A stretch of DNA of 34,693 bases. Source: a virus. Taxonomy: Duplodnaviria > Caudoviricetes. Positions 1 to 34,693 of the stretch are shown here, in pieces. The notes below the pieces were generated by a model that was not told the origin of the DNA, made no database searches, and worked only from the letters and a program-made list of their open reading frames with translations. The position numbers and the translations under genes were made by a program. Numbering within the stretch: position 1 is the stretch's first letter; each line of letters begins with the position of its first letter. The stretch lies in the IMG/VR virus record IMGVR_UViG_3300044262_000043, positions 1 through 34,693 of that record. One strand, given 5' to 3'.

Positions 1-285
1 CACATGGCCGTCCCACGTCTGCGAATCCTCGACGATAGGCAAAGCCTCTTGCAGCAGCGCCTTTAGCCGTTCGACTTCACAGTAAAGACAGCCTTTGTAG
101 CGCTCGTGCTGTTTGCCATTGCGACAGGTAATTGGTCCCATGCCGAGAACGACGTTTTCCTGCTCAGCCAGCAGCGCCTTTAGCCGTTCGACTTCTGCCT
201 CTGCTATCTCTGCGCGCAAAATGGCTTGCTCTAATTTGTAGGCATCAGACAGTCGCCGCGCCGGATCGTTGAAGTTGATATTCAT
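1..285 (-). CDS. Hypothetical phage protein (3' end runs off window)
   Basis: ATG at 285 overlaps the stop of 282..797 (ATGA). Open to window edge: MNINFNDPARRLSDAYKLEQAILRAEIAEAEVERLKALL...CLYCEVERLKALLQEALP. Confidence 0.75.
   Translation of the reverse strand, partial: MNINFNDPARRLSDAYKLEQAILRAEIAEAEVERLKALLAEQENVVLGMGPITCRNGKQHERYKGCLYCEVERLKALLQEALPIVEDSQTWDGHV
52..195. repeat. 27-bp exact direct repeat (52-78, 169-195)
   Basis: cagcagcgcctttagccgttcgacttc occurs twice and encodes EVERLKALL on the minus strand. Confidence 0.95.
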
Positions 286-797
286 TTCGTTTCTTGTCGG
301 CTATTCCCGACAGCCCTTTCCAAGTAATCGCGCAGTGCGGCGCGGGCTTCTGTTATCCGAAGGTCACACATCGCCCAGTGGTTTGCCGCTATCTCATGCA
401 GCCGCATCGCTTCATCAACGTCGAATGGCTCTGCCGCAGGAACGGGATGCTCGTAACGTGGCGACACGATCCAGCGCGGCTTTCCCTCCGCCGCAGGAAC
501 GGGGTGGGCGTAGAGCCAGACCCGTATTCCAGTTTTGAAAAGCAACTTGAATGCTGGCGTTTCCATGTCTGACGGCGGGATGTCTTTCACCAAGCGCATA
601 AATCCGGTTGCTGGCTCAACGTATGCCACCGGCTTCTGCTCCGCGCACTTGCGCAGTGCTGCGGCGGCTTTGTCGCAGCATTCGATTGCATTTGTGCGCC
701 CCTCTACGGATAGGGGCGTGTCTACTCCAAAGCATTCAAACCAGTTTTTCAACTTAATCACCCGCTCAGCGAGCGCCAGCAGTTCGTCGTTGGTCAT
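282..797 (-). CDS. Hypothetical phage protein
   Basis: 171 aa, ATGA-coupled at both ends, contains the PVAY...LYAHP pattern common in small phage accessory proteins. Confidence 0.8.
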   Translation of the reverse strand: MTNDELLALAERVIKLKNWFECFGVDTPLSVEGRTNAIECCDKAAAALRKCAEQKPVAYVEPATGFMRLVKDIPPSDMETPAFKLLFKTGIRVWLYAHPVPAAEGKPRWIVSPRYEHPVPAAEPFDVDEAMRLHEIAANHWAMCDLRITEARAALRDYLERAVGNSRQETK

Positions 798-1027
798 TGC
801 AGTTCCTTGAATGATCCAAAGTCCCTGCCGGGTAGCATGGTGCCGATGTAGTAGCAGGTGATCACGTTATAAAACTTTCCAGCAATTCGTTTGGCATAAG
901 CCTCAGCGGCCTTGATGCTGCTGGCATCGAAGCTGATGGTGAATTTCTTGTCACCGCTTTCCACGATGGCGCGGTAATAGAAAGTCATGCGCTGCTTAGT
1001 CAGCAGATTCTTGCGCCGGGATGGCAT
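794..1027 (-). CDS. Hypothetical phage protein
   Basis: 77 aa, stop coupled to the next start. Alternative start at 988. Confidence 0.7.
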   Translation of the reverse strand: MPSRRKNLLTKQRMTFYYRAIVESGDKKFTISFDASSIKAAEAYAKRIAGKFYNVITCYYIGTMLPGRDFGSFKELQ

Positions 1028-1235
1028 TGGAATCCTTTGTGCGTTTCATTGCTTTGGATGCGCGGATCAGCATCAGGCCGGCCGCGTGCGCTTCCTCTGC
1101 CAGCATGCAGAATTGGCATTCCATGTTCGGCGTGCGCACCGTGGTTAGCAGGATGCCGCTGTCATTGCTGTTATAGATCGACAATTCCAGTCCGGTTTTC
1201 TGCCAATTCAGATTAATCTTGTCGCTGATGGTCAT
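996..1235 (-). CDS. Hypothetical phage protein
   Basis: Start reassigned to ATG 1235 (MTISDKINL...), which overlaps the stop of 1232..1513. Confidence 0.65.
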   Translation of the reverse strand: MTISDKINLNWQKTGLELSIYNSNDSGILLTTVRTPNMECQFCMLAEEAHAAGLMLIRASKAMKRTKDSNAIPAQESAD

Positions 1236-1513
1236 GTCGATTCCTTGGCTTTTGCCAGTGCGGCGCGGGCTTTCTCTGCCATCGCGTCGGCTATTGCGTT
1301 TACGGTCATCGAGCCGTGCGCGGGCCATGAGTCAGCAATCGCACGCAGCGCCGCTACAAGCTCGTCATGCGCGTTGACGCAGCGGACGATGTGGGCGGCG
1401 TTGCCTTCTGCGTATTCCATGGCGCGGCTGGTGGACGCATACGCGATTGCGGCGCTTTTATCGGTGATTATGGTGCGTCGTTCTACTAGCCACGGTGTGG
1501 GCGTGTGGCTCAT
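1232..1513 (-). CDS. Hypothetical phage protein (HTPxPW...ANA type)
   Basis: MSHTPTPW...GNAAHIVRCVNAHDELVAAL...ARAALAKA is a recurrent small phage protein pattern. Confidence 0.85.
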   Translation of the reverse strand: MSHTPTPWLVERRTIITDKSAAIAYASTSRAMEYAEGNAAHIVRCVNAHDELVAALRAIADSWPAHGSMTVNAIADAMAEKARAALAKAKEST

Positions 1514-1516
1514 GGC

Positions 1517-1888
1517 TCAGTCCTTGAAAATCTGATGCAGTTGCGCATAGATCGTCCGCGCTTCAGCCAGTGACAGCGATTCGGTGCGGTTCTTGCCGAA
1601 TGCCAGCGTGATCAGGACCGCGCCTTGCCCGCGTGTCACCATGCGGCGCCGTTTGCGTTCTGGCTGGTCCTTGAATGCCTTGCTGGCGCTAGCCGTGGGC
1701 ACATAGCGCGCTGCCCGCTCGTCGCCGCTGCCGTTTTCTTTCATGATCAGCAGCTTCTTGCTGGTCAGGTAGCTCAGCCGTGACGACACCGTATTGGGGT
1801 TCACGTCAGGCAGCTTGGCGCGCAGTTCCTTGTAGGTGAGTCCCGGGTTATCTGTGAGCGTTTGCAGCAACAGGTCAGCGATTGCCAT
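1517..1888 (-). CDS. Winged helix-turn-helix DNA-binding protein
   Basis: NPGLTYKEL...VNPNTVSSRLSYL...ARY wHTH pattern, GGAG RBS. Confidence 0.75.
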   Translation of the reverse strand: MAIADLLLQTLTDNPGLTYKELRAKLPDVNPNTVSSRLSYLTSKKLLIMKENGSGDERAARYVPTASASKAFKDQPERKRRRMVTRGQGAVLITLAFGKNRTESLSLAEARTIYAQLHQIFKD

Positions 1889-1981
1889 TCTTGGTCTCCA
1901 TGTCTGCCCCCTATGGGCATGATGGAATTCTGAGCGCGATCAGCCAGCCTGAAAATCCCGTGCATGCGGTATAGGGCTGCT

Positions 1982-2009
1982 TTGCCATAGCGCATAGGCG
2001 GTATAGGTT
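1982..2009 (+). promoter_or_regulatory. Possible sigma-70 promoter
   Basis: TTGCCA (1982-1987), 16 nt, TAGGTT (2004-2009). GCGGTATAGG is duplicated at 1966 and 1998. Confidence 0.35.
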
Positions 2010-2026
2010 AGTGATTGCTCACTCAC
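2007..2026. promoter_or_regulatory. Palindromic 20-mer, SlmA-box-like copy 1
   Basis: GTTA-GTGATTGCTCAC-TCAC. Confidence 0.55.
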
Positions 2027-2329
2027 ATCTTTCCTTGGGACACTGACCCTGCAGCAAAAGGGGGCTGCCGCACTGCCAGCGTGATTCCAAGCGGACCTGC
2101 ATGGGTTCCGGCAGTCAACACAGGCTAGCGTTACACACCAACGCTGCACGCCTATCCGGCCTTGACGTAGGGACCGGGCAAGGTCTGGTTGAACTAGGTG
2201 GGACAAGCAGCCAGCGCCGATTGAATACGTCCGTTCAGCGCACTTAGATCAGACATTCACAGAAGCGGAATCTGATTGGAGAAGGGCCGGCTATCCACCC
2301 TTGGGGCAACTATCGACAAGGCAAAAACA

Positions 2330-2349
2330 GATAGTGAGCACTAACCAAC
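2330..2349. promoter_or_regulatory. Palindromic 20-mer, SlmA-box-like copy 2
   Basis: GATA-GTGAGCACTAAC-CAAC. Confidence 0.6.
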
Positions 2350-2429
2350 ATGGCATACCAAGGATACGGGATAGGCAGCAGAAAAATGCGGCCGCATGAT
2401 GGAGCCTCATCAACGCCACAGGGGGCACC

Positions 2430-2657
2430 ATGAACGAAGCCAAGCCGCTAGGACCGCCGCTCAGCAATCCAGACGAGATGAACGAGCAGCGTTCGCCAGC
2501 ACCCTACGAAAGCTTCACCGCCAAGATGATGCGCGAGCGCCGCGAACTGGCCGAGGAAAAGGCTCAACTGGTGTTCGCGCTGCGGGCCATCGCCAACTAC
2601 TGCGACAACCAGCAGGCAGAAATGGCGCGCGTCGTGCTGGCCAAGGTGACGCCATGA
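2430..2657 (+). CDS. Hypothetical phage protein
   Basis: 75 aa, GGGGG RBS, ATGA-coupled to the next gene. Confidence 0.75.
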   Translation: MNEAKPLGPPLSNPDEMNEQRSPAPYESFTAKMMRERRELAEEKAQLVFALRAIANYCDNQQAEMARVVLAKVTP

Positions 2658-3031
2658 AACTGCAGACCGTGGACGAATACATGCGCACCCCGGATGCCTT
2701 CATGGCTGCCGTGCGCGGCATCCCGACGCACCACGTCACCCGAGCGCTGAACAGCCTGACGCCGGGCATCGACTGGCGCGGCACCACCAAGGGGCGCATG
2801 GCTGAAGCCTATGGCGACGCCAATACGCCCGGCACCCGCTATTCCTACTACCAATTGCGCGGCCTGAATCTGGCCGTGCTGCGACTGCGTGCGCTGCAGC
2901 GTGCTGCCAGCAATCCGAATACCGCCAGCGCATTGAGGCTGCCTTTTGGGATCGCGGCCGCAAATACGCCTATGCCTTTGACGAAGTGGCTGCCATTCTG
3001 GCCGAGCAGGAAGCCCGCATTGCGGCGCTAG
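2654..3031 (+). CDS. Hypothetical phage protein
   Basis: Start reassigned to ATG 2654 (MKLQTVDEY...), coupled to the upstream stop. Confidence 0.7.
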   Translation: MKLQTVDEYMRTPDAFMAAVRGIPTHHVTRALNSLTPGIDWRGTTKGRMAEAYGDANTPGTRYSYYQLRGLNLAVLRLRALQRAASNPNTASALRLPFGIAAANTPMPLTKWLPFWPSRKPALRR

Positions 3032-3089
3032 AAGCTAGCAGGGCGGCCCAAGATGCGCCGTTCACTCAAGGCTACAAGCCATTCAAAGC

Positions 3090-3109
3090 GTAAGTTAGTA
3101 CTCACTAAC
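3090..3109. promoter_or_regulatory. Palindromic 20-mer, SlmA-box-like copy 3
   Basis: GTAA-GTTAGTACTCAC-TAAC. The core is 11/12 to GTGAGTACTCAC and abuts the RBS of 3118. Confidence 0.65.
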
Positions 3110-3117
3110 AAGGAACA

Positions 3118-3522
3118 ATGATGAGCCCCGAAAACGTACTGACCGTGTTCAACCACTGGACTGCGATCATGGACCACAAGCGCGCCCGCATGGACGTGGC
3201 TCGCGCCCGCGTCATCCGCGAACGGCTGCGCGATGGCTACAGCGTCGAAGACCTGTGCTTGGCCATCGATGGTTGCGCTGCGTCAAGCTTTCACATGGGC
3301 GAGAATGATCGCCGTCAAGTCTACGATTCCATTTCCCTGATATTGCGCGACGCCGATCACGTCGATAAATTCATCCGCGCTGGCGAGACTGCCCACCGCA
3401 TGATTGCGCAGTCAGTGGAGCGCAGCAAAGAGGCTGCCGTGGCTGCGGCGCCGCCCACCCCGGAACAGGTGGAAAAGGTGCGCGACATGCTGCGTAATGT
3501 CCGACTGCGGCGCGTGGCTTAG
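3118..3522 (+). CDS. Protein resembling the C-terminal helical domain of phage replication initiators
   Basis: VFNHW...R..VIRERLRDGYSVEDLCLAIDG...FHMGEND...YDSISLILR...VDKF pattern, AAGGA RBS. Confidence 0.6.
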   Translation: MMSPENVLTVFNHWTAIMDHKRARMDVARARVIRERLRDGYSVEDLCLAIDGCAASSFHMGENDRRQVYDSISLILRDADHVDKFIRAGETAHRMIAQSVERSKEAAVAAAPPTPEQVEKVRDMLRNVRLRRVA

Positions 3523-3529
3523 GATTACC

Positions 3530-3796
3530 ATGCCGCATGACCAAGAAACGCTCTGGGCGCAGCAGCGTGCCGACAGTTGGCATGCCTTCTGCCGCGCTGC
3601 TGAATCCGCCACTGAAGGCGACAGCAAGGTCGCGTGGGACTACGCTGCAGCGCACCCGCATTGCGTGGAAGAATTACGCCGCTTCGTCAAGGCCATCCGC
3701 GCCGGCACGCTTGTCAAGCAAGCGCCCGGCAAATACAAGTACTACCCGCCGGTCAAATCTGGAAAGTCTGGCGTGGCAACTACTGGCAGAAAATAA
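3530..3796 (+). CDS. Hypothetical protein overlapping the nuclease ORF in another frame
   Basis: AGGA RBS then ATG 3530, helical-looking 88 aa (MPHDQETLWAQQRADSWHAFC...). Confidence 0.5.
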   Translation: MPHDQETLWAQQRADSWHAFCRAAESATEGDSKVAWDYAAAHPHCVEELRRFVKAIRAGTLVKQAPGKYKYYPPVKSGKSGVATTGRK

Positions 3797-4133
3797 CTTG
3801 GCGACTTCTGCGGTTCAGGAATACCGCTTCGCCCGTGAAAGCGTTGGTTCTAGCGCCGGCCTGCGCGATCGGCTCAAGGCTGCCGGCCTGCAGGACTGGC
3901 GCTTTGATATCGCATGGCCTTCTATGGGTCTGGCAGTGGAGCTAGAGGGCGGAACATGGACAGGCGGCCGGCATACGCGCGGCGCCGGCTTCGCGGAGGA
4001 CTGCCGCAAGTACAACGCGGCGCAATTGCTGGGGTGGCTGGTGCTGCGCTTTACTGCAGACCAATTGAAGGATCAAAATGGCTTTCTAGGCGCAGTCCGT
4101 CAAGGGCTGGCATTCAAGGGGGTGGCGACATGA
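3537..4133 (+). CDS. DUF559/Vsr-like PD-(D/E)xK endonuclease (true start uncertain)
   Basis: SNLE...QEYRF...WRFDIAWP...AVELEGGTW..GRH..G.GF..DCRKYNAA...GW.VLRFT motif. Confidence 0.8.
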   Translation: MTKKRSGRSSVPTVGMPSAALLNPPLKATARSRGTTLQRTRIAWKNYAASSRPSAPARLSSKRPANTSTTRRSNLESLAWQLLAENNLATSAVQEYRFARESVGSSAGLRDRLKAAGLQDWRFDIAWPSMGLAVELEGGTWTGGRHTRGAGFAEDCRKYNAAQLLGWLVLRFTADQLKDQNGFLGAVRQGLAFKGVAT

Positions 4134-4303
4134 CGACATGGGGAATGGTGGCTTTCTGGGCGCTGGCTTTCGTGGCTGGTTTTGCTGGTGGATTCTATGG
4201 TTCTAGGATTGGCGAGCGCGTGCGCCGCGCCAAGTACCTGCCGTCGCCAATGACCAAGGCAGCCCGGGCACTGGCCAAGGCCTCGAAACTGCAAGGCGGA
4301 TAG
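4130..4303 (+). CDS. Small membrane protein
   Basis: ATGA-coupled, N-terminal hydrophobic helix (WGMVAFWALAFVAGFAGGFYG) followed by a basic tail. Confidence 0.65.
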   Translation: MTTWGMVAFWALAFVAGFAGGFYGSRIGERVRRAKYLPSPMTKAARALAKASKLQGG

Positions 4304-4401
4304 GCAAGCATGGCGATTGCATAGTGCGGTAAATCGCGCGATGATTCTCCATCTTCTAGGTGCGCGCTCACAGCGGCCGGAAGGAATGGGGAAGGGTCGG
4401 G

Positions 4402-4638
4402 ATGCCGCTATGTCTTGCGCTCTATTGCCTGCTGAATGACGGGCAGCTAACGCAGGCCGAACTGATGGCGCTCAGCGCGCAAGACTGGGCCGCCGTGAAT
4501 TCGGCCCTTCTGGACCTGAAGCATTGCGGGCTCGTCTGGGCCCATGAGGGGCCGGACGGCTGGGTCTGGGGTCAGCTAGACCGGGCCGTCCATCCGCGCA
4601 GCAAGCCTTACCCGCTACATGGTCAGCGCGGAGAATAG
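4402..4638 (+). CDS. Possible small wHTH protein
   Basis: GQLTQAEL...VNSALLDLKHCGLV pattern, purine-rich RBS. Confidence 0.45.
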   Translation: MPLCLALYCLLNDGQLTQAELMALSAQDWAAVNSALLDLKHCGLVWAHEGPDGWVWGQLDRAVHPRSKPYPLHGQRGE

Positions 4639-4794
4639 CGCCGCGATACCGGCAGCCAGCAGCAGCGCGTACCAGTAGCCGCGCAGGCAGCCGATAGGAT
4701 CGTCGCTGTCGGGCTCGTCATAGGTGCCGCAGCGGCGCGCCAGATCAGCGCGCGCCATCAACGCGGCATGCGCGTCAAAGTCTGATTTCAGCAT
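4615..4794 (-). CDS. Small membrane-anchored hypothetical protein (59 aa, not in ORF track)
   Basis: Manual translation MLKSDFDAHAALMARADLARRCGTYDEPDSDDPIGCLRGYWYALLLAAGIAALFSALTM, GGGGGG RBS. Confidence 0.6.
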   Translation of the reverse strand: MLKSDFDAHAALMARADLARRCGTYDEPDSDDPIGCLRGYWYALLLAAGIAALFSALTM

Positions 4795-4820
4795 GTCAAC
4801 CCCCCATGAATGAGTCGCTT

Positions 4821-4964
4821 CTAGCGAGCGGCCGCGCCGACTAGGATATAGAGCGCGCTTTCAATTGACCAGCCGCGCCGCCGCAAATAGACGGCCGCAT
4901 TGCGGACGCCTAGCGTCTTGGCGATCAGTTTGGCGCGCGATAGCTCCATGCGATTTTTCATCAT
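4821..4964 (-). CDS. Small hypothetical protein (47 aa)
   Basis: MMKNRMELSRAKLIAKTLGVRNAAVYLRRRGWSIESALYILVGAAAR, GAGGGA RBS. Confidence 0.6.
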   Translation of the reverse strand: MMKNRMELSRAKLIAKTLGVRNAAVYLRRRGWSIESALYILVGAAAR

Positions 4965-4968
4965 GGTC

Positions 4969-5115
4969 TTATCCCTCGAAACGGCGGAAAGTCAGGCGAT
5001 GCGCCCATTCGCGGCCGCAGTCATACGCTTCCATCAATCCATAATCGTCGTAATGCGTGGTGAGCGAGCGCCGAAATTCCAACGCGCCAGTGACAAATGC
5101 AAATAGCTTTTTCAT
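4969..5115 (-). CDS. Small hypothetical protein (48 aa)
   Basis: MKKLFAFVTGALEFRRSLTTHYDDYGLMEAYDCGREWAHRLTFRRFEG, ATGA-coupled to the upstream gene. Confidence 0.65.
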   Translation of the reverse strand: MKKLFAFVTGALEFRRSLTTHYDDYGLMEAYDCGREWAHRLTFRRFEG

Positions 5116-5363
5116 GATCCTGCCCCCCAGTTAAGCGGCGCAGCCAGCGTGCCACGCTCGCGCGCCTCAATCTCGCGGCCGGCGTTGATGGCCGCATCCG
5201 CTTGCTGCGTCGTGCGGATGCCGGCTAGGCTGAATTGCTGCGCAATGGATCGCGCGCCATAGCCGTCATGTTCGTGCAGCCAGAGCGCGCGCAGGCAAGC
5301 ATACCGGCCATAGCGGCGTAGGGCTGCGCTTGTTGCCTTGCTGTAGCCTTTGGCGCGCGTCAT
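5112..5363 (-). CDS. Hypothetical phage protein
   Basis: 83 aa, ATGA-coupled on both sides. Confidence 0.75.
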   Translation of the reverse strand: MTRAKGYSKATSAALRRYGRYACLRALWLHEHDGYGARSIAQQFSLAGIRTTQQADAAINAGREIEARERGTLAAPLNWGAGS

Positions 5364-5695
5364 GATTGCCGCCTAGCGCGCGCATAGCGTGCGCGCAGAT
5401 TGGCAGTGATGCCCGCATCAATGCCGCGCTCGTATTCGGACCATAGCGCGTCAGAATTCGGTGCCTCGTTGAAAGCGTGCGCGGTGAACTCGAAAGGTGA
5501 GTATTGCCGGCCGTTCGATTCTGCTTCGTGCGCAAACATGGCGTGCACGTCGCGTTGATTGTCGGCCGTGAGGGTGCCATAGCCTACCCAGTCCAGATGG
5601 CGCGGAATCTCGGCGCCTAGCTCTGGCACGTCGCACCATGAGGCGCAGCTATGGCCGGCAGCGCGGCCCATGCGGAACGCTTCGCGTTTGTTCAT
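5360..5695 (-). CDS. Hypothetical phage protein
   Basis: Start reassigned to ATG 5695 (MNKREAFRMG...) with AGGGGG RBS. Confidence 0.75.
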   Translation of the reverse strand: MNKREAFRMGRAAGHSCASWCDVPELGAEIPRHLDWVGYGTLTADNQRDVHAMFAHEAESNGRQYSPFEFTAHAFNEAPNSDALWSEYERGIDAGITANLRARYARARRQS

Positions 5696-5765
5696 CGATT
5701 GCCCCCTAGCGGTTAGGTACTGGCCAGCCTTTAACGTCGTCACATGGCCAAGACGGTTCGTGCGA

Positions 5766-5818
5766 GAGTGCACGCTGCAGCCCCCTAGGATCGCTCCCAA
5801 GGGGCTGCGCTTGCACTC
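5766..5818 (-). other. Conserved RNA hairpin A with internal loop (RNase III-site-like)
   Basis: GAGUGCA-AGC-GCAGCCCC...GGGGCUGC-AGCG-UGCACUC immediately after the DUF932 stop. Confidence 0.6.
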
Positions 5819-6909
5819 TAGCTGGCCATGGCCATAAGGTCGCCTGCCTGCCGCTCAAGGTCCACGCGGCGATCGGTGTGCGTGATGCTGCGCGCGTAGG
5901 CGGTCACTGCCGTCGTCGCGTCCCAAATGGTCTCAATCGGCCGGCCTTCGTCCAATTCGTGCGCGGTGATGATCGACTGAACCACGCGCTTGCCGAAACG
6001 CTTGGCAAGGAACTCGCTCACGTCCGTTTCGATTTTCGTGGCGCGCGCGTTGGCGATGGCTTGCTCGATGCCGCGCGTGCTGCTCTGGGCGTAGTTCTCA
6101 AGGGCAGGCGCTACCTCAGCGATGAACTTGTCGGGCGCGCTGATCGTATGGCGCACGCGGATTTCCTTGTACTCTGCCGCGCCCCAAACAATGCGATTGC
6201 AGCAAACGTAGTCGAACAGGAAAGTCGCGATGCCAAGCGTCTTGTCGCCTTCCTCGGAATTCCAAACGAAGAATCCGCGCGCCATCGTGCCGGCTTCGCC
6301 GTCGCGGCGATTCGGGATTTCGATGCGGTTGTTCTCGTCCGCCAGAAAAACGAACATGTCGCGGTCAGAGGCGTACAGCGTCGTATTCGCCTTCGTGACA
6401 TCTACCGCCTTGCCGAATTCGCCCGGCACGCGGAAATGACCGCTGACACCATCGCCAAAGCGGTTCACCAGCGCGCCGACGACGTCCGAATTCCAGACGC
6501 GGCCATACTTCGGGCCAGTGACAGCACGCGCGATGGGATCGCCGCCATTCTTGTAGAGCAGCACGCCCACGTCCTCGATATCGCGCTTGCACTGCAGGCC
6601 GAAATTGATGCAGTCCGCAGCCATGGGCGACGGCAGCGTGCGCAGATAGCCGGCCGGCGCTTCCGCAAGCTGGGCAAGCTGGCCGAATGACCAATGAGTC
6701 GGGGCGTAATCGTGGCCATTGGGACCGCGCAGGACGAGCCCCTTGTTATCGTCAAGGGGAAGTGCTTCCAGCCGGCGCGACGGCACGACGACGGCACGGC
6801 TATTGGCGCGGATGGCTTGGAAATGGTCCAGCATGGAAGGCAGATCAACAAAGCGTTGATCGTCCGGCCGGCTCGCCCACTGGTTTGATGCGGTCATGAT
6901 CGTTGACAT
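5818..6909 (-). CDS. DUF932-family phage/plasmid protein
   Basis: 363 aa, WSFGQL...RAVTGPKYGRVWN...LYASDRDMFVFL...GFFVWNSE.G...FDYVCCNRIVWG...RH signature. Confidence 0.8.
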   Translation of the reverse strand: MSTIMTASNQWASRPDDQRFVDLPSMLDHFQAIRANSRAVVVPSRRLEALPLDDNKGLVLRGPNGHDYAPTHWSFGQLAQLAEAPAGYLRTLPSPMAADCINFGLQCKRDIEDVGVLLYKNGGDPIARAVTGPKYGRVWNSDVVGALVNRFGDGVSGHFRVPGEFGKAVDVTKANTTLYASDRDMFVFLADENNRIEIPNRRDGEAGTMARGFFVWNSEEGDKTLGIATFLFDYVCCNRIVWGAAEYKEIRVRHTISAPDKFIAEVAPALENYAQSSTRGIEQAIANARATKIETDVSEFLAKRFGKRVVQSIITAHELDEGRPIETIWDATTAVTAYARSITHTDRRVDLERQAGDLMAMAS

Positions 6910-6953
6910 TTCAGTTTCCTATGCGGCGTATCCGGCCGCTGCGGATTCGTGCA

Positions 6954-6997
6954 AGGCGCACGCTGCAACGCCCCGTGAGGCGCTGCGCTTGCGTCCT
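6954..6997 (-). other. Conserved RNA hairpin B with internal loop
   Basis: AGGACGCA-AGC-GCAGCGCC-UCACGG-GGCGUUGC-AGCG-UGCGCCU after the stop of 6996..7244. Confidence 0.6.
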
Positions 6998-7244
6998 ACA
7001 GGCTGGCCGGCACGTCGCGCAGCACGCGCACTGCTGCGTCGGCGTAGGGTCGCAGGATCACGATGCGGTCAGTCTCGTCGGCCATGCGCAAGGCGCCGAA
7101 TACTGCGTGCAGCATGTCGGACTTGTCCTGCTGGCCGATACGCCGGTAGGCGTCCGCTGCATCGCGCAGCACTTGAACGGCTAGCTCGGCTTGCGCTTCG
7201 TTGATGCAGAAGGTGGCGGTAGCTGGTTTGTTGCGGTGCGTCAT
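6996..7244 (-). CDS. Hypothetical protein, first gene of the leftward early operon
   Basis: Start reassigned to ATG 7244 (MTHRNKPATATF...) with GGAG RBS. Confidence 0.7.
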   Translation of the reverse strand: MTHRNKPATATFCINEAQAELAVQVLRDAADAYRRIGQQDKSDMLHAVFGALRMADETDRIVILRPYADAAVRVLRDVPASL

Positions 7245-7612
7245 GATCGCTCCATGGGTGGCGGGAGTCCCAATGCTGAGGCTTGCCAGCCCTGCCGCAT
7301 ATCCCGCAAGCATGGTAGGCCGGCCAGCGCTGGGCCATTCGGCGCCGCCATATGGTTGCCGCTGGCCCGCGCTCCCAGCACCCATGCTGCACTGCAGCGA
7401 CCTGGCATCCGCAAAGCGCAATGCAATCAATCAGCTAGCGCCGATTGCTCACAAAGCACGCGAAGGAAAGCGCCTAACTCGCATTTCACATTGTGCAGAA
7501 TCGACGATCGCCACCTTGGACGTATCAACCCAGCCAGATCGGCCAGAGCGCCCCAAACGGCCGCCAAACGCGCCGCAGCGGCATGTATTGATTACCATCG
7601 CGCCAATACGCT

Positions 7613-8122
7613 ATGCTTGCCAGCATGACACCCAAAGCTGGCACGGAAATTGCTGACGCATCAGTCAGTTACGGTACGGCGAAAAACCTTGAGGGATTGA
7701 CGCGCGACCATCGCGGCAGATGGGTGCCAATCGATCCATTGCGGCAGCCAAGGAAGATCGTTGAAAGCTTCCTGCGGCGAGCGACCATGCGCAATGCGCA
7801 AGCCATGGCGCGTGCTTGTGATCGACTGGTGACAAGTGCCGCAGATGGCGCCACGTGGCAGGAGCGGATGGCTGCATTCTCATTGATAGCCGATCGCCTT
7901 GACGGAAAGGCAGTGGCACGCATTGAGAGTGAGAGCGAAGCGCCAAGTGATATGCCGCTGGCGCAACTGGTGGCGATGGTCATGAGCGCACGCAGGGCTG
8001 ATGCTATTGAAGGCGAGCCATCGATAGCTGATGACCATGAGCAATCGCAATCACAATCTGACGCGACTGTCAAGCCCCTAGACGTGAATGCGTCACAAGC
8101 AATTGGCGTGCCAGAAGCCTAG
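7613..8122 (+). CDS. Putative terminase small subunit (start uncertain)
   Basis: RDHRGRW near the N-terminus and IADRLDGKA motif typical of TerS/DUF5681-like proteins. Upstream of TerL. Confidence 0.6.
   Translation: MLASMTPKAGTEIADASVSYGTAKNLEGLTRDHRGRWVPIDPLRQPRKIVESFLRRATMRNAQAMARACDRLVTSAADGATWQERMAAFSLIADRLDGKAVARIESESEAPSDMPLAQLVAMVMSARRADAIEGEPSIADDHEQSQSQSDATVKPLDVNASQAIGVPEA
7639..7654 (+). promoter_or_regulatory. Sigma-54 (-24/-12) consensus box
   Basis: TGGCAC-GGAAA-TTGCT, a perfect match. Confidence 0.6.
8098..8113 (-). promoter_or_regulatory. Sigma-54 (-24/-12) consensus box
   Basis: Minus strand TGGCAC-GCCAA-TTGCT, a perfect match. Confidence 0.6.
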
Positions 8123-8131
8123 CGCAATCAC

Positions 8132-8170
8132 GGCATGCGCTCTGGCATGCGCTCTGCACGATCCATGCCA
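8132..8170. promoter_or_regulatory. 12-bp tandem repeat and two near-consensus sigma-54 boxes
   Basis: GGCATGCGCTCT x2 (8132-8155). TGGCAT-GCGCT-CTGCA (+, 8143-8158) and TGGCAT-GGATC-GTGCA (-, 8155-8170). Confidence 0.45.
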
Positions 8171-8178
8171 GCCCCCAT

Positions 8179-8198
8179 GTTAGTGGGCACTCACCCCC
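8179..8198. promoter_or_regulatory. SlmA-box-like copy 4
   Basis: GTTA-GTGGGCACTCAC-CCCC. Confidence 0.5.
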
Positions 8199-8373
8199 TA
8201 CCGTATGGGGGGGATATACCCATGGACCGAGGGGGGGCCGGCGGTGTAAGGGTGGGGCCCCACCCCCCCAATCGCGCATACTGGGGGTCATATGCTGCAG
8301 TGCCGTATATCCTCTTTGATGACGTGGAACGCAGATTGCAATCCTTGATCCACATCAATCAAGGAGGGATGCC

Positions 8374-8562
8374 ATGGGCTTTCGCAAGGATTGGACGACG
8401 TACAGGATGACCGGTGTGCGCAATGCCGGAATGAACGAGCGTACGGTTGTATTTCTGTATGAATCTGAGAAATATTTGCTGCAGAAGGCGGCTGAGGGCA
8501 AAGCAAGTCCAAGGAAGCGCACGATGGATGTGCGATCCCTTGAACTTTTCCCTCTTGAGTGA
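8374..8562 (+). CDS. Small hypothetical protein
   Basis: 62 aa with strong AAGGAGG RBS. Confidence 0.55.
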   Translation: MGFRKDWTTYRMTGVRNAGMNERTVVFLYESEKYLLQKAAEGKASPRKRTMDVRSLELFPLE

Positions 8563-8894
8563 GGGGCTACGATTCGGCAGTCAGCACCGTCGTTGCTAGC
8601 AGCGTTTCCCCATGCTGGTGGGGCGTTCCTTTAGCTGCCACCCACTGCTCGTCTACGCCTAGCACCGCCACACGTCAGAGCGGATTCGGCTTGCCATCCA
8701 AGGCAGTTCGTTGCAGGGGGCTGTCAATCAGGATGGCGCCGGAACAGGCTTCTTTGCGCCCATGCTCCTGTCGGTAAGAACGTCGTGATGGGTCAGCCGG
8801 GACTACAGCACCGTGTGAGGGCATCCGCCCTGCGTGCCTTCCTTCCCGCGCCTGCTTAACCATCTTTCCCCGATAGAACCCGACAGGCTGTCTC

Positions 8895-8980
8895 AAAAAG
8901 GTGGCCTACTCGCTGCATGCTGGTTACGAAGCTAGGGGGCAGTCACCAGCACATCCGCTTTCGGCCATGAGAGGAGACAA
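8895..8980 (-). ncRNA. Candidate structured small RNA with loop-E (AGUA/GAA) motif
   Basis: UGGCC-GAA-AGCGGAU-GUGCUGGUGAC...GUAACCAGCAU-GCAGCG-AGUA-GGCCA then CCUUUUU. Extended -10 TGCTATGGT at 8985-8993. Confidence 0.5.
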
Positions 8981-9069
8981 CTCAACCATAGCACCTTGGC
9001 GCCCTAATCGTTGATCTGGAAGCCCGTTTCGATTCCTCTCAACCGGGTCTTCCGCTGGCGCTCAAGGAT

Positions 9070-9399
9070 TCAGCCCTTGTCAACCGGGGTGCCCAGCACC
9101 AGCCGCATCACGCTTGCAACTGACCCGCTGGTCACATTGACGTCATCGCTGACGCCGGTGATGGCCTGCACGCCTGAGCCCAGATCGGCATCCGCCGTGA
9201 CGGTGATGCGCGCCACGCCCGGCGCCACCGTGTCCACCACGGCACTCATGCCATCGGCCGCCGGGGTGACGGTCAATACGGTCTCGTCGGACGAGGCCCA
9301 CGCCGGCACGCCATCGACGACCGCTGGACGGCCCTTGGCGTCTTCGATCTGCAGCACTACGTTGTCGAACTTCTGGTCGGTGGTGATGTTCTCTGCCAT
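9070..9399 (-). CDS. Ig-like (Big_2-type) single-domain protein
   Basis: WASSDETVLTV...VAPGVARITVTAD motif of bacterial Ig-like domains. Confidence 0.75.
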   Translation of the reverse strand: MAENITTDQKFDNVVLQIEDAKGRPAVVDGVPAWASSDETVLTVTPAADGMSAVVDTVAPGVARITVTADADLGSGVQAITGVSDDVNVTSGSVASVMRLVLGTPVDKG

Positions 9400-9411
9400 G
9401 TCGATCCCTTC

Positions 9412-9816
9412 CTATTTGCCCGCTACGGGCTTGTCAGTCGGTGTCCCCAGTGAAATGCTGACTTTCGCGGCCGGGGGAATCGCCACGAAACCTGCCGCAG
9501 CGGCGTCATCGGCCGCGCCTTCCTCTGCAAGCTCTTCCATCAGCACGACCGACAGTTCCATCGGCGGAATCGCCGGAAAACCGTCGTCGTTCTCAAGGAT
9601 TTCCATCGCGCCATCGGCCGCAAACTGCGCATTGCGCGCCGCAACCAGCTTGGCATGCCGATCCAGCAGGAATTCGAGCCGAATCTGGTAGGCCGCCTTC
9701 AAATCGGGCGAGATTTCGTCATTCAAACGGTGCCGGCAGCCGCGAATCTGCGGTTCGACCGCATCCAGACCGTTGCTGAAGGCTAAAAACCGCTCGGAAA
9801 CCGAATCGATGGCCAT
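9412..9816 (-). CDS. Hypothetical helical protein with C-terminal LGTPxDK strand
   Basis: 134 aa, GAGGGA RBS, co-oriented with the Ig gene. Confidence 0.7.
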   Translation of the reverse strand: MAIDSVSERFLAFSNGLDAVEPQIRGCRHRLNDEISPDLKAAYQIRLEFLLDRHAKLVAARNAQFAADGAMEILENDDGFPAIPPMELSVVLMEELAEEGAADDAAAAGFVAIPPAAKVSISLGTPTDKPVAGK

Positions 9817-9891
9817 AGTTCCCTCTCCCCGTTGGACGCGCCGGGCGGCGCATCGGTTATTCTAGCGGCCTGCACCAGCGAAAGGGGCGCT

Positions 9892-11346
9892 ATGGCCACT
9901 CCAAAAGTCGATCTGCGGCGATTGGAGGACGAATTACTCGCCCGCGTCGCAGCAAGAGAGAATTTTGCCGACTGGATCAAGTATCGCGGCATCCATACGC
10001 CGGCAAAACACCACGACTTGATCATTCGTGAGTTGCAGGCGCTGGAACGTGGTGATATCCGTCGCCTGATGCTGCTGTTCCCGCCCGGTAGTGCCAAATC
10101 CACCTATGCCAGCATGGAGTTCCCGCCGTGGTACATCGGCCGCAACCACGGCAAGTCGATCATCAGCGCCAGCCACACCGACACGCTAGCTGAAAAATTC
10201 GGGCGCCGTGCCCGCAACGTGGTGGCCGATCCGAAGTTCAAGCTGGTTTTCGAGGACGAACTATCCCCTGATCAGACTGCCGCCGGGCAGTGGGAGACCC
10301 TACGCAAATCAGAGTACTACGCCGCCGGCGTCGGTGGGGCCATCACAGGAAGGCGAGCCGACCTTGGGCTGATCGACGATCCGGTCAAGTCCAAGGAAGC
10401 CGCCGAGAGCGAGCGCGAGCGCCAGAAGGCGTGGGACTGGTATGAAAACGACTTTGAGACCCGCCTGAAGCCCGATGCGCGCCAAGTGCTGATCATGACG
10501 CGCTGGCACGAAGACGATCTGGGCGGCCGCATCCTGCAGCGCGATGGCGACCTGTGGCGCGTGATCCGCGTGCCGATGGAATGCGACAGCGGCGACGATC
10601 CGCTGGGCCGCGCGCTCGGTGAGCGCCTCTGGCCCGAGTGGTTTACCGACGAAATGGTGGCGCAGGCCAAGAAGAACCCGCGCGTCTGGAACTCGCTCTA
10701 TCAGGGCAACCCGATCCCCGAGGACGGCAACTTCTTCAAGAAGGACTGGTTCATCGAATACAAGCCCGAGGACCTGCCCACAACGCTCTACTACTACATG
10801 GCGTCCGACTGCGCCGTGACGGACGCCAAGGACGGCAAAGACCCCGACTTCACCGAGGTTTGCGTCTACGGGGTCGATTTCGAGGGCGATATCTGGATCG
10901 TGGACTGGTACTACGGCCGGGTTGAAAGTGATGTCTGGATCGACAAGTGGTGCGATTTCATCCTGCAGTACCACCCGCTCACCGTCTTTGCCGAAACCGG
11001 CCAGATTCGCCGCGCCACTGAGCCGGCGCTGAAAAAGCGCATGGAGCAGCGCAAAGCCTACTGCCATGTCGAGTACCTGCCGACGATCCACAACAAGGCC
11101 GTGGCGGCGACCGGCGCCAAAGGCATGGCGAGCGCCGGCAAGTTCAAGATTCCCAAATTCAAGCCGTGGATGTCGCACGTTATGGCCCAATGGCTGCAGT
11201 TCCCTGCTGGTAGACACGACGACGCAGTTGATGTACTGTCGCTGATAGCCCGAGGACTGGACTTCACCATGTCAGCCGGGCAGCCCCGCAAACAAGCAAG
11301 TCACAGAATGTCCGGCCGAAGCTCGGATTCGGCGTGGATGGGGTAG
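9892..11346 (+). CDS. terL: Terminase large subunit
   Basis: Walker A FPPGSAKST, Walker B GLIDDP, coupling motif MTRW, nuclease FP..RHDDAVD. Start set to ATG 9892 with AGGGG RBS. Confidence 0.96.
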   Translation: MATPKVDLRRLEDELLARVAARENFADWIKYRGIHTPAKHHDLIIRELQALERGDIRRLMLLFPPGSAKSTYASMEFPPWYIGRNHGKSIISASHTDTLAEKFGRRARNVVADPKFKLVFEDELSPDQTAAGQWETLRKSEYYAAGVGGAITGRRADLGLIDDPVKSKEAAESERERQKAWDWYENDFETRLKPDARQVLIMTRWHEDDLGGRILQRDGDLWRVIRVPMECDSGDDPLGRALGERLWPEWFTDEMVAQAKKNPRVWNSLYQGNPIPEDGNFFKKDWFIEYKPEDLPTTLYYYMASDCAVTDAKDGKDPDFTEVCVYGVDFEGDIWIVDWYYGRVESDVWIDKWCDFILQYHPLTVFAETGQIRRATEPALKKRMEQRKAYCHVEYLPTIHNKAVAATGAKGMASAGKFKIPKFKPWMSHVMAQWLQFPAGRHDDAVDVLSLIARGLDFTMSAGQPRKQASHRMSGRSSDSAWMG

Positions 11347-11352
11347 GGGAAG

Positions 11353-11529
11353 ATGCGGCATTCCGTCGAAGTGATGACGTGCGACGCAGTGAACTATTTG
11401 CGCGTCGAAGATGTGATCGCCATGCTGGAAGCGACGGCTGACGACCAGAAGCAGATCATTTTCAACCTGCGACGGATGAATCTGGTCGATGTGAACACCA
11501 CGCTGCCCTTCTCCGTGAGCCTGCACTGA
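11353..11529 (+). CDS. Small hypothetical protein (58 aa, not in ORF track)
   Basis: MRHSVEVMTCDAVNYLRVEDVIAMLEATADDQKQIIFNLRRMNLVDVNTTLPFSVSLH fills the TerL-portal gap and has a TGATG overlap with the portal. Confidence 0.7.
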   Translation: MRHSVEVMTCDAVNYLRVEDVIAMLEATADDQKQIIFNLRRMNLVDVNTTLPFSVSLH

Positions 11530-13688
11530 TGGCCGACAAGGACGTTCTAGACGAGGCTTTCGAGCAGTTCTCCATTTCCCAAGAAGGCGACGACCACAAC
11601 CGTCAGGCGGCCAAGGAAGACATTGCCTTCGCGCGGCTGGGCGAGCAGTGGCCGGACAAAATCCGCGAAGACCGGGTGCGCGAGAGCCGCCCGATGCTGA
11701 CCATCAACCGCATGCCGTCGTTCGCGCGGCAGGTGGTCAATGACGCCCGACTGAACAAGCCGACGATCTCAGTGCGCCCCGCCACCGGCGGCGCCAACGT
11801 GCTGACCGCCAATCTGTTCGATGGGCTGATCCGGCAAATCCAGAACCAGTCATCTGCCGGCATTGCGTACGACACCGGAATGGAGTCAGCCGTCTATGGC
11901 GGCTTTGGCTACTGGCGCGTGGACGTCGATTACGCCTACAACGACAGTTTCGACCTCGACATCATGATCCTGCCGGTCGAAAACGCCCTGTCGGTGTATG
12001 GCGATACGCTGGCCGGCGGCGCCGACAGCCGCGACTGGAACTTTGCCTTCCTGATCGACGACATGCCGCGCACTACGTTTGAGCGGCTCTATCCGGGCTC
12101 GGACATCAGCGACTTCGATACCAACGACAGCAAGATGGTCGGCTGGATCACCGAAAAGACGGTGCGCGTGGGCGAATGGTGGAAGCGCGAGCCGGTCAAG
12201 AAGATCATCGTCAAGCTGAGCAACAACCAAGTGATCGACCAGACGGTCTACTTGGCCAACAAGCCGGTGTGGGACGTGCAGAACGTCACGGTGACCGGGG
12301 AGCGCGAAACCAAGTCGCACAAGGTGACGCACCGGCTGATGACCGCTACCGACGTGCTGGAAACCAACCCGTGGAAGGGTTGCTACATCCCGATCATCCC
12401 GGTCTATGGCGACGTCATCAACGAAGAGGGCAAGCGCCACTACCGCAGCCTGATCCGCGACGCCAAAGACCCGCAACGCATGTTCAACTTCTGGCGCACC
12501 GCCGCCACCGAACTGGTGGCCTTGGCGCCGCGCGTGCCCTACATCGGCGCGCGGGGATCGTTCAACACCGACGCCGAGAAGTGGGCCAACGTCAACCGGC
12601 ACTCGTACTCGCACATCGAATATGACCCGGTGCCGGGCATGCCGCCGCCGCAGCGCCAGCAACTGGACGGTGGCGTGGCCGCCGGCGCGCTGCAGGAAGC
12701 CATGAACGCTTCCGACGACATGAAGTCGGTGATGGGCCTCTTCGACGCCAGCTTGGGCGCCAAGAGCAACGAGACCAGCGGCCGCGCCATCATGGCCCGG
12801 CAGCGCGAAGGCGACGTCAGTACCTTCCACTTCATCGACAACCGCGACCGTGCCATCGAACACACCGGGCGCATTCTGGTGGACCTGATCCCGCACATCT
12901 ACACCGGCGAGCGCGTGGTGACGGTGCTGTCGGAAGACCTGAAGGAATCGCAGGTGCCGCTCAATCAGGAAATCCCGATTGGGCCGAACCCGAACAACCC
13001 GGCCGAGACCATTTCGCACGTCTTCGACCTGACCGCCGGCAAGTACAGCTTGGTCATGAAGAAGGGCCTGTCCTACACGTCCAAGCGTGAGGAAGCAGCC
13101 GCGCAGATGATCGAATTCGCCAAGGTGACTGGCAGCGGCCAGCTATTCGGTGACGTGATCGCCAAGAACATGGACTGGCCGGGAGCCGACATCATCGAAC
13201 AGCGCATCCTCGCGTCGTTGCCGCCGCAGATCACCGGCAAGGGACCGACCCAGAAAGAGCAGGAAATGGAAGCGATCCTGAAGCAGATGCAGGCTGCGCT
13301 GGAACAGTTGCAGCAGGGCATCGCCATGAAGGATCAGGAAATCGCGCAGTTGAAGGCCGACAAGGAAGTGGCGCTGCGTGAGCTTGACGTGAAGGAAAAG
13401 GAAATCAACGTCAAGGAAAAGGAAGTGCTGGTCAAGGACAAGCAGGCCGACAACCAGTTGATCGCCGCTGTCAAGGAAGAAGAGGACAGCGCTAACGAAG
13501 CCGCCAGCGGTGGCGGCAAGAACACGGATGCCGCGCTCTCGATGCTGCAGAACCAGATCGGCCAGATCATGCAGGCCGTATCGCAGCCGAAGCGCAAGGA
13601 AGGACGCGCCATCAAGCAACCAGACGGAACATGGAAGCTTACGGCCGTGGAAGTGCCTGCGATGGGGTCGCAGGAAAACGCAGCCTAG
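11529..13688 (+). CDS. P22-like portal protein
   Basis: G.QWP, RPMLTINR, GFGYWRV, IPIIPVYG, AKDPQRMFN, SNETSGRAI.ARQ motifs and a long C-terminal coiled-coil barrel. Confidence 0.95.
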   Translation: MADKDVLDEAFEQFSISQEGDDHNRQAAKEDIAFARLGEQWPDKIREDRVRESRPMLTINRMPSFARQVVNDARLNKPTISVRPATGGANVLTANLFDGLIRQIQNQSSAGIAYDTGMESAVYGGFGYWRVDVDYAYNDSFDLDIMILPVENALSVYGDTLAGGADSRDWNFAFLIDDMPRTTFERLYPGSDISDFDTNDSKMVGWITEKTVRVGEWWKREPVKKIIVKLSNNQVIDQTVYLANKPVWDVQNVTVTGERETKSHKVTHRLMTATDVLETNPWKGCYIPIIPVYGDVINEEGKRHYRSLIRDAKDPQRMFNFWRTAATELVALAPRVPYIGARGSFNTDAEKWANVNRHSYSHIEYDPVPGMPPPQRQQLDGGVAAGALQEAMNASDDMKSVMGLFDASLGAKSNETSGRAIMARQREGDVSTFHFIDNRDRAIEHTGRILVDLIPHIYTGERVVTVLSEDLKESQVPLNQEIPIGPNPNNPAETISHVFDLTAGKYSLVMKKGLSYTSKREEAAAQMIEFAKVTGSGQLFGDVIAKNMDWPGADIIEQRILASLPPQITGKGPTQKEQEMEAILKQMQAALEQLQQGIAMKDQEIAQLKADKEVALRELDVKEKEINVKEKEVLVKDKQADNQLIAAVKEEEDSANEAASGGGKNTDAALSMLQNQIGQIMQAVSQPKRKEGRAIKQPDGTWKLTAVEVPAMGSQENAA

Positions 13689-13697
13689 GGGGAAGTC

Positions 13698-13904
13698 ATG
13701 GAGCAGGAGCCGCTAATCTTCACGTCAAAAGGCAACGTCCCAATCGCCACCTTGACCTACGAGCATAGCTGGAACTTCAGCAACGAAGCTGTCACGTTCA
13801 CCGAAGTGTGGCGTGACGAAACGGGTGCGATTGTGAAGAACAATACGCACATGTACGCAATCAAGGGGATGCCGCCAATCGGCGGTCAGCAATTCACTGC
13901 CTAG
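13698..13904 (+). CDS. Small virion-associated beta protein (fibre island)
   Basis: 68 aa, GGGGGA RBS, C-terminal IKGMPPIGGQQ resembles the island repeat. Confidence 0.7.
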   Translation: MEQEPLIFTSKGNVPIATLTYEHSWNFSNEAVTFTEVWRDETGAIVKNNTHMYAIKGMPPIGGQQFTA

Positions 13905-13919
13905 TGGCGGAGGGATCAA

Positions 13920-14375
13920 GTGGCTAACAGTCAAGCAATCTGCACCAGCTTCAAAGTCGAACTGCTGAAGGGCATCCATGCCCTCGGCACGACCGTCGTG
14001 CGCGGAGCGACCACCAAGGACACCATCAAGGCGGCGCTGTTCCTCGCGTCGGCCTCGCGTGGTGCTGGCGATACGGTCTACAACACGACCGGCGAAGTGA
14101 GCGGCACCAACTACACCGCTGGCGGCGTCACCGTCACCAACGGCACGGAGCCGACCAGCACCAGCACGACAGCGCACTGGACGCCGAGCGCGTCGATTTC
14201 GTACACCACGGTGACGCTTTCCACGTCCTTTGATGCGGTGCTGCTCTACAACAGCACGCAGGGCGACAAGGCCATCGCGGTCTACACCTTCGGCGCACAG
14301 ACGATCACGGCTGGCACGTTCACGCTGACGATGCCGACCAATGACAATGTGACCGGACTGCTGCGACTGGCCTGA
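13920..14375 (+). CDS. Small Thr-rich beta-sandwich virion structural protein (putative repeating fibre subunit)
   Basis: SFKVELL...IKAAL...EVSGTNYTAGG...LLYN...FG...TAGTFTL pattern widespread in uncultured phages. GGAGG RBS, strongly biased codons. Confidence 0.7.
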   Translation: MANSQAICTSFKVELLKGIHALGTTVVRGATTKDTIKAALFLASASRGAGDTVYNTTGEVSGTNYTAGGVTVTNGTEPTSTSTTAHWTPSASISYTTVTLSTSFDAVLLYNSTQGDKAIAVYTFGAQTITAGTFTLTMPTNDNVTGLLRLA

Positions 14376-14380
14376 TGTAA

Positions 14381-17200
14381 ATGGCTGGCGGTCAATCAGC
14401 CAGCTTTGGTCAAGGGTCAGTCAGCGAAGTAACGACCGTTGCACTGGCCGGTAGTGCCATCACTGGCACATCCGGCGATGTTACGGTCCCGAGTCTGCCG
14501 GTCGATGTTGCGGCTACGGGCAGTGAAGCGGTACTGGCGGCGGGCAGCGTCGCCAATAACGTCCACTTCATTCGCCTGCGCTCGCGCAAGAGCGGCAGCG
14601 GCACGGCCACCTTTGAGCTAGCGGGTCTCAGCTTCCCTTCCGGCGTTGGCACGGCGGCGGTTGCACACGTGTCGCCCATCAGCGGTCAGGCCATCCTGTC
14701 GCTGCAGGGCTCATTCGGCAAGACGCGCACGCGCGCCCTTGGCGGCACGCAGGTGGTCATTGCCCAGACCAACGTGATCAGCGGCAGCACGCAGCCGTGG
14801 ACGATTGGCGACATCACCTTCGTGCAGGGCGTGCCGCTCGACGTGCAACTGTCGGTGCCGTCGAACTACCTGCTGGGCGGCACCTTCGATGTGGTCGGCT
14901 CGCTGCCCAATGGCGTGACGATGACCCCGGGCGGGCTGGTGCAGTACAACGGCAGCGGCCTGCCCACCAGCGTCGTGGTGCAATTCGGCTATACCGAGCC
15001 TGCGCAGACCGGTGCGCTGCCGGTGCTGACGGTGTACCCGAATAATTCGGGCACCTACCCGTACATGGCGAGCGTGTTCCCGCTGGAAGGCGCCGTTCCG
15101 GCCGGCAAGTTCTTGGTCAGCCCGAACGACAGCACGCTGCGCAGTTCGACGATTTCGACCTACCCGGACGGCAGCGCGCGCGTCATGGTGGTGGCCGGCA
15201 CCAAGGCCATGACGGCGACCGTCGAGCAGACCTTGAACCTTGCCGTCAGCACCAATGAAGCGGCCGGCACGCCACTGACGACGGCTGCCATTGCCGCGCG
15301 CTTCACCAGCGGCATCACGGTCAACTTCCCGCCCAACAGCAGCGGGCCGCAGACGCTCAGCAATTTCTCTAACCCGCACCGTATCTGGTGGGCCAACAGC
15401 CAAGTGATCTGCGCGCGCTACCGGCTGCCCTGTGGCCTTGGCGTCATGGAAGCGCAGATCGACGTGCATGCCTTCGCCACGGGCCACACGTTCGTTGAAA
15501 TCGTGGTCGAAAACGGCCAGATCAATACCGCGCTTGCCACGCCGCCCACGCTGCCGGGACCGAGCCGGATGTACTACACCGGTGCCACGTTCGTCATCAA
15601 CGGCACGAACGTCGCTACTGTCAACATGCCGGCTGGTGGGTCTTACTTCACCACCAACACGCATGAGAAGTTCCGTGCCTATTACGTTGGCGCGTGGATG
15701 AATCAGGCTAACATCGCCACGCCAATTCGTGGCACGTCCGATCCGTTCGTCGAGGTCACGCACGACGTGACGCATATGCAGGCGCATCCGATCTGGCCGG
15801 GTAAGCATGCGCGCGCCAAGACGCACAACCCAACGCTTCCACAGTCCAATGATCAGGGCTATGCGCGACCCGGTGTTGCCACGATAAATCAGGCTTACAC
15901 CAACGACTTTTATCAGCCATGGGATATCGGGCGTTACCGTCCAACTTCGATGGGATCGTCCGGGCTGATATCGCAGTTGATCTGGGAAGAATGGCGTTAC
16001 GTGCAAGGGCCGGATCGCCATACGCGCCGCGCAGTACTGGCAACGTCGCTGGGCTATCTCAGCTACTACATCAACTACCGCGACGCCAATGGGGATGTGC
16101 CTTCGTTTACGCAACTCAATGGCAGGTTCAGAAACACGTATGGCTACCTGCCGTATGAAACTGGCGTCCAGCCTGACTACGCCATCAATCACACCGGAAG
16201 TCAGGGCTTGATGGGCTTCCTGTGCCAGCCGTCGCCATGCTTCATTGAGCTAATGCAGAAGAAGTGCGTCTGGGATGGCACGCAGCAAAGCTCCACGCCG
16301 ATTCTGTATTCCGCACAGGCCGGCGGTGGGGCGCGTTGCTGGGCGTGGTACATACGCCATTTGAATCACGCCATCTTTGCAACGCCTGATGGGCATCCGT
16401 GGAAGGCCAGCGGCGAGAACGCGCTGTACCAGCAGCTTTATCACCTTGACGCATTCCGTCGCAACGGCAACTGCAAGCTCAATGTGCTGAGTTTTGAAAG
16501 TCCGACGCGGCAGACCGATCAGCGGCCAACGACGCAGAACGGCTCTCCGAATACGGGCGGCACGCTGCAGTTTGAAGTTGCCTTCTGGCAGCACACATGG
16601 ATTGTGGCCGAGGTTTACAAGGGTCATAACAGCAAAATCCTCAGCGATGCCACGCGCCGCGCTGATCACAAAGTGTTTAACGACTGGTTGCTGACCGGCG
16701 CCATCCGCATGGTCAACGAGCAGGCGCACACCGGCGGCTGGCGCTATCAGAACCAGTATCAGGTCATCGGCTCGCGCGGCGCGGAAGAAACTAATTGCGA
16801 CGGCATCGCAGACGGCCTGTACCCATACTGGAACGGCTCTGACTTTGGCTCCTATGAGACTTGGGATTTGATGGCGCAAGGTTTCTACTCTGACTATCCG
16901 CCGCCAGAAGGGCCTGCCGGTAATTGGATGGACAACCCGAACACCAGCGCGGCCACGGGCGCGCTGATGGGCACCTACGCATCGCATTCGCCTGTCACAT
17001 TGTCGGGCGGCGCAAGCGGATCGTACTGTGAGGGGGTATGGCCATGGATGGTCTATGCGGTTGAATCCGATCTGCCGGGAGCGGCGCAGATGTGGACCAC
17101 GATGCGTGCCAACCTGCCTAACTTGGGTACTTATATAAACGGCTGGGCCTTCTACGTTGAAAACGGTGTCTGGCCGCGCAATAAACCTCTGGACATATAG
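14381..17200 (+). CDS. Large putative receptor-binding/depolymerase protein (N-terminal repeats, Ig-like domain, helical catalytic-like domain)
   Basis: About 6 LxGxxIxxxxG repeats, LPNGVTMTPGG Ig motif, aromatic-rich C-terminus with RCWAWYIR. Confidence 0.6.
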   Translation: MAGGQSASFGQGSVSEVTTVALAGSAITGTSGDVTVPSLPVDVAATGSEAVLAAGSVANNVHFIRLRSRKSGSGTATFELAGLSFPSGVGTAAVAHVSPISGQAILSLQGSFGKTRTRALGGTQVVIAQTNVISGSTQPWTIGDITFVQGVPLDVQLSVPSNYLLGGTFDVVGSLPNGVTMTPGGLVQYNGSGLPTSVVVQFGYTEPAQTGALPVLTVYPNNSGTYPYMASVFPLEGAVPAGKFLVSPNDSTLRSSTISTYPDGSARVMVVAGTKAMTATVEQTLNLAVSTNEAAGTPLTTAAIAARFTSGITVNFPPNSSGPQTLSNFSNPHRIWWANSQVICARYRLPCGLGVMEAQIDVHAFATGHTFVEIVVENGQINTALATPPTLPGPSRMYYTGATFVINGTNVATVNMPAGGSYFTTNTHEKFRAYYVGAWMNQANIATPIRGTSDPFVEVTHDVTHMQAHPIWPGKHARAKTHNPTLPQSNDQGYARPGVATINQAYTNDFYQPWDIGRYRPTSMGSSGLISQLIWEEWRYVQGPDRHTRRAVLATSLGYLSYYINYRDANGDVPSFTQLNGRFRNTYGYLPYETGVQPDYAINHTGSQGLMGFLCQPSPCFIELMQKKCVWDGTQQSSTPILYSAQAGGGARCWAWYIRHLNHAIFATPDGHPWKASGENALYQQLYHLDAFRRNGNCKLNVLSFESPTRQTDQRPTTQNGSPNTGGTLQFEVAFWQHTWIVAEVYKGHNSKILSDATRRADHKVFNDWLLTGAIRMVNEQAHTGGWRYQNQYQVIGSRGAEETNCDGIADGLYPYWNGSDFGSYETWDLMAQGFYSDYPPPEGPAGNWMDNPNTSAATGALMGTYASHSPVTLSGGASGSYCEGVWPWMVYAVESDLPGAAQMWTTMRANLPNLGTYINGWAFYVENGVWPRNKPLDI

Positions 17201-17202
17201 CC

Positions 17203-19107
17203 ATGGCCCGCGTCGTCAGCAACAACGTCACCGTCACTGTGCAGAGTAATGCGCTGCCGGCATGGCTGCCCACGCGCGGCAAGTTCTCTGATGGCCAGCA
17301 GCCCAATGGCAACGTCATGCTGGCCAGTGCTATCGATCCCGACAAGTGGATGGAAGATGGCACGCCGCAGGTGTATGCCGGCCGTCCATTTGGCGGCTCG
17401 CAGGGCGACTTCGACAACGTGTGGAAGCAGCAGAACGGCGGCGACATCAATTACGAAATGGGCCAGTACGGCACCTTCTTCCTGTTTGGTGGTGGCCACT
17501 TCGCCTACAACGGTTGCACCGTCATCACCTACGACATCGGCACCGGAACGTGGGACACCCTCACCTACCCGCCCTATGCCAATGCGGAAAAGAAGATCAT
17601 CAACGGCTCGGTGGCCAACCTGACCGGCACGGTAGTCACGCTACCTGCCAGCGAGGACAACAACCTCGTCGTCAACAAGATTGGTGCGTACTACAAGTAC
17701 ATGGACTACACCTACATTCCGGGTGCAGGCACCGATCCGAATGGCACCGACTGCCCGCTTGAGGGGCCGGGGCTGTTTCCATATCCGATCCACTCCAACT
17801 GCGGCATCCAAATCCTGCCATCGGACGCCGGCGGCGGGCCAAAGGGTTCATTGCTCATTTGCGGACATGATCAGACCGGGCTGACCATTCCATCGGGACC
17901 GGCCCACATTTTCAGGCTCGATTGCGATACCAAGATATGGTCGCGGACATCACTGCCGCTCACCATGGTGTACTCGACGCCGGCGCTGAGCTACGACCGC
18001 AACCGCAAGCTGATGTGGTACTGGCCGGCTGGCGGCACGTGGGGGTTTCGCCCTGTAGCGCTGGACTATCGCAACGATTACCTGAACCCTGCCTATCACC
18101 GGCCGACCAGCAGCACGCCATCGTGGTCCAACTATTTGACGATCCCGCTCTACATTCCATCGCGTGACATTTTCATCTCGCTGGATGGGCAGACTACGCC
18201 TTTCTATAACGACGGCATGTTCCGCGTTCCGCGCCTGCTGGTGGCGCCGTTGTGGGGATATCAGTTCGGTAACTCGACGGCAATCAACTTCACGGCGGTG
18301 ACGACCAATCCGACGTCGGCTTACTACCGCGACCAGATATGCAAGGGGCTGGATACCGGCTGGCCCGGCTATCGCGCAGCACCGACACAGGGGCAGACCG
18401 ATAGCGACTACTGGAAGGGCGGCAGTGATAGCGGCAATTTGATTGCGGGCGGTTCGTTCGGGCCGCGACCGTCCACTTATCGCGGCACGTATACCGCGAA
18501 TGCCGCCACCGATGAATTGACCCTGAATGGCAGTCTGTCTGGTGTCACGGTGGGCGCGCGCGTGTTCTTTGGCCGCGTCAACTTTGTGTCGCAAGAAGCC
18601 GTTGGCACGATGACTGGCGGCATCGTCGAAGGCAAGTACTACGCTGTCCAGTCAATCACGGGCAATGTGATCAAGCTGAGGGTCTCGGAAGGCTCTTCGG
18701 TCACGCTCGATATCACCAGCAACGACGGCGGCGAATACTGGATTCACGACGGCAAGATTCGCGGCGCGCAGGACAAGCTGGAATGGTGCGAAGACACCGA
18801 TTCGGTGTTCTTCATCGAACGGCATGCCGGCACCGAGAACAACGTGCCGCGCGCCCAGCAGCAGACGCTGGTGCTGTGGCACCTGTGGATGCCGCCGGTC
18901 GGGCAGGAATTGACTGGCACGTGGACATGGGAAAGAGAAGTGCTGACGCCGATGCCCAACTGTGTCGGCGCCGCCATATCAAACCTTGGCGACATGCCCG
19001 CATGGGGCGGCAAGACCAAGTATGTGAAGGCGCTGAAGTGCGCGTACTACACCGACCGCGACATCCTGCCGGTGCAATTCATCAAATCGAAGTACTGGCC
19101 CGTTTAA
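17203..19107 (+). CDS. Putative beta-propeller (Kelch-like) receptor-binding protein
   Basis: FLFGGGH..Y...YDIGTGTW, RLDCDTKIW and YDRNRKLMW blade motifs. Confidence 0.6.
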   Translation: MARVVSNNVTVTVQSNALPAWLPTRGKFSDGQQPNGNVMLASAIDPDKWMEDGTPQVYAGRPFGGSQGDFDNVWKQQNGGDINYEMGQYGTFFLFGGGHFAYNGCTVITYDIGTGTWDTLTYPPYANAEKKIINGSVANLTGTVVTLPASEDNNLVVNKIGAYYKYMDYTYIPGAGTDPNGTDCPLEGPGLFPYPIHSNCGIQILPSDAGGGPKGSLLICGHDQTGLTIPSGPAHIFRLDCDTKIWSRTSLPLTMVYSTPALSYDRNRKLMWYWPAGGTWGFRPVALDYRNDYLNPAYHRPTSSTPSWSNYLTIPLYIPSRDIFISLDGQTTPFYNDGMFRVPRLLVAPLWGYQFGNSTAINFTAVTTNPTSAYYRDQICKGLDTGWPGYRAAPTQGQTDSDYWKGGSDSGNLIAGGSFGPRPSTYRGTYTANAATDELTLNGSLSGVTVGARVFFGRVNFVSQEAVGTMTGGIVEGKYYAVQSITGNVIKLRVSEGSSVTLDITSNDGGEYWIHDGKIRGAQDKLEWCEDTDSVFFIERHAGTENNVPRAQQQTLVLWHLWMPPVGQELTGTWTWEREVLTPMPNCVGAAISNLGDMPAWGGKTKYVKALKCAYYTDRDILPVQFIKSKYWPV

Positions 19108-19116
19108 GGAATCATC

Positions 19117-20484
19117 ATGGCGAACCTGCACGTTCTTTCCACCGGCAGCAACACCGCGCCCTATGACACGTGGGCCAAGGCCGCTACTGCACTGTCCACG
19201 GCGACCACGGCCGCTGCGGCGGGCGATACGATCTTCGTCAGCAACGCGCACACCGAGACCGCCGCCGGCCAGACCATCACATTCACCAACGGCACGCAGG
19301 CGCAACCGATCTACGTGATTTCCGGTGTGCCGGACACCACCAGCAACATCACGTCGCGCACGGTAGGCGGCGAAGTGAAGTCGAGCAACACGACTTTCCT
19401 GATCAATGGCGGCGCGGCCTACATCTACGGTATGAAGTTTGAATGTACCAGTGCCACGTCCACCCAGTTTTCGTTTGCCGGCAGCGCCAGCAGCAATCAC
19501 ATGTATGACGCCTGCGTGTTCACGCATTCCAGCACCGGTAGCAGTGGTCGCATCGTGTTTGGTCCGACTAGCACATCCTCTGCGTTCCCGCAGGTGACGC
19601 TGAAGGGGTGCAGTTTCAAGTTCTCGCATGCTTCGCAGAGCATCATTGTCAACGCGCACATGCGCATGATTGGCGGCAGCTTCATCAGCGGCACCAATCC
19701 GACTGCGGTGTTCTCGCTTGGCGAGAACGGTCGCGGCGGCATTCTGAATGCGACCGGCGTGGACTTTTCTGCCAACATCGGCACGTCGTTCAATATCTTC
19801 AATTCGGCCACCAGCGCATCGACGCAACTGGGCCGGGTGCGCAACTGCAAGATGCCGTCGTCATGGACTGGCCGCGCCATTGCGGTCAACAAACCTGACA
19901 ACGGTGGTTCGCGCTTTGAACTGCTCAACTATGGCGACACCGACACCAACTACCGTTTCATCACGGCGGACTCCATGGGGGTCTGCAAGGAAAGCGTGGC
20001 GGTCTATCGCACCAGTGGCGCGCAGGACGAGGCGACCCAGTATTCGATTGAGATGGCCAGCACCGCCAACGTCAGCCATCCGCACTGCGCGCTGCGCTCG
20101 CCGCCGATCATGATCCGGCAGGAAGCGGTGCCGGGCGGCGCCACGCGCACCGTCAAGGTCGAAATCGTGCATGACGGCGCATCGGCCCTGACCAGCGCGC
20201 AATGCTGGCTGGAAGTCGAGTTCTTGGGCACTTCGGGTTATCCGATTGCGACCCTTGCGCACGATACCGTCGAGGCATTGCAGTCGGGCGCGGCACAGGC
20301 ATCAAGTTCCGAGGCGTGGACCGGCGACAGTGGCACCGGCCCGAATGGCAGCACCACATGGAATACGCTCAAGCTGGAAGTGCCTTCGCTGGTATTTGAG
20401 GAAACCGGCTACGTGATCGCCACGGTTTGTTTGGCGGCGGCTTCGACCACGATCTACGTCGATCCGAAGATCACGATCAGCTAA
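19117..20484 (+). CDS. Right-handed beta-helix tailspike-like protein
   Basis: APYDTWAKA...AAAGDTIFV capping motif, then Ser/Thr/Asn beta-helix rungs and a C-terminal IYVDP sandwich. Confidence 0.7.
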   Translation: MANLHVLSTGSNTAPYDTWAKAATALSTATTAAAAGDTIFVSNAHTETAAGQTITFTNGTQAQPIYVISGVPDTTSNITSRTVGGEVKSSNTTFLINGGAAYIYGMKFECTSATSTQFSFAGSASSNHMYDACVFTHSSTGSSGRIVFGPTSTSSAFPQVTLKGCSFKFSHASQSIIVNAHMRMIGGSFISGTNPTAVFSLGENGRGGILNATGVDFSANIGTSFNIFNSATSASTQLGRVRNCKMPSSWTGRAIAVNKPDNGGSRFELLNYGDTDTNYRFITADSMGVCKESVAVYRTSGAQDEATQYSIEMASTANVSHPHCALRSPPIMIRQEAVPGGATRTVKVEIVHDGASALTSAQCWLEVEFLGTSGYPIATLAHDTVEALQSGAAQASSSEAWTGDSGTGPNGSTTWNTLKLEVPSLVFEETGYVIATVCLAAASTTIYVDPKITIS

Positions 20485-20493
20485 GGGGCAGCC

Positions 20494-20679
20494 ATGGCCA
20501 CCAAGCAATTCCTTGTCACGACGTGGGGCGCGATTGTTGGCGAGACCAACAACTTCGAGGCGGTGGCGCCGTTTGGTTTCGTGATCAACGAAAGCCAGAG
20601 CGGCCTGACTACGCTCGGCGGCTCGGCCATCACGCCGCAAAGCGGCACGGCCGTACCGCTGTTCCTGATCCCACTTTAG
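20494..20679 (+). CDS. Small adaptor-like protein with one island repeat
   Basis: 61 aa, PFGFVINES then LGGSAITPQSG. Confidence 0.65.
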   Translation: MATKQFLVTTWGAIVGETNNFEAVAPFGFVINESQSGLTTLGGSAITPQSGTAVPLFLIPL

Positions 20680-20685
20680 GCGTCC

Positions 20686-22254
20686 ATGGCAGGCGGCCAG
20701 TCATTCAGCAGCGCCGCCGGCTCACTGGGCCGGGTGGTGACGGTCGCCTTGTTTGGCTCGGTCATCGGGCTATCGCAAGGCAATGTCACGCCCAGTAATC
20801 CCACGGTCGGGGATCGCACATCGGCGTTGAATTCCAGCGGCACGCTGGCCATTGCCAGCAGCGGCATCCTGAGTCGGCAACTGACGTTGCCTATCGTCAA
20901 TCCGGTCATGGCGGCGCACCAGCATGCGGTGGGCGCCGACTGGGGCCCGATGGCGATCATCAGCGAGGAAACCACCTATAGCCTGCTGACGCCACAGGGC
21001 CGCTTCGTGCAGGAAGCGCGCGAACTGACCGGTGGCAGCGGCCCGGGCATGACGGTGGGCCAGACCACGCCCACGGTGCTGAACCTGCAGCCGGCGCTGA
21101 CCGGCATGCAGATCAGTGGTGGCACCGGCGTGATCGGGCCGCAAGGCGCCCCGGTGACAGTCAACATCACCGGCGAGGAAATCGAATTCTTCACCGGCGA
21201 CGTCAACGCCAACCAGTTGAGCGGGCAGGGCATGACGTCGGCGCAGGGCGCCTTCGCCAAGTCGCTTGGTGGCATCACGCTCGTCGGCCAGTCGATGAGC
21301 ATGACGCACGGCATTGTCTCGGCCAACCTTGAGGCTGATGACAATGTGTACATCACCGCACAGGCCGGCATTGCGCCGGTGCTGTTCGACATCACGCTCA
21401 CCGGGCAGGAAATCCTTGGCGGGCAGACGGCGCCGCTGATACTGGGCGACGTCGAGGCGGTGCTGACCGGGCAGGAAATCACGCTCGAAACCAACGCCCA
21501 GATCGGCATTGGCGTATCGATTGATGGGCAGGAAATCGTCACCGGCCAGTACCCGGTCGGCGCCCCGGGCTACGGCCAACTGGTCGGCCAGTCGATGACC
21601 GCCTTTGCCGGCCGCATCTACGACACCGAGGACCGCGACGCCGCACTGGTCGGCATCGAAGTCGCCGTGCAGGCCGGGGCCACCTTCGCCTCGCCGGTCT
21701 GCTTCTACACCGGCCAGACCATCACCTGCGAGCAGCAGGGCATCGGTCCGCGCGTGGTGGACATCTTTGGCGAATCGATCCAGATGTCGCAGGGCTACCT
21801 GCTGCCGCCCGGTGTGGCGCAACCACTGGGTGGCGGCGGCGGCTACCGCAAGCGCTGGCCGCGCCATGCGCGCTTCATCTACACGCGCATTCCGTCCGAA
21901 GAGGAAGTGCTGGCCGAACGCGAGCGCATGGGCATCCTGCCGAAGCGCACGCAGAAGTTCATTCAGGCGGCCGTCAAGAAGGCATCCGACGTATCCACCC
22001 GGATACAGGCGTCGGCACTGCTGCCGGCCTACCTGCAGGAAGCCAAGCAGCGCGATCTGCTGGGTACGCTCAAGCAGCAGGCCGAGGGCGAGGGCGTGCG
22101 CTGGACCGACGACATCTTCCCGATCAGCCAAGCGCTGATCATCGATTCGCTGCACCGCAAGGCCGATGGGCCACTGCTGAAACAACTTCTTGAGGAAGAA
22201 GCGGCCGAGCAGGCCGAAATAGACGAAATCCTAGAACTATGGATGGAACTTTAA
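20686..22254 (+). CDS. Repeat-array virion protein (putative fibre template/ruler) with charged C-terminal anchor
   Basis: About 18 copies of a ~20-aa LxGQxIxxxxG motif, then GGGGG-YRKRW and a helical acidic end (EEEAAEQAEIDEILELWMEL). Confidence 0.65.
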   Translation: MAGGQSFSSAAGSLGRVVTVALFGSVIGLSQGNVTPSNPTVGDRTSALNSSGTLAIASSGILSRQLTLPIVNPVMAAHQHAVGADWGPMAIISEETTYSLLTPQGRFVQEARELTGGSGPGMTVGQTTPTVLNLQPALTGMQISGGTGVIGPQGAPVTVNITGEEIEFFTGDVNANQLSGQGMTSAQGAFAKSLGGITLVGQSMSMTHGIVSANLEADDNVYITAQAGIAPVLFDITLTGQEILGGQTAPLILGDVEAVLTGQEITLETNAQIGIGVSIDGQEIVTGQYPVGAPGYGQLVGQSMTAFAGRIYDTEDRDAALVGIEVAVQAGATFASPVCFYTGQTITCEQQGIGPRVVDIFGESIQMSQGYLLPPGVAQPLGGGGGYRKRWPRHARFIYTRIPSEEEVLAERERMGILPKRTQKFIQAAVKKASDVSTRIQASALLPAYLQEAKQRDLLGTLKQQAEGEGVRWTDDIFPISQALIIDSLHRKADGPLLKQLLEEEAAEQAEIDEILELWMEL

Positions 22255-22268
22255 AGGGGTAGGGAACC

Positions 22269-23231
22269 ATGAGCGATGACGTTGCCAGTCCAGCACCGGA
22301 AGGCACAGAAGCACCAGCAGCAACGAATGATGAGGTAATCCAGCAGACCGCGCCCGAAGGTGGCGATGATGGCGAGGGCTACGATGGCGGATACGTCGGC
22401 CAGTCGCCGGCGCCGGCGCTCAGCGAAGAGGATTACCTGATCAACTTCCTTGGCACCGACAAGTTCACGCTGCCCAAGGAAACGCCCGAGGAAATCCGCA
22501 CCGCGCTGAAGAACCTTGAGAAGTCGCTGAACAAGGGCTGGACCGAAAAGAACATGCGGCTGGCCGATGAGCGCCGCCAAGTGCTGGCCGAGCGCGAGAA
22601 CGTGCAGGCCGAAATTGAGGCAGAAAGAGCGACGTTAAAGGAACTTGCCGCAAAGGAATCTTTACAATCCCGCGTTGACGAGTATGATAAAGTCGATTGG
22701 GTGCGATGGGCACAGACTGACCCCAGCGCTGCGCAAGCGGCGTGGATGGCCGCCGAAACGGACCGCAGGCAACTTGCCAAGCTGAGTTCGGATATCGAGG
22801 CCAAGCAAGGTGAGCAACGCCAGAAGCACCAGCAAGCGGCCGAAAGCTGGCTGCGACAATCGACAGAACGGCTGCAAAGCGAAATCAAGGACTGGTCCCC
22901 GGACAAGGGAAAGGCCATCGCTGAGTTCGTAGCGCGCTCGTATCTGACCACTGATGCGCCGACCATGGATCGGAATGCCCTGCAAGCAGTTGCATGGCAC
23001 CCCGGGCTCATGAAGATGGCGCATGACGCGATGCAGTATCAGGAAGTCCTGAAGCGCGCGTCCACCAAACCAGTAACAAACACCACACCGGCCGTACCGG
23101 TCCCGAAAGTCGCGGGAGTTGCGCCAGTAGCGAAAGACCCCGACAAAATGACGGACAAGGAATGGATGGCGTGGCGAAACGCCGACCAAGCACGCAAGCG
23201 TGCCGCAGCGGCAGCCAAACAACGTCGATAG
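22269..23231 (+). CDS. Capsid scaffolding protein
   Basis: Acidic disordered N-terminus, GWTEKNMRLADERR, VDW...TDP, coiled coil, MTDKEWMAWRN C-terminus, directly before the coat gene. Confidence 0.88.
   Translation: MSDDVASPAPEGTEAPAATNDEVIQQTAPEGGDDGEGYDGGYVGQSPAPALSEEDYLINFLGTDKFTLPKETPEEIRTALKNLEKSLNKGWTEKNMRLADERRQVLAERENVQAEIEAERATLKELAAKESLQSRVDEYDKVDWVRWAQTDPSAAQAAWMAAETDRRQLAKLSSDIEAKQGEQRQKHQQAAESWLRQSTERLQSEIKDWSPDKGKAIAEFVARSYLTTDAPTMDRNALQAVAWHPGLMKMAHDAMQYQEVLKRASTKPVTNTTPAVPVPKVAGVAPVAKDPDKMTDKEWMAWRNADQARKRAAAAAKQRR
22661..22688 (+). promoter_or_regulatory. Possible internal sigma-70 promoter in the scaffold gene
   Basis: TTTACA-16 nt-TATGAT within a locally AT-richer codon patch. 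Confidence 0.4.
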
Positions 23232-23270
23232 TGTCGTGGTCCCCTGTGCCCACGGCACGGGGAAGATCAA

Positions 23271-24533
23271 ATGGCCAACAGTATCCTGACGAACACCGTC
23301 ATTACCCGCGAAGCCGCCCGCGTGCTGCATCAGGCGGACAATTTCCTTGGCTCGGTCAACACGTCGTATGACGACCAGTTTGCCAAGTCCGGCGCCAAGG
23401 CCGGTACGACCATCGGCATGCGTCTGCCGACCAAGTACAAGGCGCGCACGTCGGCCACCTTTGCCGGCCAGAACCACGTCGAGCGCAGCACGCCGCTTGC
23501 CGTGCTGAGCCAGTGGGGCGTGGACGTGTCGTTCACCACGTACGACCGCACGCTGAGCTTGGACGACTTCTCCAAGCGCATCATCCAGCCGGCCATCAAG
23601 CAACTGGCGGCCGAAGTGGCTGGCGATTGCATGGCCAAGGCGTACAAGGCGATCAACAACTACACCAACGCCACCACCAACGCCGCGCTGACCTACAAGT
23701 ACTTCCAGCAGAACGGCGCCAACATGACCAACTGCCTTGCGCCGATTGCGGATCGCTCCGCGCTGCTGTCGCCGCTGTCGATGGTCGAGTTCCTTGACGC
23801 CACCAAGGGCCTGTTCGCGCACCAGAGCAATCTGGAAGAGCAGTTCCGCGAAGGCATGATGGGTCGCACCGGTGGCTTCGACGTGGGCGAGAACACGATG
23901 CTGCCGTCGCACACCACGGGCTCGCTGGCCGGTTCGCCGCTCACCAACGGCACCGCGCTCGGCACGTCCACCACGGTCAACGCATGGGTCAGCCAGACCG
24001 TGCTGAACATCGACGGCGCGACGTCCACCACGACGCTCAAGGCCGGCGACATCATCACGCTGTCGGGTGTCTATCGGGTCCATCCCGAGACCAAGGCCAA
24101 CACGGGCAAGCTGCAGACGTTCGTGGTGCAGGCCGACGTGACGCTGACCACAGCGGCCACGGGTTACGATGTGACGGTGGTTCCGCCCATGATCTACGGC
24201 AGTGGCAATTCGTTCCAGAATTGCGTGCTGTCGGGCGTGGCCAATTCGGACGGCCTGACCGTCACGCGCATCGGCGCGGCATCAACGCAGTTTGCGCAAG
24301 ACCTGTTCTTCCACAAGGATGCGTTCGCCGTGGCGTTCGTTGATCTGGAAGACGTGTCGCAGTACGGCGCGGCCTGCCAGCGTGTCAGCACCGACAAGAC
24401 CAGCATCCGCTTCATCCAGCAGTACAACAGCACGGATGACGTGGTTGTGGCGCGCTTCGACGTGTGCTGGGGCTTCGCGCCCCTGTACCCGGAACTGGCT
24501 TCGCGTCACCTGACGACTGCCAGCCTGCTGTAG
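23271..24533 (+). CDS. Major capsid protein, P22 gp5-like
   Basis: MANSILT..VITREAARVL, YDDQFA..GAKAGTTI..RLP, LSLDDFSKRIIQPA, LKAGDIITLSGV..VHP.TK, FHKDAFA, RFDVCWG. Confidence 0.95.
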   Translation: MANSILTNTVITREAARVLHQADNFLGSVNTSYDDQFAKSGAKAGTTIGMRLPTKYKARTSATFAGQNHVERSTPLAVLSQWGVDVSFTTYDRTLSLDDFSKRIIQPAIKQLAAEVAGDCMAKAYKAINNYTNATTNAALTYKYFQQNGANMTNCLAPIADRSALLSPLSMVEFLDATKGLFAHQSNLEEQFREGMMGRTGGFDVGENTMLPSHTTGSLAGSPLTNGTALGTSTTVNAWVSQTVLNIDGATSTTTLKAGDIITLSGVYRVHPETKANTGKLQTFVVQADVTLTTAATGYDVTVVPPMIYGSGNSFQNCVLSGVANSDGLTVTRIGAASTQFAQDLFFHKDAFAVAFVDLEDVSQYGAACQRVSTDKTSIRFIQQYNSTDDVVVARFDVCWGFAPLYPELASRHLTTASLL

Positions 24534-24539
24534 TAGTCG

Positions 24540-24567
24540 AGAGGGGGGAGCGATCCCCCCTCTTTTT
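24540..24567 (+). terminator. Rho-independent terminator after the coat gene
   Basis: AGAGGGGGGA-GCGA-TCCCCCCTCT followed by TTTT (GNRA loop). Confidence 0.9.
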
Positions 24568-24582
24568 ACCCAAGGGGGGGCA

Positions 24583-25425
24583 ATGTCCAAGCTGGGCGAC
24601 AAGAGAAAGAAACAAGCCGCACCATCCGCAGTACCCGCACCACGATCCCTGCACGCTTACGTCTGCACCCCGGCCTACGATGGCAAGGTCGAGTGCAACT
24701 ACTCCCAGTCCCTCGCTGAAGCCGCATTCTGTGCCCCGCTGCATGGCGTGCGCATGACCGCCGGCGTCATGGGCAACGGTGCCTTCATCGATCTGGCGCG
24801 CAACATCTTCGTCAAGCGCTTCCTTGAGGAATTCACCGACTGCACGCATCTGTTCTTCATCGATGCCGATCTGCGCTTCCAGCCCAATGCCTTCATCGGC
24901 CTGCTGAAAGCCAACCTGCCGGTGAGCGCGGGTGTCTACCGGCGCCGGCAGGAGCCCGAGGAATACCCGTTCCGTGCGGTGGACAACCCGAATGGCGGCG
25001 GCCTGTGGTTCGTCGAGGACTGGCTGCAGTGCGACCGGGTGCCGACCGGGTTCCTGTGCATCCGCCGCGACGTGCTGACCGAGATGGCGGCCGATGCGCC
25101 CAAGATATTCATCCACGGCAACGGGCTGGTGCCATGGGTGTTCCATACCGAGTTTGAGGGTCCGGGGCTCGCCAAGCTGCAGGAGCGCTACGGCCTGTCG
25201 GACGAATTCATCCGCGACTACGGCAAGTGGCTGCCGTTGGACGACAGCAAGTTCATCGGTGAGGACTTCGGCTTCTGCAACGACTATCAAAAGAAGTACG
25301 GCACGCCAATTCCGGTGTGGACCAACTTCGACTTCATTCACGGGGGCTACGCATGCAATCTGTTCAACTGGCTGACGCAGGAAAAGGACAAGATGGACGC
25401 GGCGGCGACCAGCCAAGCGGCCTGA
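24583..25425 (+). CDS. GT-A fold glycosyltransferase
   Basis: VCTPAYDG, IDLARN, THLFFIDAD (DxD), TGFLCIRR and GEDFGFC motifs. Confidence 0.85.
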   Translation: MSKLGDKRKKQAAPSAVPAPRSLHAYVCTPAYDGKVECNYSQSLAEAAFCAPLHGVRMTAGVMGNGAFIDLARNIFVKRFLEEFTDCTHLFFIDADLRFQPNAFIGLLKANLPVSAGVYRRRQEPEEYPFRAVDNPNGGGLWFVEDWLQCDRVPTGFLCIRRDVLTEMAADAPKIFIHGNGLVPWVFHTEFEGPGLAKLQERYGLSDEFIRDYGKWLPLDDSKFIGEDFGFCNDYQKKYGTPIPVWTNFDFIHGGYACNLFNWLTQEKDKMDAAATSQAA

Positions 25426-25426
25426 C

Positions 25427-25954
25427 ATGAGCGAACTGCTGATCGGCTGTGGCAACGACCGCCGCAAGAAGGTGTCGTTCGCGGATTCGCCCACGGAATG
25501 GACCGAACTGACCACGCTCGACGTGGACCCCAGTTGCCACCCGGACGTGCGCCACGACCTGAACAAGCTGCCCTACCCGTTCCTGCCCAACACGTTCGAC
25601 GAAATCCATGCCTACGAAGTGCTGGAACACTGCGGCCGGCAGGGCGACTACAGGTTCTTCTTCGCCCAGTTTGACGAATTCTGGCGCATCCTGAAGCCGG
25701 GCGGCTATTTCATCGGCAGCGCGCCGATGTGGGATTCGATGTGGGCATGGGGCGATCCCGGCCATACCCGGATCATCACCAAGGGCTCTTTGGTGTTCCT
25801 GAACCAAAAAGAGTACGAGCAGGTGGGCACCACCGCCATGACCGATTACCGGCGCATTTACAAGGGAAACTTTGAAACATGCGGCATCGTCGAGGAAAAT
25901 GACAACTTCGGCTTCGTACTGCGTGCAATTAAGGATGCCGCGCCGCACAAATGA
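25427..25954 (+). CDS. Class I SAM-dependent methyltransferase (small-molecule/glycan type)
   Basis: LLIGCG, LDVDP, HDLNKLPYPF...FDEIHAYEVLEH, WRILKPGG, WGDPGH. No DNA-MTase DPPY/PC motif. Confidence 0.85.
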   Translation: MSELLIGCGNDRRKKVSFADSPTEWTELTTLDVDPSCHPDVRHDLNKLPYPFLPNTFDEIHAYEVLEHCGRQGDYRFFFAQFDEFWRILKPGGYFIGSAPMWDSMWAWGDPGHTRIITKGSLVFLNQKEYEQVGTTAMTDYRRIYKGNFETCGIVEENDNFGFVLRAIKDAAPHK

Positions 25955-26055
25955 TTGAAGACGCTACCGTTTTGGTGTAGCGTATAGGGTAGAGTTACAG
26001 CGTTCCGTCCGCAGGCCAGCCGCGCGAGGCCAGCTAGCCCCACCATGAGGCAAGC

Positions 26056-26706
26056 ATGGCCATCGCCAATTATTCCGATCTGCAATCCGCAGTACTGGCA
26101 TGGGTAGTCAGGACCGGCGACACCGAGTCCACTACCCGGGTGCCCGACTTCATTCGGCTGTTTGAAGCGGAAGCCAACCGGCGCATCCGCGTGCGCCACA
26201 ACATGACCACCACGGCCCTGACGCTGACGTCAGGCACGTCGGCCGTCACCCTGCCCGCCGGTTTCCTTGAGGAAATCGAACTCAACTACACCGACAACGA
26301 CGCCCGGCTGTCGCGCGCCTCGTTCGACACCATCGACCGTGCCCGCAATGTGCTGCAGCCGACCGGGCAGCCGGCGCTCTATGCGATCAGCGGAACGCAG
26401 ATTCTCTTTGAGCGCAGTGCTGATGCCGACTATGCGCTGCTGCTGCGCTACTACGCCGCGTGGGACATTGCCAGCGACACCACCAACTGGTTGCTGACCT
26501 ACGCCCCGGATGCCTACCTGTTTGGCGCGGTGGCCGAAGCGGCTATGTTCGTGCGCGACGACCAGTTGCTGAGCATGGCAATGCAGCGGCGTGATGCCGC
26601 GATCCGCGAAATCCTCAACGCCGACCACCGCAACAAGAACCGCCTGCTGTCGGTCGATAACGCGCTGCAGGCGGGTGGTTCCTACGACTACAGGAGTGAC
26701 CGCTGA
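26056..26706 (+). CDS. Head-to-tail adaptor protein
   Basis: MAIANYSDLQSAV..W..R, PDFIRLFEA...RRIR, TNWLL..APDAYLFGA pattern. Confidence 0.85.
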   Translation: MAIANYSDLQSAVLAWVVRTGDTESTTRVPDFIRLFEAEANRRIRVRHNMTTTALTLTSGTSAVTLPAGFLEEIELNYTDNDARLSRASFDTIDRARNVLQPTGQPALYAISGTQILFERSADADYALLLRYYAAWDIASDTTNWLLTYAPDAYLFGAVAEAAMFVRDDQLLSMAMQRRDAAIREILNADHRNKNRLLSVDNALQAGGSYDYRSDR

Positions 26707-26999
26707 TGGGACTCGAAACCGGCACCTACATTTCGTCGCTCAACTCGTCCAACCCGGTAGTGGGTGACGCCAAGACCGAAGGCGACGATCACATCCGGCT
26801 GATCAAGGCGACGCTGCTGGCGACCTTCCCGAACATCACCGGGGCAGTGACGCCGACGCACACGGAACTGAACTACGTCGATGGCGTGACCAGTGCGCTG
26901 CAGACGCAGATCGATGCCAAGTACTCGACATCGAAGATCACGATTTCCACCAGTGCGGCCAGTGGCGGCGCTGACAAAGACATCTGGATTCAGTACTGA
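26706..26999 (+). CDS. Short tail fibre (virion-attachment domain)
   Basis: MGLE...NP...EGDDHIRLIK..L..TFPNI and ELNYVDGVTS..QTQID motifs of podophage fibre N-termini. Confidence 0.75.
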   Translation: MGLETGTYISSLNSSNPVVGDAKTEGDDHIRLIKATLLATFPNITGAVTPTHTELNYVDGVTSALQTQIDAKYSTSKITISTSAASGGADKDIWIQY

Positions 27000-27000
27000 C

Positions 27001-27513
27001 ATGGCGTTTTACATCAAGGATGGCAGCACGTGGCGCCAAGCCAAAAACGTCTATGTGAATAACGGCGGCACATGGCGCACGGCCAAAACAGTCTGGTGCA
27101 AGGATGGCTCGACGTGGCGCGCATCGTGGATGTTCAACGGCGCCCTGACGATTGGCTCGACGCCTTACATCTATGGCTGGGATGCCGGCCCGGTAGGCAA
27201 CTACACGCCGGCCAATGACTACAGCGGGGTTTACCGCCTGTTTCGCTGCAACTTCTATGAAAGCGGCTATGTCGGCGCGCCAAAGACCAGCATAGGCATT
27301 TATCGCAACGACTCCGGGCAGATGACCGGAATCACCAAGACCAATCTGTGGAAGGACGCCTATATCGTTGGCGGCAATTCGGTCAGCGCTGCGGCAGCGA
27401 GCGATTTCGTCAACTTTGGCACTTCGTGCGTATGGGAGTGGTATTCGGGTGATCACTTGAACCTGAAGGCCAACAACGGCAACACGATCCAACTTCAAGT
27501 GACCGGCATATAG
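27001..27513 (+). CDS. Fibre-tip adhesin (Trp-repeat attachment domain)
   Basis: Start at ATG 27001, three (K/N)(D/N)G(S/G)TWR repeats then an aromatic beta domain. Confidence 0.7.
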   Translation: MAFYIKDGSTWRQAKNVYVNNGGTWRTAKTVWCKDGSTWRASWMFNGALTIGSTPYIYGWDAGPVGNYTPANDYSGVYRLFRCNFYESGYVGAPKTSIGIYRNDSGQMTGITKTNLWKDAYIVGGNSVSAAAASDFVNFGTSCVWEWYSGDHLNLKANNGNTIQLQVTGI

Positions 27514-27516
27514 ACG

Positions 27517-27708
27517 ATGGCAACCAATCGCAGAATCATTGAAGCGGCCAACGAACTGTCGCGCGCGCAGGATCAACTGCAGGCGCTCAAGGATCGCAAG
27601 GCCACGCTGCAGGCCGGCATCACCGAAGTCAACCTGCGCATCGATGAAGTGCAGCCGGTGGTCAACGCTGCCCTTGCCGCGCTCAAGACGCTGGTGAACG
27701 AGCCGTGA
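27517..27708 (+). CDS. Small coiled-coil protein (possible fibre chaperone)
   Basis: 63 aa heptad pattern, GTGA-coupled to the nozzle gene. Confidence 0.6.
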   Translation: MATNRRIIEAANELSRAQDQLQALKDRKATLQAGITEVNLRIDEVQPVVNAALAALKTLVNEP

Positions 27709-29243
27709 TCTACACCCTTGATGCCGGCGACGGCGGGCTCGCGGCTGATCTGGACGGCATGGAGGCGTCGGACAAGCTGTGGACGGCTGGTGCCAACGTG
27801 CGTTTCGAGAATGGCTATTTCAAGCCGTTCGCCGGGCACTCTGCGCTCTACGATCCGCCGACCGTTGCGCCCTACGGCATCTTCCCGCTGCGCACGGTGT
27901 CGCAGAACCTCTGGGCCTACATGGGGCTCACCAAGGCGTATGCGGTCAACAATGCCGGCACGCATACCGACATCACGCGCGCGGCCGGCGACTACACCGC
28001 GACCGCCGACACCAAGTGGACCGGTGGGGCGCTGACGTCCTACCTGATCTTCAACAACGTCAACGATGCGCCGCAAAGCTGGGACGGAAATACCAGCAAC
28101 GATGCGATCCTGCTGAACGCTTGGACCAGTACGCACCGCTGCGCCGCCATGCGGCCGCTGCGCAACTATCTGGTGGCGGTGAACGTCAACAAGAATGGCA
28201 CCACCTACCCGGTGCTGGTGAAGTGGTCGCATGCGGCCGATCCGGGCGCGCTGCCGACGTCATGGGACCACACCAATCCCGCCCTTGATGCCGGCGAGCA
28301 GGACATTGCCGACAGCAATGGCGAACTGGTGGACCTGATGCCGCTGGGTGATCTGGGCATCATCTACGCCACCGATTCGTACCACGCCATGCAGTACGTC
28401 GGCGGCACCTACATCTGGCGCTTCCAGAAGTTGTTTGGCGGCGCCGGGGCGATTTCGCAGAACTGCGCGATTGAGTATCCGGGCGGCCACTGCGTGCTGT
28501 CGTCGGGTGACGTGATTTCGCATGCCGGCGGCGCGCCGCGCTCGGTGATCAACGCGCGCATGCGCACCAACCTCTTCAACGCCATCGACTCGACCTACTT
28601 CGGTCGCTCGTTCTTGGCGCACAACGAACTGCGCTCGGAAATCTGGGTCTGCATCCCCGAGACCGGCCAGACCGCCTGCACCAAAGCCTACGTGTGGAAC
28701 TATGCGCAGGATTCGTGGAGCATCCGCGATCTGCCGAACGCCACGGCGGCCAATCTCGGGCCGGTAGTCTCGGCCACGACTTCGACGTGGGCCACTGCTG
28801 AAGGCACGTGGGCCGATGACACCGGCACGTGGGCCTCGCCCAATATCTCGTCGATCAAGCGCCGGCTGGTGCTGACCACCAGCGGCACCAAGCTGTACCT
28901 CGTTGACGACGGCACCACCTACGATGGTTCGTCGCCCAGCATGTACGTGGAGCGCACCGGGCTCGACTTGGGCGACCCGACCACCATCAAGTTCGTCAAG
29001 TCGGTGCGGCCGCACATTGATGCGGCCATCGGCACCGTGGTCAACGTGCGCATGGGCGGATCGATGACCGCTGATGGGCAGGTGAGTTGGTCGGATGCAA
29101 TCCCCTACACCGTGGGCTCATCCATCGGTGCCTATGGCCGGGTGTCGGGGCGCTTCGTTGCGGTCAAGCTGGAAAGCACGGCCGGCGCGGCGTGGCGCTG
29201 CCGCAAGCTGGAAATCGAATACGTGGCGGGCGGGGCGCGATGA
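27705..29243 (+). CDS. Tail nozzle/hub (P22 gp10, T7 gp12 analogue; beta-propeller)
   Basis: G...D...WT.G.NVRF, VKWSHAADP, GAISQNC, EIWVC.P and SGRFVAVKL motifs, plus gene position. Confidence 0.8.
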   Translation: MIYTLDAGDGGLAADLDGMEASDKLWTAGANVRFENGYFKPFAGHSALYDPPTVAPYGIFPLRTVSQNLWAYMGLTKAYAVNNAGTHTDITRAAGDYTATADTKWTGGALTSYLIFNNVNDAPQSWDGNTSNDAILLNAWTSTHRCAAMRPLRNYLVAVNVNKNGTTYPVLVKWSHAADPGALPTSWDHTNPALDAGEQDIADSNGELVDLMPLGDLGIIYATDSYHAMQYVGGTYIWRFQKLFGGAGAISQNCAIEYPGGHCVLSSGDVISHAGGAPRSVINARMRTNLFNAIDSTYFGRSFLAHNELRSEIWVCIPETGQTACTKAYVWNYAQDSWSIRDLPNATAANLGPVVSATTSTWATAEGTWADDTGTWASPNISSIKRRLVLTTSGTKLYLVDDGTTYDGSSPSMYVERTGLDLGDPTTIKFVKSVRPHIDAAIGTVVNVRMGGSMTADGQVSWSDAIPYTVGSSIGAYGRVSGRFVAVKLESTAGAAWRCRKLEIEYVAGGAR

Positions 29244-29491
29244 GCAGCTACCAGCCCATTCCGCCGCTGCCGGATGACGTCAAGCAACCGGCCCAGTACA
29301 CCTATTCGGAGTTGCTTGATCTGGCGCAAGCCTTGTCTGAAGCGCAGCCGTTCGTGCTGCTGCAGGTATTGAACGTCGCCCCCGACAAGCCGCGCGACGG
29401 CATGGTGGTGCTGGCGGATGGAACCAACTGGAACCCGGGCAGCGGCGCGGGATTCTATGGCCGCAGCGGCGGTGCATGGGTCAAGTTCTAA
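29240..29491 (+). CDS. Putative tail needle/plug
   Basis: ATG 29240 coupled to the nozzle stop, APDKPRDGMVVLADGTNWNPGSG.G.Y....W C-terminus. Confidence 0.6.
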   Translation: MSSYQPIPPLPDDVKQPAQYTYSELLDLAQALSEAQPFVLLQVLNVAPDKPRDGMVVLADGTNWNPGSGAGFYGRSGGAWVKF

Positions 29492-29500
29492 GGACGCACG

Positions 29501-31207
29501 ATGCAACCCTATTACGACCAGCAAGGCAACCTGTTCATCTGGACCGGTGCCGGCTATCACATGATCCCGGCGATTGCGCAGGCTGATGCTGGCCAGTACC
29601 GCACGCCGGGGCTGCAGACCATCGACCACAGCGACCCGCAGTACGGCTCTGGTGCGTCGGACATGTTCGGCATCATCAACTCAGAGAAGTACGGTCTGAA
29701 CATGGACCCGTCGAACTGGATGCAGATCGGCAATCAGGCGGGCAACAGCAACGACCCGAACGCCTTTTCGTACCAGTTGAAGTCGGGCGACAAGCAGGGA
29801 TCGATGATCGACTTCGTGCTGGACCCGGCCACCGGTCAGTATCGCCCGCAACTGCGCGGTGAGACCTACTGGGACACCAACACCAACAAGCAGGCATGGA
29901 AGGCGGCCATCCCGTTCGCGGCCATGGGCGCTGCGATGGCTGCGCCAGCGCTTATGGGCGCCGGGGCCGGGACTGGTGGCGGCGTCACGGGTGGCGTAGC
30001 CGGTGGCGGCGCGGGTGGCGCTGGCGGCGGCATTGCCGGCATGAATGCGGCCGGCGGCTGGGGCCTCACCGGCGGCATGGGCAGTGGCATCGGCGGCACG
30101 ACCGGCGCAGTGGCCGGCGGCAGCGGCTCGACGCTCGCTAGTCTGGCTGAGGGCGGATTGCTGGGCGGTTCGCCCGGCATGAGCGCGGCCGGTGCCGGTA
30201 GCGGCCTGCTACCCACGGGCGCCTCTGGATCGCTGGGCGGCAGCTTTGGTGGCCTGACGCAGATCGGTGGCTATGGTGGCGCCACGGGCGGCGCGCTCGG
30301 CGGCCTGACTGGTGGCGGCAGCAGCAGCATTCCTTCGGCCGGCAGTTGGTTGTCGCAGGCCGGCGAATATCTGGGCAAGGGTAGCTCTCTGGCGTCGGCA
30401 CTGACCGGCGGCGGCGGCAATGGCAGCCTGCTGGGCGGGCTGGTGGGCGCCGGGCTCGGTTATCTGGACGCCAAGAACCAGCCCGATTCGATCACCATCA
30501 AGAACGAAATCGATCCCCGGCTGGCCGACTTCGCCTATGGCCCGAACGGGGTGGCTGGCCATGCGCAGAATGCCTTTGCGCAGGGGCAGGCCAACGACTA
30601 TCTGGGCACAGCCGGCTCGCAGATCAGGGAAATGGGCAGCCAGCCGCTCAAGCCGTGGTCCGAACTGGTGGCCGAGAACAAGGGGCTGTGGGACGCCAAC
30701 CCGTTCATCCAGCAGCAGCAGAAGGCCATCACCGACATGGCCACGCGTAACCTGAACGAGAACGTCATGCCGGGCATCACGTCTCAGGCCAATGCGATGG
30801 GCGGCTATGGCGGCTCGCGCCAAGGCATCGCGCAGGGCCTCGCCATGTCGCGCCTGAACACCGATCTGGCGCCAGCACTCTCGACGCTCGCTTCCAATGC
30901 ATGGGAAAACAGTCAAGGCCGCGCCATGCAGGGTGCGCAGTACCAAGGCAACTACGGGCTGCAGGATCGCACGTCACGCGCCGCGCTGATTGGTGCCGGC
31001 TCGGAAATGCAGGCGCGTGCCCCTTGGTACAACGTCAATCAGTTGGGCGAGACCATGGGCCGGCTGCCGGGCAACAGCAGCCAGACCACGCCGCTCTTCA
31101 AGAACCCGATTGCCGGGGCCATCGGTGGCGCACAGGCCGGCTCGCAGTGGGCTGGCAATGTGGACTGGGGCAAGATCATCAGCAGCATCGGCGGACTGTT
31201 CAAGTAG
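29501..31207 (+). CDS. DNA ejection/pilot protein (Gly-rich)
   Basis: Gly/Ala-rich hydrophobic segments, NPF...AMGGYGGSRQGIAQG motif, position after the nozzle. Confidence 0.75.
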   Translation: MQPYYDQQGNLFIWTGAGYHMIPAIAQADAGQYRTPGLQTIDHSDPQYGSGASDMFGIINSEKYGLNMDPSNWMQIGNQAGNSNDPNAFSYQLKSGDKQGSMIDFVLDPATGQYRPQLRGETYWDTNTNKQAWKAAIPFAAMGAAMAAPALMGAGAGTGGGVTGGVAGGGAGGAGGGIAGMNAAGGWGLTGGMGSGIGGTTGAVAGGSGSTLASLAEGGLLGGSPGMSAAGAGSGLLPTGASGSLGGSFGGLTQIGGYGGATGGALGGLTGGGSSSIPSAGSWLSQAGEYLGKGSSLASALTGGGGNGSLLGGLVGAGLGYLDAKNQPDSITIKNEIDPRLADFAYGPNGVAGHAQNAFAQGQANDYLGTAGSQIREMGSQPLKPWSELVAENKGLWDANPFIQQQQKAITDMATRNLNENVMPGITSQANAMGGYGGSRQGIAQGLAMSRLNTDLAPALSTLASNAWENSQGRAMQGAQYQGNYGLQDRTSRAALIGAGSEMQARAPWYNVNQLGETMGRLPGNSSQTTPLFKNPIAGAIGGAQAGSQWAGNVDWGKIISSIGGLFK

Positions 31208-31216
31208 GGATTAACG

Positions 31217-32602
31217 ATGGCCGGACTATTCGATTTCAACTACCAAGACCCGAATCAGGTGGGGCAGATGGCCTTTGGCGCCGGCATGCTCGACGCTGCC
31301 GGTCCCAGCAAGATGCCGGTGTCGGTCGGTCAAGCGCTGGCGCGCGCGATGATGGCGCGGCAGCAGGCCGCCATGCAGGTGGCCGAGGCGCAGCGGCGCA
31401 ACGCGCTCAATGACGCCACCATCCAGAAGATGCAGGCTGATGCCGGCTACCGCAAGCTGCTGGCCGAGAAGGGCATCATGCCAGACACGCCGGCCGCCGT
31501 GCAGGTGTACGAGTACTGGAAAAAGCTCAGCCCGGAAGAGCAGTATGCCTTCTCGGCCACGCAGCGCGGTGCCGTCAGCAAGGTCATCAACGGCATCGTC
31601 CATGAATGGATGGGGCCGCAGATTGGCTGGGTGCCGCAGACCACGGTGCAGAAGGAATCCGAGGCGCAAAGCACCATCGCGCAGGGCCAAGCCTATGGCA
31701 CCGGCATCGGCCGCGCCGCCACCACGCCCAAGGAAGTCTGGCGCAATGGCCAACCGGGCTATGCCACCGAACTGGACATCATGCGCGAGAACGGCCTGCT
31801 GGGTAACGCGCCGCGCCTTGGCGGCCTTGGTGGTGGCATGCCGCCACCGATTGGCAACCCGATGCCGAACTTCCAGCGTGTGCCGCAGCCGCAACCACAG
31901 CAGCCGCAGCCGGCCGCGCCGCCACCGGTGGACTACCCGGCCACGCCGCAGGGCATCCGCCAACTGGGTGAATCCATCGTGTCCGGCCAGACGCCCATCA
32001 CGGACGGTCCCGCACCTGTAGCCGCTGGGCCACAGACCGGCGCCATCCAGCCGCCGTCAGCGGGTGCTGCAGTGCTGGCCGGCGAGCGCGAAAAGGAAGT
32101 CGAGAAGGAAAAGCTGCGCGCCAAGCGCAACGCCGACTATCCGCGCGCCAAGGGGGCGCTGAACAGCCTGAAGGACAGCACGGAGCGCGGGCTGAAGCTC
32201 ATCGAAAAGCTGGAAAAGAGCCCCGGCGCCTTCTGGAATACCGGCCTGTTGTCAAACATTCCGGTGCGGCTGATTAAAGGCACGGACGCTTATGACGATG
32301 AAACCATGCAGATGCAGCCGTTGCGCGACAAGGTGGTCATCGAAACGATGAAGCAGTTGAAGGAACTGAGTTCTACCGGCGCCACCGGCTTTGGCCAGTT
32401 GTCAGAGAAGGAAGGCACGCGGCTGGAAAACGCCATCGCCGGCCTGCAGGTGGGCGGCAGCGACAAGGTGCGCGCCGAAAATCTGGCCACCGTGAAAGAT
32501 GCGCTGAAGACCATTCAACTGCGCGCCGAGCAAATCTTTGATGAGGAATTCAAAGAGCAGGAACTTGGCGCGCTGCGCGGCAAGTATCTGAAGAAAGACT
32601 GA
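31217..32602 (+). CDS. DNA ejection/internal virion protein
   Basis: Helical Ala/Gln-rich with a Pro-Gln linker and C-terminal GATGFGQLSEKEG..L motif. Confidence 0.7.
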   Translation: MAGLFDFNYQDPNQVGQMAFGAGMLDAAGPSKMPVSVGQALARAMMARQQAAMQVAEAQRRNALNDATIQKMQADAGYRKLLAEKGIMPDTPAAVQVYEYWKKLSPEEQYAFSATQRGAVSKVINGIVHEWMGPQIGWVPQTTVQKESEAQSTIAQGQAYGTGIGRAATTPKEVWRNGQPGYATELDIMRENGLLGNAPRLGGLGGGMPPPIGNPMPNFQRVPQPQPQQPQPAAPPPVDYPATPQGIRQLGESIVSGQTPITDGPAPVAAGPQTGAIQPPSAGAAVLAGEREKEVEKEKLRAKRNADYPRAKGALNSLKDSTERGLKLIEKLEKSPGAFWNTGLLSNIPVRLIKGTDAYDDETMQMQPLRDKVVIETMKQLKELSSTGATGFGQLSEKEGTRLENAIAGLQVGGSDKVRAENLATVKDALKTIQLRAEQIFDEEFKEQELGALRGKYLKKD

Positions 32603-32603
32603 C

Positions 32604-34496
32604 ATGACCCGCGATGAACTGCTGCGCGATCTGGATATCGCCACCCAGTCTGGTGATCTGGAACTGGCGCGCGCCATCGCGGCCAAGCTGGATGCGACCG
32701 ATGCCGGAAGTGCGGTGCCCAAAGCGGCCACATCGATCACGACTGCGCCGAAGCTCACGGATGCGCCGGGGAACGCGGCAGCGCGCAATCCGTTGACGCG
32801 CTTTGCGGTCGGGGCCGGTGAGGGACTTTTGGGCACCGCGCAACTGGTGAACAAGGTGGCGCTGCAGGGCACGCCCGACCTGCAGAAGATGACCACGCGC
32901 GGCCTTGACTGGGTGGGCGAGCAGGTGGCGCGCACCAAGGAAATGGGCCAGCCTGAAGGCGCCAACATCGCTGGCATTGCCGGCAACGTGCTGAGCCCGG
33001 TCGGGCTGAAGGCTGCATCGGTGATGCCCAAGGTGGTCGGACCGGGCGCCAAGATCGCGCAGAACACCATCTTCGGCACCACGCTGGGCGCTACCGCTCC
33101 GACCTATGGTGACGATCAGGACAAGCAGCGCGGCGTCAATGCGGCGGTCGGTGGGGTGGTTGGCGGCACTGTGTCGGCAGCCGGCTCGGTGCTGGGCTTC
33201 CTTGGCCGCCCGGTAGTCGAGTTTGTGCGCTACATCCTGCCCGGCAAGGGCGCGGAGCGGCTGGCAACGCGCTATGCCAACGAAATCATCGGCCCGGATA
33301 ACGTCGCCAAGATCGTGGCCGAAGTGGATTCCTTCCTGAAGGCTGGGCCGCCCAAGAACGTGCCGGGCTATGAGAAGACAACCGGCGAAGTAGTGGCGCA
33401 TATGCCCGAAGCCACGGGCGTGCAGGCGATCCAGCGCGCCACCGCGCAGCGCCCCGGCATCGCACCCAAGTTTGCGCTGCGCGAAGCGGAGCAGCAGGGC
33501 GCGGTCAAGAATGCGCTCGGCCAGATCGCGCAAACGCCAGCCGTGCTGAAGAAGGCTGTGGACGACGCGCAGGCCAATGCGGCGGTCAACTACGGCGCGG
33601 TGGCCGCCAAGAAGGTCAAGCTGGGCCGCGAAGTCGAAGACCTGATGGATACGCCGGCGATGCGGCAGGCGGTCGCGGATGCCAAGGTCATGACGTCCAA
33701 CCGCATGAAGGAACTGTGGCCAGAGGAAGGCCAGCCGTTGAGCGTGCAACAGTTGCACGACATCAAAGTGGCGCTCGACAAGCAGATTGCCAACGGCTCG
33801 GCGCCATCCGTCACCGGCCAGCCGGCACTCGACAAGACATCGCTCAAGATACTGGGCGACCTGCGCAGCCAATACCTGACGTGGCTGGAAAAGAAAGTGC
33901 CCGACTATGCAGCGGCACGTCAGCAGTTTGCCAAGGACATGGTGCCGGCCAACCAGATGCAGGTGGCACAGGCACTAGAGAAGCGGCTGACCGGGCCGAC
34001 AGATCAAATGACACCCGGTAGCTATTTGCGCGCCATTGACGAGGAAACCAAAACAGTCAAGAACGCGCTTGGTCAATCACGCAGCGACTTCGGCAAGGTA
34101 TTCGATCCGAAGCAGCGAGCGACGATTGATGAAATAGGGGGGTTACTCGAAAGCAAGGCACTGGCACGCACGCCACTGCAGCGCACGTCACTTGGCGGCG
34201 CGCTGGATGAGGGTGCGCGCATCGATCTGCCGCACATGCTTTCTACGCCCATAGTGTTTGCCAACTACGTGATCAAGACCCTCACGCGGGGCGCTGGTGG
34301 ACTGGAAGAGCGGGTCGCGCAAGTCAACGCGCTGCGCATGCTCAACCCCGAAGCCTTCGCCAATGCGATGCGGGTTATGCCGCCCAGTGAGGCGAGCAAG
34401 GTCATGCAAGCCCTCGCCAAGCAGGGTGTCACACCGTCGAAAACCGGCGCCATCGCGCCAACGGCCTATGGCCTATTCAACTTCAACAGTGAGTGA
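32604..34496 (+). CDS. DNA ejection/internal virion protein
   Basis: Helical, Gly/Ala segment, LHDIKVALD and PDYAAARQQFA patterns, third gene of the ejection block. Confidence 0.7.
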   Translation: MTRDELLRDLDIATQSGDLELARAIAAKLDATDAGSAVPKAATSITTAPKLTDAPGNAAARNPLTRFAVGAGEGLLGTAQLVNKVALQGTPDLQKMTTRGLDWVGEQVARTKEMGQPEGANIAGIAGNVLSPVGLKAASVMPKVVGPGAKIAQNTIFGTTLGATAPTYGDDQDKQRGVNAAVGGVVGGTVSAAGSVLGFLGRPVVEFVRYILPGKGAERLATRYANEIIGPDNVAKIVAEVDSFLKAGPPKNVPGYEKTTGEVVAHMPEATGVQAIQRATAQRPGIAPKFALREAEQQGAVKNALGQIAQTPAVLKKAVDDAQANAAVNYGAVAAKKVKLGREVEDLMDTPAMRQAVADAKVMTSNRMKELWPEEGQPLSVQQLHDIKVALDKQIANGSAPSVTGQPALDKTSLKILGDLRSQYLTWLEKKVPDYAAARQQFAKDMVPANQMQVAQALEKRLTGPTDQMTPGSYLRAIDEETKTVKNALGQSRSDFGKVFDPKQRATIDEIGGLLESKALARTPLQRTSLGGALDEGARIDLPHMLSTPIVFANYVIKTLTRGAGGLEERVAQVNALRMLNPEAFANAMRVMPPSEASKVMQALAKQGVTPSKTGAIAPTAYGLFNFNSE

Positions 34497-34533
34497 TACC
34501 CAATGAGCGCACGCGCCCGGATGGAGGGATGAA

Positions 34534-34693
34534 ATGCCTTGGCAGGATATTGCTATCGGGTTGATAGGGATCGGTCTCGTCACTTTCGGCTGGTTCCTGC
34601 GAACCATGTGGTACGCGCTTGAGACCTTGCGCGTCAACGTCCAGCACATGGAGCAAAGCCTACCCAGCATCTACGCACGCCGCGACGACGTGC
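34534..34693 (+). CDS. Membrane protein, possibly holin-like (runs off window)
   Basis: GGAGG RBS, MPWQDIAIGLIGIGLVTFGWFLRTMW...LPSIYARRDDV: one TM helix plus coiled coil, at the usual lysis position. Confidence 0.55.
   Translation, partial: MPWQDIAIGLIGIGLVTFGWFLRTMWYALETLRVNVQHMEQSLPSIYARRDDV

What the first reader, a model, noticed from the sequence alone, without database searches (positions are those of the whole stretch)
13698..22254. Seven-gene fibre island between portal and scaffold, linked by a shared ~20-aa docking-strand motif (candidate template-built modular fibre)
Seen: portal and scaffold, adjacent in P22, are separated by 8.5 kb of 7 co-oriented genes. A motif (L/I)xG(Q/S)x(I/M)xxxxG recurs about 18 times in the 522-aa protein, about 6 times at the N-terminus of the 939-aa protein, once at the C-terminus of the 61-aa protein (LGGSAITPQSG) and loosely in the 68-aa protein (IKGMPPIGGQQ). 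The 939- and 522-aa proteins start alike (MAGGQSASFGQGSV..VTTVALAGS vs MAGGQSFSSAAGSL..VVTVALFGS). The 151-aa protein has no such repeat and looks like a highly expressed small beta-sandwich. Inference: each repeat is a donor beta-strand completing one copy of the 151-aa subunit, so the 522-aa protein acts as ruler/anchor of a beads-on-a-string fibre. Three different receptor-binding heads (helical enzyme-like, propeller, beta-helix) would plug in through the same motif or small adaptors, giving a plug-and-play, possibly branched appendage in addition to the normal tail fibre.
Basis: partly seen in the sequence, partly recalled or inferred. Interest (0 to 1): 0.88.

Follow-up and report, generated by a model that had tools for sequence, protein, structure and literature searches.

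The report
Phage rope-and-bead fibre with split-repeat connectors
This uncultured short-tailed phage carries a seven-gene block that likely builds a "beads on a rope" fibre of a recently solved kind, and three of its proteins end, start or break off exactly in mid-repeat, which would let them plug into one another to form a branched fibre tipped with predicted sugar-cutting or sugar-binding heads.

Summary
Largely confirmed. Seven genes lie between portal and scaffold. The ~20-aa repeat is real in the 522-aa (14 clear units), 939-aa (5-6) and 61-aa (1) proteins, but not significant in the 68-aa one. The 151-aa protein (PHROG 644) folds like the beads of GP4 fibre I and the Bas63/Sf14 whiskers (Z 7-9). 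A predicted complex lays one repeat across a bead dimer (0.78 vs 0.02). Repeat arrays accompany the bead gene in 40/45 loci, and in 0/77 bead-less portal loci. The beads-on-a-rope design is published (GP4, VP1, Bas63, A1002), and this scan has met it on other DNA (59 notes).

New here is a split repeat. Five small proteins stop on the Leu of the next unit, 17 ropes begin with the remaining half (x-G-G-Q...G), and 15 cargo ropes carry that Leu internally, then a basic linker. The window has two such plugs and two sockets. This predicts a Y-branched fibre: anchor rope, then a PL26-lyase-like cargo, then a 61-aa adaptor holding a beta-helix head. The junction is inferred from sequence only. New variant of a known kind.

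The parts
11529..13688 (+). Flank: P22-type portal protein (719 aa)
   Evidence: PF16510 E 1.2e-169, phrog_156
13698..13904 (+). 68-aa small protein; dedicated partner of the bead gene, role open (possible cap or assembly helper); no significant full repeat
   Evidence: Family found in 71 loci, all with a bead gene, mostly directly upstream of it; motif not significant
13920..14375 (+). 151-aa bead subunit (PHROG 644): N-terminal helix plus beta-sandwich, predicted to bind the repeat as a dimer
   Evidence: phrog_644 E 7e-11; AlphaFold2 pLDDT 95.6; Z 9.3 to GP4 fibre I 8jou_a, 7.9 to Bas63 9mt4_K, 7.3 to Sf14 9c39_K; complex score 0.78 vs 0.02
14381..14422 (+). 939-aa protein, residues 1-14: N-terminal half-repeat lacking its leucine (inferred socket)
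   Evidence: Anchor Gly at residue 4, next unit 20 residues on
14423..14785 (+). 939-aa protein, residues 15-135: short rope (anchor Gly 24, 47, 82, 102, 122)
   Evidence: residues 15-62 used
14558..14620 (+). 939-aa protein, residues 60-80: internal Leu66 in repeat register followed by the basic linker RSRKSGSG (inferred internal plug, branch point)
   Evidence: Leu at +18 or +19 from the previous anchor Gly in 14 of 15 homologous breaks; invariant in alignment A4
15011..17200 (+). 939-aa protein, residues ~211-939: PcRGLX/PL26 exo-rhamnogalacturonan-lyase-like cargo (predicted fold); preceded by an Ig-like stretch judged by eye at ~138-207
   Evidence: Atlas feature score 0.96 to PF19501-bearing clusters (15-38% of members), TM 0.57-0.76 to PcRGLX-like models; no Pfam hit
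17203..19107 (+). 634-aa Kelch-like beta-propeller protein (predicted); no repeat; attachment unresolved
   Evidence: Atlas TM 0.65-0.74 over Kelch targets, low-confidence model with pLDDT 0.54; only itself found
19117..20484 (+). 455-aa right-handed beta-helix with a C-terminal CBM-like sandwich (tailspike/pectin-lyase fold); no repeat
   Evidence: AlphaFold2 pLDDT 88.7; Z up to 18.9 to pectin methylesterase/lyase helices; tailspike and CBM hits
20494..20679 (+). 61-aa likely adaptor: N-terminal double motif of the kind that follows beta-helix homologues, one full repeat (Gly43) and a C-terminal Leu in register (inferred plug)
20686..21801 (+). 522-aa protein, residues 1-372: N-terminal half-repeat (inferred socket) and main rope with 14 recognisable units
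21823..22254 (+). 522-aa protein, residues ~380-522: Gly/basic patch and helical domain ending in an acidic-hydrophobic tail (inferred virion anchor)
   Evidence: Homologous to the L005 rope end (E 1e-42); similar tails on ropes in L010-type, L137, L208, L248, L269
22269..23231 (+). Flank: head scaffolding protein (320 aa)
   Evidence: phrog_3927 E 1.3e-15

Best explanation
The island likely encodes a GP4-type chain-like virion fibre in which dimers of the 151-aa protein are predicted to clamp ~20-residue repeats one by one, and in which separate rope proteins would be joined end to end and at a branch by repeats split between two chains. Shown in sequence: the repeats, their register, the half-repeat starts and the in-register C-terminal and internal leucines. 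Predicted: the bead fold and the bead-dimer/repeat interface, with the repeat's Leu in a pocket of one monomer. Inferred assembly: the 522-aa rope is anchored to the particle by its C-terminal helical domain and carries about 14-18 dimers. Its N-terminal half-repeat would share a dimer with the internal Leu66 strand of the 939-aa protein, whose chain would then leave through the basic linker into a three-dimer side arm ending in the PL26-like enzyme. The 939-aa N-terminal half-repeat would be completed by the C-terminal Leu of the 61-aa adaptor, which would hold the beta-helix head by its N-terminal double motif. Which plug goes into which socket cannot be told from sequence; self-chaining of the 939-aa protein is also possible. 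The likely function is binding and degrading host or biofilm polysaccharide at a distance from the short tail. The propeller and the 68-aa protein are probably parts too, by links not established.
For: Fold: Z 9.3, rmsd 2.8 over 114 residues to GP4 fibre I; Z 7.9 to the Bas63 connector chain; Z 7.3 to the Sf14 neck chain. Complex of 2x151-aa with 939-aa residues 15-62: score 0.78, best control 0.02, contacts agree >=85% between runs, partner pLDDT >=58; the mark was met by 116/157 solved and 2/215 mismatched pairs. Only partner residues 1-23 touch, at the same surface on both copies. Co-occurrence: arrays in 40/45 viral and 26/29 metagenome bead loci with >=3 kb downstream, against 0/77 bead-less portal loci and 1/2 portal loci with a bead. 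Same gene order (bead, rope, phrog_4137 collar) in GP4 and in Roseobacter phage CRP-345, whose bead is PHROG 644. Period 20 in the GP4 325-aa protein (z 6.1) and weakly in the KPP25 rope (z 2.6); A1002 has 226 rope residues for 11 dimers (PMC13730344). Split register: in intact ropes the next Leu is 18 residues after the anchor Gly in 563/786 cases. 4/6 proteins with a terminal motif end on Leu at exactly +18, plus L174. 17 proteins start with the Leu-less half. The internal Leu before the basic linker is at +18 in 10/15 and +19 in 4/15. Adaptor: 16 of 29 non-window beta-helix homologues are followed by a gene starting with a double motif (picked by eye); a profile of these ranks the 61-aa protein first among 358 window ORFs. 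L259 has three tandem beta-helix genes and a rope with three copies of that motif.
Against: No sequence similarity between the 151-aa family and GP4 gp80 (hhalign probability 0.5%; E 0.14), and they fall in different PHROGs (644 vs 240). The best VIA hit overall is a 1031-aa baseplate chain of Klebsiella phage KP1 (Z 12.2), so the fold also serves elsewhere; Z 7-9 is near the tool's stated background. The complex pass may reflect likeness to solved bead-rope structures and used my own alignments. The split junction itself was not modelled. The register counts come from related phages and are not independent. The co-occurrence matrices were trained on ropes from the bead loci, and the two bead sets share contigs; 5/45 and 3/29 bead loci had no array. 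The adaptor profile hit is weak (E 0.069). In L005 the anchored rope does not start with a half-repeat, so the model needs internal sockets there; these are only suggested (short Leu-less units 8/25 vs 21/533). No phrog_4137 collar gene was found in this 60%-complete record, and that search also rang in no control. No virion or expression data.
Confidence: 0.6

Rival explanations
1. Same rope-and-bead chemistry but no branching. The 939-aa and 522-aa proteins are separate linear fibres, and the conserved basic stretch is itself an anchor (to capsid, portal or the acidic tail of the 522-aa protein), a kink, or a protease site that frees the enzyme. The half-repeat starts are merely how ropes of this clade begin.
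For: The basic stretch is strongly conserved and resembles the Gly/basic patch before the anchor of the 522-aa protein. All solved systems described in the passages I read are linear. L005 lacks an N-terminal socket on its anchored rope.
Against: Does not explain why five small proteins with different N-terminal parts stop on the in-register Leu, four of them right before a gene that starts with the missing half, nor why three cargo ropes have the same Ile-Gly-Leu before the linker as the adaptors' C-termini. Cleavage would release a fragment that still carries three repeats and has no anchor.
Confidence: 0.25
2. The adaptor/rope pair is a fissioned or read-through single gene: the register is a relic, or the two are made as one chain by stop-codon readthrough.
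For: In L071, L067 and L271 the docking motif and the rope are one protein. The adaptor-rope junction is in frame in 3 of 4 loci.
Against: The stop codons differ (TAG, TGA, TAA) and L172 is out of frame. The same half-repeat start is reused on cargo ropes that follow the bead gene, out of frame in 3 of 4 cases. The internal Leu plus linker cannot come from fission.
Confidence: 0.08
3. The repeats fold by themselves (beta-solenoid or triple beta-spiral shaft) and the 151-aa protein is an independent baseplate, collar or decoration subunit.
For: The bead model is confident alone (pLDDT 95.6) and its best VIA match is a baseplate chain. 8 of 74 bead loci with long flanks show no array. I did not fold the array alone.
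Against: Complex prediction far above controls; arrays absent from 77 bead-less control loci; single and half repeats could not form a solenoid; gene order shared with GP4.
Confidence: 0.05

Closest known systems
Fibre I of Ralstonia podophage GP4 (gp80 dimers on a separately encoded rope; PDB 8JOU; Zheng et al. 2023, PMID 37660940, not read, known from PMC13730344 and PMC12609058)
   Same: Bead fold (Z 9.3), separate rope gene, ~20-aa period in the gene after gp80 (that this gene is the rope is my inference), podophage.
   Different: No detectable bead sequence similarity; five dimers against ~14-18 units; GP4 anchors through an Ig-like collar, the window through an acidic helical tail (inferred); as described in the passages read, one rope and no enzyme heads or split repeats.
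Chain-like fibre of Pseudomonas podophage A1002 (gp40/gp41 dimers on nozzle-rope gp39; PMC13730344)
   Same: Dimers form an augmented beta-sheet with the rope; about 20 residues per dimer (residues 243-468, 11 dimers); a globular domain ends the rope.
   Different: Two bead types and a rope fused to the nozzle; a single chain per fibre; its KPP25 homologues fall in phrog_3758 and phrog_8123.
Whisker/collar of Felixounavirus Bas63 and Sf14 (PDB 9MT4, 9C39; PMC12609058, PMC11821841)
   Same: Incomplete beta-sandwich dimers 'as beads on a string' with the rope in their grooves; bead fold (Z 7.9, 7.3); genes listed right after the portal gene in Sf14.
   Different: Myophages; two dimers per rope; rope fused to the collar; no cargo.
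Neck fibre of cyanophage A-1(L) (gp82-gp81-gp80; PMC10966104)
   Same: Bead-chain appearance with a carbohydrate-binding tip.
   Different: Trimers joined head to tail with no template rope; a different mechanism.
Branched tailspike complexes such as CBA120, and cellulosome scaffoldins (recalled, not tested)
   Same: Several glycan-active heads displayed on one scaffold through docking modules.
   Different: They use folded docking domains, not a repeat split between chains inside a bead dimer.

Membership tests
GP4/Bas63/A1002-type rope-and-bead chain-like fibre | Bead of ~110-170 aa with N-terminal helix and gp80-like beta-sandwich | tested here: met
   Model and VIA Z 9.3 (rmsd 2.8, 114 aligned) to 8jou_a, 7.9 to 9mt4_K; Foldseek E only 0.06
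GP4/Bas63/A1002-type rope-and-bead chain-like fibre | Bead sequence homologous to a solved bead (gp80, gp40, gp41) | tested here: not met
   hhalign probability 0.5%; hmmsearch E 0.08-0.5; no PDB sequence hit; different PHROGs. The solved beads also sit in different PHROGs from each other, so this limits family-level, not architecture-level, membership.
GP4/Bas63/A1002-type rope-and-bead chain-like fibre | Genetically linked rope with ~20-aa period | tested here: met
   Spacing 20 or 22 dominates in homologous loci; 40/45 and 26/29 co-occurrence against 0/77
GP4/Bas63/A1002-type rope-and-bead chain-like fibre | Rope strand lies in grooves of a bead homodimer | tested here: met
   Prediction only: score 0.78 vs best control 0.02, same surface on both copies; may reflect likeness to solved complexes
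GP4/Bas63/A1002-type rope-and-bead chain-like fibre | Attachment at neck or tail through an Ig-like collar or a fused structural protein | tested here: inconclusive
   phrog_4137 not found in a 60%-complete record and no control rang; present in CRP-345; the window's rope ends in another kind of tail
GP4/Bas63/A1002-type rope-and-bead chain-like fibre | Fibre visible on virions | not testable with these tools
   Uncultured phage; no virion data found for cultured PHROG 644 carriers
A-1(L)-type template-free bead chain | Trimeric beads joined head to tail without a rope | tested here: inconclusive
   Trimers were not modelled; tight linkage to repeat arrays and the dimer-repeat model point away from it
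PL26 / PcRGLX exo-rhamnogalacturonan lyase (939-aa cargo) | RIFT barrel, beta-sandwich and helical toroid with conserved catalytic residues | tested here: inconclusive
   Fold-level Atlas match; no Pfam hit; catalytic residues not examined
Right-handed beta-helix tailspike/pectin-lyase fold (455-aa) | Parallel beta-helix | tested here: met
   Z 18.9 to 1xg2_A and many others; activity and trimer state not tested

The most novel reading that the evidence does not exclude
A universal plug-and-socket built from a repeat split between two chains lets one bead protein splice separately encoded ropes into a branched, cellulosome-like tree of swappable glycan-active heads on the virion; phages of this clade exchange heads simply by exchanging genes that start or end in mid-repeat.
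Probability: 0.45. Interest if true: 0.8.

Novelty: new variant of a known kind. Interest (0 to 1): 0.62.

Why it matters
Solved rope-and-bead fibres, as described in the papers I could read, are single linear ropes of 2-11 dimers. If split repeats join chains, the same chemistry gives junctions and branches. That would explain how these phages swap large enzyme heads (lyase-like, apiosidase-like, beta-helix, propeller) while keeping a bead that is often over 85% identical. It would also give a likely structural role to PHROG 644, an abundant family of unknown function (at least 7,960 homologues) that includes cultured marine Roseobacter and Pelagibacter phages where it can be tested. A two-chain peptide junction locked by one small dimer would also be a simple protein-assembly part. 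The junction can be tested with three small recombinant proteins.

Tried and rejected
Pfam/PHROG scans named none of the island proteins except the bead. PDB sequence searches with the bead, its profile and the GP4 325-aa protein gave nothing significant. A-1(L) neck fibre was my first lead and was dropped: no template. The 68-aa motif failed the full-motif test. A truncated-motif score was raised in its family (13/53 at >=5 against 2.5% of 1,433 control ORFs) but only 3.5 in the window, so no role is claimed. Homologue searches for the 522-aa tail and the 634-aa N-terminal part returned only the window's own proteins. A profile of propeller domains from relatives did not pick out the 634-aa protein (E 2.5). 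The idea that its N-terminal strand completes an Ig-like domain of the 939-aa protein rests on two cases and no Pfam match and is kept as a lead only. Stop-codon recoding was rejected: the TAG-ended 939-aa gene is followed out of frame and homologues start with their own Met. Two locus searches with alignments were not possible for lack of a conserved block. The genome collection gave only 4 loci, which I did not analyse separately. Literature searches for a branched or split-repeat version, or for PHROG 644, found none, nor did two searches of the scan's notes. The GP4 and VP1 papers were not read and no supplements were opened, so a description there cannot be excluded.
Full report
Setting. 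The window is a whole virus record of 34,693 bases, linear and about 60% complete. It has a terminase, P22-type portal and coat, an SU10-type adaptor and DNA-ejection-type genes, consistent with a podophage. Seven co-oriented ORFs (68, 151, 939, 634, 455, 61, 522 aa) fill 13698-22254 between portal and scaffold, with GC and GC3 like their neighbours. A close relative (L005) has an island at the same place with partly different middle genes, and L111 has a smaller one.

The motif. A matrix trained on relatives only finds 11 units in the 522-aa protein (shuffle mean 2.0) and strong units in the 939- and 61-aa proteins, but nothing significant in the other four. Pooled scans give 14 recognisable units in the 522-aa protein and 5-6 in the 939-aa one. 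The family consensus, from 568 repeats in 57 proteins, is roughly V-A-L-T-G-V-x-A-T-G-A-V-G-T-L/V with spacing 20 (389 cases) or 22 (101). The window's repeats are diverged and score poorly on that wider matrix.

The bead. The 151-aa protein belongs to PHROG 644. It has at least 7,960 homologues and matches 9 phage records, mostly Roseobacter and Pelagibacter phages. Its model (pLDDT 95.6) matches GP4 fibre I (Z 9.3), a Bxb1 tail-tip chain (8.2), the Bas63 connector (7.9) and the Sf14 neck (7.3); the top hit of the wide search is a 1031-aa baseplate chain (12.2). Sequence similarity to GP4 gp80 is not detectable.

What is published. PMC13730344 (abstract, text parts 2-3, sections 11-12 read) describes 11 fibre dimers forming augmented sheets along the rope of A1002, and five dimers on a separately encoded rope in GP4. 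PMC12609058 (passages) describes Bas63 whisker dimers as beads on a string with the rope completing incomplete sandwiches. PMC11821841, PMC10966104 and PMC12796354 were seen as passages; PMC13419713 is held as a short record and had no hits. The GP4 and VP1 papers were seen only as citations.

Linkage. Arrays occur in 56/80 viral and 44/80 metagenome bead loci, and in 40/45 and 26/29 when at least 3 kb lies downstream of the bead. Among 79 loci found by the portal (the duplicate of L005 left out), none of the 77 without a bead has an array, and 1 of the 2 with a bead has. The matrices were trained on bead loci and the sets overlap, so the positive rates are optimistic. GP4 and CRP-345 share the order bead, repeat protein, phrog_4137 collar, which ties PHROG 644 to the GP4 cassette. 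The GP4 repeat protein has period 20 (z 6.1).

Binding model. Two beads with residues 15-62 of the 939-aa protein scored 0.78 against a best control of 0.02 (mark met by 116/157 solved and 2/215 mismatched pairs; contact agreement >=85%, partner pLDDT >=58). Only partner residues 1-23 make confident contacts, on the same surface of both copies, and Leu22 has the best-defined contacts, with bead residues 107, 122, 136, 139 and 147. So one repeat spans a dimer, in line with about 20 residues per dimer in A1002. The pass may reflect likeness to solved complexes.

Split repeats (new, inferred). In intact ropes the Leu of the next unit lies 18 residues after the anchor Gly in 563/786 cases. Three features share this register. 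(a) Plugs at C-termini: 4 of 6 ORFs with a motif near their stop end on Leu at exactly +18 (window 61 aa, L005, L168, L172), as does L174; their N-terminal parts vary from about 40 to 250 aa. (b) Sockets: 17 proteins, including the 522- and 939-aa ones, start with x-x-G-G/N-G-Q...G, a unit lacking the Leu, and the next full unit follows 20-23 residues later in 14 of them. Four of the five plug genes are directly followed by a socket gene. (c) Internal plugs: 15 cargo ropes have Leu at +18 (10), +19 (4) or +26 (1, probably mis-anchored), followed by a basic, Gly-rich linker that replaces a 20-residue unit with about 14. The window and L172 each have two plugs and two sockets. Where an N-terminus is occupied by another domain (L004, L005, L168, L174), short Leu-less internal units appear that could be internal sockets (8/25 vs 21/533). 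The simplest reading is that a bead dimer splices two chains and that the internal plug makes a Y-junction. These phages are related, so the counts are not independent, and the junction was not modelled.

Heads. Residues 210-939 resemble PcRGLX/PL26 lyase-like proteins. Equivalent cargo ropes in relatives carry an apiosidase-like domain (L006, E 2e-63) or a weakly matched beta-helix (L003), so heads are swapped while the rope is kept. The 455-aa protein is a beta-helix with a CBM-like end. In 16 of 29 non-window homologues the next gene starts with a double motif, chosen by eye. A profile of it ranks the 61-aa protein first among 358 window ORFs, though weakly (E 0.069), and L259 pairs three beta-helix genes with three copies of the motif. 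The 61-aa protein therefore looks like the tip of a rope split off as an adaptor. The 634-aa protein is a Kelch-like propeller with no repeat; its link is open. The 68-aa family occurs in 71 loci, all with a bead; its role is open. The 522-aa tail resembles acidic-hydrophobic tails on other ropes; anchoring and its site are inferred.

Verdict. Rope-and-bead fibre about 0.9 likely; the full model with split-repeat junctions about 0.6; true branching with swappable heads about 0.45. No branched or split-repeat version was found in papers or in the scan's notes, while the general design appears in 59 earlier notes. New variant of a known kind; interest 0.62.

Noticed in passing
L259:6637-14042: Three tandem beta-helix paralogues followed by a 1089-aa rope of another repeat type (A-x-L-x-E-x-x-D-x-L) with three internal copies of the beta-helix docking double motif.
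   Followed up: partly
window 17203-17250 and L005:7693-7760: Both propeller-like genes that follow the PL26-like cargo start with R-x-x-S-x-x-x-T-(V/I)-T-V, like the last strand of an Ig domain; the cargo's Ig-like stretch seems to lack such a strand. Two cases only.
   Followed up: partly
L078:11671-12570 and L079:3169-4536: A second bead gene (a distant PHROG 644 member; a phrog_8123 member like A1002 gp41) sits near the first, followed by a rope with a different repeat, suggesting bead-specific rope motifs.
   Followed up: partly
L108:4920-5417: 165-aa gene between portal and scaffold with the acidic-hydrophobic tail but no bead gene or array in the locus; possibly the anchor module on its own.
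   Followed up: no
L077:10001-11127; L023, L028, L038, L043, L057: Two bead paralogues in one locus.
   Followed up: no
rope C-termini in L022, L039, L060, L001; L023, L028, L074, L076; L010, L044, L111: At least three interchangeable rope endings: R-x-V-x-V repeats before a collar gene, (I/V)DD-x-Q-T-P-x-W repeats, and the acidic-hydrophobic helix.
   Followed up: partly
window 24583-25954: Two genes between coat and adaptor: a 280-aa phrog_1574 protein that looks by eye like a glycosyltransferase, and a methyltransferase (PF08241); possible virion or fibre modification.
   Followed up: no
window 9070-9816, minus strand: Two ORFs opposite in direction just upstream of the terminase; the 109-aa one is Ig-like by eye, with a weak tail-protein hit (phrog_14417, E 0.007).
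   Followed up: no
window 26706-27513: Short tail-fibre-type genes (97 aa, phrog_6465; ~170-206 aa) in the ordinary tail region, so the island would add to a small normal fibre.
   Followed up: no
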